Source of the DNA: an uncultured cyanobacterium
GTDB lineage: Bacteria > Cyanobacteriota > Cyanobacteriia > CAKZMO01
Direction of reading: 5' to 3'
NCBI GenBank assembly: GCA_963719515.1
Contig: CAVRCJ010000014.1
Span: 32,001 to 96,000 of the forward strand
Length of the DNA: 64,000 nucleotides
Numbering within the stretch: position 1 is the stretch's first letter; each line of letters starts with the position of its first letter. The notes beneath the pieces are model-generated. The model searched no databases. It was not told the origin of the DNA and worked only from the letters and a program-made list of their open reading frames with translations. The translations under genes were made by a program, and so were the position numbers. Below are positions 1 to 64,000 of this stretch, in pieces.

Positions 1-2645
1 ATTTCCCATTCCTTGACCATCGCGTTTGGCCAGAGCCAGTTCTGCCCTAGATTTTCAGGCTGAAATTGGATTGGATCTCCCTGCAGCACCACCTGCTGAA
101 TTTGCACGGCCTTGCTCAACAAATCGGCGGGCTGATCTGGGGTGGGCTCCGCTGCCATTTGGGCCAGCACCAGGGCAATGCCTGAGTAGGCGGTCAGGGC
201 GTCCTGATTTGTGATTTGGTCCGGTACGCCCACTGTGGTGAGCGCGCTGCCGGTGGACAGGGCCTCATCGGGATAAACGGCAACTCCCTGATCCTCCAGC
301 AGCGCCAGCGTCTCGAACCAGGTATCCATGGCGGCTTCCGTCCGGCCCTCGGTGTAGAGAGCAAACCCCAAAGCGTTGTAGTACAGCGGCTGGGGAGACT
401 GCTGTACCGCAAAGTCCCAATATCGGCGCGCATCGCGGACATTCACTTCGCGATCGCCGCGCTTGATACCTTCCCACTCAAGTCGCCCCTGTAAAAAACT
501 GATGCGAGCATCGGCAATTTGCTCATCAGGGATAGCCTGGAGCACCTCCTCCGCTTCCTCTAGGGTGCCTCGATTGAGAAGCTCTGTCAGCGCCACCTCC
601 CCCGACTCGATATCCCCATCGCGGAAGAACTGGCTCGCCAGCGCGACCACATCCGCTGTGCTAGCGTCGCTGAGGTTGCCTAGGGGGACAGTTGTGTCAA
701 CCTCAACCGCCCCGCCATCTGTGCGGTCAAGCTGCTGGGAGAGCCTGATCCCACCTAGACCTAGACCTAGACCTAGAGGCAGCAGCAGCAGCAGCCAAAC
801 GGCTCGCCCAGGTATCAGACGGGACCAGGGAGAATCGGCCAAAACCGCTGTGTTGGGGCCATAAGCCTGACGCTGAGGCCTGTTCATCTGGGACTGTTGA
901 GATTGAGGGGCAGCAGGGCTATCTCTTTGCGGTTGGGGCAGCTCTGCCGAGGTTGCGGCTCTAGAGGCTGCAATCCCTGGCGCTGTAGTCCCTGACGCCA
1001 TGGCCCCGGACGCGATCGCCCCGGAACTAGAGTCCGCAGGTCTGGTCGCCACCGACTCACCAACGCCTGTAGGCGTTGTGGAAATTTCGGAACGTCCCGG
1101 CTGCGGCTGGAGCAGGGCTGTTGCGTCAGGCTGCTGCGATTCACTCTGGGTGACGGTGGCCTGGTCGCCATCAAATTCGATGAACGGCTCGACAGCCGCC
1201 ATGTCATCTTCTAGGTCCAGCGCGGCCAAATCGTCTAGCTCATCTTCCGACAGGTAAACTGGGTCGACAGCGATGGCTTCCTCTAGACCCTCTTCGTCTA
1301 AACCGCCTGCGTCAGTAGCGTCAGTAGCGAACTCTGCATCGCTGGCATCAGCGTCAATATCAGAAGCTGTGGGCAGCGAGATGGCGTGGAAATGGGGGAC
1401 GCGGGCGAGTGAATCTGCGGGGTTATTCAATCGGCGATCGCTGACGGTGAGGTAGCCGTTGAAGTCGGGGTGGAGGTATAGGGTTGGCAGCGCCCAGTAG
1501 AGCTGAGCTGAACCGTAGGCCGCTACTAGGCCCTGTCTGGCGCGGCTGAGGCTCAAATCGATGGGGTAGCCCTGCTTGAGGTTGCGGTACAGCAGCCGGG
1601 TAAGGGTGAGCGCCACATCGTCGGGAATTTGCTCCGCCATTGCGATTACGGAGGGGACGCCCCGGTTGACCAACGCTTCGGTTAAAGAGCGGCTGGAATC
1701 AGCGCTTTGAGCGGCGGTATAGCCCCCCCGACAGGAATTAAAGACGGCGACGCGAACGCCGTTGTTGACCAGCAGGCCCGCCAGGTCATTGCCGCTGAGG
1801 GACTCTGTCAACCCGGTGCGAGAGTTTACCAGGTACAGCTGTCCGCCAGCGGAGGCCAAATCGCTGTGTCCGGCGTAGTGAAGAATCTGGTAGTGGCCCT
1901 GCTCTAGCGCCTGGGCCAGCTCTTTGCGCCCGGGCTGCTCTAGGATGGTCACCTGGATGTTGGGCAGCCCTTCCACAGGGCCGTTACTCAACGTGGCGGA
2001 CCGCATCCCCAGCTCCTGCTGGAGCTGATGGGCCTCTTGCTTGAGGGTCAGCTGCTCTTGATCGTTGGGGGCAGCAATCACCATCAGCATGCGAATTTGC
2101 CCTGAAGGATGCTGAGAAAAATTGGATTGGGCGATCGCGACGCTAGGCTGGTAGCGAGAGAACAGGACGTTGGTGCCCGTCGCTAAGGGGCGGGCCGCCA
2201 AACCCGCTTGGCTACTGCTGTGCATCACCTCCCAGGGCAGACGGGGTAGGGTGGGGCCTTTGAGTCCCAGCCGCAGCCGCAGCACCTCGCCTCGATGCTG
2301 GGCGATGCCCTGAGAGGTCATCCAGCTGTCTCGCAAAATGCCCTGAAACAGATGGTTGTACATCTGCTGCCCCAGGTCCATGAGACTCAGCAGCGAGTCC
2401 GCCGCGTCTGACGTTCCTGCCTCTGGGGAAGGCCCCGGGGTAGCGATCGCCGCCGGCAGCCGGTTGTTCTGCAGGAGCCCGGCTAGCGGATCTCCCATCA
2501 GCTGTCGCGCCTGCTGTAGCCAATCTTCAACGGGCCAGATTAGCTGCTGCTCGGCTAGCGGCACGCCAGCGGCGGCCTTCTCTGTTCGAATCAGATACTC
2601 GTCACCTCGAACAGGCGTAATCGAAACATGAAATTCCTGAGTCAC
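1..2645 (-). CDS. hetF: HetF-like CHAT (caspase-HetF) domain protease, 3' end runs off the window
   Basis: Missing from the ORF track, consistent with having no stop inside the window. GTG at 2645 after GGAGG gives MTQEFHVSITPVRGDEYLIRTEKAAAGVPLAEQQLIWPVEDWL. Catalytic-type motifs ILHYAGHS and AVFNSCRG are present. The same frame at position ~3 reads FQPENLGQNWLWPNAMVKEWE. Confidence 0.85.
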   Translation of the reverse strand, partial: MTQEFHVSITPVRGDEYLIRTEKAAAGVPLAEQQLIWPVEDWLQQARQLMGDPLAGLLQNNRLPAAIATPGPSPEAGTSDAADSLLSLMDLGQQMYNHLFQGILRDSWMTSQGIAQHRGEVLRLRLGLKGPTLPRLPWEVMHSSSQAGLAARPLATGTNVLFSRYQPSVAIAQSNFSQHPSGQIRMLMVIAAPNDQEQLTLKQEAHQLQQELGMRSATLSNGPVEGLPNIQVTILEQPGRKELAQALEQGHYQILHYAGHSDLASAGGQLYLVNSRTGLTESLSGNDLAGLLVNNGVRVAVFNSCRGGYTAAQSADSSRSLTEALVNRGVPSVIAMAEQIPDDVALTLTRLLYRNLKQGYPIDLSLSRARQGLVAAYGSAQLYWALPTLYLHPDFNGYLTVSDRRLNNPADSLARVPHFHAISLPTASDIDADASDAEFATDATDAGGLDEEGLEEAIAVDPVYLSEDELDDLAALDLEDDMAAVEPFIEFDGDQATVTQSESQQPDATALLQPQPGRSEISTTPTGVGESVATRPADSSSGAIASGAMASGTTAPGIAASRAATSAELPQPQRDSPAAPQSQQSQMNRPQRQAYGPNTAVLADSPWSRLIPGRAVWLLLLLPLGLGLGLGGIRLSQQLDRTDGGAVEVDTTVPLGNLSDASTADVVALASQFFRDGDIESGEVALTELLNRGTLEEAEEVLQAIPDEQIADARISFLQGRLEWEGIKRGDREVNVRDARRYWDFAVQQSPQPLYYNALGFALYTEGRTEAAMDTWFETLALLEDQGVAVYPDEALSTGSALTTVGVPDQITNQDALTAYSGIALVLAQMAAEPTPDQPADLLSKAVQIQQVVLQGDPIQFQPENLGQNWLWPNAMVKEWE

Positions 2646-2962
2646 TGCTTCCGCACCCTCCTAATCGCGAGTTTCCCGGTTATGACGTGAGGCATTACCC
2701 TAAACCTCGATTGAGTCAACGCTTCGGTAGCAGCACCCAAACTACACCGCTGATTGATGCGGTGCATCTACTCTATTCTAGCCAGGTTCAACCCCAACCC
2801 GTCACGTCAGTCCGACCTAGCCCTGGGTTTGACCACAAGCTTTGGACATGACGCGACCCTATGGATTAGAGCAAGCGCTGCAGGGAGCCACCGATGACGA
2901 TACCTATGTCTTTCGAGGTGACCAAACCCGCATCAGGACATAATCTCGGTCATTTCTCTAAA

Positions 2963-3143
2963 GCGGCTCGCGGCGGCAAACCGGTTGGAAAAGGTGCCTT
3001 CTACTGGTCTGCTGGGCAAACACCCATAGCGCTCTTGAGAGTCTTGACGCACCGCCGGTGCGGCGAAGGGAAGGGCGGTGCGTCAAGACTGAGTTCCCAA
3101 GCTTGTAACTGCTTACAATCGTGAAGTTTGCGGCAGAACAGTC
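2963..3143 (-). ncRNA. ssrS: Probable 6S RNA (about 180 nt)
   Basis: Intergenic. The 5' and 3' ends can pair (GCAAAC/GTTTGC, GUUC/GAGC). Perfect 17-bp hairpin at 3040-3056/3074-3090. Motifs CTTGGGAACTCAG and GGCACCTTTTCCAACCGG resemble cyanobacterial 6S as I recall them. Not verified with a covariance model; ends approximate. Confidence 0.5.
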
Positions 3144-3223
3144 GGCGCGGATTATTGAAGCGATCGCCGGAATTTTCTTGGACCTGGAGACCTGCTCGCA
3201 CTGGGGCAGAAGGCTCAAGTCGT

Positions 3224-3442
3224 CTACTCGCTCAGTAAATCCTTTTGATGGAGCCGCCGGGTCCCCAGTAAAGCCGCGACTAGCGCCAGCTGAATGGGCC
3301 AAGGGGCAGAAACGAGAGTTAGCAGTATGCACGCTAGAGCAATGCCGACGCAGAGAATGGCAAGCTCTTCAGACACAGACTCGAGCCAGGCGTAGGCCCA
3401 GGCTGCACCAATGGCGATTACGAAAGAGGTAACAAACCACAT
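3224..3442 (-). CDS. Small hydrophobic membrane protein
   Basis: 72 aa, ATG start, 2-3 hydrophobic segments. Confidence 0.65.
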   Translation of the reverse strand: MWFVTSFVIAIGAAWAYAWLESVSEELAILCVGIALACILLTLVSAPWPIQLALVAALLGTRRLHQKDLLSE

Positions 3443-3839
3443 AGGTAATACCCAAAATTGACGACGAAAATTAATATTGATTGTTATAAAAGTTAATTGT
3501 TAACACCGTATTAAGTAGCATAAGACACTTTTTGAAAGATGCCTACCCTCGCTCCCTTTAAATGTCAAAAAATCATCAACCTACTTTCCTCTATGAATTG
3601 ACGGCAGTCCCTGAAATGACGTTGGGGAGGGCTAACAGGTGCCTGACGGCTGCTTTTTGCTTAACAAGATTTAACTAAGATTCTTTAAGGTTTTGGTCAT
3701 GCAGCAGGATTTAGCCCTCAGTCAGTAAGGCGCTTGACCGTCGCTCGACCGGCAGCGCTAGTCTGGGCTCAGCTCGTCTTCGTCTTTGCAACAATTCTGC
3801 AACAATGGCTTAAATGCCACTACTACTGTTACAGCTGAC

Positions 3840-4109
3840 ATGCCGAAGTACATTGCCTGGGGACGCTACTGCGACAACGTTCTAGAAAAGCGTGCCCCCT
3901 ATCGCCAGGCCCACCTCGACGGGCTCACGGCCCAGAAAGCCTCGGGCACCCTAATCACCATTGGACCCACAACAGATTTATCTCTGTTTTTTGCAATTTA
4001 CGACGCCGAAAGCGCCGCTGTTGTGACACAGCTCGTCGAGAATGACCCCTATTGGCAAAACGACATTTGGACCGAGTACGAGGTGAAGGAATGGATTCAG
4101 GCCCTGTAG
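3840..4109 (+). CDS. YciI family protein
   Basis: MPKYIAWGRYCDNVLEKRAPYRQAHLDGL...IGPT...ENDPYWQNDIW; ATG at 3840. Confidence 0.85.
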   Translation: MPKYIAWGRYCDNVLEKRAPYRQAHLDGLTAQKASGTLITIGPTTDLSLFFAIYDAESAAVVTQLVENDPYWQNDIWTEYEVKEWIQAL

Positions 4110-4139
4110 TGGGGAAGCTGGCCCCCGGGGTAAGCCCGT

Positions 4140-4913
4140 CTACAGCGCCACCGGAGCGCAGTAGCGATCGCAAAACGCAATGGCCTCATCGAGCCGGCTG
4201 GTTTGGTTGGGGTACTGAACGGCTGGGCGACGGATGGTAATCAGGGTCACATCTAGAGACTGGGCCACCTGCTGTTTAATCAGCTCTCCGCCAGCCTCCC
4301 CTGAAGCCTTCGCCACAACCAGGGAAATTTGCCAGTTTTGCCAAAGCGCCTTTTCTAGGCTGGCGGAGAGGGGAGGACGCAGCGCGATGAGGCGATCGGG
4401 GGTGAAGCCGGCGGCGAGGGCAGCCTCTAGCGCCACCTGGGACGGTAATATGCGGGCAAACAGGGTGGCCCGCTCCTGCCAAGGCTTAAACAGGGGGAGA
4501 AGGCGATAGCCAACGGTCAATAGGACGCGCTGGTCGACGAGATAGTTGTTTGATAGAAGCGTCTCAACATTATCAACTTCTAGGGTAGAGGCCGCCTTGA
4601 GAGGTGGACGCTCGTATCGCATATAGGGGAGGTTATGCTGCTGGGCAACGGCGATCGCCAGCTTGGAAATCTCGACGGCGTAGGGGTGTGAGGCGTCCAA
4701 GATAGCCCCCACCTGCTCCTGCTGAACAAAGCGAGACGCTTGGGCCTGATCGAGCGCCCCCACGCGAATGTGAACGGAGGGCAGCGTTGGGTAGAGGGCA
4801 CGGGCGGCTTCTGTCGTCACGCTGACCACAGAAGGAATTTGCTGCCCTGCCACCATGCGAACGAGCTGGGCACTCTCCTGGGTACCGCCAATGAGCCAAA
4901 TGCGCGCTGTCAT
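4140..4913 (-). CDS. cobK: Precorrin-6A/cobalt-precorrin-6A reductase (CobK/CbiJ)
   Basis: IWLIGGTQES, LDASHPYA, RYERP, VAKASGEAGG, IRRP motifs. Confidence 0.92.
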   Translation of the reverse strand: MTARIWLIGGTQESAQLVRMVAGQQIPSVVSVTTEAARALYPTLPSVHIRVGALDQAQASRFVQQEQVGAILDASHPYAVEISKLAIAVAQQHNLPYMRYERPPLKAASTLEVDNVETLLSNNYLVDQRVLLTVGYRLLPLFKPWQERATLFARILPSQVALEAALAAGFTPDRLIALRPPLSASLEKALWQNWQISLVVAKASGEAGGELIKQQVAQSLDVTLITIRRPAVQYPNQTSRLDEAIAFCDRYCAPVAL

Positions 4914-5104
4914 ACGTTAAGTCCTAAGTCTTAATGTTGGTTACGTCATCGGTAGACACCCCGGTCTAAACCCAAGATTGAGCGTTGCTCTCCCAACACC
5001 GCGTTGCCCACGCTGGACAACATTACGAGAGGGATATTGGACTTAGACCTCGCGAAAATGCACAGCTCGTTTGCCTTAAATATCGTCAAATATACAGAAT
5101 CGTC

Positions 5105-5845
5105 CTACTTCACCCCAACCTTGTACAGGTTGAAGATTTCTCCGGAGCGCTGACCCATCACCTTCATGCCGCTCTGTTGAATTAGCTTTTCCCAGGCAGC
5201 AGCTGGCTCTAACAGCACCTCGGCCCCCAAGTAGGTTTCTAAGATAGCCCAGTTCTCAGCCAGCTCTTTTTCTGCGTCAACCACGTCAAACACAAACAGC
5301 CCCCCCGGTTTGAGCACCCGCTTCACCGCTGCCAACACCGTTCCCCAATATTCCAGGGGGTAGTAGCAGCTCACACCGGTGGCGATCGCCAGGTCAAACT
5401 GCTCGGGATCATACTCCAGCCGGTGGGCCGGGGCCTGGACCACCCCCTTAAAGAGCTTGGAATTGAGCTGGGGGCTGCGGGTGTTGAGGATTTGCTGGGC
5501 AACGGCGCTGACCTCCTGACCGTAGAAGAATGCGTTCCATTCGCACCAAGGGTAAATCAAAAAGCTGACGCCGCAGCCAATATCTAAGCACCGCTGATTC
5601 TTTTTTGGCTTAGCCAGCTCCCAAAAGGGGGCGGCCAGCCGGGGGGCCAGTCGCCCCGAGGACCAGTCGTGAAAGATAGGCATCGCTTCCACCTCTTCGG
5701 GCAGGTCGAAGGCATCGCCCCGGTAAGCCTGGTCATAGCGGCGGGCCACCGCAGTGATGGCAGAGGCCACCTCTTGCGCCGTTCGCCCGACTTGACCTAC
5801 GCCGGTATTCATCCAGTCCGACGATTGTGCTGAGTTGTCTGCCAT
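5105..5845 (-). CDS. Class I SAM-dependent methyltransferase
   Basis: LDIGCGVS motif I, FDLAIATG, RVLKPGGLFVF. Confidence 0.88.
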   Translation of the reverse strand: MADNSAQSSDWMNTGVGQVGRTAQEVASAITAVARRYDQAYRGDAFDLPEEVEAMPIFHDWSSGRLAPRLAAPFWELAKPKKNQRCLDIGCGVSFLIYPWCEWNAFFYGQEVSAVAQQILNTRSPQLNSKLFKGVVQAPAHRLEYDPEQFDLAIATGVSCYYPLEYWGTVLAAVKRVLKPGGLFVFDVVDAEKELAENWAILETYLGAEVLLEPAAAWEKLIQQSGMKVMGQRSGEIFNLYKVGVK

Positions 5846-6024
5846 CAGCCTTTCAGGGCTCGGTTAAAGTTGCTTCGATAGGACTTATTTACAAGCAGAA
5901 CGGGCCACAACAGGGACAAGTAGAGTTTTCCTTGGCTAAAGTTGGTGCGGCGAAACCCTGTCCAGAACTTCCAGATGCCACCCCCATAGACAACCAGGGC
6001 AAGTAGACCAATTAAATTAAGCAT
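5845..6024 (-). CDS. Small membrane protein, translationally coupled to the methyltransferase
   Basis: MLNLIGLLALVVYGGGIWKFW...; its stop overlaps the next ATG (TGATG). Confidence 0.7.
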   Translation of the reverse strand: MLNLIGLLALVVYGGGIWKFWTGFRRTNFSQGKLYLSLLWPVLLVNKSYRSNFNRALKG

Positions 6025-6403
6025 ATTGCTGTCTTTTTTCTCCACAGTTTGGGCTTACCCTCATTATGCCGTCAATCCGTTGCCAGCCGCCGCTGCGACC
6101 AGCGCTGGCCTACCGAGGAAACTTGCCGCAGGAACTCGCTTGGAGGCCATGAAACTACATAAGACGATTCCTTGGTCTGATAGGCTAGGTCTTGTTGAAA
6201 GCGTGATTGACCTCTTCTCAACCCTCTACCAAGCTGGCTAGCTCAAGTTAGCAATTGGAACAATGGTGGTTTCTAATACCGAGGAGGTCTCTAACGTTCG
6301 ATAGAGTACTAACGTCTTACGAACTCAGATAATCTCTATGGGAATTAGCCTTTAGAGATAGGGCGTTGCAGACACGGCGACTGTTAGTCGCTAAGGAGGA
6401 TCT

Positions 6404-8963
6404 ATGCGAGCAGTACTTATGGCGGGTGGTTCAGGGACTAGGCTCCGTCCACTGACCTGCGATCTCCCCAAACCGATGGTGCCGATCTTAAACCGACCTA
6501 TTTCTGAGCACATCATCAATTTGCTGAAGCGGCACGGGATCACCGAAGTGATCGCAACGCTGTTCTATCTGCCCGACGTTATGCGGGACTACTTTCAAGA
6601 CGGCAGCGACTTTGGCGTTCAGCTCACCTATGCGGTGGAAGAAGACCAGCCCCTGGGAACGGCAGGCTGCGTCAAGAACGTCAGCGAGCTGCTTGACGAG
6701 ACCTTTTTGGTCATCAGCGGCGATAGCATTACGGACTTTGACCTAACAGAGGCCGTGGCCTTTCACAAAGCTCGAGGGTCGAAAGCAACGCTGGTGCTGG
6801 CCCGGGTTCCTAATCCGGTCGAGTTCGGCGTGGTGATTACCGATGAGAATCAGCGCATCCAAAGGTTTTTAGAGAAGCCCTCAACAAGCGAAATCTTCTC
6901 TGACACGGTCAACACGGGCACCTACATTCTGGAGCCGGAAGTTCTGGCCTATCTGCCAGAAGATCAAGAGTGTGACTTCTCCAAAGATTTGTTCCCCAAG
7001 CTGCTGGCGGAAGACGAGCCGATGTACGGCTACGTGGCTGACGGCTACTGGTGCGATGTCGGCCACCTAGAAGCATACCGAGAAGCCCAGTACGACGGCC
7101 TGCAGCGCAAGGTGAAGCTCGATTTGGAGTACTACGAGGAAAAGTCGCCCGGAATTTGGATCGGCAAAAACTCTGCCATTGATCCCGAGGCCCAGATCGA
7201 TTCACCCGTGATGATCGGCGATAACGTTCGCATTGGACCTCGGGCAAAGATTGAAGCCGGTAGCGTGATTGGAGATAACGTCACGATCGGGGCCGACGCC
7301 GACCTGAAGCGGCCCATTGTCTGGAATGGCTCCATCATCGGCGATGAGGCGCAGCTGCGAGCCTGCGTCACCGGACGGGGAACCCGCATCGATAGGCGGG
7401 CTCAAATTTTAGAAGGCGCAATTGTGGGGTCGCTCTCCACCGTGGGCGAGGAAGCCCACATCACACCCGAGGTCAGAATTTGGCCGAGCAAGAAAATCGA
7501 GCCGGGTGCAACGCTGAACATGAACTTAATCTGGGGACAAGTGGCTCGACGAAATCTATTTGGTCAACGTGGGGTATCTGGCTTAGCTAACGTAGACATT
7601 ACCCCAGAATTTGCCGTCCGCCTCGGGACGGCCTACGGCTCAACTCTCAAAGCGGGCGCAGACGTGACGGTCTCCCGAGACCAGCGCAGCATCTCTCGCA
7701 TGGTGTCGCGATCGCTAATTTCGGGGCTGATGTCGGTGGGAGTTAACGTCCGCAACCTAGAAGCGACAGCGATCCCCATTGCCCGGGTGGTTGCTTCCTC
7801 TATGGACGTCGACGGCGGTATTCACGTGCGCATCCACCCCGATCGCCACGACCACATCTTGATCGAGTTCTTTGACAGCAACGGCATCGATCTGTCCAAG
7901 AGCCGCGAGAAGAAGATTGAGGGCTCTTACTTCAAAGAAGATTTCCGCCGGGTGCCCATCCAAGAAATTGGCAACATGGTTTACCCCAGTGAGGTCATCG
8001 ACGCCTACAGCACCGCTTTTGAAAAGCACCTCGACGTTGAGGCCGTCCGCAACAGCAAGACGAAAGTCATCATCGACTACGCCTACGCCGTCTCTAATGC
8101 GGTACTGCCTCGGCTCTTAAACAAGTTTGGCTGCGACGCTGTGGTCCTCAACGCCAGCTTAAGCCAAATTATGCCCTCCATGGAGGAGCGGGAGCAACTG
8201 CTCAATCAGCTGGGTCAGGTGATCGAAGCGCTGAAGGCCAATTTGGGGGTACAGGTTGCCGCGAACGGGGAACAGCTCGTCCTGGTGGACGAGACCGGTA
8301 GCCCCGATTCGCGGCGAGATGCTGACGGCGCTGATTACCCATATGTTCTTGACGGTCCAGCCCCGAGGCACGGTGGTGGTGCCCGTCAATACATCGAGCG
8401 CCGTAGAGCAAATTGCCCGCCGCCACGACGCCACGGTGATTCGCACCAAGGTCAACCCGACAGCTTTAATGCAGGCCTGCCACGAAAACTCCAACGTGGT
8501 GCTGGGGGGCAGCGCCGACATCGGCTTCATCTTCCCCGAGCTGCACCCCGGCTTCGACGCCATGTACTGCATCGCTAAGCTAATTGAGCTGCTGACGCTA
8601 CAGGATCGCTCCCTCGGCCAGATTCGCTCTGAGCTACCCCGCGTGGCCTACCGTAGCGCTAGCGTTCGCTGCCCTTGGATGGTGAAAGGGGCGTTGATGC
8701 GCCATCTGGTGGAGAACAATCCCAGCGAGATGATTGATTTGACCGATGGCGTGAAGATCTTTAAGTCTGAAGAAGACCGAGAGAGCTGGATTTTGGTGCT
8801 GCCGGATGCTGGGGAGCCGCTGGTTCACCTCTACGCCAACAGCGTTGAGCGCAAGTGGGTTGATGATACGCTGCGCAACTACCGCACCCGCGTGCAGGAG
8901 TTCGTTGAGGCTGAAGAGGGCATGGTCGACAGCGCTTCTGTGGCGGAGCCGGTGTATTCGTAG
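6404..8963 (+). pseudogene. Bifunctional mannose-1-phosphate guanylyltransferase/phosphomannomutase with one frameshift (real or assembly error)
   Basis: [18 protein letters not shown] nucleotidyltransferase domain, left-handed beta-helix repeats and a PGM/PMM-like region (LFGQRGVSG). The conserved reading continues in another frame ([10 protein letters not shown]...) after the C-run at 8302-8305 and ends at 8963. Confidence 0.85.
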
Positions 8964-9042
8964 GACTGCCTACCTCTCTCACAGGTTGATTTTTCAGGGG
9001 CACAGTAAAGGCTGTGTCCCTTTGTCTTTTTAGTACCGGGAG

Positions 9043-9513
9043 GTGAAGGTGAATAAGCCAGTCGATGAAGCCCTATCCAATCAGGTGGCGGGCGCAATCA
9101 GCAGCAAAGCGAGTCAGCCGTTTCAAAACGCCTATCAGGCTCTCCAGCAGGTTGAGCAAGGGCGCTACGTCCAGGGATTTCTGGTCATCATCGAGAACCC
9201 CTTTAGCCTCCAAGAGCACGCCTGGGTCGAGACAGATGACGCCATTATTGAGCCGTCGCTGCCTCATATTGGCTATTCTGCTGATGCGCTCAGATATTTT
9301 CCGGCCCAAATCTTAAGCGAGGCTGACCTGGCGTCAGCAATAGAAATTGCCAAAGAAGACTATCCGGAAGACAACCCGCTGCCCGTCTATGGCGATGCTC
9401 CCTACGCGTATTACGGTGACGTGATGCTAGGGGGAGAGCCTTACCAAGAGGCTTACCAGCAGGCGCAGGCGCTGAGTCAGCAGCTGACTCAGCAAGCAGC
9501 GGAGCAAAATTAA
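9043..9513 (+). CDS. Hypothetical protein
   Basis: 156 aa, GGAGG upstream, plausible globular composition. Confidence 0.7.
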   Translation: MKVNKPVDEALSNQVAGAISSKASQPFQNAYQALQQVEQGRYVQGFLVIIENPFSLQEHAWVETDDAIIEPSLPHIGYSADALRYFPAQILSEADLASAIEIAKEDYPEDNPLPVYGDAPYAYYGDVMLGGEPYQEAYQQAQALSQQLTQQAAEQN

Positions 9514-9569
9514 GCCAGTGAGAAGCGTGCTCAGGTCAGCTGTGGTTGCCCCGTTGTGCTCCCTTTCCG

Positions 9570-10193
9570 CTAAGCGTCTGAGCTCGGCTGAGCGGCTTCA
9601 GCGCGGGCCTTAAAGAATTCTTTTGCCCGCTTGGGGTCAGGGGTCAGGGTTTTCTCGCCGGGCTGCCAGTCTGCAGGACAGACCTCGTCGGGATGAGATT
9701 GGACATATTGAACGGCCTGCAGCAGCCGTAGGGTTTCGTCCACGTTACGACCAAAGGAAAGGTTATTGACCGTGATATGCTGCAGCGCGCCTTCGTTATC
9801 GATGATGAACAGCCCTCGCAGCGCAATGCCCGCCTCCGGCTCTAGAACGTTGTAAGCAGCGCTGATGTCTTTGCGGATATCCGACACCAGTGGGTAACTA
9901 ATATCTCCCACTCCGCCGAGCTTGCGCTCGGTTTGAATCCAGGCCAGGTGAGAAAACTCGCTATCTACCGATACGGCCAGAATCTCCGTGTTCAGCTGCT
10001 TGAATTCTTCAAAGCGATCGCTAAAGGCAATCACCTCCGTCGGGCAAACGAACGTGAAGTTGAGGGGATAGAAGAACAGCACCACGTACTTGCCCCGGTA
10101 GTCCGACAGCTTAATGGTTTTGAACTCTTGGTCGTAAACCGCTGTAGCCGTAAAGTCAGGGGCCAGCTGACCGACTCGCAGACACTCTTCCAT
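9570..10193 (-). CDS. 2-Cys peroxiredoxin (AhpC/TSA family)
   Basis: [14 protein letters not shown] peroxidatic motif and EVCPADW resolving motif. Confidence 0.95.
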
Positions 10194-10293
10194 GGTGATA
10201 TCTCCTGGTTCTGGTTGTAAATCTTAACACAGTTGGTTTAGAGGCTGTAAAGTGTGGCGCTGGCTACAGCGGTTTTAGAAAAACGCTACAGCG

Positions 10294-11643
10294 CTACTGC
10301 TGAGGTGATCCCACCCGCTCAAAGGTCCCAGGAATCTGCAGCGCCAGCGTCACGGCGCGGCCTCCCATAAACAGCGTCAGCGCCAGCCAAAGAATGTGGA
10401 CGCTGCCCAGCTGCTGAGCTACGATCGCCGCCGGTAAAAACCCCACCGCCACCGCCGCGATGCTGGAATTGCGCAGCACTCGCCCCGCCGTCAGCCCCAG
10501 GAAATAGCCGTCTAGCGTGAAGGCGATCGCGCCAAACCCCAACACCGGCAGCAGCCACAGGGTTGTGGTTTGCAGCTGGGCGAGAACAGCCCTATGGTCG
10601 GTAAGTAGGCCAAACAGGGGCTCAGGAAATAGGTTAAACAGCGCGGCAAACAGCAGACCCATCGCCAGACTCACGCTGCCCGCACCGTAGACCAGAGCCA
10701 CCAGCCGGGAGCGCACCTCTGCTGGCTTGCCGGCTGCAGACTCAATTTGAGCTTGGCCTATGAGGCTGCCCACTAGACTCTCGGTGGCAAAGGCAAACCC
10801 ATCAATAAAATAGGCTGATAGGGTCACGACCTGCAGCAGTAGGGTGTTGGCTGCCAAAACGTTTCGCCCCAAGCCGCCACTGAGGTTGGTAAACAGCCCA
10901 AACGCCGTCAGTAGCGCAAAGGTGCGCAGCAAGATATCGCTGTTGAGCTGAAATACCCGCCGTAGCGCCGCCCCCTTGAACAGCGATCGCCAGGAAACCT
11001 GTACATGCTGGCGGTAGGGCATCAGCAGCCCCAGCCCAACCGCCAGCATGGCGTACTGACTCGCGGCGGTGGCTAGCCCCGCGCCGCCGCTGCCCCAGTC
11101 CAGACGGTAGACCGCTACATAGTCCAGCACCACATTCGTCGCGTTGCCCACCAGCGACAGTAGCAGCACCTGCCGCCCGCCTTCCCGGCCCAAAAACCAG
11201 CCAATCAGCACAAAGTTGATTAGGGTTGCTGGGGCACCCCAAATCCTAGCGTTGTAAAACTCGACGCCGGCCTGCCGAATGTCAGGGGCGACCTGCATGA
11301 TCCAAAAGCCTAGTTCCCGTAGGGGCACCTGCAGCACCAAGAGCGCTAGGCCCACGCCCAGAGCGATCGCCCCGTGGCGGAGCCCCACGGTAAAGACTTC
11401 TTGAGTGTCCCCTCGGCCGCTGGCCTGAGCTACGAGGCCGGTGGTGGCCATGCGCAAAAAGCCAAAGGACCAGTAGAGGTAGTTGAAAATGACGGTAGCG
11501 ATCGCGACGCCTGCCAGGTAGCGGATGTCGTCTAGGTGGCCCAGAAATGCTGTATCCACCAGACCGGCAATGGGCACCATGAGGTTGCTCAAGATGTTGA
11601 ATAGAGACAGCTTGAAGAATCGCTGATAGAGGTGGGTTACGAT
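10294..11643 (-). CDS. MATE (DinF-like) efflux transporter; start uncertain (first canonical start is TTG 11592)
   Basis: PIAGLVDTAFLGHL, FGFLRMATTGLVAQA, about 12 TM segments. The frame stays open upstream through RFFKLSLFNILSNL. Confidence 0.88.
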   Translation of the reverse strand: MVTHLYQRFFKLSLFNILSNLMVPIAGLVDTAFLGHLDDIRYLAGVAIATVIFNYLYWSFGFLRMATTGLVAQASGRGDTQEVFTVGLRHGAIALGVGLALLVLQVPLRELGFWIMQVAPDIRQAGVEFYNARIWGAPATLINFVLIGWFLGREGGRQVLLLSLVGNATNVVLDYVAVYRLDWGSGGAGLATAASQYAMLAVGLGLLMPYRQHVQVSWRSLFKGAALRRVFQLNSDILLRTFALLTAFGLFTNLSGGLGRNVLAANTLLLQVVTLSAYFIDGFAFATESLVGSLIGQAQIESAAGKPAEVRSRLVALVYGAGSVSLAMGLLFAALFNLFPEPLFGLLTDHRAVLAQLQTTTLWLLPVLGFGAIAFTLDGYFLGLTAGRVLRNSSIAAVAVGFLPAAIVAQQLGSVHILWLALTLFMGGRAVTLALQIPGTFERVGSPQQ

Positions 11644-11897
11644 GGCTCCCCCTGATGACGGCGTGAGCTGAGAGTGCTCCTTTGATGATAGCTAGGGGAG
11701 TCGCCTACTTCGTGACGACTCTGCTTCTCGGTGACTCTACTTCTCAACCTAGACAAGGTTATGGTTAAATCTTGGCGTGAGGTGACGCGGGGTGGGTCGA
11801 TCGCGACGGTAAAGCCGGCGAAAAATTTGTAATATTTTTGTACTCTTCTAGCGTCACCGCCTAAACTAGTCGGGTAGGTCCCCATTCGCATCCCGCC

Positions 11898-13655
11898 ATG
11901 GCTAAGTCCCAGACTCCCGCTGACATCACCGCTCCTCAAGCCACTGACGCCTCCAAGTCCGAGGCTGTAATTCAGGGGGCGATCGGCACCGTCAAAGGAC
12001 CGGGAGAAACGGGCAACCAGTACGTCTTCATCACTGCCGACAACCGCCAGGTGAAAATTGGTGAGTTTGTCTACTACGAAGTTGCCGCCCAGCGGGTGAC
12101 GCTATCGGCAGCCCCCGAAGACGCCCCGCTCCAGATCTTGGGCAAGATCTCTGACCGCCGCCTCATCGACCATCTCCCAGACCGCCTCTTCGCCGATCCG
12201 GCGATCAGCCCTAAGGCCGTAGCGGCGCTAGTCGGATTTGCCCACGCGGATGCCGCAATTTACGAAGTTACCGTCGATGTCATCGGCTACTTCGACCCGC
12301 GGTTGGGCTTTATGAACCCGCGACAGGCCCCGGACCCGGGTGCCAAAGTATTTTTGTCGGACGATGAAACCCTGATTGGCGTAATCAACAAGAAGCAGCA
12401 GGGGGCCGTAGGCACCGCCCATGTGGGCCACCTGCTGCTTCGGGAGGCGGGGGCCGTGCCGGTGACGCTAGACGTCAAAGACCTGGTGAGTACCCACATG
12501 GCGATTTTAGCGGGCACCGGATCGGGAAAGTCCTACACGGCGGGAGTCTTGATTGAGGAGATGATGCGGCCTTACAACCGGGCGGCGGTGCTGGTATTTG
12601 ACCCTCATGGAGAATATGACACCTTGGGGGAAATGCAGGGCCATCCGCAATTTGGCGATGAGGATGGCTACAGCCCTCGGGTGAAAATTCTTAAGCCTGA
12701 GGATGTGCAGATCCGCATCTCGTCTTTGGACTACTATGACATTCTCACCCTGCTCCCTAACATGAGCGATCGTCAGCAGGCCATTCTCAACAAGGCCTAC
12801 GGCATTTTACGGCGTCATCGGGGCGGCGAATATCGCTGGGGGGTAAACGATCTGATTGCGGCGGTGTTTGAGGCCGACAGCTCTCAGGACGATGAGGGCA
12901 ACGAGAAAATTGGCTCCTCCGCCCCCGCCATCGAGTGGAAGCTAGACCGGCTGGCGAGCTCGCCCTACTTCCATCCCTTTCAGCATCTTTCCCCGCAGGA
13001 TCTGTTTCAGCCCGGTCAGGTGACGGTGCTGCAGATGAGCGAAATCAGCCAGGAAGAGCAGCAGGTCATCTGCGCAGCAATTTTGCGGCAGACCAACCAG
13101 GCCCGTATGGATACCCAGAAAGAGCGCGTTACTCCTCAAGACGAGACCTATCTCCCCTACCCGGTATTTGTGCTTCTAGAGGAGGCCCACCGCTTTGCCC
13201 CAGCCCATGAACCGGCTCGCTGCAAAATGATTCTGCGGACAATTTTGAGCGAGGGCCGTAAGTTTGGGGTGGGGGTGGGGCTAATTACCCAGCGTCCCGG
13301 CAAGCTAGATGCTGACGTGCTCTCCCAGTGCATGAGCCAGTTTTTAATGCGCATTGTCAATCCTGCGGACCAAGAAAGCCTCAAATATGGCGTAGAAGCG
13401 GCGGGGCGAGACCTGCTTAAGGAGCTGCCCGCCTTGACCAAAGGGCAGGTGATTTTGGCGGGGGCCTGCATCAACACGCCGGTGCTTTGCCAAATCCGCC
13501 AGCGTCTTACCACCCACGGCGGCGAAACCTTGAACGCACCGGAGCTGTGGCAGCAGCACTTCGCGGGCCATCAACAAAAGGCCCGTGCTGTCGCGGAGGC
13601 TCCTCTGGCGGGGCTGTCTGTGGCCGATATGTTTGACGGGGTTAGCATCGACTAG
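11898..13655 (+). CDS. HerA/FtsK-superfamily ATPase (HAS-barrel + DUF87-type)
   Basis: HMAILAGTGSGKS Walker A, VFDPHGEY, LLEEAHRF Walker B, EGRKFGVG..ITQRP. Confidence 0.9.
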   Translation: MAKSQTPADITAPQATDASKSEAVIQGAIGTVKGPGETGNQYVFITADNRQVKIGEFVYYEVAAQRVTLSAAPEDAPLQILGKISDRRLIDHLPDRLFADPAISPKAVAALVGFAHADAAIYEVTVDVIGYFDPRLGFMNPRQAPDPGAKVFLSDDETLIGVINKKQQGAVGTAHVGHLLLREAGAVPVTLDVKDLVSTHMAILAGTGSGKSYTAGVLIEEMMRPYNRAAVLVFDPHGEYDTLGEMQGHPQFGDEDGYSPRVKILKPEDVQIRISSLDYYDILTLLPNMSDRQQAILNKAYGILRRHRGGEYRWGVNDLIAAVFEADSSQDDEGNEKIGSSAPAIEWKLDRLASSPYFHPFQHLSPQDLFQPGQVTVLQMSEISQEEQQVICAAILRQTNQARMDTQKERVTPQDETYLPYPVFVLLEEAHRFAPAHEPARCKMILRTILSEGRKFGVGVGLITQRPGKLDADVLSQCMSQFLMRIVNPADQESLKYGVEAAGRDLLKELPALTKGQVILAGACINTPVLCQIRQRLTTHGGETLNAPELWQQHFAGHQQKARAVAEAPLAGLSVADMFDGVSID

Positions 13656-13715
13656 CCCCATCAGACTGGTCCGGGCACAGCCTGTCATACGCTTTCAGCC
13701 GCGCCGGGGGATGCC

Positions 13716-14681
13716 TTAGGATCGCTGCTGAGCCTGCGATCGCGCTGCAGCTTCGTACGTCTGATACAGCTGATGCCGGTCTTCGGCAATGGCGCTGCGG
13801 CTGTCTGTAGGGAGTACCTGGCCCATAAGCTGAGAGGCCTGCTGCCAAGAGTCCGCAATCTTCAGCCACTCCGCGGTGGTGGAGGCCGTTTGACCCGCGA
13901 TCGCCGCCTTTTCCGCTAAGCGAACGGCCTCGGCAAAGGGATCGGCAGCCGCTGCCGGTGGCTTCGCTTCCGATTCCGGCAGCGGCCCGGGCTGAGCGCC
14001 AGTTTGGGCCGCTGCGCCGCTAGTCTGCTCAGCTTCAGAGCCGGAGCTGAGTACCCCCGGGGCGGAGGCCTGCTCTCGGGCTCCGAGCTTGTCATCGGGC
14101 GATCGCGACCCGCGCAATAGCCCTACAGAGTCGCTGAGCGTTGTCTTTTGTAGCCAGCCGTAAATTAACCCGCTTACCAGCAGTAGCCCTAGAGCCAGCA
14201 GCACCCCACCCCCGAGCCCGCGAAGAAACTGCCGCTTTTCCCGCTGCTCACGGGCAGTCGCGGTAGTAGCAATTGTGGATTCCTTGGGCTGGTCTTGCCA
14301 GGTTTTGACAAGTTGGGCGATGGGATTCTGCCGCGATAAAATGATGTCCTCTGACCACAGCAGCTGACTGTTGGGGTCGCGGTTGATTTCATCTAGCCAG
14401 AGCAGCTGCTGCTCTTTGACGATGCGGCTGTTGATGCGAACGCGGCGAATGTGCTTGGGATGCAGCGACTCTAAAATTTTCTGGATACGCTGAACCAGGT
14501 TTTGACGGTCTAATCGAGCGGCGTCGGCGGCTTCACACAGCAGCTGCAGCACGCCCCGAACCAGCACCGCCCGGACGCGAACGCCAGAGGTGGAGAGCTG
14601 TTCGTTGAGCACTTGGATGATAGCCGCAACGCTACCTTGCTCAGCCTGGACCACGATATCGTTCGAATTGACCATAGACAC
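13716..14681 (-). CDS. Hypothetical single-TM protein
   Basis: 321 aa, N-terminal AEQGSVAAIIQVLNE, one TM, C-terminal TPR-like helices. Confidence 0.75.
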   Translation of the reverse strand: MSMVNSNDIVVQAEQGSVAAIIQVLNEQLSTSGVRVRAVLVRGVLQLLCEAADAARLDRQNLVQRIQKILESLHPKHIRRVRINSRIVKEQQLLWLDEINRDPNSQLLWSEDIILSRQNPIAQLVKTWQDQPKESTIATTATAREQREKRQFLRGLGGGVLLALGLLLVSGLIYGWLQKTTLSDSVGLLRGSRSPDDKLGAREQASAPGVLSSGSEAEQTSGAAAQTGAQPGPLPESEAKPPAAAADPFAEAVRLAEKAAIAGQTASTTAEWLKIADSWQQASQLMGQVLPTDSRSAIAEDRHQLYQTYEAAARSQAQQRS

Positions 14682-14853
14682 TTAGCGGCAAAATGGGGGC
14701 TTTGTCCGCGCTAACGGCAACTAGGAAGGCGATCGCATCAAGAGACGTGAGATTGTAACGTTATAACTTTAAAGTGTTGCTTGTTACTAGCCGCTGCCGA
14801 TGCCCTCAATAAAGCGTTAACCCCAAACTGCTGAATTTCGAAGGAAATGCAAG

Positions 14854-14893
14854 GAAGGGGATAGCGACTATTTCGGTCATCGCTATCCCCTTC
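14854..14893. terminator. 14-bp stem hairpin downstream of gnd
   Basis: GAAGGGGATAGCGA ... TCGCTATCCCCTTC. Confidence 0.6.
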
Positions 14894-14925
14894 AGGATAA
14901 ATGTCGGACTAAACCTAAATTCTCT

Positions 14926-14965
14926 TGAGAAGTAGAGTTCTCTCTAAGTGGAACTCTACTTCTCA
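14926..14965. repeat. 15-bp perfect inverted repeat just after the gnd stop
   Basis: TGAGAAGTAGAGTTC-N10-GAACTCTACTTCTCA. Confidence 0.7.
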
Positions 14966-14975
14966 GCCTATAGGC

Positions 14976-16382
14976 CTAGAACCACTGGGTGTGGAAAGAT
15001 CCCTCTTTGTCCACCCGCATGTAGGTGTGGGCTCCAAAGTAGTCCCGCTGGGCCTGGGTGAGGTTTTGCGGCAGCACCTCACGCCGGTAGCTGTCGAAGT
15101 AGTCCAGAGAGGCGCTGAAGGCAGGCACCGGAATTCCTAGCGTATTGGCCGTAGCCAGCACTTCGCGCCAGGCCTCTTGGCGATCGAGAATCGTCTGGAT
15201 AAACTCGGGGGCCATCAGCAGATTAGCCAGCTTGGGATCTTGATGGTAGGCCGCCTTGATTTTGTCGAGGAAGCGAGCGCGGATAATGCAGCCGCCCTTC
15301 CAGATGCGGGCCGTCTCGCCGAGGTCGAGGTTATAGCCATACTCATCTGAGGCTTTACCCAGCAGCGCCATGCCCTGGGCGTAGGAGCAGATCTTTGAGC
15401 AGTACAGCGCGTCTCTGATTTTGTCGACAAACGCCTTGGCGTCGCCGGTATACTTACCGGTGGGTCCGGTGAGCTGCTTAGAGGCGGCAATCCGCTCCAC
15501 CTTATAGGACGACATCACCCGAGCGTTGACGGCGGCAAAAATCGTGGGAATTGGAACCCCCAGCTCTAGCGCCGTAACCACCGTCCAGCGACCCGTTCCC
15601 TTTTGACCGGCGGAGTCTAGGATAACGTCAATTGTCGGCAGTCCGCTGTCGGGCTCAGTCTTAGCGAAAATATCCGCCGTGATTTCAATCAAGAACGAGT
15701 CTAGCTCTTCGGTTTTGTTCCACTGGGCAAACACCTCCTGCATCTGGTTGGCGTCTAGACCAACGGCGTTTTTCATCAAGTCGAAGGCTTCTGCAATCAG
15801 CTGCATATCGCCGTACTCGATGCCGTTGTGCACCATCTTCACGTAGTGCCCTGCCCCGCCTGGGCCGATGTAGGTGACGCAGGGGCCATCGTCCACCTGG
15901 GCCGCAATTTTGGTGACAATAGGCTCAATGGACTCATAGGCGGCCTTGGTGCCCCCAGGCATGAGGCTAGGGCCGTTGAGGGCACCTTCTTCACCACCGC
16001 TGACGCCCATGCCGATGAAGCTCAGTCCGGCAGCCTCTAAATCCTTCACCCGACGCTCGGTGTCCTCGTAGAGAGAGTTACCGCCGTCGATAATCATGTC
16101 GTCTTCCTGCAGCAGCGGCTTCAGCTGGTTGATGACGGCGTCTACGGGAACACCGGCTTTCACCATGACCAGAATTCTGCGGGGCCGTTCGAGAGACTCG
16201 ACAAACTCTTCTAACGAGTAGGTGGCTTTAATATTTTTCCCTTGAGCCCGCTCCGCCATAAAGCGCTCAGTTTTCTCAGCGGTGCGGTTGTAAACTGAGA
16301 CAGGAAATCCATTACGCTCGACGTTGAGCGCCAAGTTTTCTCCCATAACGGCTAGGCCGATTAAACCAAAGCTCTGTGCCAT
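14976..16382 (-). CDS. gnd: 6-phosphogluconate dehydrogenase, NADP-dependent, decarboxylating
   Basis: MAQSFGLIGLAVMGENLALN, GMGVSGGEEGA, VKMVHNGIEYGDMQ, QAQRDYFGAHTY. Confidence 0.97.
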   Translation of the reverse strand: MAQSFGLIGLAVMGENLALNVERNGFPVSVYNRTAEKTERFMAERAQGKNIKATYSLEEFVESLERPRRILVMVKAGVPVDAVINQLKPLLQEDDMIIDGGNSLYEDTERRVKDLEAAGLSFIGMGVSGGEEGALNGPSLMPGGTKAAYESIEPIVTKIAAQVDDGPCVTYIGPGGAGHYVKMVHNGIEYGDMQLIAEAFDLMKNAVGLDANQMQEVFAQWNKTEELDSFLIEITADIFAKTEPDSGLPTIDVILDSAGQKGTGRWTVVTALELGVPIPTIFAAVNARVMSSYKVERIAASKQLTGPTGKYTGDAKAFVDKIRDALYCSKICSYAQGMALLGKASDEYGYNLDLGETARIWKGGCIIRARFLDKIKAAYHQDPKLANLLMAPEFIQTILDRQEAWREVLATANTLGIPVPAFSASLDYFDSYRREVLPQNLTQAQRDYFGAHTYMRVDKEGSFHTQWF

Positions 16383-16563
16383 GTACTCTATACCTCTTAC
16401 CAAATAAGGAGATGTCTGTTCCAGGGTAGTCAAGATTGTTCGAAAGTTCCGCCCCTCCAAAGACTTTCTTTAGGCTTGGGTAAGGGTTTTATAACTCAGC
16501 GTACTAGATAGTTATAGCAGCGGCGCATGAAGGTGGGATTAATGCGCCGCTGGTTACGGGCCT

Positions 16564-19011
16564 CTAAAGCGTCACCGTTATCTGCACCTCGCCGTCGAGG
16601 CTTGCTGGCGATCGCCAGCCCTGTAAGCGCTGCCGCAGCTCCCCCAGCAGCGATCGCGTCTCCAGCGTGGAGGCAGCGTCGTCTAGCAGCACCTGCACCA
16701 CCCGCCCTTGGCGCAGCCTCACCCGCCACACGACAACTCCTGACGTCCCGTGGGTGATACCCTGCAGCTGCGATTCTAGGGACTGGATGAGCTGAGCTAG
16801 CAGATCATCCTCTAGCGTTACATCTACCCCGTCTATTTCTACGGTCAGCGCCTGAGCCCTGGGCCGCTCTGGCACCGGAGCCGCCTCAGCGTCAGGGGAC
16901 ACAGACGGCGTGGGGAGAGCTGGCATCCGAGGAGACAGCACATCTGCGCCGCTCATCGGGGCGGGAGCGCTTTGCAGCCTTGCACTCGCAGCCCTAGAGG
17001 ACACCATTCTCGCCTCTGCAGCAGCTGGGCCAAAGATACCCTCATCGCTCACTCCCTCCGGCAGCGCCACGGGCACCTCTACCCGGCGCCGGGTGCCGTC
17101 AGGGTCAACCCGCACCTCCTCGCTCACCGCCACAAACGCCGTGTAGGCCGACAGCAGCCGGTAGTCCAGGGCTGTTTGGGTCACCGTTTCTACCCCAGAC
17201 ACCGTCTCGCCGCTCGCCATCTCCAGCATCAGATCCTTGACGCGGGCGCGGCCCCACAGCTGGGCAACCGCCGGGTTCCCCGCGCCGTCGAAGCGCAGGG
17301 GCAGCGTGGTTTCGTAGGGGGCTCCATTGGCCAGCGTGCCGCTCACCCGCAGGCTCCCCGTCTGGCCGGCTTCTGCGCGGCCAAATACCACTAGAGGCTG
17401 CTGGTCAAATAGGTCGGGCAGCGCCTGGGGGTAGACCACAGGAGAGTTGCCCGTCCCCTCCCAGCTCACTTCCAGATTGGTAAGAACCGGGTTGCTGATG
17501 CGGCCCAAAAAGCGATCGATTATCGCCTCCACCGGTTCATCCTGGCGCACCACCAGCGACAAGCCGCGCCCCACCTCCCCTAGCCGGTCCAGCAAAAAGC
17601 GGTTTACCGAGCTGCCCACCCCAAAACTGTAGAGGCGGTTGCCCGCCTGCAGCCGCTGCTGCACCTCGTCGATCACCGCAGCTTCGTTGCCGATGTAGCC
17701 ATCGGTGAGCAGCACCACGCTGCGCAGTCGCCCTTCTGGCGCTGGGGGAAAGCTGAGCACCTCTTTGACGCCGTTGAGCAATTCGGTGCCGCCGCTGGCC
17801 GTCAGCTGCTCGACGTACTGGGTGGCGCGGCGGCGGTTGGCGGCGGTGTTGTCCAGCGGGGCGGGGGAAAGGCGGGTGGTGGTATTGGCAAAGTCGATGA
17901 TCGTAAAGGTGTCGTCGGGGTTGAGCCCCTCCAGCATGCGGGCCATCAGCCGCTTCGACTGGGCCAAGGGTTCCCCCTGCTGGGAGCCGGAGGTATCCAT
18001 GAGGAACACCACGTCCTTGGGCACAATCTCCTCAGGGCGGTAGTCCACTGCCGGAATCAGGTAGAGGGCAAAGTGGCCGCCCCGCTCGTCGGCCTGGGTA
18101 AGCAGGGCGGCTTGGGTGGTCTCGCCGCTGACCCGGTAGCGCAAAATGAAGTCTTTGTTGGGCAAGCTGTCGCTGGGGCTCAGCTGCACCTGCTGGGCCC
18201 CCTGGCCCGACACCACAATTTCGTGGGAGGGCGATCGCACTTCCTGAATGGGCAGGCCCGCATCGAAGCGCACCGTCACCGACAGGTCCTGGCCCGAGCG
18301 CACCTCCGGCGGCAGCACGGGAGGCGTGATTCGCTCGGCGTCGGGCACCTGATCAGTTCCGTCTTCTGGGCCATTGCCCAAAGGAGTGCCCGGAATGTAG
18401 CGCGGCCCCACCACCGTGGGAAACACAAACTCGTAGCCGTCGCCCTCAAAAGGCAAAGACTCGGTGTAGCGCAGGGTGACCTCGATCGCCTCTCCCGGAC
18501 GAATGTTGGCTACCGACTGGGTGAAGATATTGGCCCGCTCCTGCTCCAGTAGACCCGCTGTGCGCCCCGCTGCTCTGGCCTGCTCGTAGATTTCTTGGGC
18601 CTCTTCCCGCCGCTTGATGTTCCCCCGGATGACGCGATCGCCGACGCGAATTTCCATGTCGTCCACAGCGGCTTCGTCGGGTAGCGGAAAGACGTAGATG
18701 GCTTCTAGAGGCTCATCAAAGGGGTTTTCGAAGGTTTGGGTGACTTCGACTCGGGCTAGGTTGCCGCTGACCTGGGCCTGCATGTCGGTGCGTCGTAAGG
18801 TAAAGGCTCTCGCCTCCGCATAAAGCCCTGAGTGGGTATACGGTTGAGGCAGTTCGCTATCAGCGAGCGGCTCCGGTGCCCTATGCTGCGGCACCTGGGC
18901 GAGTGAAGTCGGCTCTAGCCCGACGACAGCCCCCGCCCCCAGCGTCATTGATACTAGGGCCGCGATCGCTAGAAACCGATTCTTAGGGGCCATCGCCAGC
19001 AGGCTTTTCAT
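16564..19011 (-). CDS. Exported VIT + von Willebrand A domain protein
   Basis: Signal-peptide-like N-terminus, VIT (VTQTFENP..EAIYVFPLP), vWA MIDAS DTSGSQ and LLTDG. Confidence 0.9.
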   Translation of the reverse strand: MKSLLAMAPKNRFLAIAALVSMTLGAGAVVGLEPTSLAQVPQHRAPEPLADSELPQPYTHSGLYAEARAFTLRRTDMQAQVSGNLARVEVTQTFENPFDEPLEAIYVFPLPDEAAVDDMEIRVGDRVIRGNIKRREEAQEIYEQARAAGRTAGLLEQERANIFTQSVANIRPGEAIEVTLRYTESLPFEGDGYEFVFPTVVGPRYIPGTPLGNGPEDGTDQVPDAERITPPVLPPEVRSGQDLSVTVRFDAGLPIQEVRSPSHEIVVSGQGAQQVQLSPSDSLPNKDFILRYRVSGETTQAALLTQADERGGHFALYLIPAVDYRPEEIVPKDVVFLMDTSGSQQGEPLAQSKRLMARMLEGLNPDDTFTIIDFANTTTRLSPAPLDNTAANRRRATQYVEQLTASGGTELLNGVKEVLSFPPAPEGRLRSVVLLTDGYIGNEAAVIDEVQQRLQAGNRLYSFGVGSSVNRFLLDRLGEVGRGLSLVVRQDEPVEAIIDRFLGRISNPVLTNLEVSWEGTGNSPVVYPQALPDLFDQQPLVVFGRAEAGQTGSLRVSGTLANGAPYETTLPLRFDGAGNPAVAQLWGRARVKDLMLEMASGETVSGVETVTQTALDYRLLSAYTAFVAVSEEVRVDPDGTRRRVEVPVALPEGVSDEGIFGPAAAEARMVSSRAASARLQSAPAPMSGADVLSPRMPALPTPSVSPDAEAAPVPERPRAQALTVEIDGVDVTLEDDLLAQLIQSLESQLQGITHGTSGVVVWRVRLRQGRVVQVLLDDAASTLETRSLLGELRQRLQGWRSPASLDGEVQITVTL

Positions 19012-19093
19012 GGGCTTTTATGGGGCAACGTCATCCTTACTGTGGCACGGCGTCTGAGCCGATACCGGGGAGGTTACAGAAAGCGCAACCGGC

Positions 19094-20089
19094 CTAGCAG
19101 TCCCGATTAGAAACCGTGCCGTTGGGGAGCTGGGTACCGCACAGAAGAGCGCCGCTGAGGTCTACGCCTTCTAAATTGGCGTCTGTGAGATCAGCCCGAC
19201 GAAGATTGGTGTCTTGAAAAAAGGCTTCCTGCAGGTCAGCGCCTCTTAGATCGGCCTGAAACAGGCCCGCGCTGCGGAGGTTGCTGCCGCGCAGAGTAGC
19301 GCCGGAAAGATCGGTATCTCTAAAAAACGTCCGCGAGAGGTTGGCCTCGGAGAGATTAGCCGCTGAGAGGTTAGCGCTGCTAAGGTTGGCATCCCGTAGA
19401 TTGGCCTGGCGCAGCTCCGCGTTTTTCAAATTGGCCCGGCGTAGGTCTGCCCGGCGTAGGTCTGCCCTAAACAAATCCGCACCCCGCAGGTCAGCATCCC
19501 CTAAACTGATGCGGATCATCTGAGCCTGATGTAGCCGTGCCCCTCGCAGGTCCGTGCCGTCTAGGTCGGCCCGCTGCAGGTTGACGCCTCCTAGATGGGC
19601 CCGGCGCAGGTTAGCGCGGGTGAGGATGGCGTCTCCCAATACAGCGTCGTCTAAAATGGCCTCTTCTAGGGAGGCGTCGCCGATATAGGCCCCCCGTAGA
19701 TCTGCCCCGATCAAAACAGCTTGGTCGAGCACCACACCGCTCAGCACCGCACCGCTCAAATCGGCCCCCGACAAATTGACGCGCTCTAGGTTAGCACCGC
19801 TCAAAACCGACTCCGCAAGATTGATGCCGCTCATGTCGGTTTCGGTAAAGTCAACCTCTCGGAGACTAGCGTTGTGAACGTTGGTGTTCGAGAGGTCAGA
19901 CTGACGCAGCGTAATGCCGTCTAGGTCGCAGCTATTGCAGCTTCCGGTTTCCAGTAGCCGGTTGATGCGCTTGGTTTTGATGACCTGTCGCGAGAGAAGC
20001 GCTAGCCCAAGGCTTGCCAACAGCGTCACGAAAATGGCCAAAATCGTAAAGGCGCGAATGTCTCGCTTATCTAGAGTCCAGGCCACCAT
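19094..20089 (-). CDS. Pentapeptide repeat protein with N-terminal TM
   Basis: Long A(D/N)LXX repeat run. Confidence 0.92.
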   Translation of the reverse strand: MVAWTLDKRDIRAFTILAIFVTLLASLGLALLSRQVIKTKRINRLLETGSCNSCDLDGITLRQSDLSNTNVHNASLREVDFTETDMSGINLAESVLSGANLERVNLSGADLSGAVLSGVVLDQAVLIGADLRGAYIGDASLEEAILDDAVLGDAILTRANLRRAHLGGVNLQRADLDGTDLRGARLHQAQMIRISLGDADLRGADLFRADLRRADLRRANLKNAELRQANLRDANLSSANLSAANLSEANLSRTFFRDTDLSGATLRGSNLRSAGLFQADLRGADLQEAFFQDTNLRRADLTDANLEGVDLSGALLCGTQLPNGTVSNRDC

Positions 20090-20214
20090 AGCGACGTCCT
20101 ATAGCAATCTCAAATGAGTTTGTGAGGGGGTGCTGTGAGGGGAGGGGTAAGTTCAGCCTGCCCCTCCCCTCTGTTTGCAATTGTAGTCAACCGCTGGTAG
20201 GCGTTGTCCGCACG

Positions 20215-21531
20215 TCAATCAAAATTTAAGGGGGTCACGGCGGGTTCTATCCTTGCCGGATCTCCCAGAATTTCTCGCGATCGCTGCCGCCGGGAGGATG
20301 CCGCTAGCTCGGCAGTCCCCCAGGTCTGGGTCAGATCCTGCAGCAGGTAGTCCTGCTGTGCCCGAAGCTCAACCAGGTTGCTGCCGGAGTTGATAATCGA
20401 GAACCACACCAGATCGCGATCGCGAGTGGGCAGCGCACCGGCTAGGGCGCTGACGGTGGCTAGCGTCCCCGTTTTGACGGCGGTGTCTGCGGGAAGATCG
20501 CGTCCCAGCAAGGTGCCCACGTCTAGGCCCGCCACTGGGAAAACGTCGGTCACTCCCAGATCCTGAGACGCTAGACGCGCCTGAATCGCTCGCAGCATAG
20601 CGCTCGCCGCCCGCGCCGACAGCTGGTTCTCCATCCCCAGCCCCGATCCATTGGCCAGCTGAATCTCGTTTGGCGGCACCCCGGTTAGCGCTGAGGCCTT
20701 GCGGCTGAGGGCTGCCCCCCCCCCCAGCATCTCCCCCAGCAAGTCCGCCATGAAGTTGTTGCTGTAGAGGTTCATCAGCTTTAGCAGCTGACCTAGACTG
20801 AGAGAGAAGTGATTGAGTAAGAGCTGAGGGGCAAGGGCTTCTGCCTGCGACTCTCTTAAGAAGGCGACTCCCCCGTCGATAACTATGTAGGGACGCGGCG
20901 TCTCTGGGGACATGAGGGCATACTGCTGCTCTACTCCTCCGATCCACAGCTCTCCGTTAAAGGCATTCTGCAGCAGCGTTCCCGCCACAATGGGATCTAG
21001 CTCGTAGTTCATGAAAAATGCCCCGGTGACGATCAGCTGCCCGGTGACCCGCTCCACCCCAAGCGCCTGTAGCTGATTCGCGACCGCGATCGCCTCTTCC
21101 CACACGAACAGCGGGTTCCCCCCTCCCTTAACGATCAAATCTCCCTGCAGGACGCCGTCTTCTATGGGGCCTGTGGCGCTGAGGGTGGTGACGAACTGGT
21201 GGTCGCTGCCCCAAGTTGCTAGAGCGACTAGCGTCGTCGCAATCTTAGTTAGGGAGGCTGCGGGTAGGGGCGTCCTACCCTGGTGCTGGGCCAGCACGGT
21301 TTGTCCTGACTGAATCCAAACGCCTTGCCCTTCCGCCCCCCAGCCGTAGCGTTCTAGAGTGTCGAGGTAGACCTGTAGATCTTGCAAGGCCGCACTGTCT
21401 AGCGTCTCTTTGGGCTCCAGCAGCTCCTGTAGGGGGACTTGAGCGATCCAGGCGGATAGATTTGTCGATCGCAGCTGCATAGGGGGTTCGGGTGCTGCAG
21501 CGAGCAGCCATACCGCAATCAGCTCAAACAC
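20215..21531 (-). CDS. dacB: D-alanyl-D-alanine carboxypeptidase/endopeptidase (PBP4, peptidase S13)
   Basis: PAASLTK (SxxK), SNN (SxN), KTGT; GTG at 21531 with GAGGA upstream. Confidence 0.88.
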   Translation of the reverse strand: MFELIAVWLLAAAPEPPMQLRSTNLSAWIAQVPLQELLEPKETLDSAALQDLQVYLDTLERYGWGAEGQGVWIQSGQTVLAQHQGRTPLPAASLTKIATTLVALATWGSDHQFVTTLSATGPIEDGVLQGDLIVKGGGNPLFVWEEAIAVANQLQALGVERVTGQLIVTGAFFMNYELDPIVAGTLLQNAFNGELWIGGVEQQYALMSPETPRPYIVIDGGVAFLRESQAEALAPQLLLNHFSLSLGQLLKLMNLYSNNFMADLLGEMLGGGAALSRKASALTGVPPNEIQLANGSGLGMENQLSARAASAMLRAIQARLASQDLGVTDVFPVAGLDVGTLLGRDLPADTAVKTGTLATVSALAGALPTRDRDLVWFSIINSGSNLVELRAQQDYLLQDLTQTWGTAELAASSRRQRSREILGDPARIEPAVTPLNFD

Positions 21532-21631
21532 AGTACTGTCCTCAACTAAACCAAAACCATAGACAATAAAACCACGGGCAATAAAACGACAGGCAATGCA
21601 AACCGCTAGAACCGGGCGGCTAACTTCAGAC

Positions 21632-22279
21632 GTGGCTAACTCAGACTCAAACACGCTACTGCGATGGCTCCCTATTATAGCGGGCGGCCTGGCGGGCACT
21701 CTACTGTTGCTCAACCGTCTACTCACCCCAGCGCTTACCGATGCTCAGGCCCGTTCAGACGTGCTGGGGGTGGTTATCAGCGCGGTGCTCATTTTGACGG
21801 GGCTGCTGTGGCAGCGAGTGCAGCCCGTGCCGCCAGAGGCTGTAGCCTTACTAGGGCAGGAGGGCTTCGAGCTAATGGAGGATTTGCCGGAGGCCGTCAG
21901 AAAAGAGCTGGCCTGGGCCTCCCACCTGCTGCTCACCAATACGGTCACCCGGTCGGTGGTGGTGTGGTACGAGGGCCGCGTTCTGCTGCGGCGCGGGGTT
22001 TTGGGGCCCTCTGCTGAGGTGACGCCGGGGGCGATCGCCCAGCGGGTAATAGACACCCAGCGCCCGGTCTATCTGGTGAAGCTGTCGATCTATCCGGGCC
22101 GGCTGGAGTTTGACTATTTACCGGAGAACACTCAGGGGGTGATTTGCCAGCCCTTAGGCGATCGCGGACTGCTGGTGCTGGGGGCGAACGCGCCTCGTAG
22201 CTACACCGTGCAGGACGAGCGCTGGGTTACTGGTTTGGCGGAGAAGCTGACAGATACGCTGGGCTGCTTCATTTCTTGA
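21632..22279 (+). CDS. Cofactor assembly of complex C subunit B (CCB2/CCB4 family)
   Basis: Two N-terminal TMs (QARSDVLG), ELAWASHLLLTNT, YPGRLEFDYLP. Confidence 0.8.
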   Translation: MANSDSNTLLRWLPIIAGGLAGTLLLLNRLLTPALTDAQARSDVLGVVISAVLILTGLLWQRVQPVPPEAVALLGQEGFELMEDLPEAVRKELAWASHLLLTNTVTRSVVVWYEGRVLLRRGVLGPSAEVTPGAIAQRVIDTQRPVYLVKLSIYPGRLEFDYLPENTQGVICQPLGDRGLLVLGANAPRSYTVQDERWVTGLAEKLTDTLGCFIS

Positions 22280-22301
22280 CAAATCAACTAAACTTGATTT
22301 G
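22280..22301 (+). promoter_or_regulatory. ArsR-type operator overlapping a TTGACA -35 element upstream of acr3
   Basis: CAAATCAA-CTAAAC-TTGATTTG contains ATCAA-N6-TTGAT; TTGACA at 22276-22281. Confidence 0.7.
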
Positions 22302-22364
22302 AGTAAGCCTAATGCTTTTGGGCGGTAAAAGCGCAGCTAACGCATCCTCCCCCTCCACATACCA

Positions 22365-23513
22365 ATGACAGTTCAAAAGTCCCCCTCTAAAGCGGTCCAA
22401 GCGGGCAGCCGGTTGAGCGTCTTCGAGCGCTACCTCACCCTCTGGGTCATCCTGTGCATCCTGGCGGGTGTTGTGCTGGGGAACGTTTTCCCTGGTTTGG
22501 CAGACACCCTCAACGCCATGAGCCTCTATCAGGTGTCGGTGCCCATCGCCGTCTGCCTATTCTTCATGATGTACCCCATCATGGTGAAAATTGACTTCTC
22601 TCAGGCCAAGCAGGCGGTGCGATCGCCCAAGCCCGTAGCGCTGACGCTAGCCATCAACTGGCTGGTTAAGCCCTTCACCATGGTGGCCTTTGCTCAGTTC
22701 TTTTTGGGCTGGCTGTTTCGCCCTTTGCTAGAAGGCAGCGAGCTGATTCGCGGGGTAGAAATCTCCCTGGCCAACTCCTACATCGCCGGGGCTATTTTGC
22801 TGGGTATTGCGCCCTGCACCGCCATGGTGCTCATGTGGGGCTACCTGTCCTATAGCAATCAGGGCCACACCCTGGTGATGGTGGCGATCAATTCCCTGGC
22901 CATGCTGTTTCTCTATGCGCCTTTGGGGGGCTGGCTGCTGTCGGCCAACAACCTGCTGGTGCCCTGGCGAACCATCGTGCTGTCGGTGCTAATTTACGTG
23001 GGGCTACCCCTGATCGCCGGGGTAGTGTCGCGGACCTGGATTTTGAGACACAAGGGCAAAGCCTGGTTCGACCGCGTTTTTCTCAGGTATCTCGGTCCGA
23101 TTTCCACTGCGGCCCTGCTGATTACCCTGGTGCTTCTGTTTAGCTTCAAGGCCGAGCTAATCGTCAGCAACCCCTTTCACATTGTTCTGATTGCGGTGCC
23201 TCTATTTCTGCAGACCAACTTCATCTTCTTGATCACCTACGTGGCGGCCCAGAAGCTGAAGATGGTGTACGAAGACGCCGCTCCGGCAGCGCTGATCGGG
23301 GCCAGCAATCACTTCGAGGTGGCGATCGCGACGGCGGTGACCCTGTTTGGCCTCAATTCGGGTGCGGCTTTGGCGACGGTAGTTGGGGTATTGATTGAGG
23401 TGCCGGCGATGCTGCTGCTGGTGGAAGTCTGCAAGCGAACGGCTTTTTGGTTTCCCCGAGAGCCTGAGAAGGCTACGCTACCCGACCCGCGCTGCTTGAA
23501 GGTCGATATCTAG
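22365..23513 (+). CDS. acr3: ACR3 family arsenite efflux transporter
   Basis: [43 protein letters not shown]. Confidence 0.95.
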
Positions 23514-23598
23514 CGCCTGCGCCGTTGGGCCTCTAGAGGGGAGCCCGGTTGTCTAGGGGCAGTGGGAGGCATAGCGGCCTTCACTGCCCCAGCGCCTT

Positions 23599-24168
23599 TT
23601 AGGCCTCGTCAGTCTCGTCGTTAGCAGTGGCTTCGTCAGCTGGTTCGTCTACTGCAGATGTGGCTTCCGGCTCTTCGGCCTCAGGTTCTGTCGCCTCAGG
23701 CGCTGCTTCGGGCTCCGCTTCAACAACCGCTGATTCAGCGTCAGCCGCCAGAGCCGCCACGGCATCCTCAGAAGATGAGGCAGAACCTGGAGCCTGGGGT
23801 GGTGCCGCTTGGGTGGCGGCAGCCGTCGGGGATTCTGGAGTGGGGCTAGGGGAAGCGTTAGCGGCGCTGGCTAGGGACGGAATCTTTTTGTGAATCATCA
23901 GCTGCTGAATCACGCCCGCGTCGAGGTGGGTTCTTCCTCGCGTTTTAGACGCCTCAAGAATCAGCTCGCCTAGCTCTTTTCCGGTGGCATCGGCTTGCTC
24001 GCGGGTGTGATTGCTCTGCTGCGATACTTTCTTGAGCAGGTAGTCAAGTTCTCGGTTCCCGCGACGGGTCGACACCTGGAGACCGCCCTCGGAGAGGACT
24101 TGCTTTGCGCTTACTCGCATGGTTTTGACAGCTTGACGCTGTTCGAGACCGGACTGGGAATTTGCCAT
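23599..24168 (-). CDS. Hypothetical protein with Ala/Glu-rich disordered C-terminus
   Basis: 189 aa, ATG start. Confidence 0.7.
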   Translation of the reverse strand: MANSQSGLEQRQAVKTMRVSAKQVLSEGGLQVSTRRGNRELDYLLKKVSQQSNHTREQADATGKELGELILEASKTRGRTHLDAGVIQQLMIHKKIPSLASAANASPSPTPESPTAAATQAAPPQAPGSASSSEDAVAALAADAESAVVEAEPEAAPEATEPEAEEPEATSAVDEPADEATANDETDEA

Positions 24169-24289
24169 CTGAAGTTATGCTTCCTTGTTGCTGGGGCAGT
24201 TTTGGGCCGTCTATCACTCTACAGGAATATTACGTATTCGTGGCAACGGACTCAATCCGCCTGGGGGTGTCTCTTTTCTCGCGCCATAA

Positions 24290-24607
24290 GAGGGCGACGC
24301 TGGCCTAATATCTGCTTTGATGCCGATGGCGAGCCGCTGGACGATGTCTCGCATACCGCCTGACTGGACGATTGGAATTTTATCTCCTGAGCAGAGCGCT
24401 AACAGGGTGACGGGAAATATCTTGCACTGTTTAAACCACGGCTGCCAGTCGGGCTGGCTAGTGGACCCAGGCGATCGCTCGGTGCTAATGTTCCGCCCGC
24501 AGCGGCAGCCGGAGCCGTGCGCTGGGGAGGACAAGTTAATGGTGTTAGAGAATACAAATTTAGCGCTGACGACGAGTCAGATGTTTGGCTGGCTGCAGAT
24601 GAATTGA
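24290..24607 (+). pseudogene. Uma2-family (PD-(D/E)xK) endonuclease remnant, C-terminal part
   Basis: PPDWTIGILSPEQSANRV..ILHCLNHGCQSGWLVDP; no intact N-terminus; left boundary approximate. Confidence 0.7.
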
Positions 24608-24634
24608 TACTCCTTATTTGAATGGTGATGGCTC

Positions 24635-24975
24635 ATGGTTGCAGCATCTTCAAAGTGACTCAGCCTCGAAGCGTTTCTAGCGCTGCCCGATTGCAATAAC
24701 CATGACCAGACCTGACCTATGTCTCGTTTGAGCGCCTGCCTGTAGGTTGGCTGGAGGATGAGCCTTGCCCTGTTCCCCCGGATTTGGCAATCGAAATTAT
24801 TTTCCCTAATCAGTCGTTTGGCATGATGGCGGCGAAGGCGGCAGATTATATTGCGGCGGGAGTGGCGCAGGTTTGGGTTGTGGATTCTCAGGCGAGGACG
24901 ATTACGGTGTTTATCCCGAGCGCGGTTCCGGTAACGTATCGGGGTGAGGCGGTGTTCAGCGGGGCGGGCCTGTAG
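24635..24975 (+). pseudogene. Second Uma2-family endonuclease remnant
   Basis: MVAASSK*LSLEAFLALPD, then after an apparent deletion PDLTYVSFERLP...PPDLAIEII..AGVAQVWVVD. Confidence 0.72.
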
Positions 24976-25178
24976 GTGATGTGTTGGGGTAGGAAAATTT
25001 GCCTTCAGAAAACTAAATAAGCACTGTTCTAATTTTGTCGTAAGACCACTTTGTCTCACAGGATTTGGGCCTACTTTTGGACTAAATTGAAAAGCTGTCG
25101 CAGGGCTCATCTCCTGATTGTCTCTCGGAAGATCATGAGATTTGAGTAGTTGTGGTTTTGGGGCAGCTATGCTGTGTA

Positions 25179-25265
25179 ATCCAACGGTGAAGTTGTGCGG
25201 CTACCAATAACCTTTGAATCCCAAGCAAAATCTTTCGCTAGTCCGCCCTAGCCTGATTGTTAGGT
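25179..25265. mobile_element. attC-like integron cassette recombination site
   Basis: Ends ATCCAAC (RYYYAAC) and GTTAGGT (GTTRRRY), 87 bp; inner arms GCGGCTA / TAGTCCGC with one unpaired T. Confidence 0.55.
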
Positions 25266-25383
25266 TGTGTTTCTGTTAGAGCCATTGGGAATAAGAATAG
25301 ATCTTGAACAGGCTATATCAGTACTTCAAAATCCAGGATTTGCACATGACGATTTAGCCAACACTCCGGACAGTTTTTGATGG

Positions 25384-26321
25384 CTAACGGTGGAATGCGG
25401 GTTTCAGGCCTCTTCCACGGCAGCTTGGCAACGAGAAATCGAGGGTTTCAGCGCTTGTCAGAAAAGTGTCCGGACATTGTTTAGCATAAGTAAATTGAAA
25501 GTGTGGCATAGGTACAGTTGAGTTAATACAGCAGTCACTATATTTGTTCTTGGAATCACATAGACAGAGATCTTGCTCTTCATAACCACGTTTTTTAAAG
25601 TAGGTATAATCCCTTTCAATTTGTTGAACTTCATAATTCCACCTTTGAAAAGGATTATTTAAAACTGAAGCTAGGCCTCCTACGAGAGTGTAATCATATT
25701 GATCAACTCGTTCCCCAGTTTGAGGATCTGCCGAAAACAAGACGGCAAACTTGTTTGCAGGATTTTTACAATAGCTAGATGATCATATCTGATATTTATA
25801 ATCACTCTTGCACGCATCTCACCATCGTATATTTCGCCATCATTATGACCTCATGGCTTGCGTGGATTAATCTCTTTATCACAGACGCCGCAATATTCTT
25901 TACGGATCATTCCAGAGCTTATGAATAATTTATAAGGAAATAGTTCTTGCCACTTCGCCACATGCTCTTCAATAAAATCGAATTTTCCAAGAATCCAAAA
26001 ATCTTTCCAGTAATCTGGCAGATACTTTTTCGGAGACTTAATAGACCACAAGCCCTTCTCAGTATTTTCAAGCTCACACCAAGCATCATAAAATTCACGC
26101 TTCTTGAGTAATGAAAATGCAAGAAAATAGCTGCTGTGAACAGCGACTGCCTCTTGTAAGCACCAAATATGAGCGGCTAATTCTTTCTGATGAAGTTTTA
26201 AAGCTTTTTCTTTCAGGGTTGCAAGTAATCCTATTGTTTGGCTTTCATCATATCTACACTCAGCAACCCTGGCAATGAAATTAACAATTTCCTCAAGTGA
26301 AAGATTACTACTACTCACCAA
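25384..26321 (-). pseudogene. Disrupted AT-rich gene with a Cys/His-rich segment and C-terminal SEC-C-like motif
   Basis: ORFs 25851-26321 and 25384-25740 join if TGA at 25851-25853 is read through and one A is added to the run at 25763-25767; SEC-C-like DLCLCDSKNKYSDCC. Confidence 0.7.
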
Positions 26322-26363
26322 AGCTCTCCAGGAGTCAGTTGAATATGCAAATGAAGATTTTAC

Positions 26364-27083
26364 TCAATCAAGAAGATCTGCATCTGAAATAGCTTGGCTC
26401 TTCTCAAGCCCTTCCATTCGAGGAACATTAGAAAACTCTGCCTGAGCTAAAATCTTATTCATCACTCTAGGCAGACTTTTCTCAATTTCGGTTGAAGAGC
26501 CGGAACATTGAATTTCACGAATGTATCCATTTTCATTATCAATAATGAGAGTAACACGGAACTCAGGATCCTTACTCAATCTTTCTCTATTTGCCCGGAT
26601 ATAGTCAAGAATTAAATCTTTAGCAATTGGCGCAATAATAGACGATATAACTATCGTCCCAATTACAGTAAGCGTAATTGGTTCAGAATACAAAGCTGAT
26701 GTTCGATATTCACCATCATTGACGCAGATATTTGCTTTTATTCTTTTTATTTTAGAGCTATTTAAATACTTAAAAAAGCTTTCTGCGCCAGAGGCGAATA
26801 CCTTTTCATGAAAAGAGCCTTCATTACCGTATTGATCACTTCCTAAAGGAACAAATAAGATATTTGCATCTACTATCTCTTGCCTAACATGAATAGACAA
26901 CTCTTCATTGTGCTTCCAGTAGCCCAATCCATGAGCTACATCTTCTTTCACTTTAATAGAAATGTTATCGCTATTGATACCTGCAAAGTTTTTACGCCCA
27001 GCACCAACCCGCCTGACTTGTAAACTTCGTAGGTCATATTCTGGACGTAAATCATCTTCCATCTCGGAGTTAACCTTCTTCAT
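26364..27083 (-). CDS. Chimera: about 35 aa BrnA-like antitoxin N-terminus fused to an AT-rich single-TM hypothetical protein
   Basis: MKKVNSEMEDDLRPEYDL overlaps the brnT stop; the sequence after ~26979 is unrelated and includes the hydrophobic segment ITLTVIGTIVISSIIAPIA. Confidence 0.7.
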   Translation of the reverse strand: MKKVNSEMEDDLRPEYDLRSLQVRRVGAGRKNFAGINSDNISIKVKEDVAHGLGYWKHNEELSIHVRQEIVDANILFVPLGSDQYGNEGSFHEKVFASGAESFFKYLNSSKIKRIKANICVNDGEYRTSALYSEPITLTVIGTIVISSIIAPIAKDLILDYIRANRERLSKDPEFRVTLIIDNENGYIREIQCSGSSTEIEKSLPRVMNKILAQAEFSNVPRMEGLEKSQAISDADLLD

Positions 27084-27342
27084 ATAATTTCCGCTCCTGA
27101 CGAGTTACCTCTCTTGCACTAATCAGACGAATTGAACTTACTCTCTCTGTGTATGAAGAAATTAATATACGCCCTTGATTCGATTGACCAACAATTAGAT
27201 AACGGTCTTCATCTATAGAATGGTCTGGATCATAGAAGTCGATGTAAAAAGGATCACCGAAAACAGTCTTAGCCTCGTTGAAAGAAACTTGATGTTTCAG
27301 TATGTTCTTTTTGGCTTTATCCTCATCCCACTCAAACTGCAT
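27070..27342 (-). CDS. brnT: BrnT family toxin (DUF497)
   Basis: MQFEWDEDKAKKNILKHQVSFNEAKTVFGDP...EDRYLIVG...IRLISARE. Confidence 0.92.
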   Translation of the reverse strand: MQFEWDEDKAKKNILKHQVSFNEAKTVFGDPFYIDFYDPDHSIDEDRYLIVGQSNQGRILISSYTERVSSIRLISAREVTRQERKLYEEG

Positions 27343-27456
27343 ACAGCTATTTTAACATTGGCTACCTGAGTGGATCATAGCTGAGAGATGTATCTTTTAC
27401 TACTCATTGTCGTACGGCAACCTTAGCCTTCACCAGCAGTGTGAGCAACCTAATCA

Positions 27457-27675
27457 GATATCCAACGTCATCTGACGGACAACACCCCACTTTCCGGATC
27501 TTATCAGTCATATCTGACTAATAACACTTTATTTCTCGGACTTATCCACCACGTCTGACGTCTAACTCTGGAAATCCAGGGGGTTATCCGTCACTTTTGC
27601 TTGATAATCCTGGCCTCTAGAAGACTATCTGTCACTTCTGACGGATAGCACAGCTATGTGGGGTGTTATCCGTCA
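27457..27675. repeat. Non-coding array of ~26-bp palindromic repeats (GTTATCCGTCA-N4-TGACGGATAAC) with unique 15-16-bp spacers
   Basis: Units at 27457-27483, 27500-27525, 27541-27566, 27583-27608 and 27624-27649, plus a half unit at 27665-27675; period about 41-42 bp. Confidence 0.85.
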
Positions 27676-27748
27676 ATTGCTGGGGGACGTTGAGCATAAA
27701 GAGCGGTGCAGCATAGTTGCCGGGCGCTGCAATTCATCTAGTACTGTT

Positions 27749-27994
27749 TTACCGACTTCCCCGAGGCCGCTGCAACACAGCAATCACCTCATCCGGCTTC
27801 CCCGTCGGCACCAGCCGTGACCAGCTCCCCACCTCCGCAATCCGGGCGCTGTACAGCTGAGCAATCATATTCTTCACCCAAGCTGTCGCTCCAATTAGCA
27901 TAATCTGATCCATCGGAGGCTCTAGCGCACTCGTAGGATTGAGAGTGTTAACAGCAGGTTCTTTCGCGGCATCAGACGGCAGATGTCTCGACAT
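27749..27994 (-). CDS. Small hypothetical protein divergent from an XRE regulator
   Basis: 81 aa, AGGA-poor upstream region but an ATG start; motif LIG..WV...I..L....IAEVGSWSRLVPTGKPDEVIAVL; its 3' end is duplicated at 29158-29202. Confidence 0.75.
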   Translation of the reverse strand: MSRHLPSDAAKEPAVNTLNPTSALEPPMDQIMLIGATAWVKNMIAQLYSARIAEVGSWSRLVPTGKPDEVIAVLQRPRGSR

Positions 27995-28023
27995 AGGAAG
28001 TATCCAAGATAGAAAGAAAAGTG

Positions 28024-28078
28024 ATGTTGACAGTTGGCAACACTCTCATTGTAGCTTGATGTCGCCAATCGTCAACAT
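28024..28078. promoter_or_regulatory. Two palindromic operators in the divergent promoter
   Basis: ATGTTGACAGTTGGCAACA (28024-28042) and TGTCGCCAATCGTCAACAT (28060-28078), each carrying a TTGAC -35-like element on opposite strands. Confidence 0.7.
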
Positions 28079-28113
28079 TTACTTAATTTTGGCCCTCTGA
28101 CACGATTAGAGGC

Positions 28114-28362
28114 ATGGGAAGAGCCGGAAAAGCGCTACGACAGGTGTTAGAGACTTACAGCATCAGCCAAAACCAGCTGGCTGTCACTATGGACGTTGGG
28201 CGATCGAGCATCAACCGCTGGGTTAACGAAAGCCGCGACCCTGCCGCCGAAGCCGTCGCCGATATCGTTCACGCGCTAGAGAAAATCGATCGCTCAGCCG
28301 CCGAAGATTTTCTTACTCTCTACCTCGACCGTAATACAGACGGAGAATCTCTAGATGGCTAG
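28114..28362 (+). CDS. XRE-family HTH regulator (copy 1)
   Basis: ALRQVLETYSISQNQLAVTMDVGRSSINRWVNESRDP. Confidence 0.9.
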   Translation: MGRAGKALRQVLETYSISQNQLAVTMDVGRSSINRWVNESRDPAAEAVADIVHALEKIDRSAAEDFLTLYLDRNTDGESLDG

Positions 28363-28491
28363 GATTTTCGTTAGAACTACAGCGATCGCCATAATTCTGA
28401 TGCATAAACACACCTGCGCAAAACGCTTGCGGGGTATTTGGGCATCGGCTGATTTATAGTCGCAAACGGATCGCGCCACAAAAGCGAATTC

Positions 28492-28740
28492 TCAAGCAAG
28501 AGCTGTTTCAATATCATCACTCGAAGCCACAGGCTGCGCCCTGAGCAGCTTATGGTGCCCAGGGCGCAGCCCCAATGATTCGTAAGTTCGCCCGCTCCTA
28601 TCGCTAAACTCGATCTCAAACGCCGAGCCCCCTGCCAAAGCTTCAACGACTGTACCCACCTGCCCCCGCCGCAGATTGTACTGTGGGAGTTCAGTCACTA
28701 GGGCAACAACATCAAGCAGTTTAATCGCGTCTTGTGACAT
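28492..28740 (-). CDS. DUF4926-like protein (putative antitoxin/immunity)
   Basis: IKLLDVVALVTELPQYNLRRGQVGTVVE..AFEIEFSD..GRTY. Confidence 0.8.
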   Translation of the reverse strand: MSQDAIKLLDVVALVTELPQYNLRRGQVGTVVEALAGGSAFEIEFSDRSGRTYESLGLRPGHHKLLRAQPVASSDDIETALA

Positions 28741-28758
28741 TCTTCCTCTCCTCAAAAG

Positions 28759-29103
28759 TTATAGGGGATAGCAAGTTGTTAGTCTCGGAACAGTAGACCC
28801 ATGCTCAATGATCCAACCGCTGCGGACGGGCACACTTCTATTCTGCCATTGGAGTACAAAGTCTACAGTGCATCGCTGGCCAAAAGAATCACAGCGCCCA
28901 GCTTGAGCCTCATGCGTCCTGATCATTTGGAAGAGAATTCGGCGCAGCTCCTCAGCATCGGCAGCCGTCAGGCCCAACATTGAGGCAAACAACCTCGCTT
29001 TGTGCTTGTCCTCACGATGCTCCAGATTTAGACGATAGTCGCGGAGCTTGCGAATATCGATCGCTGCATTCTCAACGTAAGGCAGTAGCGTTGTCGAGTC
29101 CAC
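28759..29103 (-). CDS. DUF6883-like protein (putative toxin)
   Basis: AAIDIRKLRDYRLNLEH...KHKARLF..LG...GWII....PRLTTCY. Confidence 0.8.
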   Translation of the reverse strand: MDSTTLLPYVENAAIDIRKLRDYRLNLEHREDKHKARLFASMLGLTAADAEELRRILFQMIRTHEAQAGRCDSFGQRCTVDFVLQWQNRSVPVRSGWIIEHGSTVPRLTTCYPL

Positions 29104-29157
29104 GGGCTAAAGCACATTCGGCATATCCGCCAAAGAATGCCCAGTTTCGCGATCGCC

Positions 29158-29202
29158 CTACCGACTTCCCCAAGGCCGCTGCAGCACAGCAATTACCTCA
29201 CC
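29158..29202 (-). pseudogene. 3' remnant of a second copy of the small gene at 27749-27994
   Basis: 38/41 nt identical to 27751-27791; encodes GEVIAVLQRPWGSR*. Confidence 0.8.
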
Positions 29203-29215
29203 TATATTGAACGGC

Positions 29216-29464
29216 ATGGGAAAAGCCGGAAAAGCCTTAAAGAAGGTTCTCGAAACCTATAGCATCAGCCAAAACCGCCTAGCCGTTACCATGGGCATTA
29301 GCCGCATCACCGTCAACCAGTGGTTCAACGAAACCCGAGATCCCCTCGCTGAATCTATTCCCGACATCGTCCCTGCCCTCGAAGCCTTAGACGCCGAAGC
29401 GGCCAAAGACTTCATCGCTTTCTACCTGAACCGCAACGCAGACGGAGACCCCTTAGATAGCTAG
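29216..29464 (+). CDS. XRE-family HTH regulator (copy 2)
   Basis: MGKAGKALKKVLETYSISQNRLAVTMGISRITVNQWFNETRDP; paralog of 28114-28362. Confidence 0.9.
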   Translation: MGKAGKALKKVLETYSISQNRLAVTMGISRITVNQWFNETRDPLAESIPDIVPALEALDAEAAKDFIAFYLNRNADGDPLDS

Positions 29465-29551
29465 ATTTCCATCAGCGATCGCGGCAATGCTGAGACGCAA
29501 ATACACCTGTAGGGAACTCTTACAGAGTGCTAGAGCGCCAGCTGACAAAAC

Positions 29552-29890
29552 ATGGTTCAACCCTGCGGGTTTACGTTTCCTTCAGCAAAAGCCGAATACC
29601 TCCTAACCTACGCCTCTGAGCCAGGTCGGGGTGGAGATAAACAGAACTTCTGGCGACGAGTCCTCGGGTTTACCTCCGCTTCCAATATTCGAAAGGCCAT
29701 CCTAGCACTAGTCTCTGCCGATATATTGGTATTGATGAGGAGAGGTGCTTATGGCGATCGCTACGAGGCTTCAATCCAAATCACAGGCCCAAGCGGAAAC
29801 ACTCGCCAGGTGCGTACAGTTTGGATAGTCTTAAACGGAGAGAACACGGCTCGATTTGTAACAGCATTTCCGGCTCGCAGGCAGAAGTAA
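29552..29890 (+). CDS. DUF6883-like protein (second)
   Basis: AKAEYLL...GGDKQNFWRRVLGF...YGDRYE...GPSG...VRTVWIV....ARFVTAFP. Confidence 0.75.
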   Translation: MVQPCGFTFPSAKAEYLLTYASEPGRGGDKQNFWRRVLGFTSASNIRKAILALVSADILVLMRRGAYGDRYEASIQITGPSGNTRQVRTVWIVLNGENTARFVTAFPARRQK

Positions 29891-29892
29891 CC

Positions 29893-30351
29893 ATGACCTT
29901 CAAGCTATTTGATACAGTCCAGCTCCTAGAAGACATTTCCTTAGACAACGACGCCACCGCCCCCGCCGGTACTCTAGGTTCCGTGGTAGACGTCCTCAAC
30001 CAGGGCGAAGCGTACCTAGTAGAATGCCTCGGTGGCTGGGTAAAATCCAATGCCGACGGAGATCTTGCTTCATCCGAACAGGAAGATCCCGAAGCCTTCA
30101 GGGAGACACTTGGCGTTGAAACACTCTATCCCAATCAGATCCAGCTTATGACGCCTGCTGAGGAGAGCGTAGGTGTCCGAGCACAATTGTTGCTGCTGAT
30201 TGAAGACATGCCCGATGTGCTCCTAAAAGAGGTCAAAGACTTTGCTGAGTTTATTCAGCAAAAGTCGACGCCGCTCAGGCCACATCAACAACCGCTCACT
30301 GATGACTCAACGTCGCTTACAGAATCAAAAAAGCGATCGCCCTCCCTCTAA
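29893..30351 (+). CDS. DUF4926-like domain fused to a DUF2281-like helical domain
   Basis: FKLFDTVQLLEDI...PAGTLGSVVDV...AYLVE; C-terminal IEDMPDVLLKEVKDFAEFIQQK. Confidence 0.75.
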   Translation: MTFKLFDTVQLLEDISLDNDATAPAGTLGSVVDVLNQGEAYLVECLGGWVKSNADGDLASSEQEDPEAFRETLGVETLYPNQIQLMTPAEESVGVRAQLLLLIEDMPDVLLKEVKDFAEFIQQKSTPLRPHQQPLTDDSTSLTESKKRSPSL

Positions 30352-30518
30352 AAGACAACCTGCCGCACATTGGCCCAACAGTGCGTAATGCTCAACTATG
30401 ACTGCCGCTCATACACCTGATGACTGCAGGTTTTTGATCAGTTCTAACTGCAGCGATATTGTGAGGTTACTGGCAAAGACAGCCAGACATTCAAAGACTC
30501 TCACCGGTAGGTATCCCC

Positions 30519-30788
30519 ATGCAGACCATCCAACAACGCCTTCAGCACAACACATTTGAACTCATCGTCCCCCGGCCGTCACTAGGCGATCGCGTCTGTT
30601 CTGCACTCCATACCCTGAAGGAATTTACCCTTAATCTGGCGACCTCAACGCGAGAGCCCCAGATTAAGGTATCCCAGAATCGCGTCGGTCAATCTCAGTG
30701 GACTGTTTATGACCCCACTAACGGTTACAGAAACACCTTCGCATCTGAAGATGCGGTGCAGGCTTGGATCGAGAATCGGTATCGTTAA
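30519..30788 (+). CDS. Small cyanobacterial-type hypothetical protein
   Basis: EPQI...GQSQWTVYDPTNG....FASEDAVQAWIENRYR. Confidence 0.75.
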   Translation: MQTIQQRLQHNTFELIVPRPSLGDRVCSALHTLKEFTLNLATSTREPQIKVSQNRVGQSQWTVYDPTNGYRNTFASEDAVQAWIENRYR

Positions 30789-30896
30789 GCATGCCGCGTT
30801 TTTGCACAGAGCAGGTAAGGCGATCGCCAGCAGCCTACACTACCGGCGATCGCCCTAACTATCACATTGGCGGGAATGACGTTACGCCAACCGGGA

Positions 30897-33218
30897 TTAA
30901 CAGATCGACATCACCTTCTCGCGCTCGGTCGGCACGTCGTAGCGGTCAAGCATCATCACCTTGTGCCAAGCCGCGACAAAATCCTTGACCATCCGCTCTT
31001 GGCCATCATTTGCGCCGTAGACTTCAGCGACCTGACGCAGCTCCGCGTTTGAGCCGAAGATGAGGTCACAGCGAGTGGCCGTGAACTTCGTTTCGCCCGT
31101 CTTGCGATCATCGATATTGAACATCATCTCGTGCTCGTCAGCCGGCTTCCACTCGTAGTCCATGCTCGTCAGGACGCGGAAGAAGTCGTTAGTCAAGACA
31201 CCCGGGCGATCGGTAAAGATGCCGTGCTTCGAATGGTCCCAATTCTGGTCGAGGGCGCGCATGCCGCCGACGAGGGCCGTCCATTCAGGCGCAGTCAGCG
31301 TCAGCAGCTGGGCGCGATCGAGGAAGATGCGTTCTGGCTGCACTCGGTAGCCGACGGCGTCATTGTGGTAGTTGCGGAAACCATCTGAGACCGGCTTCAG
31401 CCACTCGAAGCTCTCAACATCGGTCAGCTCCTGCGTCGTATCCATCCGCCCTGGGGTGAACGGAACAGTGACCTCAACCCCAGCGTCTCGCGCCGCCTTC
31501 TCCACAGCAGCGCCGCCGCCCAAGACAATTAGGTCCGCCATCGAAACCTTCTTGTTGCCCGACTGAGCGCCGTTGAAGTTCGCCTGAACACCCTTCAGCG
31601 TGGATAGAACCTGACTCAGCTCCTGCGGGCGGTTCACTTCCCAGTCCTTCTGCGGATCGAGGCCAACCCGCGCCCCGTTTGCGCCGCCGCGCTTGTCAGA
31701 GTCGCGGTAGTTTGACGCCGAGGCCCAAGCGGCAGATACGAGGGCGGAAACGGAAAGGCCGCTCGACAGAATCTCGTTCTTGAGCGATGCGATATCGCCG
31801 TCGTTGATCACCTCGTGGTCCAGCGCCGGAATCGGATCCTGCCAGGGCAGATCTTCCGCCGCCACTTCTGGGCCAAGATAGCGACTCTTCGGGCCAAGAT
31901 CTCGGTGAGTCAGCTTATACCAGGCTTTCGAAAACGTGTCGCTGAAGTAGCTAAAGTCGTTGAGGAAGCGCTGGCAGACCTCGCGGTAGGCCGGGTCTTC
32001 CTTCAGCGCAATGTCCGAGGTCATCATCATCAGCGCATGCTCGACCCCGGGTCGGTGAGCATCCGGCGTTTTGGGTGCCGCCGGATCAATCGGCGTCCAC
32101 TGAATAGCATCGGTTGGGCTCTTGGTCTTTTGCCAATCGTACTTAAACAGATTTTCCAGGTAGCTGTTGTCCCACTGGGTCGGGTCCGGAGTCCAGGAGC
32201 CTTCGATGCCGTTGGTCATCGTGTATTCAGCGAAGCCGGTACCCTCAGGGTTCTGCCATCCCAGGCCCATCGCCTGAATCGGCGCGCCTTCCGGGGCAGG
32301 GCCGATCTTGTCCGCAGCGACCATGCCGTGGCTCTTGCCAAAGGCGTGCCCACCGGCAATCAGGGCGACGGTCTCCTCATCCCCCATGGCCATGCGCGCA
32401 AAGGTCTCGCGGATGTCGCGGGCGGAGGCAATGGGGTCGCCGTCGCCGTTTGGACCTTCCGGATCGACGTAGATTAGCGACTGGTGAGATGCCCCTAGCG
32501 GGTTCTCCAGGTCGTAATATTCATCACTCGGCTCGCCCGCCCAGCGAATCGTGCGGGTGACCATCTGATTGGGATGACCTTCTTTCTGCTCGCCGCCTTC
32601 GCTAAACGCTTTGCCGTCCCAGAACTCAGGGCCCCAGTAGGTGGCGCGGTCCGCCTCCCAAGCGTCGATGCGGCCACCGCCATAGCCGAAGGTCTTCAGG
32701 CCCATAATCTCCAGCGAGCAGTTGCCCACTAAGATCATCAGATCGGCCCAGCTCAGCGACGCGCCGTATTTTTGCTTAATGGGCCACAGCAGCCGCCGGG
32801 ACTTGTCGGTGTTGCCGTTGTCCCACCAAGAGTTGATGGGGGCGAAGCGCTGCATGCCTTTACCGGCGCCGCCGCGACCGTCCGCAATCCGGTAGGTTCC
32901 TGACGCGTGCCACGCCATGCGGACCATCTGAGGGCCGTAGTTGCCGTAGTCAGCGGGCCACCATTCCTTCGAATCGGTCAGCAGCGCTTTAATGTCGCTC
33001 TTCAGCTGTTGGAAGTCGAGCGTTTGGAACGCCTCTTGGTAATCAAAATCGCCCAGCGGGCTGGCCAAAGGTGAGTTTTGGTGAAGCAGCTCGACCTGAA
33101 GCCGGTTCGGCCACCAGTCATCAGCTTGTGGCTTGGAGCCGAGGGCCCCACCCACCCGGGTGCCCCGAAAGGGACATTGTGCAGGCGTATCGGAGGGGGT
33201 GTTGTTCATCAAGTTCAT
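30897..33218 (-). CDS. katG: Catalase-peroxidase
   Basis: [49 protein letters not shown]. Confidence 0.97.
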
Positions 33219-33562
33219 AAGTTCGAGCCCTGTCTAATGTGTTGCGTTTGTAATGCTGCGCTGAGCGCCGCCATGTGCGGCGGTTGAACGGCGTCAGAAT
33301 GCCGGTCTGTCCCGCTCCGAAGACGTCTCTTCGTTGGCAAGCGGACGGACGAATATCGCGCGATCTAAAGCGGTAGGAATGATTTCGCTGGTGCTTACAA
33401 TACCTATTTTAGTGCTGGATTGAGGGAGACGGTTGCTCTCGTTACCAAATGTGTAGGCGATCGCAGCCTAGAGTGTCGACGGGGAAGCTGCTGGTGGTGG
33501 GTGGCAGACAACCCTCGCCTAGGATGAAACCCGTAACCCTAAAATCTTGAATGAGACGGCGT

Positions 33563-33778
33563 CTAGACCTGCTCTCGATAGAGAGACTGCAGCAGATTCT
33601 CGAGTTTCTCCTCGGGGCAGCATTCAATTAGCCCGTCATATATCTCGAGAAGCTTGACGGCGCTATCGCCGAGGAGGGGACTTAGGCCCCAAACATCCTC
33701 TGCCCACTGCTGAGCTGTGCCCTCCTCAAAGATGAGCCGCTCTAGCAGCTGTTTTGCTTCCACTTTAGACAGTGCCAT
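33563..33778 (-). CDS. Small hypothetical protein
   Basis: MALSKVEAKQLLERLIFEE..., 71 aa. Confidence 0.65.
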   Translation of the reverse strand: MALSKVEAKQLLERLIFEEGTAQQWAEDVWGLSPLLGDSAVKLLEIYDGLIECCPEEKLENLLQSLYREQV

Positions 33779-33862
33779 CTTGCCGGTCCTCTCGGGTTTA
33801 GCAAAAATCATACTAGACGCGCTGGCGCTATTCTAAGTAAAAGCCTTTTTGGAGGTGTCCGC

Positions 33863-36061
33863 ATGGCGCATCGCTTGCCAGCGCTCTTCAATGCCCGCCT
33901 GTCGCGTCGAATCGTTTTGTGGGTGTTTGCCAGTATCGTCTTGATAGAAATCATCGTTCTTATTCCCTCTGTGTTTCGGCGGGAAAGAGAGCTGTTGAAG
34001 TATCTGACACTGATATCAGCGGCAAAGGCATCGGGTGTTTTGGAGGCCACGTCGGCGAAAGATGAAGACGCGATTTTAAGGGTTCTCAGCACCGCCCAAG
34101 ATGACGTTGCTTTAGGCGGGGCGCTGTACCGCGTCGATGGTGAGCTGGTGGGTGAGTTTGGGGAGCCTCCCCGCCTCACGTTTGAGCAAATCAGTAGGGG
34201 ACGCAAAGAGTACCTGAACCGACGTCTAGGACGGTATGACGCCGTTTGGCAGATGCCGCCGCTAGATGATAGGTATTTGGTGGTGATTCGCCACAACGCC
34301 GACATTCGCAGCGAGTTCTTAGCATTCATTGCCCGAGTGATGGGCCTGGTGGTGATCATTTCGATTTTCGTCACCATTGCCACCATGATCGTGCTCAACC
34401 GGCTGCTGATTCACCCGATTGTGAGGCTGCGGCGCGACCTGCGGCGGGTGGGGCAAGCGCTCAGCCAAGATCAAAGTGCCGTTGTGGTACCGCCGCTGCC
34501 TTCGATTGATCCTCAGCGGAAAGACGAGCTAGGGGAGGTGATGGCGGCGTTTGTGCAGATGGTGCACCAAATTGCAGATGCGATCGCCAACCGACAGCGC
34601 ATGGAAGTAGAGCTACGCATCTCTGAAGAGAAGTTTTCCAAGGCCTTTTCCTCCAGCCCAGACGCTGTTACTATCAGCACGCTTGCGGAGGGGCGGCTGC
34701 TAGAGGTCAACGAGACTTTTCTCGAAGTTGTTGGGTTGGCCCATGGGGATGTCATCAACCGCACCATCGGGGAACTCGGATTTTGGCCTGACCTCACGGC
34801 GCGAAGCCCCTTGATCGAAACGCTGCAGCGGGACGGACGACTGCGCAACCAAGAATATCAGTTTCGCACGGCGCGCGGGCAGCTAAGGACGGCGCTCTAC
34901 TCCGCAGAGCAAATCATGCTGAATGATGAGCTCTGTATTCTATCTGTCATCAACGACATCACGGAGCGTAAGCAGGCGGAAGAAGCCCTACGGGAGAGCG
35001 AAAATCGCTTTCGGGCGCTGATTGCCCAGGCGGTAGATGCCCTATTTGTCATTAACCGCGAAGGTCGCCTCGTGGACGTCAACCAGCAGGCCTGCTCAAA
35101 CCTGGGGTATGAGCGTGAGGCGCTCTTGCGCCTGTCGGTTCCGGATATTGAGGTGAATCTCTCGGCGGCAGACGTCAGTCAGCTGTGGCAGCAGCTGAAG
35201 CCCGGGCAGCCCATCACCATAGACGGGGTTCACTGTCGGCGAGATGGCACGACCTTTCCCGTGGAGGTGCGGCTGGGTCTGATTCAGTTTGGCGGTCGCC
35301 AGCTTATTTTGGCCCTGGCCCGAGATATTACCGAGCGCCGGCAGGCGGAGGCGGCAATCGCCCGGCTCGCAGAAATTGGGGAGCTGTCCTCAATGATTGT
35401 GCATGAAGTGCGCAACCCGCTGACAACAGTAATGATGGGCCTTAGCTCGTTTAAGCGGCTAGATCTGCCTGAGCGATCGCAGCTGCGGCTGGCGCTGGCG
35501 CTGGAAGAATCAGAGCGGCTACAGCGGCTGCTCAACGAAATTCTCATGTACGCCAAAGAGCCGCAGCTGGAAATGGTGCCTATTGAGCTAGTCTCGCTGT
35601 GCTACGAGATTCGCGACACCCTTCTACCCCAACCTATGGCGCAAGACCGACAGATTGAGCTGAAGACGCTATCCTATGGGTCAGTTGAGGTTGCGGGCGA
35701 TCGCGACAAGCTCAAGCAGGTGTTTATCAACCTGGTGACCAACGCCTGTGAGGCCAGTCCGGCGGGGGCAACGGTCACCTGGCAGGTGACCGTCACCGAT
35801 GGTCAGGCGATGATCCAGATTCACAACGGCGGCGCTCCGATTCCACCCGACGTCTTGCCCAAGCTCACCCAGCCTTTCTTCACCACAAAATCCTCGGGCA
35901 ACGGGCTAGGTCTTGCCATTACTAAACGAATTGTGGAGGCCCACGGTGGGGAGCTAGCGATCGAGTCGCTGGTTGACGAGGGGACGACGGTGACCGTGAC
36001 GCTGAGCCTCAAACCGCTGAATCTGGAGACGCTGGCTTTTGGCACATCGGAGCTAGATTAG
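33863..36061 (+). CDS. Membrane sensor histidine kinase (2 TM, HAMP, 2 PAS, HisKA, HATPase)
   Basis: RKDELGE HAMP, PAS/PAC DITERK, IVHEVRNPL H-box, QVFINLVTNA, FFTTK..GNGLGL. Confidence 0.93.
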   Translation: MAHRLPALFNARLSRRIVLWVFASIVLIEIIVLIPSVFRRERELLKYLTLISAAKASGVLEATSAKDEDAILRVLSTAQDDVALGGALYRVDGELVGEFGEPPRLTFEQISRGRKEYLNRRLGRYDAVWQMPPLDDRYLVVIRHNADIRSEFLAFIARVMGLVVIISIFVTIATMIVLNRLLIHPIVRLRRDLRRVGQALSQDQSAVVVPPLPSIDPQRKDELGEVMAAFVQMVHQIADAIANRQRMEVELRISEEKFSKAFSSSPDAVTISTLAEGRLLEVNETFLEVVGLAHGDVINRTIGELGFWPDLTARSPLIETLQRDGRLRNQEYQFRTARGQLRTALYSAEQIMLNDELCILSVINDITERKQAEEALRESENRFRALIAQAVDALFVINREGRLVDVNQQACSNLGYEREALLRLSVPDIEVNLSAADVSQLWQQLKPGQPITIDGVHCRRDGTTFPVEVRLGLIQFGGRQLILALARDITERRQAEAAIARLAEIGELSSMIVHEVRNPLTTVMMGLSSFKRLDLPERSQLRLALALEESERLQRLLNEILMYAKEPQLEMVPIELVSLCYEIRDTLLPQPMAQDRQIELKTLSYGSVEVAGDRDKLKQVFINLVTNACEASPAGATVTWQVTVTDGQAMIQIHNGGAPIPPDVLPKLTQPFFTTKSSGNGLGLAITKRIVEAHGGELAIESLVDEGTTVTVTLSLKPLNLETLAFGTSELD

Positions 36062-37634
36062 GCACAAGGGCAGGGTGCAGCGGCAGGTTGGCCAGTCCGT
36101 ACCCTACCTGACTACCCAGCCAAGCCGAGGATACAGGCGCGTCTTGACCCTCAGAGACTTGATTGATGCAGGCCCCGGGGGTGAGAGCCTCGGAGGTGGC
36201 CACAATGGACGGTGACAGCAGCGTCGCTTCTGAAAAGCAGCGCCGCGCCCACAAGGCTACGACAGGCATCGACGCCGTTCCGCCAGAGCAGATGACCTGC
36301 TGGATGGCTTGCGGAGAGACTCCAGCTTGTTGAATGAGAGACTCGACCTGCTGATTGATTGTCTGAATGTAGGGCAGCAAAATTTGGTGACCCAGCTCAT
36401 CTTGAGTCACCTGTCCGCGATGCTGGGCCAGGGTGTAGGTCGCCCGAGGCTGGGTTTGTAGCTCATGCTTGAGAAACTGGGCGATCGCCAGCAGCCGCCG
36501 CCCAGTGTTGGAGCTGCACAGGCGCAGCTGGAGCTGCCGTCGTCTAGCGCTGTCAGGCTGACTGAGCTGGGGCCGCTCTAACGTATCGAGCTGTAGAGCA
36601 CTGAGCAACTGCTCAACTTCTGCGAGGGGCGAGGCCTGAAGCTGCGGATAGAGCAGGTGGTAGAGGATATCTTGATCGATAGCCAGGCCGCCATAGGCTA
36701 TAGAGTGGGTGGCTATGGGACGCTGACCTTTGGCTAGCGTAGCCAAATCGACTAGCGCTAGCTCGGTTGTGCTGGCCCCCGCACTGACAACAAACGCCAG
36801 CCCCTCGGCAGCTAAGTGCAGGGTGGAGTCGGCAGGGCCAGAGTCAGTAGAGCCAAGATCGGTAGAACCAGCCGCAGGCTGCAGGCAGGCGAGGACAGTA
36901 GCAGTAGTTTCTTCTACGAAATAAATCTTTTTAGGCTCTGGGACTAAGCCTGCGTCCAAAATAGCGTTTTGCAAATTGGTTTGATACTGGCTCGACCAAT
37001 CGCCCGGAAAACTTACCCCAATGCCCGCCAGCTCCTGCATCGCCGCCTCAAATTGGCCTTGCTCAAGACCAAGACCGCTGCAGCGCCAGGCTGAGGGTTG
37101 ACCTGAGCCTGATTTTAAAGTGCCTAGGATCTGGGCCAGTGGCTTGTAGGCGGGTTCCATCAATGGGGAATGCTCCCGCGTACCCGCCAGCCCGCGCCGC
37201 AGTGGAAGAGCCAGGGCAGGTTTGAGCTGAGAGAGAATGGCGGCCTCTGCTGATGGAGTAGGAATGGGGTCAGTGGACTGATGCCGATTGGGGTCAATCG
37301 AAAGATCGACGGGCCACCGGAACCAGCGCTGGGGGACTTCGGCCTGCCACCAGAAGAGCGGTGCCCTCCGCTGGGTCTGCCGATTCAAAAGAACGGCAGA
37401 GAGTCCTACGGTGCCGATATCTAGCCCCAAAAACCACGTGCCAGAGGGAAGCGCGGCGGGCGGCGGGACAGCTTCAGCGGACTGCGCCGCTTGTGCGTCA
37501 TGGGCCTCTGTCCCTAATCCGGCCAGTGCCGGAAACAGGGGGCGTCCTGGGGGTAGCTTGATGCTGTGCTTCTGTGGGGGCGCATCTTTCGCATCCCGAA
37601 TAGTCCAGCTAATTGGACCTACTTTTTTTTTTCG
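36009..37634 (-). CDS. Hsp70/actin-like ATPase-fold domain; probably the -1-frame C-terminal part of the upstream gene
   Basis: WFLGLDIGT, VSAGASTTEL, YGGLAIDQ, CSGGTAS. The frame is open from 37634 with no ATG/GTG/TTG before the conserved W. Confidence 0.75.
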   Translation of the reverse strand, partial: RKKKVGPISWTIRDAKDAPPQKHSIKLPPGRPLFPALAGLGTEAHDAQAAQSAEAVPPPAALPSGTWFLGLDIGTVGLSAVLLNRQTQRRAPLFWWQAEVPQRWFRWPVDLSIDPNRHQSTDPIPTPSAEAAILSQLKPALALPLRRGLAGTREHSPLMEPAYKPLAQILGTLKSGSGQPSAWRCSGLGLEQGQFEAAMQELAGIGVSFPGDWSSQYQTNLQNAILDAGLVPEPKKIYFVEETTATVLACLQPAAGSTDLGSTDSGPADSTLHLAAEGLAFVVSAGASTTELALVDLATLAKGQRPIATHSIAYGGLAIDQDILYHLLYPQLQASPLAEVEQLLSALQLDTLERPQLSQPDSARRRQLQLRLCSSNTGRRLLAIAQFLKHELQTQPRATYTLAQHRGQVTQDELGHQILLPYIQTINQQVESLIQQAGVSPQAIQQVICSGGTASMPVVALWARRCFSEATLLSPSIVATSEALTPGACINQVSEGQDAPVSSAWLGSQVGYGLANLPLHPALVPNLAPMCQKPASPDSAV

Positions 37635-40198
37635 TCATCTTCTATCTCAGAGAATGTCCAGGGAGTTGTCTCAATATTGTCCGACGCCGGCGAGTTGACG
37701 GGAACCTCCGCTTCTCCAGCAGGCTTGAGCAAGTCGGCCAAGGTTTGCTCTGCGATCGCAGAACGATCGGACGGGCTATCTTCGCTCCCCTCAAGGGCCG
37801 CAAACAGCGCGGCAATTTCGTCGATTGTCGATTCGTCCTCAGCAAAGGGGTCGACTTCCACCTCTGGTGGGGCCGGTTCGCTAGAGGCCAACTCGCCAAA
37901 GATAGGGCCGTCGGCGGTAGATTCTTCCTCCCGACCCTCTTCGTCATCGTCCATTTCGGGCAGGGGCTGAAAGATCTCGGCGGGTTGCGAGAAGGGGCCG
38001 AGGGGAGGGGCCGATTCGTTGGTCGGCTCGCCTGCAGGCTCTTCGGGGTCTGTCTCTGGCAGCGGCGAGGTTAGGCCTGCAGGCGAGCTATCGACGGCGA
38101 AGAAGGCGTCATCCGGCGATAGAAACCCCGATACTGGGGCCCCATCTTCAGGGGTAATATCGGGCTCTACCGTATCGGGATCCATATCGCGCTCGACGTC
38201 GGGTTCAACAGGGGAGCGATCGCTCCCCTCAATGCGAGACAGGTCAGCTGTGAGCTGGTCGATATCTATATCGAAGTTGGCGAAGGGCTTAGCGCTATCG
38301 CCACTCGTGGGCAATAGATCTTCCCCTAAGGACGCCATGGTGAACGAGTTGCTGGTACCTGAGGTGTCCTCCATTCCCATCTGAATTAGAAGGTTGGGGT
38401 CGATTAGATCTGATAAGCGAGTGATGGTGTCTATGTCGGTAGTGCCTGTGATATCGGTACTTTCGTCATCGACGCTTTCCCCACCGGCATCCGCAACGTC
38501 AACGTCTGCGCCATCGGCACCGATATCGCGATCGATATCATGGGTGGTGTCTAGATCAGTAGCGCCTATATCGGCGGTGTTGATGTCAGGGGTAGTTTCA
38601 CCAGCTGCGTCTAGATTTGCGGCGCTCAGTTCAAAAGGCGTCTGGGGGTCAGGCTCCCGACGCTGTGTCTCGCTCCCCCCTTCAGAGGGCCCCTCTGTAG
38701 CCGCTCGAAACTCTGCATAAAATGACGCAATCTCATCACTTGGGTCGACTGAAAACTCGGGCGGACTGTCACCGTCCGCTGCTGGAGGACCGTCCGCTGC
38801 TGAGGGACTGTCTGCTGGGGTATTGTCTGCTGCTGGGGGACTGCCTGAAGATGCGGGCTCTTCCGCCGCTTCTTGCAGGTCAGCTTGCTCTGACGTCAGC
38901 GGCTCAAACTCCTCACCCCCAAAGACTGCGGCTTCATTGACCGTCACGCCATCATCCCCTAGCTCGAACAGGGCGATCGCCTCGTCGGAATCTCCTTCAG
39001 GGCTCTCTGTCAAGGCCGTCAGGTCAACCCCCTCTAAATCAAGACTGAGGTCATTGCCAATAGCGTCAATGTCGGCCTCTAAATCTTGGAGGAGTTGATC
39101 GATCAAGTCGTCGGTATCAAGCTGAGCGGGCGCGGCCTGAGGGATGGCCCCCTGACCGCGCCCCTCTAGCGGCATTTCTACCGGCATCTCCAGCGGCATT
39201 TCTGAGGGAGTTTGCGGCAGGTTTTGGCGTAAAATCTGGTCGATCTGATCCGCAGACAAGTCCTCTGCCGCAGAGACGCTGTCTGGGGCGACGGCGTCGC
39301 CGATGATACTGCGATCAGGTTCCGGAGGCTGGTCGTCAGACAGGTCGCCTGGGCCTACCAAGCTGGCTTGCCCATCTTTCGTGGACAATAGCCGCTCTCC
39401 CAACGGGGCTGTGCTGCCGAGCTGAGTATTGGCCCCCTCGGACAGCGAGTGGTTGAGGTAATTTGAAGCCTCGCGCCCGAGCTGGGTTGCCAAACGGTTC
39501 ACTAGAGCTGCAAACAGCGTCTCTCCCTGCTGTCCCAAGCTGTGCATTTTCTCCAGGCCTTGGCCCAGCGAGTCTCCATAGCTGTCGATGGTGCTCTGCA
39601 AAGAGTCGAATACCACCCGCATGGTGGAGTCCATCTTTAGCATAAGCTCGTTTGATGTCGCCTGTAGAGCCCGCAGCTGCTCTACCTGCTGCGCTCCGCT
39701 GAGCTGTGGCACCCCTTCGCCATCAGGATCGCCCGAGAGCTGGGGCTGCATCAGAGCGATCGCCTGCACCACTTGGGTGGTCATCTGGTCCTGCAGACGC
39801 GCCATGAGAGACTGCATGAAGTCTTGGAGCATTTGCTGCTGCATCGCCTGCTGCTGAGAGGTCTGCAGCTGCTGCTGCTGCTGCTGTAGCTGGCGCACGG
39901 TGCTAGCCAGCTGCTTTCGCTCATCGTGGAGCTGCGTGATCTCCTCGCGCAGGGGCTGAATCATATTGGCTCGCAGGTAGCCCATTTCCTGCACCACCGC
40001 CTGCAGAACCTGCTGGGCGCTGGCCTCTTGCGACTCGACCTGTGACGCCTTCCCACTGCGCTGCAGCTCCACCAGATAGCTGCGAGTTTCGGCGATCGCC
40101 GCCTGCTGTCGGGCCTGCGCCTCAGGGGTTGAAGAATCTCTGAGCGCTAAGTCAAGCTGGTCGATCAGCGCTTTCAGCTGGGCTCGATTAGAAGTCAC
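37619..40198 (-). CDS. Coiled-coil N-terminal, long acidic/disordered protein ending EKKK* at an A10G run
   Basis: GTG at 40198; Gln-rich coiled coil followed by a D/E/P-rich region. Confidence 0.82.
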   Translation of the reverse strand: MTSNRAQLKALIDQLDLALRDSSTPEAQARQQAAIAETRSYLVELQRSGKASQVESQEASAQQVLQAVVQEMGYLRANMIQPLREEITQLHDERKQLASTVRQLQQQQQQLQTSQQQAMQQQMLQDFMQSLMARLQDQMTTQVVQAIALMQPQLSGDPDGEGVPQLSGAQQVEQLRALQATSNELMLKMDSTMRVVFDSLQSTIDSYGDSLGQGLEKMHSLGQQGETLFAALVNRLATQLGREASNYLNHSLSEGANTQLGSTAPLGERLLSTKDGQASLVGPGDLSDDQPPEPDRSIIGDAVAPDSVSAAEDLSADQIDQILRQNLPQTPSEMPLEMPVEMPLEGRGQGAIPQAAPAQLDTDDLIDQLLQDLEADIDAIGNDLSLDLEGVDLTALTESPEGDSDEAIALFELGDDGVTVNEAAVFGGEEFEPLTSEQADLQEAAEEPASSGSPPAADNTPADSPSAADGPPAADGDSPPEFSVDPSDEIASFYAEFRAATEGPSEGGSETQRREPDPQTPFELSAANLDAAGETTPDINTADIGATDLDTTHDIDRDIGADGADVDVADAGGESVDDESTDITGTTDIDTITRLSDLIDPNLLIQMGMEDTSGTSNSFTMASLGEDLLPTSGDSAKPFANFDIDIDQLTADLSRIEGSDRSPVEPDVERDMDPDTVEPDITPEDGAPVSGFLSPDDAFFAVDSSPAGLTSPLPETDPEEPAGEPTNESAPPLGPFSQPAEIFQPLPEMDDDEEGREEESTADGPIFGELASSEPAPPEVEVDPFAEDESTIDEIAALFAALEGSEDSPSDRSAIAEQTLADLLKPAGEAEVPVNSPASDNIETTPWTFSEIEDDEKKK

Positions 40199-40612
40199 AA
40201 TGAGAGAATCCTGTGGGAGTGCAACAGTTGCCAGGTATAGCAAACGTCCTGATGCATTGGGACATTTGCGCGTTCAGTTGCCGACACAGCGTCGGGCTTT
40301 CAGCCGACTCTGGTGTCCTAAGCAACTGAGCCAATGCAATATAGCTCGGCTATAGCGTAGAGCTATCATATGACAGGAGAACCTGCTTCGCCAAAGATAG
40401 GCGCGTCAGCAAGAGATGTCTCTTAACATTCAGTAAACCACACGGCACTCGATAGGATACTGGACGCACAGATTCGAATCCCGGCGCTCGCCTCTACCGC
40501 CTGTATGGCCGCGATTGAATAGAGACTCTTTACCCTCAGGGCACTTCAGCGCTCTCGCATTGCGGTATTCAGCAGAATTCCCGATCAACTCGACGATTAA
40601 GGATTTCCGATT

Positions 40613-41116
40613 ATGCACCCTCAGCTTCCCAAAGAACAGTCAACCCGAGCGATTCAACCCGCTCCAAATACGGCAGGGCAGGCTTGGTTCGATTATCCGA
40701 TTCGCGTTCAGCCCCACCACACAGATTACGCCGGTATCGCCTGGCACGGCAGCTACATTGCCTGGATGGAAGAGGCCCGGGTTGAATATTTGCGATCGCT
40801 AGGGGTTGAATTTTCCAACTTGGTGGCCTTAGGCTGCGATCTGCCGGTGGTAGATCTGTCCATACGCTACCATCGCTCGCTGCCCCTCGGCGCGACGGCG
40901 ATCGTGAGAACCCGAATGAAAAATCTGGACGGCGTGCGGCTTAACTGGGACTACAAGATTCAGTCGCTTGAGGCTGACATAGCGCCAGAGGAAGTCTACG
41001 TGACGGCCCACGTTTCTCTAGTGGTTGTGGATCGAGAAAAGGGAAAAATTATGCGCCAGCTGCCGCCTGAAATCAAGCAGGTGCTGATGCGGCTAGCGGG
41101 TGATATGTCCTCTTAG
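40613..41116 (+). CDS. Hot-dog fold acyl-CoA thioesterase (4HBT/YbgC family)
   Basis: VQPHHTDYAGIAWHGSYIAWMEEAR. Confidence 0.9.
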   Translation: MHPQLPKEQSTRAIQPAPNTAGQAWFDYPIRVQPHHTDYAGIAWHGSYIAWMEEARVEYLRSLGVEFSNLVALGCDLPVVDLSIRYHRSLPLGATAIVRTRMKNLDGVRLNWDYKIQSLEADIAPEEVYVTAHVSLVVVDREKGKIMRQLPPEIKQVLMRLAGDMSS

Positions 41117-41218
41117 GCTTGCCCCCGGCAGCGCCTTCTCTAACTGAATCTAACTGAGAAGCACCGAGGGACGTGACATCCTCCCGACGCTGATGCTACG
41201 CATACAGCGCGGGCTTCC

Positions 41219-42415
41219 TCAGTGACTCCCAGCTACCGCTGAGACATTTCCTGAGAGATTAAGGGCTTGATGTCCCACAGCCCTATTCAATAGGTTGATA
41301 GCCGCGTTGTGGTCGCGGCAGATCGTTAAGCCGCATGACGGGCAACTATGGACCCGATCGGCCAGCGTCTTTGGTACCCGCTCACCACAACCCGAGCAAT
41401 CAATGCTGGTTCCGCGTGGGTTCTCAGCGATGGTCATCTTTCCAGCTTTCGCGGCTTTGAAAGAGCCTATCTCCAAGAATGTACCCCATGCGGCATCAGC
41501 GATTGACTTTGCCAGTCTGGTTCGAGCAAGTCCTTTGATGTTGAGCTTTTCATGAGCGACAACATCGTACTTTGAAAACAGCCAATCCCACACCTTAGAA
41601 AAGAAATCACGGCGCTGACGCGATATCTTTAGGTGTAGTTTGGCTATACGATTCACCTGCTTACGCCAGCGGTTAGAGCCCTTCTTCTGTCTCGATAGCT
41701 GCCGCTGCAGCTTGGATAGCTGCCGCTCTGAGCGTCGAAAGAACTGAGGGATAGGAACGCTCTCACCGTCACTGGTAACCAAGAAATCCTTCAGCCCAAC
41801 GTCAACACCGACAGACTTAGCCCTATCGACATCCGGAGTAAGCATCGGAACGGCATTGTTTTCCAGTAACAGGCTCACATACCAACCATCTGCTTTGCGA
41901 GTCACCTTGGCCGTTTTGACAGTAAACCCATCAGGTATCGGGCGATGAAGGATTAGCTTCACCTGGCCAATCTTAGGCAGGGTAATACGACTTCCATCGA
42001 TGCAGTCAGGTTTCATCTGCGGGAACGTGAACGTCCTGTAGCGCCCCGCGCCTTTGAACCGAGGCTTGCCGCTACGCTTACCGTTTTTATCACCTTTGAT
42101 GAAACGCTCGAACGTCTGCTTTACCTGCTTCGTCACCTCCTGAAGCGCTTGTGAGTGCAAATCTTTGTACCAGGGTCGCTCTCGCTTGAGAGGTACTAGG
42201 CTAGCCTTCTGGCTGTAGTAATTAGGATTATCTTTGAGTGGCGCAAGGCTACAGGTGAGTGGGCAGGCGTTGACCGAACAGCGGTTCATCTCCCACCAGT
42301 CGAAGCGCTCAGCCAGCAACCAGTTGTACTGTGCCCGAAGCATGTCTAGCCATCGGGTCATGGTAACCGTTTGCTCAGCCGCTGGACGCAACTTGTACTG
42401 ATAAGTGACTTTCAT
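41219..42415 (-). CDS. tnpB: TnpB RNA-guided endonuclease
   Basis: MKVTYQYKLRP; RuvC residues in GVDVGL, AHEKL and RDHNAA; zinc finger CSGC/CPSC. Confidence 0.95.
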   Translation of the reverse strand: MKVTYQYKLRPAAEQTVTMTRWLDMLRAQYNWLLAERFDWWEMNRCSVNACPLTCSLAPLKDNPNYYSQKASLVPLKRERPWYKDLHSQALQEVTKQVKQTFERFIKGDKNGKRSGKPRFKGAGRYRTFTFPQMKPDCIDGSRITLPKIGQVKLILHRPIPDGFTVKTAKVTRKADGWYVSLLLENNAVPMLTPDVDRAKSVGVDVGLKDFLVTSDGESVPIPQFFRRSERQLSKLQRQLSRQKKGSNRWRKQVNRIAKLHLKISRQRRDFFSKVWDWLFSKYDVVAHEKLNIKGLARTRLAKSIADAAWGTFLEIGSFKAAKAGKMTIAENPRGTSIDCSGCGERVPKTLADRVHSCPSCGLTICRDHNAAINLLNRAVGHQALNLSGNVSAVAGSH

Positions 42416-42448
42416 GCAATAATGATAGCATATTGACATCAGAACGAC

Positions 42449-42631
42449 ATGCAGCAAATAACTATTAGAGCCGCTGACAGAGAAAAGCAGCATCTTGACA
42501 AGTATTGTGAGATGACCGAAAGAACTATCAACGATGTCCTTAGGGAGTACATCCGAAGTTTGGCCGTCTCCGGGGCATTGAGCCCCATCGACGACCGCGA
42601 CTCTCATCCCGACGCTCACCCTGACGGGTAG
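42449..42631 (+). CDS. Ribbon-helix-helix (CopG-like) protein inside the IS
   Basis: MQQITIRAADREKQHLDKYCEMTERTINDVLREYIRSL (beta-alpha-alpha pattern). Confidence 0.72.
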   Translation: MQQITIRAADREKQHLDKYCEMTERTINDVLREYIRSLAVSGALSPIDDRDSHPDAHPDG

Positions 42632-42655
42632 AGCGCGGGGCTTCCTGTCTAGTAG

Positions 42656-42859
42656 CTAAAATGCACCGAATACGCTTTGCCAAAAGCCAACAAGCTGCCG
42701 CCAAAGATCCTGCGGGCCAATGCCAAACAGAAGCTGCAGGGCTAGGGCAATGAGGGCGATAGTAATGGCCGTGCTGACCGTGGCGCGAACAACCCGAATC
42801 AGCCAGGTGAAGATGAAAAAGGAAATAACGAGCGCTGCGATGAGCAAAATTGGAGACAT
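42656..42859 (-). CDS. Small 2-TM membrane protein
   Basis: MSPILLIAALVISFFIFTWLIRVVRAT...LFGIGPQDLW. Confidence 0.75.
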   Translation of the reverse strand: MSPILLIAALVISFFIFTWLIRVVRATVSTAITIALIALALQLLFGIGPQDLWRQLVGFWQSVFGAF

Positions 42860-42986
42860 GGCCAAGCGGGCAAGATAAGGTGCCTAGATACAACGTTCAG
42901 GTCTCCACTATAAATCCTGGATAGAGTTTTGCAGTGGGTTGCCTGGGCCGCTCTATGATTTGTAGACCGTTCTCTCTGCGCGCTCA

Positions 42987-43868
42987 CTACGAATGAGGCG
43001 ATCGCGCTTCTAAGTGTTGAATAAGGGCCTGGAGCGCTTGGGTTTGCTGATGTCCCAGGGCTTCTAGCCGCTTCAGCCCCTCAATCAGCTGGCGATCGCC
43101 TTCCGCTAGCGGTGGGGCATTCCCCTGGGGGGCGGGGTCGCTGACGGGGTGTATCAAATCTAGGACGTCCGCGATGTTTGAGCCGCTTGCGACGCCAGCG
43201 CTTGAAGCGTCGGCGCTGTTTGCTAGCCCGTTACTCCCATCTTGCAAACCAGACCGTTCCTCAGCGTCTTGCAGCAGGTCGGCTGGGTGGTGCCGGTCTG
43301 CAGTCAGCGCCGATGAGCCGGAACGAGGCGGCCGCGATCGCCGGTACCAGGCTGCAAACTCAGCGGCCATCCACTGGCCCAGTTGCCCGAGCGCCATTAT
43401 CGCCAGCCGGACCAGATATAGAGGGATATTGAGCAAGATGATCCAGGCTCGCTGTGCGAGCTGGGCCATTGCCTGCAGGAGACCCCACACCAGCACCACC
43501 ACCAGCAGGGTCAGCCCGATAGTCACTATCGGATGCCTCAAGAGCCAAGACAGCAGCGGGTGGCCCTGTAGCCATAGCGCAGCGTCAGCGGCCATCGCCT
43601 GCCACAGCTCTTGGGCGATGCTGCTGGTCACCCCTTCTGCCTGCGCCACAGTATAGTCAAGGGACTCTATAGCTCGCTCTGTGGTAGCAGTAAGCGTTGT
43701 CGCTACGGCAGAAGAGACCCCATCAGCCATGTGGGCTACGTCCTGCCTGACGCCGTCAGCCACATGTCCCAGCCTCTGCTTGAGCTGTGATAGGGAGCCG
43801 TCAAAAGTAAAGCTGCCCAACCGTGGTGTGGCGATCGCAATTGCTATAGCTGCTAGGTCTAACCCCAT
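42987..43868 (-). CDS. Hypothetical membrane protein
   Basis: 293 aa, central TM region (HPLLSWLLRHP...). Confidence 0.7.
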   Translation of the reverse strand: MGLDLAAIAIAIATPRLGSFTFDGSLSQLKQRLGHVADGVRQDVAHMADGVSSAVATTLTATTERAIESLDYTVAQAEGVTSSIAQELWQAMAADAALWLQGHPLLSWLLRHPIVTIGLTLLVVVLVWGLLQAMAQLAQRAWIILLNIPLYLVRLAIMALGQLGQWMAAEFAAWYRRSRPPRSGSSALTADRHHPADLLQDAEERSGLQDGSNGLANSADASSAGVASGSNIADVLDLIHPVSDPAPQGNAPPLAEGDRQLIEGLKRLEALGHQQTQALQALIQHLEARSPHS

Positions 43869-43958
43869 ACCCTTACTGAGACTGTGGCTACAGCGGTCCT
43901 AGCCACAGCAAACTCTTAGCTACAATGCCCATGGTAGGGCAATCAGAATGGGTTTGGA

Positions 43959-44858
43959 TTAGAGCAGGTCAAGACTCATGCCCTCGCGAGCAATCTTCAC
44001 GTTAGAATACGCTGACCGCATCTCGGCTTCGACCTTGTCCAAAAAGTCATCCTCATGGGCCGGGTCGTGATGAAATATCAGGATCTGCTTCGCCCCGGCA
44101 CTCAGCGCCGCCTGAATGCAGGCATGCCACTGGGCAGAGGTGCGAGAGGTTTCAGACTGCCTGGGGTCAAAGTAGGCGTGATCGAGGTAGACCGCGTCAA
44201 TGATGAGCAAATCTGCGTCGTAGGCTAAATGCGCTAGATTCCTCTTTCGCTGAAGTATGTGGGCCGTGTCTGTGGCATAAACAACTGAGATTCCCTGCCA
44301 GTTAATCCGGTAGCCCAGGGCTCCGTTAATTTGGTTTAGGGGAAGCGTTTCTATAGAAATATCCTGTATGGGGATGGTAGTGCCGGGTTCAACGTTGTGA
44401 AAATGTAGCTCCGAGGACATTGTCCGCAGCGAGACCGGGAAATGGGGCAAGATCATCTGATCCATCAGGCGCTGCTTAATCGAGGCTCCCGTGAGGCCGG
44501 TGGCCCCGTAAATATGGAAGCAGTTCGAGTCGTGAAACGCGGGAATAAAGAAGGGAAATCCTTGAATTCTGTCCCAGTGCGTGTGGGTGAAAAGAATGTG
44601 GGCGTTGATGGCATCAGCGTGCTGCAGGTGCTTGCCCAACACCCTCAGCCCAGTCCCGCCGTCAAAGATAAGCTTTTCTCCAGCCACGTTCATCTCGACG
44701 CAGGCGGTATTGCCGCCGTAGCGAACCGTGTTGATTCCAGGCGTTGGTATGCTGCCTCGTACTCCCCAAAAGGTGACGGTGAACTCTTTAACCACAGTTT
44801 CAGATTGTCGGCCGCTGCTTGCCTGAAGACGGTTTACGATCGAGTCAGAACCTAACAT
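43959..44858 (-). CDS. MBL-fold metallo-hydrolase
   Basis: FWGVRGSIP, YGGNTAC, FDGGTG, THTHWDRIQGFPFF, FHHDP. Confidence 0.9.
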   Translation of the reverse strand: MLGSDSIVNRLQASSGRQSETVVKEFTVTFWGVRGSIPTPGINTVRYGGNTACVEMNVAGEKLIFDGGTGLRVLGKHLQHADAINAHILFTHTHWDRIQGFPFFIPAFHDSNCFHIYGATGLTGASIKQRLMDQMILPHFPVSLRTMSSELHFHNVEPGTTIPIQDISIETLPLNQINGALGYRINWQGISVVYATDTAHILQRKRNLAHLAYDADLLIIDAVYLDHAYFDPRQSETSRTSAQWHACIQAALSAGAKQILIFHHDPAHEDDFLDKVEAEMRSAYSNVKIAREGMSLDLL

Positions 44859-45370
44859 GTGTATGTATGAGATAAAATCCGGCGAAAGCGCGTGAGCTAC
44901 AGGCCGAACCTTGACCTGAATGTCAAAGTCTCGACGACTCAAGCTCGATAAAGCGCGCGGCGAGCAGCTAAAAAGTTGCTTAGGCCAACGCAGACCTCGG
45001 GGAACGCCGCAGTCAATATCTCTGCGGCTATCTACAAAGCACTATTCCCCATTTCCCAGAAACACCTGCAGCGTCCGGGAATTTCCCTACTCTGCAGAGC
45101 TATATGCGCTAGTGCACCCCAGAATCAATACAGACGAATATTGAGCGCTATAGCTATCTAGAAGATAATAAAAAAAGTAGATGGCTTGCTTTTATTACAG
45201 CCAACGCCCCTTTAGATATTGTAAGCGATACGCAAAATCAGTGGCTAAGCTGCTATTAAAATAGAGAGGAGCCAGCGCAACTAAATAGTACGGTCGCTAT
45301 TTAAACCGCTATGCTCCCCGCCGCGATCCTCTTTTTAAGGAGAGGACTGAGCAGTCCTGGGCTCTTGTGG

Positions 45371-45883
45371 TTAGCCTTGATACGCTTTAACGCAGGCGTC
45401 TACGAGCTGACCGACCGCATCAACGTCTTTCCAACCCAAAATTTCGGTCACCTTTTTTTCCAGGGTTTTGTACGTGCCAAAAAACTCTGAAACTTCATCA
45501 AGGCGGTGAGCGGCCACGTCCTGTAAAGACTTCACGTGGCTATAGCGTGGGTCTTTGTCGGGGACGCACAGCAGCTTCTCATCGCGATCGCCGCCGTCTA
45601 TCATCTCTAGCATACCGATAGGACGCGCTGTGATCACGCAGCCGGGAAACGTCGGCTGGTCCATGATCACCAAGCCGTCTAGCGGATCGCCGTCGTCTGC
45701 CAGCGTATTGGGAATAAACCCATAGTCAAAGGGATACTGGACTGATGCGTAGAGCACGCGGTCTAGGGCGAGTGCTTCTAAGTCTTTGTCATACTCGTAT
45801 TTATTCTTGCTCCCTGCCGGAATTTCAATTAGAACATTGACAAGGCCGGGCTTAGGTTGCGGAGGAATACGCGATAAATCCAC
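45371..45883 (-). CDS. ppa: Inorganic pyrophosphatase
   Basis: [36 protein letters not shown]. Confidence 0.96.
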
Positions 45884-46076
45884 AATAATCTCCAAATGTC
45901 GTCGTGCTTCAAGGCTTTAGCCTCGATAGCATTGTAGGAGATGACGGCAGCGTCCTTGCAATCGTTTTTCGTCCCCTCATAAAAAGCTCACATAAGCATA
46001 GGGCCCAAGTGAATCCTACTGAGGGCCCTATGTCTGGGCGCTCCAAGTTAGAAGTTGCTGTGGCTGCTTACACCGC

Positions 46077-46250
46077 TCAATCGCTGAGCAGCGGATTGTA
46101 TAGAGGCTGCTCAGCTTCGCTGGTGAGGGAGGAAACCGTGATTGCGGCAAGCGGGGCGATGATGGTCACCAAGGCAATCATCACACCGATGGCGTTGACA
46201 AACCGTCGGTCCCATTGGGGAGGTTTATCGGACTGGTTGTAAGAGCTCAT
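46077..46250 (-). CDS. 57-aa single-TM small protein (below the ORF-track cutoff)
   Basis: MSSYNQSDKPPQWDRRFVNAIGVMIALVTIIAPLAAITVSSLTSEAEQPLYNPLLSD*. Confidence 0.55.
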   Translation of the reverse strand: MSSYNQSDKPPQWDRRFVNAIGVMIALVTIIAPLAAITVSSLTSEAEQPLYNPLLSD

Positions 46251-46325
46251 GTTAAAAATCGAGTGGAACGTAATGGCATGTAAATGGAGGTAAGACGCCT
46301 ATTTGTGTCTCGAGGCTACGTCTCG

Positions 46326-46775
46326 CTATACGTCACGGGCTGAAGAGCTGCCGGCATCGGGGGGACTAGACTCTAGAAGATGACGGATTGTGGTGAGTTC
46401 GCTCAGAATTTGCCGCAGCAGACTTTGGTTGACGGTCTGCTCAGAAACGTGGACGTCAATGGTGACCTGCTGAATCCCCAAAATATCTCTGGCAAATCGC
46501 TCCACCTCTGAGGGGTGAAACATAAGTGCATCGTCTTTATGCTTGCGCAGCTCCGGGTTCAGCCGCTTGCGGTCGAAGGGAGGATTGAGAGTGTCGGGGG
46601 TGGTGTTGGCATACCGATAGATAGATGCGCGCGATCGCCCTAGGGACTGCTGCACATCTTCCACGCTAAGACAGTCATAGTCCTCGGCGGTCAAGAGCGG
46701 CTCAACGTCCATTTCTGGAGCCGCCAAATCATGAGCGTCATGGGAATCGGCAGGTCTATCGAAGTCAGAGGTCAT
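46326..46775 (-). CDS. Excisionase/AlpA-like HTH protein
   Basis: LSVEDVQQSLGRSRASIYRYAN...FHPSEVERF. Confidence 0.75.
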   Translation of the reverse strand: MTSDFDRPADSHDAHDLAAPEMDVEPLLTAEDYDCLSVEDVQQSLGRSRASIYRYANTTPDTLNPPFDRKRLNPELRKHKDDALMFHPSEVERFARDILGIQQVTIDVHVSEQTVNQSLLRQILSELTTIRHLLESSPPDAGSSSARDV

Positions 46776-47222
46776 GCGTTGAAATTGTGGCAACGTTGTC
46801 GTCTGATGATTGCAAACGCACCGGCATCACCGCACCACGCCAGTAAGTGAGTCACCATTAAAGTAGAGGCCGCTGCCCTGGAAAACCACCCACTCCCGAA
46901 AGCATTTTCCGCCAGCTTCGATTTTGATCATCCCTACTTTATCTACTTACCCAAATTATACTCAATCTTGCTTGATCCTTAAGAAAATAGTGGTATCGAT
47001 GGCCCTAGGGTGCTCCAGTCTGCCTGCCTCGATCTCGAATGTCCCCACAATTTTTGGGGAGACCCACCCAGCAATGCACTCTGGGAATAGAACTATACTG
47101 AAACTGGACCTTTTGAGTTCGTTGGTTTTACAGCCCGTGTGCCGGTGGCCTTCTGGCTATCTGGGAACCGGTGCTCTGCAATTCCATGCAGAAAGCACTT
47201 CGCTGACTCTGGAAAGATAGGC

Positions 47223-47801
47223 ATGTCAGATACTTACGACGAAGCGGCGGTCCAACAGATACTAGCGCTGGCGCGCGCCCGGCAAGGCCAAAGTGGCCCC
47301 CTCAGGCGATCGCAGCTGATTGATGTTGCCAGAGAGCTCAACATCTCGCCCGCAAACTTTTTGGCAGCTGAGGAAGATTGGCTGGTGTGCCAGCAGGAGC
47401 AAGGCGCTCGCTTGGCGTTCGATCAACACCGTCGTCAGCAGCTGACGAAAGGGCTGCGTCGCTTTAGCTTGGGTGCTAGCCTGCTGCTGCTGTCTAACCT
47501 ACTAGCGACTCGCCAGCTGAGCTGGTCTCTATACATTGCGTTGGGCTGGTCTATCGTGCTCGCTGCCCGGGCGTGGCAAACGTATCGACCCTCCGACGAG
47601 CGCTACAACCGTGCGTTTCGGCGCTGGTGGCTGCGCCAGCAAATTGGCGAGTCCTTTAAGGCTATCTCTGAGCGGCTGCGCTTGACCGCTGACGATAGCG
47701 CGAGGAACGGCGAGAATAGCAACGGTAAGCCGAGCAGTGCCTTGTCCGACTTAGATCATCAGTCGGCTTCGAGGTCTCTCAGCGGTCGCGAGACCCAATA
47801 G
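47223..47801 (+). CDS. 2TM domain-containing protein
   Basis: YDEAAVQQILALA...QLIDVARELNIS..., two TM segments. Confidence 0.78.
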   Translation: MSDTYDEAAVQQILALARARQGQSGPLRRSQLIDVARELNISPANFLAAEEDWLVCQQEQGARLAFDQHRRQQLTKGLRRFSLGASLLLLSNLLATRQLSWSLYIALGWSIVLAARAWQTYRPSDERYNRAFRRWWLRQQIGESFKAISERLRLTADDSARNGENSNGKPSSALSDLDHQSASRSLSGRETQ

Positions 47802-47868
47802 CCGCGAAACCCAAGCTGCGACCAGTACCTCAAAGCCAACCAGTCGCCAGAGGCAACCTCCGCTCACT

Positions 47869-48894
47869 ATGCGCCGTTCAATCCGCTTGGCTCTGCTCTC
47901 ACTAGCGTTTTTCGGTTTTGCGCTCTTCGTTTACAGCCTGCTGGGGCCTTTTCCCCTGGCCACACAGAGGGAAAGACCTCAAGGCCTTGAGGAGTTGGCG
48001 ATCGCTCAATCCACTGCGCCAGAAGCGCTGGCAGACTACACCGCAAACGCGACAGCCCTACAATCGGCGCTTCAGCAGTTTACCGGGGAGCGATTTCGGC
48101 AGGCTGACCGAGAGCTTGTTAGGCGCAGCATCACTCAGCGCTTAGAGGCTTCCGGCTGGGTGGTGACGCCGCAGCCGTTCACAGCAGAAGGGTCTGGGCA
48201 GCAGGGGACCAACATAATTGCCACGCGGCCCAACGTGCCTCTAGAGGGCTCTTTAATACTGGGAACTCATTACGATACGGTACCGCGATCCCCCGGCGCG
48301 GATGATAATGCTACGGGGGTCGTTGCCGCTCTCGAGGCGGCCCGCGTCCTTGCCCCGCTGCTGAGGCCACAGAGCGGCCCAGAGAGGCGATCGCCCCGTC
48401 CCTTGGCGCTGGTTTTTTTTGATTTAGAAGAGGCCGGACTTCTGGGTAGTCGAGCCTTTGTCGGGGACCATTCCAACGTTGCGGGGGCCGTTATTTTAGA
48501 GATGCTGGGCTTCAGCTGCAACCAGCCTGGATGCCAGCGCTATCCCGGTGGGCTTCCCACCCCATCAGTCACCACAGGAACCTTTTTGGCGGCGATTGGC
48601 GATCGCGCCCATTCCCAGCTGTTGAGCGTGTTCGCCTCAGAGCAGCTGGGCCCCGAGGCGCTACCGGTGTTCACGCTAGCCGTTCCTACCGCGGGGCCGT
48701 TAGCCCCCGACCTGCTCAGAAGCGACCATCTGCCGTTTTGGCAAGCTGGGATCGGAGCCGTCTTGCTGACGGATACGGCTGAATTTCGCAATCCCCATTA
48801 CCATCTGCCCACGGACGAGGTGAGCACAATCAATATTGACTTCTATCGTCGGGTCGTGCAGCTCGTTGTAGAGCGGGTGTATCGACTGCTCTGA
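47869..48894 (+). CDS. M28 family peptidase
   Basis: GTHYDT, PGADDNATG, FDLEEAGLLGS, RSDH, YH. Confidence 0.92.
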   Translation: MRRSIRLALLSLAFFGFALFVYSLLGPFPLATQRERPQGLEELAIAQSTAPEALADYTANATALQSALQQFTGERFRQADRELVRRSITQRLEASGWVVTPQPFTAEGSGQQGTNIIATRPNVPLEGSLILGTHYDTVPRSPGADDNATGVVAALEAARVLAPLLRPQSGPERRSPRPLALVFFDLEEAGLLGSRAFVGDHSNVAGAVILEMLGFSCNQPGCQRYPGGLPTPSVTTGTFLAAIGDRAHSQLLSVFASEQLGPEALPVFTLAVPTAGPLAPDLLRSDHLPFWQAGIGAVLLTDTAEFRNPHYHLPTDEVSTINIDFYRRVVQLVVERVYRLL

Positions 48895-48976
48895 CGGCTA
48901 GGATGAGGCAACCGTATATGAGACCTACAAGAGGCCGTATAATATCAGCACACTGTTGACGCGATTCTTTCACCCC

Positions 48977-49702
48977 ATGCTAAGGCTAAACTTCCCGACG
49001 CAAAGCAGTCGGTTCTTTCACCCGCTCCAGGCCTGTTGGGCAGCGGTCCTGACGATGGCCGTCTTTTGCTGGATGCCGCCTGCTTCTGCCACCAGCGTCT
49101 ATGAGATGCCGTCCCTCTCGCCAGATCAGCCAGTTTGGGTTGTCGATGCCGCTGACGTTGTCAGCCGCGTCAACGAAAATCGGCTGGGCCGCGACCTCAG
49201 TCAGCTTGCTGAGCAAACGGGTACGGAGGTTCGATTCGTCACTATTCGCCGCCTTGACTACGGCGATACGGTGGATGACTTTGCTGAGCAGCTGCTTGAT
49301 CGGTGGTTTCCGGCAGCAGCCGACAAGGCCAACCAGGCGCTTATTGTCCTAGATAGCGTCACCAACAATACGGCGATCGCCACCGGTACTGACGTGGCAG
49401 GGCTACTCCCACCGGACCTAGCGACCAGCGTCACCCAAGAGACGATGCAGGTGCCTCTAAGAAACGGAAATAAGTACAATCAGTCGCTGGTCAACGCTAG
49501 CGATCGCCTAGTGGCGGTGCTGTCTGGCAACCCTGATCCGGGCCCTCCTCAAGTTGAATCTGCTATCCAGGTGGAGGGCACTTTCACTGCTGCAGAAGAC
49601 ACAGACCGGGGTAACGCCACCATTCTGGTGGTAGGATTTTTGGCCGCCGCAACCATCATTCCTATGGCAACTTACTTCGCCTATCAGATTTTTCAGTCCT
49701 AA
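48977..49702 (+). CDS. psb32: TPM-domain photosystem II repair protein Psb32
   Basis: ATSVYEMP, WVVDAADVVSR, VTIRRLDYG, DPGPP, C-terminal ATIIPMATYF. Confidence 0.85.
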   Translation: MLRLNFPTQSSRFFHPLQACWAAVLTMAVFCWMPPASATSVYEMPSLSPDQPVWVVDAADVVSRVNENRLGRDLSQLAEQTGTEVRFVTIRRLDYGDTVDDFAEQLLDRWFPAAADKANQALIVLDSVTNNTAIATGTDVAGLLPPDLATSVTQETMQVPLRNGNKYNQSLVNASDRLVAVLSGNPDPGPPQVESAIQVEGTFTAAEDTDRGNATILVVGFLAAATIIPMATYFAYQIFQS

Positions 49703-50056
49703 GGATGGTCTGAGGTGGGTACTGTAGAAATTATTCCCTGCAGGCCTCAGTAAGTCTGTCAGCCAGGTAGCTGGTACGTATAGCATTGATCTCATGGGGT
49801 CAATGCTATTTTTTTGTAACAATTCAGAAAACTGCGGATAGAATGGTGCTACGGCTGAAGAGGTAACTGTCCTCGGTGAGGGCGTTTTAGCCTCAACGTG
49901 CTCGCTTGCCGCTGGGTAGAGCCGCTTCGCTTGAAGCGCTAAACCCAAACAAGGGGTTCCACCAGTTCGAACTCGATTATCTTACAGAGACGCAGAATTA
50001 TCGGTCCATAGCAAAACACCCAAAGTAAACCCAACATAGCCGCAGGGAGGCGAATC

Positions 50057-50302
50057 ATGGTAGACGTTGCGAAATCTGAATTTCAGCTTGTCGAACTCGA
50101 TGAACAGACGTTTGTCAATACGTCGATTCCGATATCCCACCATGCGGCCCTGCGGGCCGGGTTTGCAGGCTACACCGCTAATCCCCGCTGGAGTGCGGCA
50201 AAGGTCCGAGCGTGGCAGCTGGGGCGGACGTGGCGCAAGGCGCTGTGTCAAGGGGATATGGTTGTTCGGGCGGACGATAAGGTTCTAGTTCCTGCCCGCT
50301 GA
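50057..50302 (+). CDS. Small hypothetical protein
   Basis: GGAGG upstream; LRAGF.GY..NPRWS..K.RAW..GR.WR. Confidence 0.75.
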   Translation: MVDVAKSEFQLVELDEQTFVNTSIPISHHAALRAGFAGYTANPRWSAAKVRAWQLGRTWRKALCQGDMVVRADDKVLVPAR

Positions 50303-50395
50303 AGCCAGAACTACTTCCCTAGAAAGACGATAGACGAGCATTTCATCACATACGCTAAAGAGTGATGACGAGAAAAGCTATACGCAGTGAGCCCT

Positions 50396-50737
50396 ATGAG
50401 TAATTCCGAAGAAGCTATCAATCAGCCTACAAAACCAGAAGACGTCTCCCCTGAGCAGTATGAGGCTCAGCAAAAAGCGCTAGAGCAAAATCCCAACGCT
50501 GTCCTCAACCCAGGCGATCGCGTCGATGGGTCTAAGTCTTTAGAGGATAAGTCACAGCAGGTTGCCGTCAACGCACCTGACGTGACCGGAGACCATATTG
50601 TTGTGCCAACCTACTTCGTCGTTGAAGGAGAAGAGGGGGACAAAGAGGCTCTCCACCACGTCAAAGACGCTGAGGAGATCTCCGACGTCATTCGCCAGGC
50701 CCGCACCGATGATGAGGGCAATCGTAACTGGCGGTAG
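50396..50737 (+). CDS. Acidic hypothetical protein
   Basis: PDVTGDHIVVPTYF...LHHVKDAEEISDVIRQAR. Confidence 0.72.
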   Translation: MSNSEEAINQPTKPEDVSPEQYEAQQKALEQNPNAVLNPGDRVDGSKSLEDKSQQVAVNAPDVTGDHIVVPTYFVVEGEEGDKEALHHVKDAEEISDVIRQARTDDEGNRNWR

Positions 50738-50806
50738 GCTTGGGTTTCCTTGAATTCCCAAAGCCAAGGCGTTCGAGATAAGCTAAACGCACAATTGTGC
50801 TAAAAG

Positions 50807-50835
50807 GGAGCGCTGCAGATGGTCTGCAGCGCTCC
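50807..50835. terminator. 13-bp hairpin between convergent genes
   Basis: GGAGCGCTGCAGA-TGG-TCTGCAGCGCTCC. Confidence 0.65.
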
Positions 50836-50949
50836 GCTAAGTAGGATTTGCGCGGCTGCGTTGCCCTCTTCTCAGCTCTCGAAGACTTTGAGCCTTGAGG
50901 TTCTCAAGCTTGAGAAAGTTGGGCAGCGCGCCTTGCTAAATGGATAGAC

Positions 50950-51285
50950 TTACGAGTTGGGCTCGGCCTTCACGGCAGTTGCCCCGTCAACGCCCTTAGC
51001 AATGCTCTTAGCCTGCTCCAAAGAGGCTTCGGCATCAGGGTTGTACTTGAGCACGACGGTGCTGCCCGACTGAGCAACCCAAAGGCCAATGTTGTCTGCA
51101 ATACCGGCGTTGTCGAGGGCCTGAGCTACGCGCTTGGCCAGGCCGCTGTCGTCAAACTCACCGTCTAGACCGACCTTCTCAGCCGGAATGGACTTCTCGG
51201 TCGCTCTTTTCTTGACGTCAACCTTGGGCGTCTTTGCCGCCTTCTCTTCTTCTTTCTTGCCGAATAGTTTGCCTAAAAATCCCAT
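50950..51285 (-). CDS. BON-domain-like protein
   Basis: MGFLGKLFG; GLDGEFDDSGLAKRV; WVAQSGSTVVLK; AKGVDGATAV. Confidence 0.75.
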   Translation of the reverse strand: MGFLGKLFGKKEEEKAAKTPKVDVKKRATEKSIPAEKVGLDGEFDDSGLAKRVAQALDNAGIADNIGLWVAQSGSTVVLKYNPDAEASLEQAKSIAKGVDGATAVKAEPNS

Positions 51286-51420
51286 AGTTTCCTCACGATA
51301 ACTTCTCTTGGGGTCACGAAACAGACTATAGGCGATCGCCGTCTCTAACCACCTACCTGCAGAGAGACTTATCCCCTATCTATATCGCTGTAGGATGATT
51401 GGCCAACGGCGATCGCAAAA

Positions 51421-52692
51421 GTGATGACAACCAGCAGCGATATCCTTATTCTCTCTAACGGTCCCGGCGAAATCTCTACCTGGGTTCGCCCCGTTGTCCA
51501 GGCGCTGCGGCGGCAGCTCGGCCTCGGCCCGGCCCCCCACCGCATTTCCCTTGTGCTCTCTCCTTGCCCCAACGCCAGCGGCAAAGAAGTGGCGATCGCC
51601 CAACGCTACCCCGAAATTGATCGCATCCAGGACGCAGCGCACTTCTTTCCGTTTCTGCTGTTCGGCAAGACCCAAGATCGCTGGGACTGGCGCGATCGCG
51701 GCGTGGTAATTTTTCTGGGCGGTGACCAACTCTATCCGATTCTGTTGGCGCGGCGGCTAGGCTACCGCACCGTTATCTATGGGGAGTGGGACACCCGCTG
51801 GCATCGGTGGGGCGATCGCTACGCGGTGATGAATGCCAGCCTGATCGACCGCATACCGGTCCAGTATCGCCGCAAGGCGACCGTCGTGGGTGACCTAATG
51901 GCGGATGTCTCCCGTCACTCGGCCTCAGAAGACGAGCCTATTGGGGCTGATGTGCCCTCTGATGTATCCGAGCCGCCCTTAGTAGGCCTTCTCCCAGGCT
52001 CAAAGCCCGCTAAGCTCACCCAGGGCGTCCCGTTTTGCCTGGCGATCGCCGCCCATATCCATCGGGCACGCCCTGATGTACGCTTCCTGTTGCCGGTGGC
52101 TCCCAATCTAGAGCTAGAAACGATAGCGGACTACGCCAAACCCAGCAACCCTTTTGCAGGGCGGTTCGCTGCGCCGGCAGTGACGCTAACCAAAATACCT
52201 TCTCCGCGAATCGACTGGGCAGAGGGTGGCACTATCGAGCTACACACAGAGTTTCCGGCGTACGAAGTCCTGCGCCGCTGCCAAATTTGCATCACTACTC
52301 TGGGAGCTAATACAGCAGAGTTAGGGGCTTTGGGAGTACCTATGGTGGTGGTTCTGCCCACCCAGCAGCTGGACGCCATGCGGGCTTGGGATGGCATACC
52401 GGGGCTACTGGCAAATCTACCTGGTGTGGGTAGCGCAATGGCCTTGGCCATTAACGCCTGGTTTTTGCGCAAGAAGCGGCTGTTGGCCTGGCCCAACATT
52501 TGGGCGGGGGAAGAGATTGTGCCGGAGCTGGTGGGCCAGCTGCAGCCTCAAGAGGTCGCCGAACGGGTGTTAGACCTGCTTGCTCATCCTGAGGCGCTAA
52601 GGCAAATGAGCCGCCGTCTCCGGCAGGCTCGAGGCGAGACGGGCGCGGCGGCGCGGCTAGCTTCCTTAGTTGCCGGCTTGCTAGAGGTTTAG
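51421..52692 (+). CDS. Lipid-A-disaccharide synthase-like glycosyltransferase
   Basis: ILSNGPGE, VVGDLM, LLPGSK, GANTAELG, AWPNIWAG..IVPEL. Confidence 0.85.
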   Translation: MMTTSSDILILSNGPGEISTWVRPVVQALRRQLGLGPAPHRISLVLSPCPNASGKEVAIAQRYPEIDRIQDAAHFFPFLLFGKTQDRWDWRDRGVVIFLGGDQLYPILLARRLGYRTVIYGEWDTRWHRWGDRYAVMNASLIDRIPVQYRRKATVVGDLMADVSRHSASEDEPIGADVPSDVSEPPLVGLLPGSKPAKLTQGVPFCLAIAAHIHRARPDVRFLLPVAPNLELETIADYAKPSNPFAGRFAAPAVTLTKIPSPRIDWAEGGTIELHTEFPAYEVLRRCQICITTLGANTAELGALGVPMVVVLPTQQLDAMRAWDGIPGLLANLPGVGSAMALAINAWFLRKKRLLAWPNIWAGEEIVPELVGQLQPQEVAERVLDLLAHPEALRQMSRRLRQARGETGAAARLASLVAGLLEV

Positions 52693-52887
52693 CGCCTCCA
52701 GAGACCTTGCGGAAATTGCTGGACTTTAGCGCTGGACTTTAGCACAGTAGCCTCAAGCCATCCAGCCCAATCGTGCTCTAGATAAAGCCAGCGCTCGAAG
52801 CAGGTCAGAGTAGCCTTTGGGACTCTGTGCTACCTACTACCCGTAAATTCGATAGAATAGTGGCGCTTACTACAATTGCCTGTTCCC

Positions 52888-53433
52888 ATGGTGAAGCCCT
52901 CTTCCGGTCTACCACCCGCATCATCTTCTAGAGCAGACGCTGGTTTGGAGCAGGTTTTAGGTCGCCTGTCCCAACGTCTGCAGCGCGATAGCTTAGTTCA
53001 GAGCGCTACTGACGTGCTGCGCAGCAGCCTAGCAGTTAACCGCGTGGTGCTCTATTATTTCTATCGCCAGTGGGAAGGGCAGGTTACCTTTGAGTCCCTT
53101 AGCCATCCCCAATACTCCATCTTGGGGTCTACTGGGCCAGACGAATGCTTCAATGGCGACTACGCCCAAATGTATCTTCAAGGGCGCGTCCGGGCGATCG
53201 CCAACATCGAAACCGCCGACATTCACGATTGCCACCGCGAGTTTCTGCGCCAAGTTGACGTGCGGGCCAATCTGGTCGTGCCCGTGCTGGTACGCGATAC
53301 TCTATGGGGACTGCTGGTGGCCCACCACTGCGATGCGACCCGTGACTGGAGCGCTAGCGATGTCTCCCAAATGCTAGAAGCCGCTGAGCAGCTTGCCAGT
53401 TCACCGACAATTAACGCGCCTCAAAACCTGTGA
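52888..53433 (+). CDS. Stand-alone GAF domain protein
   Basis: NRVVLYYF, VRANLVVPV, LWGLLVAHHC..RDW. Confidence 0.85.
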   Translation: MVKPSSGLPPASSSRADAGLEQVLGRLSQRLQRDSLVQSATDVLRSSLAVNRVVLYYFYRQWEGQVTFESLSHPQYSILGSTGPDECFNGDYAQMYLQGRVRAIANIETADIHDCHREFLRQVDVRANLVVPVLVRDTLWGLLVAHHCDATRDWSASDVSQMLEAAEQLASSPTINAPQNL

Positions 53434-54251
53434 CACCACCCCAAATTCCTGCTCCTCTCGCCGGACTGCCGCCCAAAGTTTACATTGTGGGCGCCGGTCC
53501 CGGAGATCCTGAGCTGCTCACCCTCAAGGCTCAGCGACTGCTGGCCACCGCCGACGTTATCCTATACGCCAACTCTCTGGTGCCCCCTCAAATCCTGGCC
53601 CATACCCGCGCCAATGCCACCCGCATTCCCACCGCCAGCAGGACCCTGGAAGACATTTTGCCCCTGATGATCGATGCGGTGCGATCGCAAAAATCCGTAG
53701 TGCGGCTGCACTCGGGCGACCCCAGTCTTTACAGCGCTATTGGTGAGCAGATGCAGGCCCTGGCTGAGGCTGAAGTTCCCTTTGAGGTCATTCCGGGCAT
53801 CAGTGCCTTTCAGGCGGCGGCGGCGGCGCTGCAGGTGGAGCTAACGGTCCCCGCGCTGGTGCAAACCATCATTCTGACGCGAATCAGCGGACGAACCAAC
53901 GTGCCCGCAGCTGAGGAACTCGCTTCTCTAGCGGCCCATCAAGCGAGCCTATGCCTCTACCTGAGCGCGCGCCACGTCGAGGCCGCTCAGGATAAGCTGA
54001 TGCAGCATTACGCCCCAGATACCCCCGTAGCCCTATGCTTTCGCCTGGGCTGGCCCGATGAGGTGGTTGAGGTAGTGCCCCTGAAAGAGATGGCGACGGC
54101 AACTCGAGCGCAAGACTTGATCCGCACGACGCTTTATCTCATCAGCCCTGCCTTGGCCCAGACGTCAAAGGCGCGATCGCGGCTCTATAGTCCGAGCCAC
54201 GACCATCTGTTTCGGCCTAGCGGCGAGCTTGACAGTCGCCAAGCCGGCTAG
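53430..54251 (+). CDS. cobM: Precorrin-4 C11-methyltransferase (CobM/CbiF)
   Basis: VGAGPGDPELLTLK, RLHSGDPSLYSAIGEQ, ELTVP..VQTIILTR. Confidence 0.94.
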   Translation: MTPPQIPAPLAGLPPKVYIVGAGPGDPELLTLKAQRLLATADVILYANSLVPPQILAHTRANATRIPTASRTLEDILPLMIDAVRSQKSVVRLHSGDPSLYSAIGEQMQALAEAEVPFEVIPGISAFQAAAAALQVELTVPALVQTIILTRISGRTNVPAAEELASLAAHQASLCLYLSARHVEAAQDKLMQHYAPDTPVALCFRLGWPDEVVEVVPLKEMATATRAQDLIRTTLYLISPALAQTSKARSRLYSPSHDHLFRPSGELDSRQAG

Positions 54252-54284
54252 GCGCGTTTCAAAGAACGTGGATAAGATAACGTT

Positions 54285-54764
54285 TCACACAGCGCCGGAG
54301 CCTTCACCGGCACGAATTTTAGATCCATCCGGTAGCAGCACCCCCTGGGTGAGCGCCTGGGTGAGCTGTCCTAGGTCGATCCTAGCGCCGGTTAGACTGG
54401 CATGGGTCATATCCGCTTTCACCAAAGTCGCCCCGGTCAAATCGGCGTCCCTAAAGCAGGCCCGCCGCAGCGTCGCACGATCAAGCTGCGCTTGTCTGAG
54501 GTTCGCTCTCTCTAAGGTCGCATCTGTCAGCGTCGCAAAGGTCAGATTGGCTCCGTCCAACTGAGCGGCAAACAAATTCACGCCTGTAAGGTCAGCGCCA
54601 GAAAAATTGGCTCCGCTGAGGTCCGCGCCCCTGAGGTTCGCGCCGCGAAGGCAGGCATTGCGAAAGTTATAGCCCCTGAAATTTCGTCCGGGAAGGTCTG
54701 CTCGAGCGAGATCTTGATCGGCAAAAGATTTGGAAATGAACGCTCTCGAGAGGTCTACGATCAT
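54285..54764 (-). CDS. Pentapeptide repeat protein
   Basis: A(D/N)LXX repeats. Confidence 0.88.
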   Translation of the reverse strand: MIVDLSRAFISKSFADQDLARADLPGRNFRGYNFRNACLRGANLRGADLSGANFSGADLTGVNLFAAQLDGANLTFATLTDATLERANLRQAQLDRATLRRACFRDADLTGATLVKADMTHASLTGARIDLGQLTQALTQGVLLPDGSKIRAGEGSGAV

Positions 54765-54944
54765 AGTTTTGAGAAGGTATCTTGATAGTTAGGGCTGTAA
54801 AAAGCACGTATTATGCCATACGCTGCAATACGAGCGCTATTTGTAGTATACAAAGCCCCATCGCTGGTTAACCCAGGATTCTATAAAGATCCGATTAAGC
54901 CTTGGCTAACCCTATGACTGGAGACCGCAAGGCCAATTCAACGC

Positions 54945-56204
54945 TCATTGCGTCCAGCTCGTGATCGGCGGCTGGGTCTGGGCGATTACGGCCCCGCGCG
55001 AAATGACGTAGCACACTGTCGGGCGTCGCCGCAGAGCGTCGTAGCGATCGCTCGCGTCTAGCACAATTAGGTTTGCGGGCTTCCCCACTTCAACCCCGTA
55101 GCGGTCCTCTACCCGCAGCGTCCGTGCCCCGTTCCAGGTCACCATGTTGTAGCAGGCGTCTATTTCAGCAGTGCCCGTCATCTGACAGACGTGCAGAGCC
55201 ATATGAGCCACATCCAGCATGCTGGCCGTCCCCAGCGGATACCAGGGGTCTCTAATGCAGTCGTGCCCGAGGCTGACATTGATGCCCCGCTGCCACAGCT
55301 CTTTGACCCGCGTTACGCCCCGCCGCTTGGGGTAGCTGTCACCGCGTCCCTGCAGGGTGATGTTGATCAGCGGGTTCGCGATGAAGCTAATCTGTGCCCG
55401 GTCCAAAAAGCCCATGAGCTTGAGGGCATAGGCGTCGTTGTAGGAACCGAAGGCGCTAGTGTGGCTGGCCGTAACGCGATCGCCGCAGCGCTCACGAATG
55501 GCGCAGGCCGTCACCACCTCTAAAAAGCGGGACTGGTCGTCGTCGATTTCGTCGCAGTGGATATCTACCAGGCGGTCGTACTGCTGCGCTAGCTCAAAGA
55601 TGCGGTGCACCGACCGGACGCCGTCCTCCCGCGTCAGTTCATAGTGGGGAATGCCGCCGAGCACGTCTACCCCCAGCTTGGCAGCCTCCTGCATCAGCTG
55701 CTCTCCCTCCGGGCTTCCGTAGATGCCGTCCTGAGGAAAAGCCACCACCTGCAGCGTCATCCAGCTCTGGACCTCGTCCCGCACCTCCAGCAGCGCTTTA
55801 AGGGCCGTCAGGGTTTTCTCACTGACATCGGCGTGGCTCCGCACAAACAGAACCCCCTGAGTGGCGTGCTGCTTGAGGGTGTCAATGGCACGCTGTTTAA
55901 CGTCCTTCAGCGTTAAGGCTTGCTTGCGGTCTCGCCAAATCTCGATGCCCTCAAACAGGGTGCCGCTGACGTTGAGGTGGGGCTGCCCTATGGTCTGCGC
56001 TGAGTCGAGGTGGACGTGGGAGTCAACGAAGGGCGGACTCACCAGCCGCTCTCTCACGTCTAGCTCTGTTTGCCCCTGTAGGTCTAAGCGGGGTGCGATC
56101 GCTTGAATAGTATCGCCCTGAATCGCGATATCCACGAGTTGAGGAGCGCCGTCCCGCTGCAGGAGGCGACAGCGGCGGAGCAAAAGATCGCACAGGCTGG
56201 ACAT
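54945..56204 (-). CDS. codA: Cytosine deaminase
   Basis: PPFVDSHVHLD, VAFPQDG, GGIPHYE, HCDEIDD, GHDCIRDPWYPLG. Confidence 0.93.
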   Translation of the reverse strand: MSSLCDLLLRRCRLLQRDGAPQLVDIAIQGDTIQAIAPRLDLQGQTELDVRERLVSPPFVDSHVHLDSAQTIGQPHLNVSGTLFEGIEIWRDRKQALTLKDVKQRAIDTLKQHATQGVLFVRSHADVSEKTLTALKALLEVRDEVQSWMTLQVVAFPQDGIYGSPEGEQLMQEAAKLGVDVLGGIPHYELTREDGVRSVHRIFELAQQYDRLVDIHCDEIDDDQSRFLEVVTACAIRERCGDRVTASHTSAFGSYNDAYALKLMGFLDRAQISFIANPLINITLQGRGDSYPKRRGVTRVKELWQRGINVSLGHDCIRDPWYPLGTASMLDVAHMALHVCQMTGTAEIDACYNMVTWNGARTLRVEDRYGVEVGKPANLIVLDASDRYDALRRRPTVCYVISRGAVIAQTQPPITSWTQ

Positions 56205-56331
56205 GAGAAAGAACCCTTAGGAAACTTGCCGCGTTAATTCTGCCGCAGCGAGGGGAATTTGTTAAGATAACGTTACAAATTAAACCACCTGGGCCGCGTC
56301 AATACGGTAAGGGTGGCTACGGTTCAATCCT

Positions 56332-57303
56332 ATGCTGGTTCAGTCCGACAAGTCATCCTCCCGGCCTGCTGCTTCCTCGCCAATCCTAAACGCCCAAAAC
56401 TTGCACAAGTTTTACCGCCGCGATCGCCAACGGATTGCGGCGGTGGAGGGCGTGTCTTTGGCGATCGCGCCCGGTGAGGTACTGGCGTTCTTAGGGCCAA
56501 ACGGCGCTGGAAAGACCACCACCATCAAGATGATTGCGGGGCTGGTGCGGCCCGATGAGGGACAGGTGAGCATTGGGGGGAGCGACCCCCACCGCGATCC
56601 GCTGGCGCTGCGGGGCGTAGGGGCAGTGCTAGAGGGCAACCGTAACCTCTACTGGCGGCTAACGGCCCTCGAAAATCTGCAGTACTTTGGCGTCTTGCGG
56701 GGCATGACCCGGCGCGCCGCACGGCGGCAGGGGCTGGCACTGCTAGAGCAGTTCAGCCTGTCAGACAAAAAAGACGTCCCTGTACGCACCTTCTCTCGGG
56801 GTATGCAGCAAAAGCTGGCCATTGCGGTTGCGTTAGTGCACACCCCCCAGCTTCTGCTGCTAGATGAACCCACTTTAGGGCTGGACGTGGAGGCGGGGGA
56901 GCATGTGAAGGAGCTGGTGCAGTCGGTTGCCGCCCAGGGCTGCGCGGTACTGCTTACCACTCACCAGCTCAACGTGGCGGAAGAGCTCTCCGACCGGGTA
57001 GCCATCATCCGCCAAGGGAAAATTGTGGCCCAGGCCAGTACTGCCGACCTCCTCCGCCAGTTTTCCAACGCGGTCTACCGCGTGGAGGTAGAGGGAGAGA
57101 TTAACGACGCTCAACAGCAGGCGATCGCCGCCCTAGAGGCCTCGGTGCGGGGCAGCGTTGTTCACTATAAGGGGGATGCCCCGGGTCTCTATCGTCTTTT
57201 CGAGATTTTGCGGCCTTTGCCCATCCTGCAGGTGGCCCCTGACCGCCCTGATTTGACTGACGTTTTCCTTAAGGTGGTGCGCGATGAAACGGTCTCGATC
57301 TGA
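56332..57303 (+). CDS. ABC-2 type transporter ATP-binding subunit
   Basis: GPNGAGKT, FSRGMQQ, LLLDEPT. Confidence 0.94.
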   Translation: MLVQSDKSSSRPAASSPILNAQNLHKFYRRDRQRIAAVEGVSLAIAPGEVLAFLGPNGAGKTTTIKMIAGLVRPDEGQVSIGGSDPHRDPLALRGVGAVLEGNRNLYWRLTALENLQYFGVLRGMTRRAARRQGLALLEQFSLSDKKDVPVRTFSRGMQQKLAIAVALVHTPQLLLLDEPTLGLDVEAGEHVKELVQSVAAQGCAVLLTTHQLNVAEELSDRVAIIRQGKIVAQASTADLLRQFSNAVYRVEVEGEINDAQQQAIAALEASVRGSVVHYKGDAPGLYRLFEILRPLPILQVAPDRPDLTDVFLKVVRDETVSI

Positions 57304-58084
57304 GCTACTTTGGGCTGATCTATTTTGGGCGGAGCTGAAGCGCAGCTGGACCGAGTTTATCCGCTACCCAGCGGAGGCTATCGGTGGCATCGTAATCACC
57401 ACCATTGTCTTCTACGGTCTATTTCTGAGCGCCCGCTACATGGCGGGACCCGCGATGCAGTTTGGCGATCGCCTAGACTCGGTGGTCGTGGGCTACGTGC
57501 TCTGGACTCTGACGCTGTTTATCATCAGCGATATCTCTCTCAGCCTGCAGTCGGAAGCCCAAACCGGCACGCTAGAACAAATTTTTCTCTCCCCCTTCGG
57601 TCCCTCCCGCGTATTTTTAGTGCGGGCGCTGGCTAGCCTCACCATCCGCCTCATCTTGATTACCACTATCTTGCTGATTTTGATGGGCATCACCGGCAGC
57701 CGCCTGCAGTTTCCTCCTACCCTGGTGCTCCCCCTAATCACGATTTTGCTGGCGGGCTACGGGCTAGCGTTTATCATGGGCGCTTGTGCCCTATTGTTTA
57801 AGCGGGTGCAGCAGCTTCTAGGTCTATTTCAGTTTGTGCTGCTGTTTCTATTGGCGACGCCCACAGAAACCTGGTCCACCCAGCTCAAGCTGCTGAGCTG
57901 GATGCTGCCGATGATTCCCAGTGCGGGGCTGCTGCGGGACCTGATGGCGCGGGGCGCGGCGCTAGATTTGGGCGTCTTTACCCTAGCGCTGGTGAATGGC
58001 GCAGTTTACTTCACCTTAGGCATAGCGACGTTTCGCTGGGCAGAGCAGCAGGCAAAGCGGCGCGGGCTACTGGGCAGTTATTAA
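57284..58084 (+). CDS. ABC-2 type transporter permease
   Basis: Six TM segments, EAQTGTLEQIFLSP; overlaps the ATPase gene. Confidence 0.9.
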   Translation: MKRSRSELLWADLFWAELKRSWTEFIRYPAEAIGGIVITTIVFYGLFLSARYMAGPAMQFGDRLDSVVVGYVLWTLTLFIISDISLSLQSEAQTGTLEQIFLSPFGPSRVFLVRALASLTIRLILITTILLILMGITGSRLQFPPTLVLPLITILLAGYGLAFIMGACALLFKRVQQLLGLFQFVLLFLLATPTETWSTQLKLLSWMLPMIPSAGLLRDLMARGAALDLGVFTLALVNGAVYFTLGIATFRWAEQQAKRRGLLGSY

Positions 58085-58087
58085 ATC

Positions 58088-58750
58088 CTAAGCAGCACTT
58101 TTCTTTTGGCCTAGCTTAAACTCGGTACCCTGCAGCAGGCGCTGGATATTAGTTTTGTGGGTTACGAGAATGTAAACCGCAGCGGCCAGCACAAACAGCA
58201 GCATTGGCAGGGGGCGGTTGAACAACAGCGCGATAACGGGAACCGACAGCGCCGTCACTAGGGAGCTGAGAGAAACAATTTTGGAGAGCGCCAAGACGGC
58301 GGAAAACACGGTAAGGGCAATCAGGGCGGTGGGCCAGTGTAGAGCAAACAGCACCCCCAGCCCAGAAGCCACCGATTTGCCGCCTGAAAAGCCTAGCCAA
58401 ACGGAGCGACTGTGGCCCAGCAAAACGCCCAATCCTGCTACGACAGGAAGCCAAACGATCCACGACGCGGTACTGATAGCCGTGGGAGACGGGACGGTTA
58501 GGCTGGGCAGGTGAGCAATCCAGCGGGTCACCGCGATCGCCAGCACTCCCTTAACTATGTCAATGGCGAGTACCGCACCGCCTGGCCCTTTTCCCAAAAC
58601 CCGAAGAACATTGGTTGCCCCTGTTGAGCCCGACCCATGTTCACGAATATCAATGTCCTTTAGAAGCCGGCCCGCCAGGTACCCCGTGGGCAGCGAACCA
58701 AGTAGATAGGCTCCAGAAAAGATACCGCACAACCAAACAAACCAGGTCAT
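58088..58750 (-). CDS. plsY: Glycerol-3-phosphate acyltransferase
   Basis: YLLGSLP, GSGSTGATNVLR, FSGGKSVA, HKTNIQRL. Confidence 0.95.
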   Translation of the reverse strand: MTWFVWLCGIFSGAYLLGSLPTGYLAGRLLKDIDIREHGSGSTGATNVLRVLGKGPGGAVLAIDIVKGVLAIAVTRWIAHLPSLTVPSPTAISTASWIVWLPVVAGLGVLLGHSRSVWLGFSGGKSVASGLGVLFALHWPTALIALTVFSAVLALSKIVSLSSLVTALSVPVIALLFNRPLPMLLFVLAAAVYILVTHKTNIQRLLQGTEFKLGQKKSAA

Positions 58751-58894
58751 AGATCTTGCTTTGTTACGACGCTACAGGCCGTAATTAGTTTAATCGCGAT
58801 TGGGGGAGCTAGGGGCAGAGTCTTTAAAATTAGTAACTACAAATACAGACGTCTCGGGTGCTGTGGCCTCGACACCGCCCCCTCAAGCACTGGT

Positions 58895-60172
58895 CTAGTA
58901 CAGGGATAGGGTGTCAGCAGGGTCGGGGGCAAAGGCCAACCAGAGGGGAAACTGCAGCAGCGACAGACTGACTTTGTCTTCCCCCTCGTCAATTAAAATC
59001 AGGGGCATTTGGTCCTGTGCCACCAGTCTCTCAGCCCTTTGGGCCAGCGCTTCCGGCGCTTCAAACAGCACCACACCCCGCTGGGCTCCAAAATCGGTGC
59101 GAGAAATGCCTAAGCAATCCTGCAGTCCTCGCCGCCATTCCCCAAGTCGCTCTGGGGAGTCTCCCAAGATTAGGGCACGAATGCGATCGCCATGGATTTC
59201 CCGGAGCGCTGAGATGGCGGCTGACGCAATCAGCACGTTTTGCAGACGGGAGCCCATGGTCTTGATAGCGCCCCGCTGCCCGAGGTCGAAAAACCACTGG
59301 GAGACCCGCTCGGCGTGGACGGGCTCAAATGTACGCCTAAGCTGCCAAGGGCGTCCGTAATAGTTGGGCATCGTGCGGTACTGCTCTAAGAGCTGTCGGA
59401 TGCGCTCCTGTAGGTCATCAGATGTGCCATCAGGGGGTGCAACGCTGGTCTGGGGTCGGGCTTCATCGCGGCGTGGTGGCGCTTCATCTAGAGGGGGTGA
59501 GAGCCGCAGGGCGCGTGAGGACCGGGATGGCGATCGCGAGGACCGCTGGGCCGAGGGGGGGCGCTGTCGCAGCGGCGCTGGATCTACCTCGGGCGCTGCC
59601 TCAGCCAACGCCCGAGGGCCGGCCTTCGGCTGCTGCCGGGGTAACGCCTGGCCAGTAGGACCCACTGAGCTGCCGGAAGCGCCCAACTCTAGCTGCTCAG
59701 CCGTCGTCGCCAAGTCCTGTAGGCTGCCCACCAAGTATTCCTTAAAGCCCTGAACCCGCACTGCCAAATCTTGAGATACGCCTACGAAGCTTTTGCGCAT
59801 CTCCGCCTGGATTCTCTCCTGCCGTCGCTCTAATTGGTCAACGGAGGTCTGCAGCGATTTCCGGCGCTGCTCAAGTTCCGTCAATCCGCTCTCTACAAGC
59901 TGGGTTACAGCAGCCTGAAGGCCCTGGGCCTGCTCTTCAACTAGGCGATTGCGAGTCTCTTGCAGCTCAGCAATCTCTTGCCTTAGGGCCTGAACCTGCC
60001 GCTGCAGGTCACGGGAGGCAGCGTCTCCCGGGCTGGGGGCAGGGCTACTCGCCGAATGAGCTGTTGAAGAGGCTGGAGGGCGGAGGGAGGGCCCTAAGCT
60101 TGATGAAGCGGTTGTCCCAGCATTCGGGGCAGTGTTGTCCGTCTTTCCAGCCGGATCTAGCGGCTCAATCAT
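58895..60172 (-). CDS. DUF3086-like coiled-coil protein
   Basis: Coiled coil followed by YYGRPWQLRRTFEP, SPERLGEWRRGLQDCLG; lies upstream of plsY. Confidence 0.8.
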   Translation of the reverse strand: MIEPLDPAGKTDNTAPNAGTTASSSLGPSLRPPASSTAHSASSPAPSPGDAASRDLQRQVQALRQEIAELQETRNRLVEEQAQGLQAAVTQLVESGLTELEQRRKSLQTSVDQLERRQERIQAEMRKSFVGVSQDLAVRVQGFKEYLVGSLQDLATTAEQLELGASGSSVGPTGQALPRQQPKAGPRALAEAAPEVDPAPLRQRPPSAQRSSRSPSRSSRALRLSPPLDEAPPRRDEARPQTSVAPPDGTSDDLQERIRQLLEQYRTMPNYYGRPWQLRRTFEPVHAERVSQWFFDLGQRGAIKTMGSRLQNVLIASAAISALREIHGDRIRALILGDSPERLGEWRRGLQDCLGISRTDFGAQRGVVLFEAPEALAQRAERLVAQDQMPLILIDEGEDKVSLSLLQFPLWLAFAPDPADTLSLY

Positions 60173-60207
60173 GAGAACTCTCGAGTGCGGTAGTTGTAAC
60201 GGTTGGC

Positions 60208-60657
60208 CTAAGGCGCTTTAGAGGGATCAGCGGCGTCGTCATTGGGACGTTCGGAGGGCGGCGGGTCGTAGGGGAGGTGATGGCCCTCTAGCTCCGCTCG
60301 CAGCTGAGCCGCGTTGAACAAAACGGGCAGGAAATGGATGCTGTTGACTTCCCTAAAGTAAAGCAGAATCGGTACAGGTCCCCAAAAGATGCGCCAGCTC
60401 TGCCAGTCGCGGTAGGGAAAGCGACGGATCAAGCTATCGGTGCGATAAATATCGAGGTCTGTCGCGGTGAAGGTGAGGCGCAGCGTTGCGGCCTGAACCA
60501 GTAAGAAGCAGGCAAATAGCGCGATCGCCAGGCTCAGCCAGGGCGAGAGCAGCAGCAGGGGGATTGCCAGTAAGCCCAGCCCGATAGGCAGGCTGTAGCT
60601 AGGGGCCAGCTGTGTCGCGTTGCTAGCGGCGTCAGTTGGAGCGGGGTTAACTACCAT
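60208..60657 (-). CDS. DUF3119-like membrane protein
   Basis: RRFPY.DWQSWRIFW..VPILLYFREVNSIHFLP. Confidence 0.8.
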   Translation of the reverse strand: MVVNPAPTDAASNATQLAPSYSLPIGLGLLAIPLLLLSPWLSLAIALFACFLLVQAATLRLTFTATDLDIYRTDSLIRRFPYRDWQSWRIFWGPVPILLYFREVNSIHFLPVLFNAAQLRAELEGHHLPYDPPPSERPNDDAADPSKAP

Positions 60658-60875
60658 AGGTCAAACGAGCTATAAGTCAAGCGGGCATAGGGCTGTAAGG
60701 GTAGGGCGCTCATCTATTAAGCGTTATTATCCATTAAGCGTTATGGAATCTAAGCGTTACGGAGTTCTGTCGTCGCAGGGTCGTCTCGTAACGAGGCGGA
60801 CCGAACCCGAATCATCCCAAACACTATCCTAACGAAGAAAGCACTTGACCTACCGCAGCGGCGCTAAATCAAGCC

Positions 60876-61673
60876 TTAAAGACCTGTGGCGGCAGTTCCA
60901 GTGCCCTGAAACATAAGCCACGACATAATGAAATTGGTGATAAAGATCATCAACAGCGCCGTGACCACCGAGGCCGTTGTCGATTGGCCAACGCCTTTCG
61001 CGCCGCCGGTTGTCGTCAGCCCCCAGCTCGCCCCAATAATGGCAATAATGGCCCCGAATACAACTGATTTGATGACGACGCTAATTAAATCCCAGGTGCC
61101 TAAGAAGCTGCGGGCTGACTGTAGAAAAACGGCGTAGGAAATGCCGTAAAGGCTATCTGCCAAAATCATCCCCCCGGCCATCCCCGTTATAAATGACCAC
61201 AGGCTGAGGATAGGGACCATGATGCAGCAGGCCAATACGCGGGGCAGCACCAGGTAGTCGACGGGGTCGGTTTTCAGCATCTGTAATGCATCAATCTGTT
61301 CCGTGACGACCATCGTTCCAATTTCTGCCGCAAAGGCCGACCCAACGCGCCCCGCAACGATAATTGCCGTCAAAACGGGCGTCAGTTCTCGGATCAGGGC
61401 AACCGCCAGTACGCCGCCTACGGCGGTGCTCGCCCCGAAGTTGATAAATTCGCGGGCAACCTGAATGGTGAACACCATGCCGACCGTCGCAGCCGTCATC
61501 AGGGTAATCAAGAGAGAATCTGGCCCTACTGACGCGAGCTGGTCAAGGGTGTTGCGCCGGTGAATGCGTCCGCCCATCAGGTGTATAACCACCTGCCCCC
61601 CCAGAAAGACAGAGGCGATCAGCCGCCGAACCCAAGTCAACAAACCAAGCGATGTGATGACTGACTGACTCAT
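60876..61673 (-). CDS. mlaE: MlaE family lipid ABC transporter permease
   Basis: RELTPVLTA, GRVGSAFAAEIGTM..TEQIDAL, GGAKGVG. Confidence 0.93.
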   Translation of the reverse strand: MSQSVITSLGLLTWVRRLIASVFLGGQVVIHLMGGRIHRRNTLDQLASVGPDSLLITLMTAATVGMVFTIQVAREFINFGASTAVGGVLAVALIRELTPVLTAIIVAGRVGSAFAAEIGTMVVTEQIDALQMLKTDPVDYLVLPRVLACCIMVPILSLWSFITGMAGGMILADSLYGISYAVFLQSARSFLGTWDLISVVIKSVVFGAIIAIIGASWGLTTTGGAKGVGQSTTASVVTALLMIFITNFIMSWLMFQGTGTAATGL

Positions 61674-61785
61674 AAAGAATAAAAGCGAATTTTAGAAAGA
61701 TTTAAGATTCTTGTCATCCAGCCTACTTGCCCAGCGATTGCGCCTATCTTAAGAAAGTATAGAGAAGAGGTGTCACATCGGAATT

Positions 61786-62067
61786 ATGACTCACTTTACG
61801 AGATCGCTTCTGATAACCGGGGTATTGGGCTGCTCGCTGCCCACTCTTCTTATCGGTAGCGGATTGCTTAGCGCCTTGGCTCTGAGTCAAATTCCGGTTA
61901 CCGCTAGCATTTGCGAATTTTTCATCGGCTGCATTTTGGATGTCCTGCAGACTTTTGGCGGCGGCAGTCCGATTCAAGGCGTACTGATTATTAGCCTTAC
62001 CGTTGGAAGCGTCGGCGTTTTGTTCAACACATACAATCTGCTCTACCTTTCCCGTCCAATTCGCTGA
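61786..62067 (+). CDS. Small membrane hypothetical protein
   Basis: Hydrophobic, FGGGSPIQG motif. Confidence 0.65.
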   Translation: MTHFTRSLLITGVLGCSLPTLLIGSGLLSALALSQIPVTASICEFFIGCILDVLQTFGGGSPIQGVLIISLTVGSVGVLFNTYNLLYLSRPIR

Positions 62068-62213
62068 TTCCTCCTGCCCTACTCCTCGGCCCCTATCCCT
62101 CAGCCAAGAGACTCAGGACTTGAGAATAGCGGTACCGCATCAGACTACCAATGTCGATTCTGTTCAATACCTTCTATCCTATAGACTGGATAGTCTGAAA
62201 ATGGTAGTTTGCC

Positions 62214-63881
62214 GTGCGTCACTGGCTTCTTGGGATAATTTTTTCTAAAACAAGTGTGTCTCATTTCTCCGAATACCGGCTGGGCCGAATGCTGGCCTCT
62301 CTGGCCGCTTGGCTTGACTCACAGCGTCAAGCGATCGCCCCATCAGGGTGGCTTCGCCTCCGCCGGCAAGCGATAAGCATCCTGGTTTTCCTGTCGATTG
62401 CCCTAGCTTGGTCGCCAGCCGCCCAGGCTCAGCTCGCTGAGGATAGCCTTCTGCAGCCCTACATCGATCGCACCCTCGACCGGATTACAGAATTCTCCCT
62501 CGATAACGGCATCAAGTTTATCGTGTTTGAGCGCCACGACGCGCCTGTAGTGTCTTTTATGACCTACGTCAATGTCGGGGCTGCCGAGGAGACCGACGGT
62601 AAAACGGGGGCGGCTCACTATCTAGAGCACCTAGCGTTTAAGGGCACCAGCCGTATTGGGACCACCGACTACGAGGCCGAAAAGCGACTGCTCGACGATT
62701 TGGACCGAACGTTCGAGCAGCTCAAGGCGGCGCAGGCCGCCGGTGACCCCGAGCGCATCGCCCAGCTCACTGAAGACTTTGAGATCCTCAGCGCCGAGGC
62801 AAGTGAGTACGTCCGTCAAAATGAGCTGCCTCGAATCGTAGAGCAGGCCGGCGGGGTCGGTCTCAATGCCACTACCTCAGCCGACGAGACGCGCTACTTC
62901 TACAGTCTGCCCTCTAATAAGCTGGAGCTTTGGATGTCGCTGGAGTCTGAGCGCTTCCTAGACCCAGTATTTCGCGAGTTCTATGAGGAGAAGGACGTCA
63001 TTCTCGAAGAGCGCCGTCTGCGGGTGGATAACTCTCCTATTGGCAAGATGATCGAGGAGTTTTTGGCCACAGCGTTCGACGTTCATCCTTACCAGCGTCC
63101 GTCCATCGGCTACGAGGCAGATTTGCAGGCTATGGAGCGGGAGGATGTGCAGGCGTTCTTTGAGCGCTACTACATCCCCGATCGGATGACGCTGGTGGTT
63201 GCGGGCGATGTTGATCCCGATGGGGTAAAGCAGCTCGCAGAAACCTACTTCGGTCGCTATCCGGCCCGACCCACTGCGCCTCAGGTGACCGCCGACGAGC
63301 CGGACCAACAGGAGTCCCGCTCCTTTACGCTACGACTGCCCACCCAGCCCTGGTATCTTGAGGGTTACCACCGACCAGGCCTCAGTCATCCAGACCACAC
63401 GGTGTATCAGCTGATCAGCGCTATTTTGTCGAATGGCCGCACCTCTCGGCTGTATCAAAATCTTGTGGAGGGCCAGCAGATTGCGCTGACGGCTCAGGCT
63501 CTCAACGGATTTCCAGGCGATCGCTTCAACAACCTGCTGTTGTTCTATGCGCTGACGGCCCCGGGTCATACGGTTGAGGAGCTAGCGGTTGCGCTCAGCA
63601 GCGAGCTAGAGCGCCTGAAAACTGAGCCCGTAACCCAGCAGGAACTAGACCGAGTTCGAACCCAGGCTCGCGCCGGGCTACTGCGACTGCTGGCTTCGAA
63701 CTCGGGGATGGCAAGCTTACTGGCTGAATACGAAGCAAAGACCGGCAGCTGGCGCAACCTGTTCGACGAGCTGGTCCAAATTGAGGCGGTAACGGCAGAC
63801 GATATCCAACGCGTGGCCCAACAGACCTTTCGGTCTGAGAACCGTACGGTAGGAAAACTCCTGCCGCTCGAAGCGAGCTAA
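62214..63881 (+). CDS. M16 (pitrilysin) family zinc peptidase; true start may be 62289
   Basis: AHYLEHLAFKG (HxxEH), LNATT, EERR. Confidence 0.93.
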   Translation: MRHWLLGIIFSKTSVSHFSEYRLGRMLASLAAWLDSQRQAIAPSGWLRLRRQAISILVFLSIALAWSPAAQAQLAEDSLLQPYIDRTLDRITEFSLDNGIKFIVFERHDAPVVSFMTYVNVGAAEETDGKTGAAHYLEHLAFKGTSRIGTTDYEAEKRLLDDLDRTFEQLKAAQAAGDPERIAQLTEDFEILSAEASEYVRQNELPRIVEQAGGVGLNATTSADETRYFYSLPSNKLELWMSLESERFLDPVFREFYEEKDVILEERRLRVDNSPIGKMIEEFLATAFDVHPYQRPSIGYEADLQAMEREDVQAFFERYYIPDRMTLVVAGDVDPDGVKQLAETYFGRYPARPTAPQVTADEPDQQESRSFTLRLPTQPWYLEGYHRPGLSHPDHTVYQLISAILSNGRTSRLYQNLVEGQQIALTAQALNGFPGDRFNNLLLFYALTAPGHTVEELAVALSSELERLKTEPVTQQELDRVRTQARAGLLRLLASNSGMASLLAEYEAKTGSWRNLFDELVQIEAVTADDIQRVAQQTFRSENRTVGKLLPLEAS

Positions 63882-63909
63882 TTTTACCTTAACTACGATG
63901 ATGCTAGGC

Positions 63910-64000
63910 ATGCAGAAGACGCAGGCAAACCTCTCACGTTGGCACAAACAGCATGGGTACCCCTGGCCCAGCTATTGGCGCAGGTCGGGACTGCTGCGCT
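63910..64000 (+). CDS. Start of next ORF (partial), possibly a second M16 subunit
   Basis: ATG at 63910, open to the window end; product inferred from context only. Confidence 0.35.
   Translation, partial: MQKTQANLSRWHKQHGYPWPSYWRRSGLLR

Follow-up and report, generated by a model that had tools for sequence, protein, structure and literature searches.

The closest described counterpart of the locus reported here is attI1, in which a simple site is accompanied by accessory IntI1-binding repeats, DR1 and DR2, that favour the attI1 x attC reaction and have been proposed to act as enhancers or as topological filters (PMC3146285, PMC8946536, PMC8191803). Both repeats are core-like, reading GTTACGC and GTTATA(G)G (PMC3146285), and most attI sites are presented as devoid of accessory repeats, which are thought to be rare (PMC8191803). 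Integrons of cyanobacteria are already known (PMC4889954; 10.1101/2022.02.06.479319); in the first of these sources, Cury et al. (2016) list cyanobacteria among the integron hosts, and attI sites outside the known classes were not part of the search.

The array described here lies in a 64,000-nucleotide stretch of DNA from an uncultured cyanobacterium (the window), where a first-pass annotation had pointed to 26-bp palindromes with short unique spacers between 27457 and 27675. The six unit strings that it listed are all present at the places given, with inter-unit gaps of 16, 15, 16, 15 and 15 bp, although the first unit starts at 27460 rather than 27457 and is 24 bp long, lacking 2 bp at its centre relative to four other copies in the genome. 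The array exceeds chance: within six mismatches of the consensus there are 30 26-mers in the 5.28-Mb genome, of which 16 have a neighbour 41 or 42 bp away, and a single mononucleotide shuffle of the genome gave 13, none with such a neighbour. An inverted match of 17 in 18 positions between 27473-27490 and 27658-27675 is real, and arises because each arm plus its flank is the reverse complement of the others. The palindrome in the central spacer is perfect, but it is peculiar to the window copy among the five. Every one of the six reading frames is interrupted across the array, by two to six stops, and on account of these stops, together with a period in relatives that is not a multiple of three, we rejected an open reading frame of 14-residue repeats. 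Tandem Repeats Finder did not include the window array in its output, and the window was searched for tRNA and tmRNA integration sites without a match. One DNA run covers 27212-27577 without any difference, though it may be the source sample and is then not independent; a single RNA run gave no cover over the array, which carries no information about expression. The features of the locus are collected in Table 1.

Table 1. Coordinates of the attI platform, its array and the neighbouring features in the window
Feature	Position	Strand	Basis or remark
attC, in the orientation expected for cassettes at this attI	25179..25265	-	42.8 bits, E 4e-8, full length
Putative cassette region, read away from attI	25179..27453	-	position, strand, attC
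SEC-C ORF	25384-25740	-	
156-aa ORF	25851-26321	-	
239-aa ORF	26364-27083	-	overlaps brnT
BrnT toxin gene	27070-27342	-	
attI R box and crossover point	27448..27454	-	crossover between 27454 and 27453; homology of the five copies ends here
Central spacer of the attI simple site, 5 bp	27455..27459	.	copy comparison; commonest short gap between facing boxes in relatives
Unit 1, 24 bp, left arm = attI L box	27460..27483	.	five-copy alignment; consensus of relatives
Unit 2, 26-bp palindrome, two box-like arms	27500..27525	.	
Unit 3	27541..27566	.	
Unit 4	27583..27608	.	
Unit 5	27624..27649	.	
Last half-site, eleventh arm	27665..27675	+	
Expected beginning of intI, without intI remnant	27676..27748	+	first ~60 bp in common with the C11 copy
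81-aa gene	27749-27994	-	ends 74 bp from the array

A weight matrix search of the genome gave four further five-unit arrays, two on contig C1 and one each on C11 and C18, and a single unit on C13, so that five full copies are present when that of the window is counted. When the five are aligned, homology ends sharply on the left at CTAAC, with the attI crossover triplet, past which the DNA is unrelated; read on the minus strand, this edge consists of a 7-bp box, five bases and the GTT crossover. The four sisters show AAC on the plus strand at the crossover, then 5 bp and a box, and the window copy keeps this geometry without the crossover G, its R box reading ATTAGGT on the minus strand with the invariant G of GTT altered. 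At the opposite end, three of the sisters have the intI start codon no more than about 15 bp past the last half-site, with remnants of the gene: at C18, TIGR02249 matches over positions 2-39 and tblastn with a related IntI recovers residues 3-48 and 306-325, while the first C1 copy retains residues 3-25 and 23-47 and the second a weak match to residues 4-27 (E 0.11). No intI remnant was found at the window or C11 copies, which share a stretch of 69 bp at 75% identity made up of the half-site and the first ~60 bp after it. Adjacency to intI is therefore not seen at the window copy itself, and is a property of the array family, through the remnants in three sisters and the intact genes in relatives. 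Among the five copies, 42 of 63 columns are invariant in the boxes and 19 of 47 in the unconstrained gap positions (Fisher p 0.007, a value overstated by the relatedness of the copies), and the 4-bp unit centres are also conserved, at 85% pairwise. The array is almost certainly the interval between attI and intI of an integron, and the window copy is a decayed relic, with intI deleted, the crossover G lost and 2 bp missing, in a genome in which, window included, no full-length intI was found. DNA similarity to the array is confined to the same genus (four of 16 other genomes of the family), and blastn against plasmid and phage collections gave no match.

An internally deleted mini-intI is present at G000:C18:28932-29134 (L007), with residues 1-48 fused to 306-325, and L032 (G002) is a mini-intI with a similar internal deletion and both ends kept. 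Also, the octamer GCGATCGC, which we take to be the cyanobacterial HIP1 element, occurs at or near the break of intI homology in both C1 copies, and in the C11 copy it is found where the last half-site ends (L001 ~7300, L002 ~7470, L003 ~7190), and may have mediated truncation of the platforms.

The DNA on the other side of the crossover has the character of a cassette region. Its G+C content is 35-45%, compared with about 58-62% in the flanks, and from position, strand and attC we infer that the genes between attC and the crossover are cassettes. Most attC sites escaped a simple hairpin finder, which detected a MITE instead, and we used in its place a covariance model built from 18 hairpin sites on the cassette side of intI, all from other genomes. 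This gave a single match in the 64-kb window, on the strand opposite to that of intI, and ten matches in the genome at E<=0.1, eight of which lie within about 7 kb of the five arrays on the cassette side and on the expected strand; two belong to the C11 locus and three to the second C1 locus. The inner attC sites of the 2.3-kb cassette region would then have decayed or been missed, and the window locus, with one attC match from an 18-site model that may miss decayed sites, falls short of the two sites by which a CALIN is defined. Elsewhere in the genome, an attC at C13:43863-43949 lies 3 kb from the lone C13 unit (G000:C13:46985) and on its wrong side, and a strong attC at G000:C4:91761-91846 is isolated, with no array; both are probably pieces of rearranged integrons. 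Within the window, 25359-25479 is occupied by an element of ~124 bp with terminal inverted repeats and 11 other copies in the genome at 80-98% identity, which resembles a MITE insertion into the terminal part of the SEC-C ORF and is absent from a contig of another run, where 25354 is joined to 25482. The 239-aa ORF has no Pfam match at cut-off; its start resembles a short antitoxin, and it continues as unrelated low-G+C sequence. A contig of another run, 93% alike, spans 26141-27399.

To see how widely such arrays accompany integrases, we drew intI loci from three sources: relatives (16 of 41 genomes over the family cut-off and 16 of 301 in the phylum sample), GTDB contigs (the best 80 of 563) and IMG/VR (the best 80 of 282). 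Loci were kept only if the match reached the IntI N-terminus, and 23 with less than 200 bp upstream were dropped along with exact duplicates. A period of 39-42 bp in the 330 bp upstream of intI (p<=0.01, 200 shuffles) was found at 56 of the 76 loci from photosynthetic cyanobacteria, and at none of six loci from the non-photosynthetic part of the phylum, 3/24 from Chloroflexota, 0/8 from other bacteria and 2/64 from IMG/VR. The loci are not independent, several coming from one genome or genus; cyanobacterial IntI served as the seed of the search, row L027 is a distant recombinase, and the groups were assigned from handles and record titles. The period was not significant at the remaining 20 cyanobacterial loci, including one clade of five intI genes (L012, L018, L053, L056, L106), and the array is thus not required by every cyanobacterial IntI. 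A matrix-chain test gave 55/76 for cyanobacteria, 0/6, 3/24, 1/8 and 0/64 for the same groups in turn, but it is circular for cyanobacteria and overlooks arrays of the window type (L032, L062, L097, L102, L115), so that our main figure is the autocorrelation count. Some Chloroflexota intI genes and one from a Syntrophobacteraceae have shorter palindromes of two to three units beside attI (L088, L101, L139, L142, L144, L148, L149). The architecture of the array may be older than the cyanobacteria.

In a quick IntI tree, assessed by SH-aLRT only and without bootstrap, integrases with window-type arrays, in which 26-bp units run up to the start codon, form a clade of their own (SH-aLRT 98; L008, L017, L024, L097, L102, L115), and the main clade comprises 60 rows (SH-aLRT 95). 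No array was detectable at L017, a member of the small window-type clade. Genome G009 holds arrays of both types (L029, L058).

The geometry of the arrays is uniform in these relatives. A half-site matrix trained on the 56 period-positive loci has the consensus R-T-T-A-K-R-C-N-G-A-(A), and the half-site takes the form of about GGG-NN-RTTAKRC followed by a lineage-specific extension of 4-5 bp. At these loci 149 palindromes are 25 bp (89 cases) or 26 bp (60) long, the 137 gaps between them measure 14 bp (17), 15 bp (76) or 16 bp (44), and the 267 same-strand periods fall at 39 (25), 40 (90), 41 (105) and 42 bp (47). The facing boxes at attI are 5 bp apart in 23 cases, 4 bp in six and 6 bp in two, so that facing arms within the array, at 14-16 bp, are separated by one helical turn more than the 5 bp at attI. 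Chains have 4-6 units in 40 of 61 loci (range 2-8) and span 150-330 bp. The first arm is the attI L box itself (30 loci), and its consensus equals that of 212 inner arms; the first 7 bp of this shared consensus match the core site that is brought in by cassettes. As with DR1 and DR2, core-like 7-bp boxes thus stand between the simple site and intI, in this instance as RTTAKRC, the L box. The array is anchored at a fixed distance from attI and not from the start codon, although automatic calling placed the chain start 4-6 bp from AAC in only 33/61 loci, the rest being mis-started or poorly scored window-type arrays. For most of the called arrays, the distance left to the intI start is about 115 bp or less.

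These comparisons place the array in the interval between attI and intI, starting in the L box, repeating its consensus in phase and conserved. The first-pass annotation had suggested, as separate possibilities, phased protein-binding sites at intervals of some four helical turns and, where the cargo region ends, sites like a recombinase core; both came close, being two views of an attI with accessory repeats. The locus is best read as the platform of a sedentary chromosomal integron, in which the attI simple site is followed towards intI by a chain of L-box half-sites in alternating orientation. Judged by their sequence and placement, these probably constitute 8-16 accessory binding sites for IntI, an expanded form of DR1 and DR2. 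IntI protomers would load on the arms at a pitch of about 20.7 bp; the inner facing arms, being one helical turn further apart than those of the simple site, lie on the same face of the DNA, and are probably too distant to hold a cleaving dimer. As enlarged DR1/DR2 the arms could keep integrase beside attI and shape a synapse that favours insertion by attI x attC, and in the lineage of the window, in which the array reaches the start codon of intI, repression of that gene could be a further role.

Binders other than IntI have to be considered. Dyad units at a spacing of four turns are typical of cooperative dimeric binders, and the array might, while still being the attI-intI interval, consist of 25-26-bp operators for a dimeric host protein or one encoded in trans, with a role in the synapse or in control of the cassette and integrase promoters. 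The array accompanies two separate IntI clades in cyanobacteria and is rare outside the phylum, occurring weakly with the IntI of neighbouring Chloroflexota (3/24), a distribution that would suit a host factor as well, and the unit centres are conserved together with CCC...GGG at positions 3-5 from each end of the gaps (186 spacers in relatives), features that IntI boxes alone do not explain and that, for the gaps, make them part of the site. Host factors are also suspected for chromosomal integrons (PMC8191803). Against such operators, the chain opens with the attI L box, whose consensus recurs in the inner arms, arm sequence differs between the two integrons of G009, and there is no room for a gene between the array and intI. 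That window-type arms go with an IntI clade of their own is neutral here, since covariation is expected from linkage whoever binds. We consider operators of this kind unlikely, if deserving of attention, and binding by IntI the better account of the arms.

The spacers had been described as unique, which does not hold: in comparisons across the five copies, similarity is 68% for spacers that share a position (50 pairs) and 44% for spacers at different positions (200 pairs), so they have been inherited and not acquired. The units themselves are 63% alike between positions, which, with spacers so similar, is not the pattern of a CRISPR array. This tells against the suggestion of a processed small-RNA or CRISPR-like array, as does the absence of any excess of pairing within units: over 44 loci, arm complementarity is 6.96 of 11 within a unit and 7.18 between units (p 0.11), and 7.14 across a gap (p 0.70). 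An apparent excess across gaps (7.16 against 6.61, p 2e-4) disappeared once degenerate end arms were left out (7.14 against 7.18). The lack of pairing excess argues for arms that act as independent double-stranded sites. A role as folded single-stranded DNA or RNA, whether as ~41-nt small RNAs, CRISPR- or TIGR-like guides or attC-like hairpins, is highly improbable in our judgement. The region does fold better than shuffled sequence (z -5.3 as DNA, -5.8 as RNA), but this is expected of any run of inverted repeats; a cas1 fragment lies on another contig of the genome, and yet no cas or Nop-domain partner was found at the arrays, nor any Nop-domain gene (PF01798) in the genome by a search whose control matched in four archaea and which a distant Tas could escape. 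Spacer length is fixed as well as spacer identity by position, an Rfam scan of 23000-31000 in the window returned nothing at E<=1 and no CRISPR family, and the attC model did not match the array.

Transcription control provides a further reading of the array as the attI-intI interval, either by autorepression of IntI or through the cassette promoter Pc, with little part in recombination. In the lineage of the window the array fills the whole space from attI to the intI start codon, so that both promoters must overlap it, and in each of the five copies the array persists although intI is dead or missing. However, a search inside the array for sigma-70-like sites found none, hexamers of the -10 type are not over-represented in the last arm (8/44, compared with 28/172 other right arms), the distance that is fixed is that to attI rather than to the start codon, and in the main clade a LexA-like box stands apart from the array, on its downstream side; taken as the principal function, such control seems to us improbable. 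The LexA-like box, scored on a motif that we take to be that of LexA, matches at 10-11 of 11 positions between the array and the intI start in 14 of 36 main-clade loci (L050, L051, L061, L067 and L081 among them), where 0.7 would be expected. Being separate from the array, the box implies that the array is not the SOS operator in the main clade. It suggests an SOS control of cyanobacterial intI that the proteobacterial motif would miss; in an earlier study, LexA control of intI in cyanobacteria was not detectable with that motif (PMC3108266).

A functional connection of the array with the neighbouring 81-aa and XRE genes had also been envisaged, and is not supported by comparison within the genome. 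Pfam gave no match for the 81-aa protein, which falls in an uncharacterised cyanobacterial family automatically named 'putative peptide ABC transporter substrate-binding protein', of which about 76 members are spread through this genome without arrays; none of the other XRE copies (3-4) lies at another array. We give next to no credence to the array as operators or as the transcript tail of an 81-aa/XRE module, even though the 81-aa gene ends so close to it and, at four of the five copies, a member of the family is found no more than about 800 bp away towards intI: in cyanobacteria at large the family lies within 800 bp downstream of intI at just 14 of 69 loci, four of them convergent at 72-94 bp (the single non-cyanobacterial match in the tally, L069, is a duplicate of L032), as against arrays at 56/76, and the XRE gene has an inverted repeat of its own. 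Most likely the 81-aa gene was brought beside the array by the deletion of intI, its orientation being the same as in the convergent loci. The repeat in question, 19 bp long (84%) at 28024-28042 and 28060-28078, lies between the divergent 81-aa and XRE genes, overlaps a promoter-like site and is a probable XRE operator. A second, deleted module at 29159-29464, flanked by DUF6883/DUF4926 gene pairs, has 42 bp of the 3' end of the 81-aa gene (93%) joined almost directly to a second XRE gene.

Cyanobacterial cells are commonly polyploid, with multiple chromosome copies. We offer, tentatively and as more doubtful than not, the proposal that the array represents a phylum-wide attI architecture, in which 8-16 IntI protomers, in phase with the helix and seated on pseudo-simple sites that are longer by exactly one turn, would form a wrapped platform that selects attI x attC and blocks attI x attI between platforms and between chromosome copies, and that in one clade would serve as an intI repressor in place of LexA.

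What is new here is an expanded, phased attI platform that is typical of the cyanobacterial integrons examined, of which the window contains a dead copy. The literature searched, in which subscription journals are little covered, contained no description of a phased palindrome array at attI, nor the phrases 'cyanobacterial integron(s)' or 'integrons in cyanobacteria'; attI sequences in Figure 4 of PMC3146285 and Supplementary Figure S4 of PMC8191803 may bear on this novelty. Beyond a few classes little is known of attI sites, and standard tools do not look for them (PMC4889954). An array of about ten extra boxes provides a sequence signature for attI, and for dead platforms, across the cyanobacteria. 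The arrays also form a natural series, with two to eight units, two integrase clades and a clade without arrays, in which the enhancer and topological-filter models of DR1/DR2 can be tested. The window copy matters solely as an example of a decayed platform.

Among known systems, CRISPR and TIGR (TIGR-Tas) arrays are composed of tandem palindromic units with shorter variable stretches between them. The present arrays share the tandem palindromic units with these, but their spacers correspond position by position between loci, with partial conservation, and each array is tied to an attI. Phased extra sites also impose the topology of the synapse at Xer cer/psi, resolvase res and the lambda att arms, through host proteins or a separate arm-binding domain. 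Here, by contrast, the accessory arms equal the consensus of the core L box and the integrases are ordinary IntI proteins of 321-343 aa. The locus resembles sedentary chromosomal integrons and CALINs, as described in PMC4889954, in having chromosomal cassettes with attC and a toxin-antitoxin toxin gene and no integrase nearby; it differs in that the platform, attI and array together, is kept in five copies without a full-length intI and that one attC was detected here. As in attI1, there are two inverted 7-bp boxes and a GTT crossover, situated 5' of a divergent intI, with core-like repeats towards intI (PMC3146285, PMC8946536, PMC4792948). Whereas attI1 is a site of about 65 bp with two direct repeats, the platform described here carries about ten extra arms, in alternating orientation and with a strict period of 39-42 bp.

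Follow-up and report, generated by a model that had tools for sequence, protein, structure and literature searches.

In the dnaX gene of Escherichia coli, the heptamer A_AAA_AAG acts as a −1 shift site. Related outcomes are reached at the level of transcription in other bacteria. In Thermus thermophilus, the tau and gamma products of dnaX arise by transcriptional slippage on an A9 run (PMC5009743), and dnaX genes made up of two ORFs with an A10 run have been described by Antonov et al. 2013 (PMC3711429). Poly-A slippage that gives two length variants of a structural protein has also been described for tssM genes, where tssM1 of Citrobacter rodentium is split at an A11 run and tssM3 of Yersinia pseudotuberculosis is in-frame (PMC4256274). 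In that system slippage reaches ∼20%, both variants are needed in C. rodentium, and the site was found by its authors in two species only (PMC4256274). Furthermore, spa13 of Shigella belongs with the A9–A11 precedents, with slippage of RNA polymerase within the run and two isoforms (PMC5009743, PMC4256274).

The protein considered here also brings in a second group of described systems. SepJ is a septal protein with a coiled coil, a linker and a permease (PMC12096826), and has a length of 751 aa (table in PMC12421839). SepI (Alr3364) is described as a coiled coil with a SepJ-like linker and without the permease (PMC12096826), at 521 aa (table in PMC12421839). No published mention of the present gene or site was found in the literature searched, outside which lie subscription papers and the GeneTack database. 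For example, there is no mention in the main text and one supplement of PMC3711429, in the first 300,000 characters of PMC5009743, or in the readable supplements of PMC12669612, the main PDF of which lies outside this search and possibly lists SepI homologs.

The locus and its two reading frames

The window (the whole stretch of 64,000 nucleotides that was analyzed) contains two overlapping frames on its minus strand, the features of which are collected in Table 1. The upstream frame, ORF1, ends GAC GAA AAA AAA AAG TAG, so that its C-terminal residues are DDEKKK and a single G (37622) separates the A10 run from the stop codon. The −1 frame is closed by TGA at 37637–37635, shortly 5′ of the run, and is then open as far as a stop at 36011–36009. 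Its earliest ATG, GTG or TTG is the TTG at 37430, which encodes a Leu within the conserved WFLGLDIGT strand, and the near-start codons 5′ of it in this frame are ATT, ATC, and CTG only. The original prediction had placed the A-run and the TGA at these positions, had read the TAG after the run, and had noted the missing start codon ahead of WFLGLDIGT, and all of this was confirmed. The position of the ORF1 start codon is conserved as a VTS/MTS N-terminus in an alignment of the N-terminal domain. If ORF1 and ORF2 are joined by one extra A, the product has 1,396 aa; the proposal that one locus gives a short product of ∼860 aa and a long one of ∼1400 aa is matched by the computed lengths (859 and 1,396 aa) and is well supported by conservation. 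The expected masses of the two products are ∼92 and ∼150 kDa.

Table 1. Features of the locus, in window positions.
Feature	Position	Strand	Basis
ORF1, predicted short product, 859 aa, GTG start	37619..40198	−	ORF reading; start conserved in alignment
N-terminal all-helical coiled-coil domain, approximately residues 1–257	39428..40198	−	AF2 model; hhalign to SepJ-type
Acidic, Pro-rich low-complexity linker	37633..39427	−	Composition
A10 run, proposed RNA polymerase slippage site	37623..37632	−	A9–11 kept in 125/236 loci
In-frame A_AAA_AAG heptamer at run end, candidate site for a −1 ribosomal shift in this lineage	37622..37628	−	
TAG ending the short product, 1 nt past the run	37619..37621	−	Nearby stop kept across loci
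ORF2, −1 frame, 541 codons, without a canonical start ahead of the domain	36009..37634	−	Frame reading; dN/dS
Hsp70/actin-like nucleotide-binding domain without a substrate-binding domain	36012..37445	−	AF2, Foldseek, motifs

Long A-runs are rare in the source genome. Its 5.28 Mb contain 2 A/T10 runs and 9 A/T9 runs, and the sense strand of its 1958 long ORFs holds no A10 other than the one described here. Across the family, the usual upstream neighbors are a divergent Crp-family regulator (96/142 loci) and DUF2232 (79/142 loci). In this genome, a Thioesterase gene occupies the upstream-neighbor position in their place.

A homopolymer assembly error at the junction had been put forward as an alternative, in which the true sequence would be A11 and the gene one ORF. 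Fused orthologs are indeed common, and the same assembly carries a one-base insertion elsewhere: the second 1-nt indel that had been suspected near 8302 is real, an extra C at 8301–8304 that is private to this assembly, with the frame intact (855–888 aa) in 5/5 relatives. However, the A10, the phase, and the TAG at the junction are identical in 4/4 congeners, and the −1 arrangement is common to 80 distinct loci. Because the congeners agree in this way, an assembly error at the junction is effectively ruled out.

The run and its phase in homologous loci

Of 251 genomes of the class, 135 contain the downstream ATPase domain, each as a single copy, and several whole families lack any match. At E ≤ 1e-30, 369 proteins were recovered by a profile search against 1.84 billion representatives, and the named matches of the domain family are cyanobacterial, nearly all of them labeled ‘hypothetical protein’. 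We analyzed 283 loci, picked by best score, which collapsed to 236 distinct loci; one input search contributed the best 80 of its 259 matches. The locus set includes 106 of the 135 domain-positive genomes, and 24 of the 29 omitted ones are one-frame as judged by open-frame length.

Orthologs of the gene are neither uniformly fused nor uniformly provided with an independent start in place of a conserved run. Aligning them, as had been suggested with the original prediction, revealed that the split and the A-rich run recur at the junction. A run of A9–11 is present there in 125 of the 236 distinct loci (A9 in 18, A10 in 97, and A11 in 10, with the A8 loci, n = 4, not scored as run-bearing). Because sampling was deeper in two families, this and the following proportions are not population estimates; related genomes are also not independent of one another. 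Other A/T runs of nine or more number 11 in 979 kb of the same loci. The run is thus kept beyond chance, and it is also kept beyond the needs of the protein.

The frame of the ATPase domain relative to the run is −1 in 80 of the 125 run-bearing loci, in-frame in 28, and +1 in 17 (six of these phase calls being based on short upstream sequence), which places 45/125 in phase 0 or +1. At A10 loci alone, the −1/0/+1 counts are 58/26/13. Whole clades have the +1 phase in common (L012/L013/L015/L037; L017/L019; L029/L131/L137), others phase 0 (L021/L109/L127; L050/L054/L107), and the genus g40 contains all three phases. In a FastTree phylogeny of 230 domains, which omitted six loci with partial domains and came with long-branch warnings, the phase has to change at least 22 times among the 123 run-bearing rows, and run presence 17 times. 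Assembly errors could account for some of the differences in phase or length that are seen in single genomes, such as the A11 of L160 or of L152.

ORF2 is under purifying selection in every phase. The dN/dS values are 0.06–0.40 in 18 of 20 pairs, the other 2 being saturated, and these pairs cover every phase. For the present locus, comparison with congeners gave 0.12–0.22 against three and saturation against the fourth, and five congeners keep the KKKVGPISW-type peptide straight after the run while differing at third codon positions.

These data bear on phase variation at the DNA level, in which slipped-strand mispairing at the A-tract would turn the ATPase domain on or off in parts of a population, with assemblies recording the majority allele. 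A10 tracts are mutable in replication. This mutability is discussed in PMC3711429, and the frequent phase changes on the tree fit with it, as does the difference of one A between close g40 relatives (L160 with A11, L161 with A10). However, phase does not follow run length, A10 being dominant in all phases, and is mostly set by indels beside the run, while whole clades are in the ‘off’ phase with their ORF2 still under purifying selection. Phase variation is in our view an improbable explanation of the site.

The positions of stop codons around the run follow a further pattern. No more than 15 nt separate the run from the stop of the short product in 74/80 loci of −1 phase, 22/28 of phase 0, and 16/17 of +1 phase; the corresponding counts for a stop in the third frame are 33/80, 12/28, and 9/17. 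The default product of the in-frame loci is the long one, yet in those 22 of 28 the nearby short-product stop is kept, and in 25/28 it is nearer than the third-frame stop even though it is off the default frame.

Among loci that lack the run, 78 are one-frame and 32 are split, with one locus, L047, left unclassified by frame; the one-frame class includes five loci assigned by length threshold only, namely L120 (broken at an A7) and L081, L117, L208, and L209 (short or partial). An in-frame start of its own is present for the downstream domain in 31/32 of the split, run-less loci. For example, in L202/L203 and in L304–L306 the Lys codons are now AAG, with an ATG positioned across the stop or after it. 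Among loci that have at most 60 codons ahead of the domain, ATG or GTG occurs in 30/30 run-less loci compared with 28/57 run-bearing ones. Loss of the run is therefore accompanied by its replacement, either by a single frame or by fission with a new start, and the 110/236 loci without the run indicate that two isoforms are not universally required. The N-terminal gene stands alone at the locus in eight genomes, with 351–445 aa in seven of them and 985 aa in one, and a genome-wide search of these eight gave no match to the ATPase domain.

The two-gene arrangements raise the question of whether ORF1 and ORF2 are simply separate genes, with translation of ORF2 depending on re-initiation or on a non-canonical start, and with the run kept for some other reason, such as supplying the U-tract of an antisense terminator or encoding a C-terminal KKK tail. 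In support of this, 32 loci are true two-gene arrangements, eight genomes keep the short gene only, and some in-frame ATG, GTG or TTG that could serve as a start lies between run and domain in 79/97 split run-bearing loci; in genus g141, the run occurs together with an ATG 11–12 codons ahead of the domain. In this genome, moreover, a hairpin and T10 on the plus strand resemble a terminator. Against it, the present locus is among the 18/97 split run-bearing loci with no ATG, GTG or TTG between run and domain, and the conserved peptide described above begins directly after the run in the −1 frame, with changes at third positions. This genome prefers AAG (62% of its Lys codons), so that a KKK tail could do without AAA, and the run persists inside in-frame genes. 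The hairpin was considered both as an antisense terminator and as a 3′ stimulator and was rejected in both roles, since it is not conserved in the family; scans for promoters and terminators gave chance-level results only. Taken together, these observations leave separate genes as a very unlikely account of the run.

Proposed transcriptional slippage and possible ribosomal frameshifting

Recoding of some kind at the A-run is highly likely, and transcriptional slippage is probably the main route to the two isoforms. Both the two proteins and the ratio between them are predictions of this reading. In the proposed mechanism, RNA polymerase would realign on the A10 tract, so that individual mRNAs would carry 9, 10, 11 or more A's. 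Ordinary translation of this mixture would then give a short product that stops just past the run and a long product that includes the ATPase domain. For the present locus, A10 transcripts would encode 859 aa, A11 (or A8) transcripts 1,396 aa, and A9 transcripts 862 aa. An mRNA pool that spans all three frames would leave the genomic phase free to drift, with phase altering only the ratio of the isoforms; run length would be held near 10 while phase drifts between −1, 0, and +1.

Transcript data related to the site come from metatranscriptomes. A search with L282:2200-6500 matched 24 datasets, all of them contigs, with a word share of 0.11–0.21. Four of these metatranscriptomes were compared, using contigs from relatives that are mostly 90–99% alike, with 20 indel rows falling outside the comparison. 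In one, the run in the contig of a relative is longer by a single base (A11, in frame). In another, several contigs are piled at the run, where the summed depth is 232 compared with 37–48 in neighboring bins. In such contigs, strain differences and slippage are inseparable, and neither observation speaks for or against slippage.

The original prediction offered two mechanisms, and the comparative data favor slippage over a ribosomal shift of the E. coli dnaX type on A_AAA_AAG. Several features of the locus would suit the ribosomal route. The heptamer is in frame with a stop directly after it, the genome has tRNA-Lys(UUU) only, and a short hairpin begins ∼3 nt past the run. In addition, −1 is the commonest phase, and G directly follows the run in 48/80 of the −1 loci. 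A −1 shift leaves the 17 +1 and 28 in-frame loci that bear the run unexplained, however, and ten A's are kept although seven bases suffice. Furthermore, an in-frame heptamer ends the run in just 39/80 of the −1 loci, and conserved stimulators of −1 frameshifting were not found across the family: an upstream SD-like motif occurs in 20/80 compared with a background of 21%, and the 3′ folding z-score averages ∼−0.2 and falls below −2 in 9/125 loci. In the window, no SD-like stimulator was found upstream of the run. Because +1 and in-frame loci retain the run, and because the heptamer and its stimulatory signals are not consistently conserved, slippage is the favored mechanism, and the long form is unlikely to arise mainly by the −1 ribosomal shift, in this lineage at least. 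It may nevertheless add to slippage at this locus.

Protein domains and relation to known systems

The N-terminal 257 residues are modeled by AF2 as four long helices (pLDDT 78). Searches of Pfam, NCBIfam, and the ESM Atlas gave no name for this domain, and Foldseek of the coiled-coil model against the PDB gave no match with E ≤ 0.001. Its profile also matches a paralog of 595–770 aa that consists of a coiled coil, a linker, and an EamA/DMT permease. Comparison by hhalign of the N-terminal coiled coil with ten such coiled coil and permease proteins gave a probability of 99.8% and an E value of 2.5e-28 over 185 columns, and the two coiled coils have the motif YQxSLSQxLxxMHSLxQQGE in common. We refer to the paralog as SepJ-type because its architecture matches that of the septal protein SepJ, a label given by architecture and size rather than by comparison with Alr2338 itself. 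Apart from the present locus, this genome carries a SepJ-type gene at L314:2916-4643. Across the genomes, SepJ-type matches occur in 128/135 of those with the ATPase domain compared with 21/116 of those without, although some of the matches are simply permeases and related genomes are not independent. A predicted complex of the N-terminal coiled coil with the SepJ-type coiled coil scored 0.16 and does not enter into the argument. The linker that follows has a composition of 25% D+E, 3% K+R, and 10% P, and its length is very variable between homologs. Since the coiled coil is homologous to that of the SepJ-type proteins and the distribution of the two is similar, it is reasonable to suggest a septal or cell-joining role for the gene product.

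The AF2 model of the C-terminal domain (pLDDT 79.7) covers a nucleotide-binding domain only. Its best Foldseek matches are Ssz1 and the DnaK NBD (E 1.5e-13, TM 0.5–0.6), and the ESM Atlas places it in Hsp70 clusters (0.94–0.95); the domain is below the cut-offs of Pfam and NCBIfam. Members of this genus are without an extra C-terminal part of ∼150 aa that is found in other members of the family. The phosphate-1, connect-1, and adenosine motifs are conserved in all types of locus, and over 230 sequences the phosphate-1 D reaches 98% and G 97%, the connect-1 E 85%, and the adenosine G 100%. The Asp of the phosphate-2 motif is mostly Asn or Ser, with Asp in 11% of the 230 sequences, a departure from the DxGGGT form of this motif. 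These features suggest that the domain is likely to bind ATP; whether it would also hydrolyze ATP is uncertain.

As a tentative and rather speculative reading, the gene may encode an unrecognized septal scaffold of filamentous cyanobacteria, a soluble paralog of the SepJ coiled coil that is made in short and ATPase-bearing forms by way of an ancient slippage site. The phase of the run would tune the ratio of the forms by lineage, and their co-assembly, perhaps with SepJ, would place limited numbers of Hsp70-like domains at cell–cell junctions. If this is true, no other non-mobile bacterial slippage site found by search would be as widely conserved, and the site would link recoding to bacterial multicellularity. 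Homology to the SepJ coiled coil gives this uncharacterized family a testable role at the filament septum. The system also provides a test of bidirectional slippage by cyanobacterial RNA polymerase at A10. With three phases and every exit represented (fusion, fission with a new start, and domain loss), it amounts to a natural experiment on the upkeep and replacement of recoding sites. In practical terms, gene-calling programs will break the gene in two or cut it short in the majority of run-bearing genomes.

Comparison with the described proteins shows a mixture of likeness and difference. Judged from the SepJ-type paralogs, SepJ (FraG, Alr2338) and the present family have a homologous coiled coil that is followed by a variable low-complexity linker, and their distribution among genomes is similar. 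Unlike SepJ, the present protein has no EamA/DMT permease in ORF1 or ORF2, and it has an extra N-terminal helical pair, an acidic linker, and, in the predicted long form, an Hsp70-like end. The predicted short product resembles SepI as that protein has been described, a likeness by description only; SepI has 521 aa whereas Nostocaceae members of the present family have ∼1,200–1,430 aa, and no protein named SepI was found among 60 short homologs. With the Hsp70 proteins DnaK and Ssz1, the C-terminal domain has the fold and the phosphate-1, connect-1, and adenosine motifs in common, but it differs in the absence of a substrate-binding domain and in the replacement of most phosphate-2 Asp residues.

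The recoding site itself has close parallels. In this genome, it has in common with E. coli dnaX the in-frame heptamer and the single tRNA-Lys(UUU); it differs in having no conserved SD-like element or 3′ stem-loop, in the incomplete occurrence of the heptamer among −1 loci, and in keeping the run in +1 and in-frame loci. Thermus dnaX and the two-ORF dnaX genes with A10 are alike in the A9–A10 run, in the short and long isoforms, and in having in-frame and split versions by taxon. Here, however, the protein is unrelated, all three phases occur and do so within single genera, and the site has repeatedly been resolved to pure fusion, to fission with a new start, or to loss of the C-terminal domain. 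The tssM1 and tssM3 genes are again alike in their poly-A slippage and in their split and in-frame forms, and differ from the present case of an unrelated protein with 125 loci over many cyanobacterial families. Verified productive slippage in ordinary chromosomal genes comprises few cases, mostly in few species, whereas the present site spans many families. The mechanism of slippage is itself known; the breadth of the site, its three phases, and its outcomes in fusion, fission, and loss extend beyond these precedents as described in the cited sources.

Interrupted reading frames

The original prediction pointed to a second one-nucleotide indel near position 8302, which was borne out as an extra C in a gene that, judging by its sequence, is presumably nucleotidyltransferase/phosphomannomutase-like. 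The extra base is private to this assembly, and the frame is intact (855-888 aa) in all five relatives compared; the insertion is probably an assembly error. In Nostocaceae, two records are split away from the usual junction: Nostoc sp. DSM 114160 (P0139/P0142) at another place, giving 457+885 aa, and Richelia intracellularis HH01 (L120) at an A7 run after ~470 aa. These splits may be assembly errors, decay or new sites.

Domain architecture and SepJ-type relatives

Most members of the family carry an extra C-terminal segment of ~150 aa after the ATPase domain; the source genus (window 36012-37445, minus strand) and a few other lineages are without it (L002-L005, L031, L165, L166). Compared with nine homologues, the SepJ-type protein of the source genome (coiled coil, linker and EamA/DMT permease) has a shortened second coiled-coil segment. 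Several genomes with only the short gene, the coiled-coil part alone (351-445 aa; L299-L302, L307-L309), also carry a shortened SepJ-type protein of 385-437 aa, hinting at joint reduction of the two. By coordinates, the SepJ-type gene lies no further than ~3-8 kb from the gene in some lineages (L297; G022, G037, G068, G050, G167).

Other features of the window

Opposite the A10 run, a hairpin followed by T10 has the appearance of an intrinsic terminator that would stop antisense transcripts; conservation of the hairpin was looked for across the family and not found. Elsewhere, the 466 aa ORF presumably resembles IS200/IS605-family TnpB, and the cluster of short genes has the look of toxin-antitoxin or defence modules.

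Coordinates of the features discussed
Feature	Location	Strand	Remark
Nucleotidyltransferase/phosphomannomutase-like gene (presumed)	window 6404-8963	+	broken by extra C at 8301-8304
Short-gene cluster	window 28114-30351		duplicated HTH and DUF-like ORFs
6-bp hairpin, then T10	window 37603-37632	+	
466 aa ORF	window 41219-42619	-	TnpB-like appearance
SepJ-type gene, 575 aa	L314:2916-4643 (G000:C17)		source genome's own copy
SepJ-type matches	G149, G176, G167, G084, G069, G051		shortened proteins in short-gene genomes
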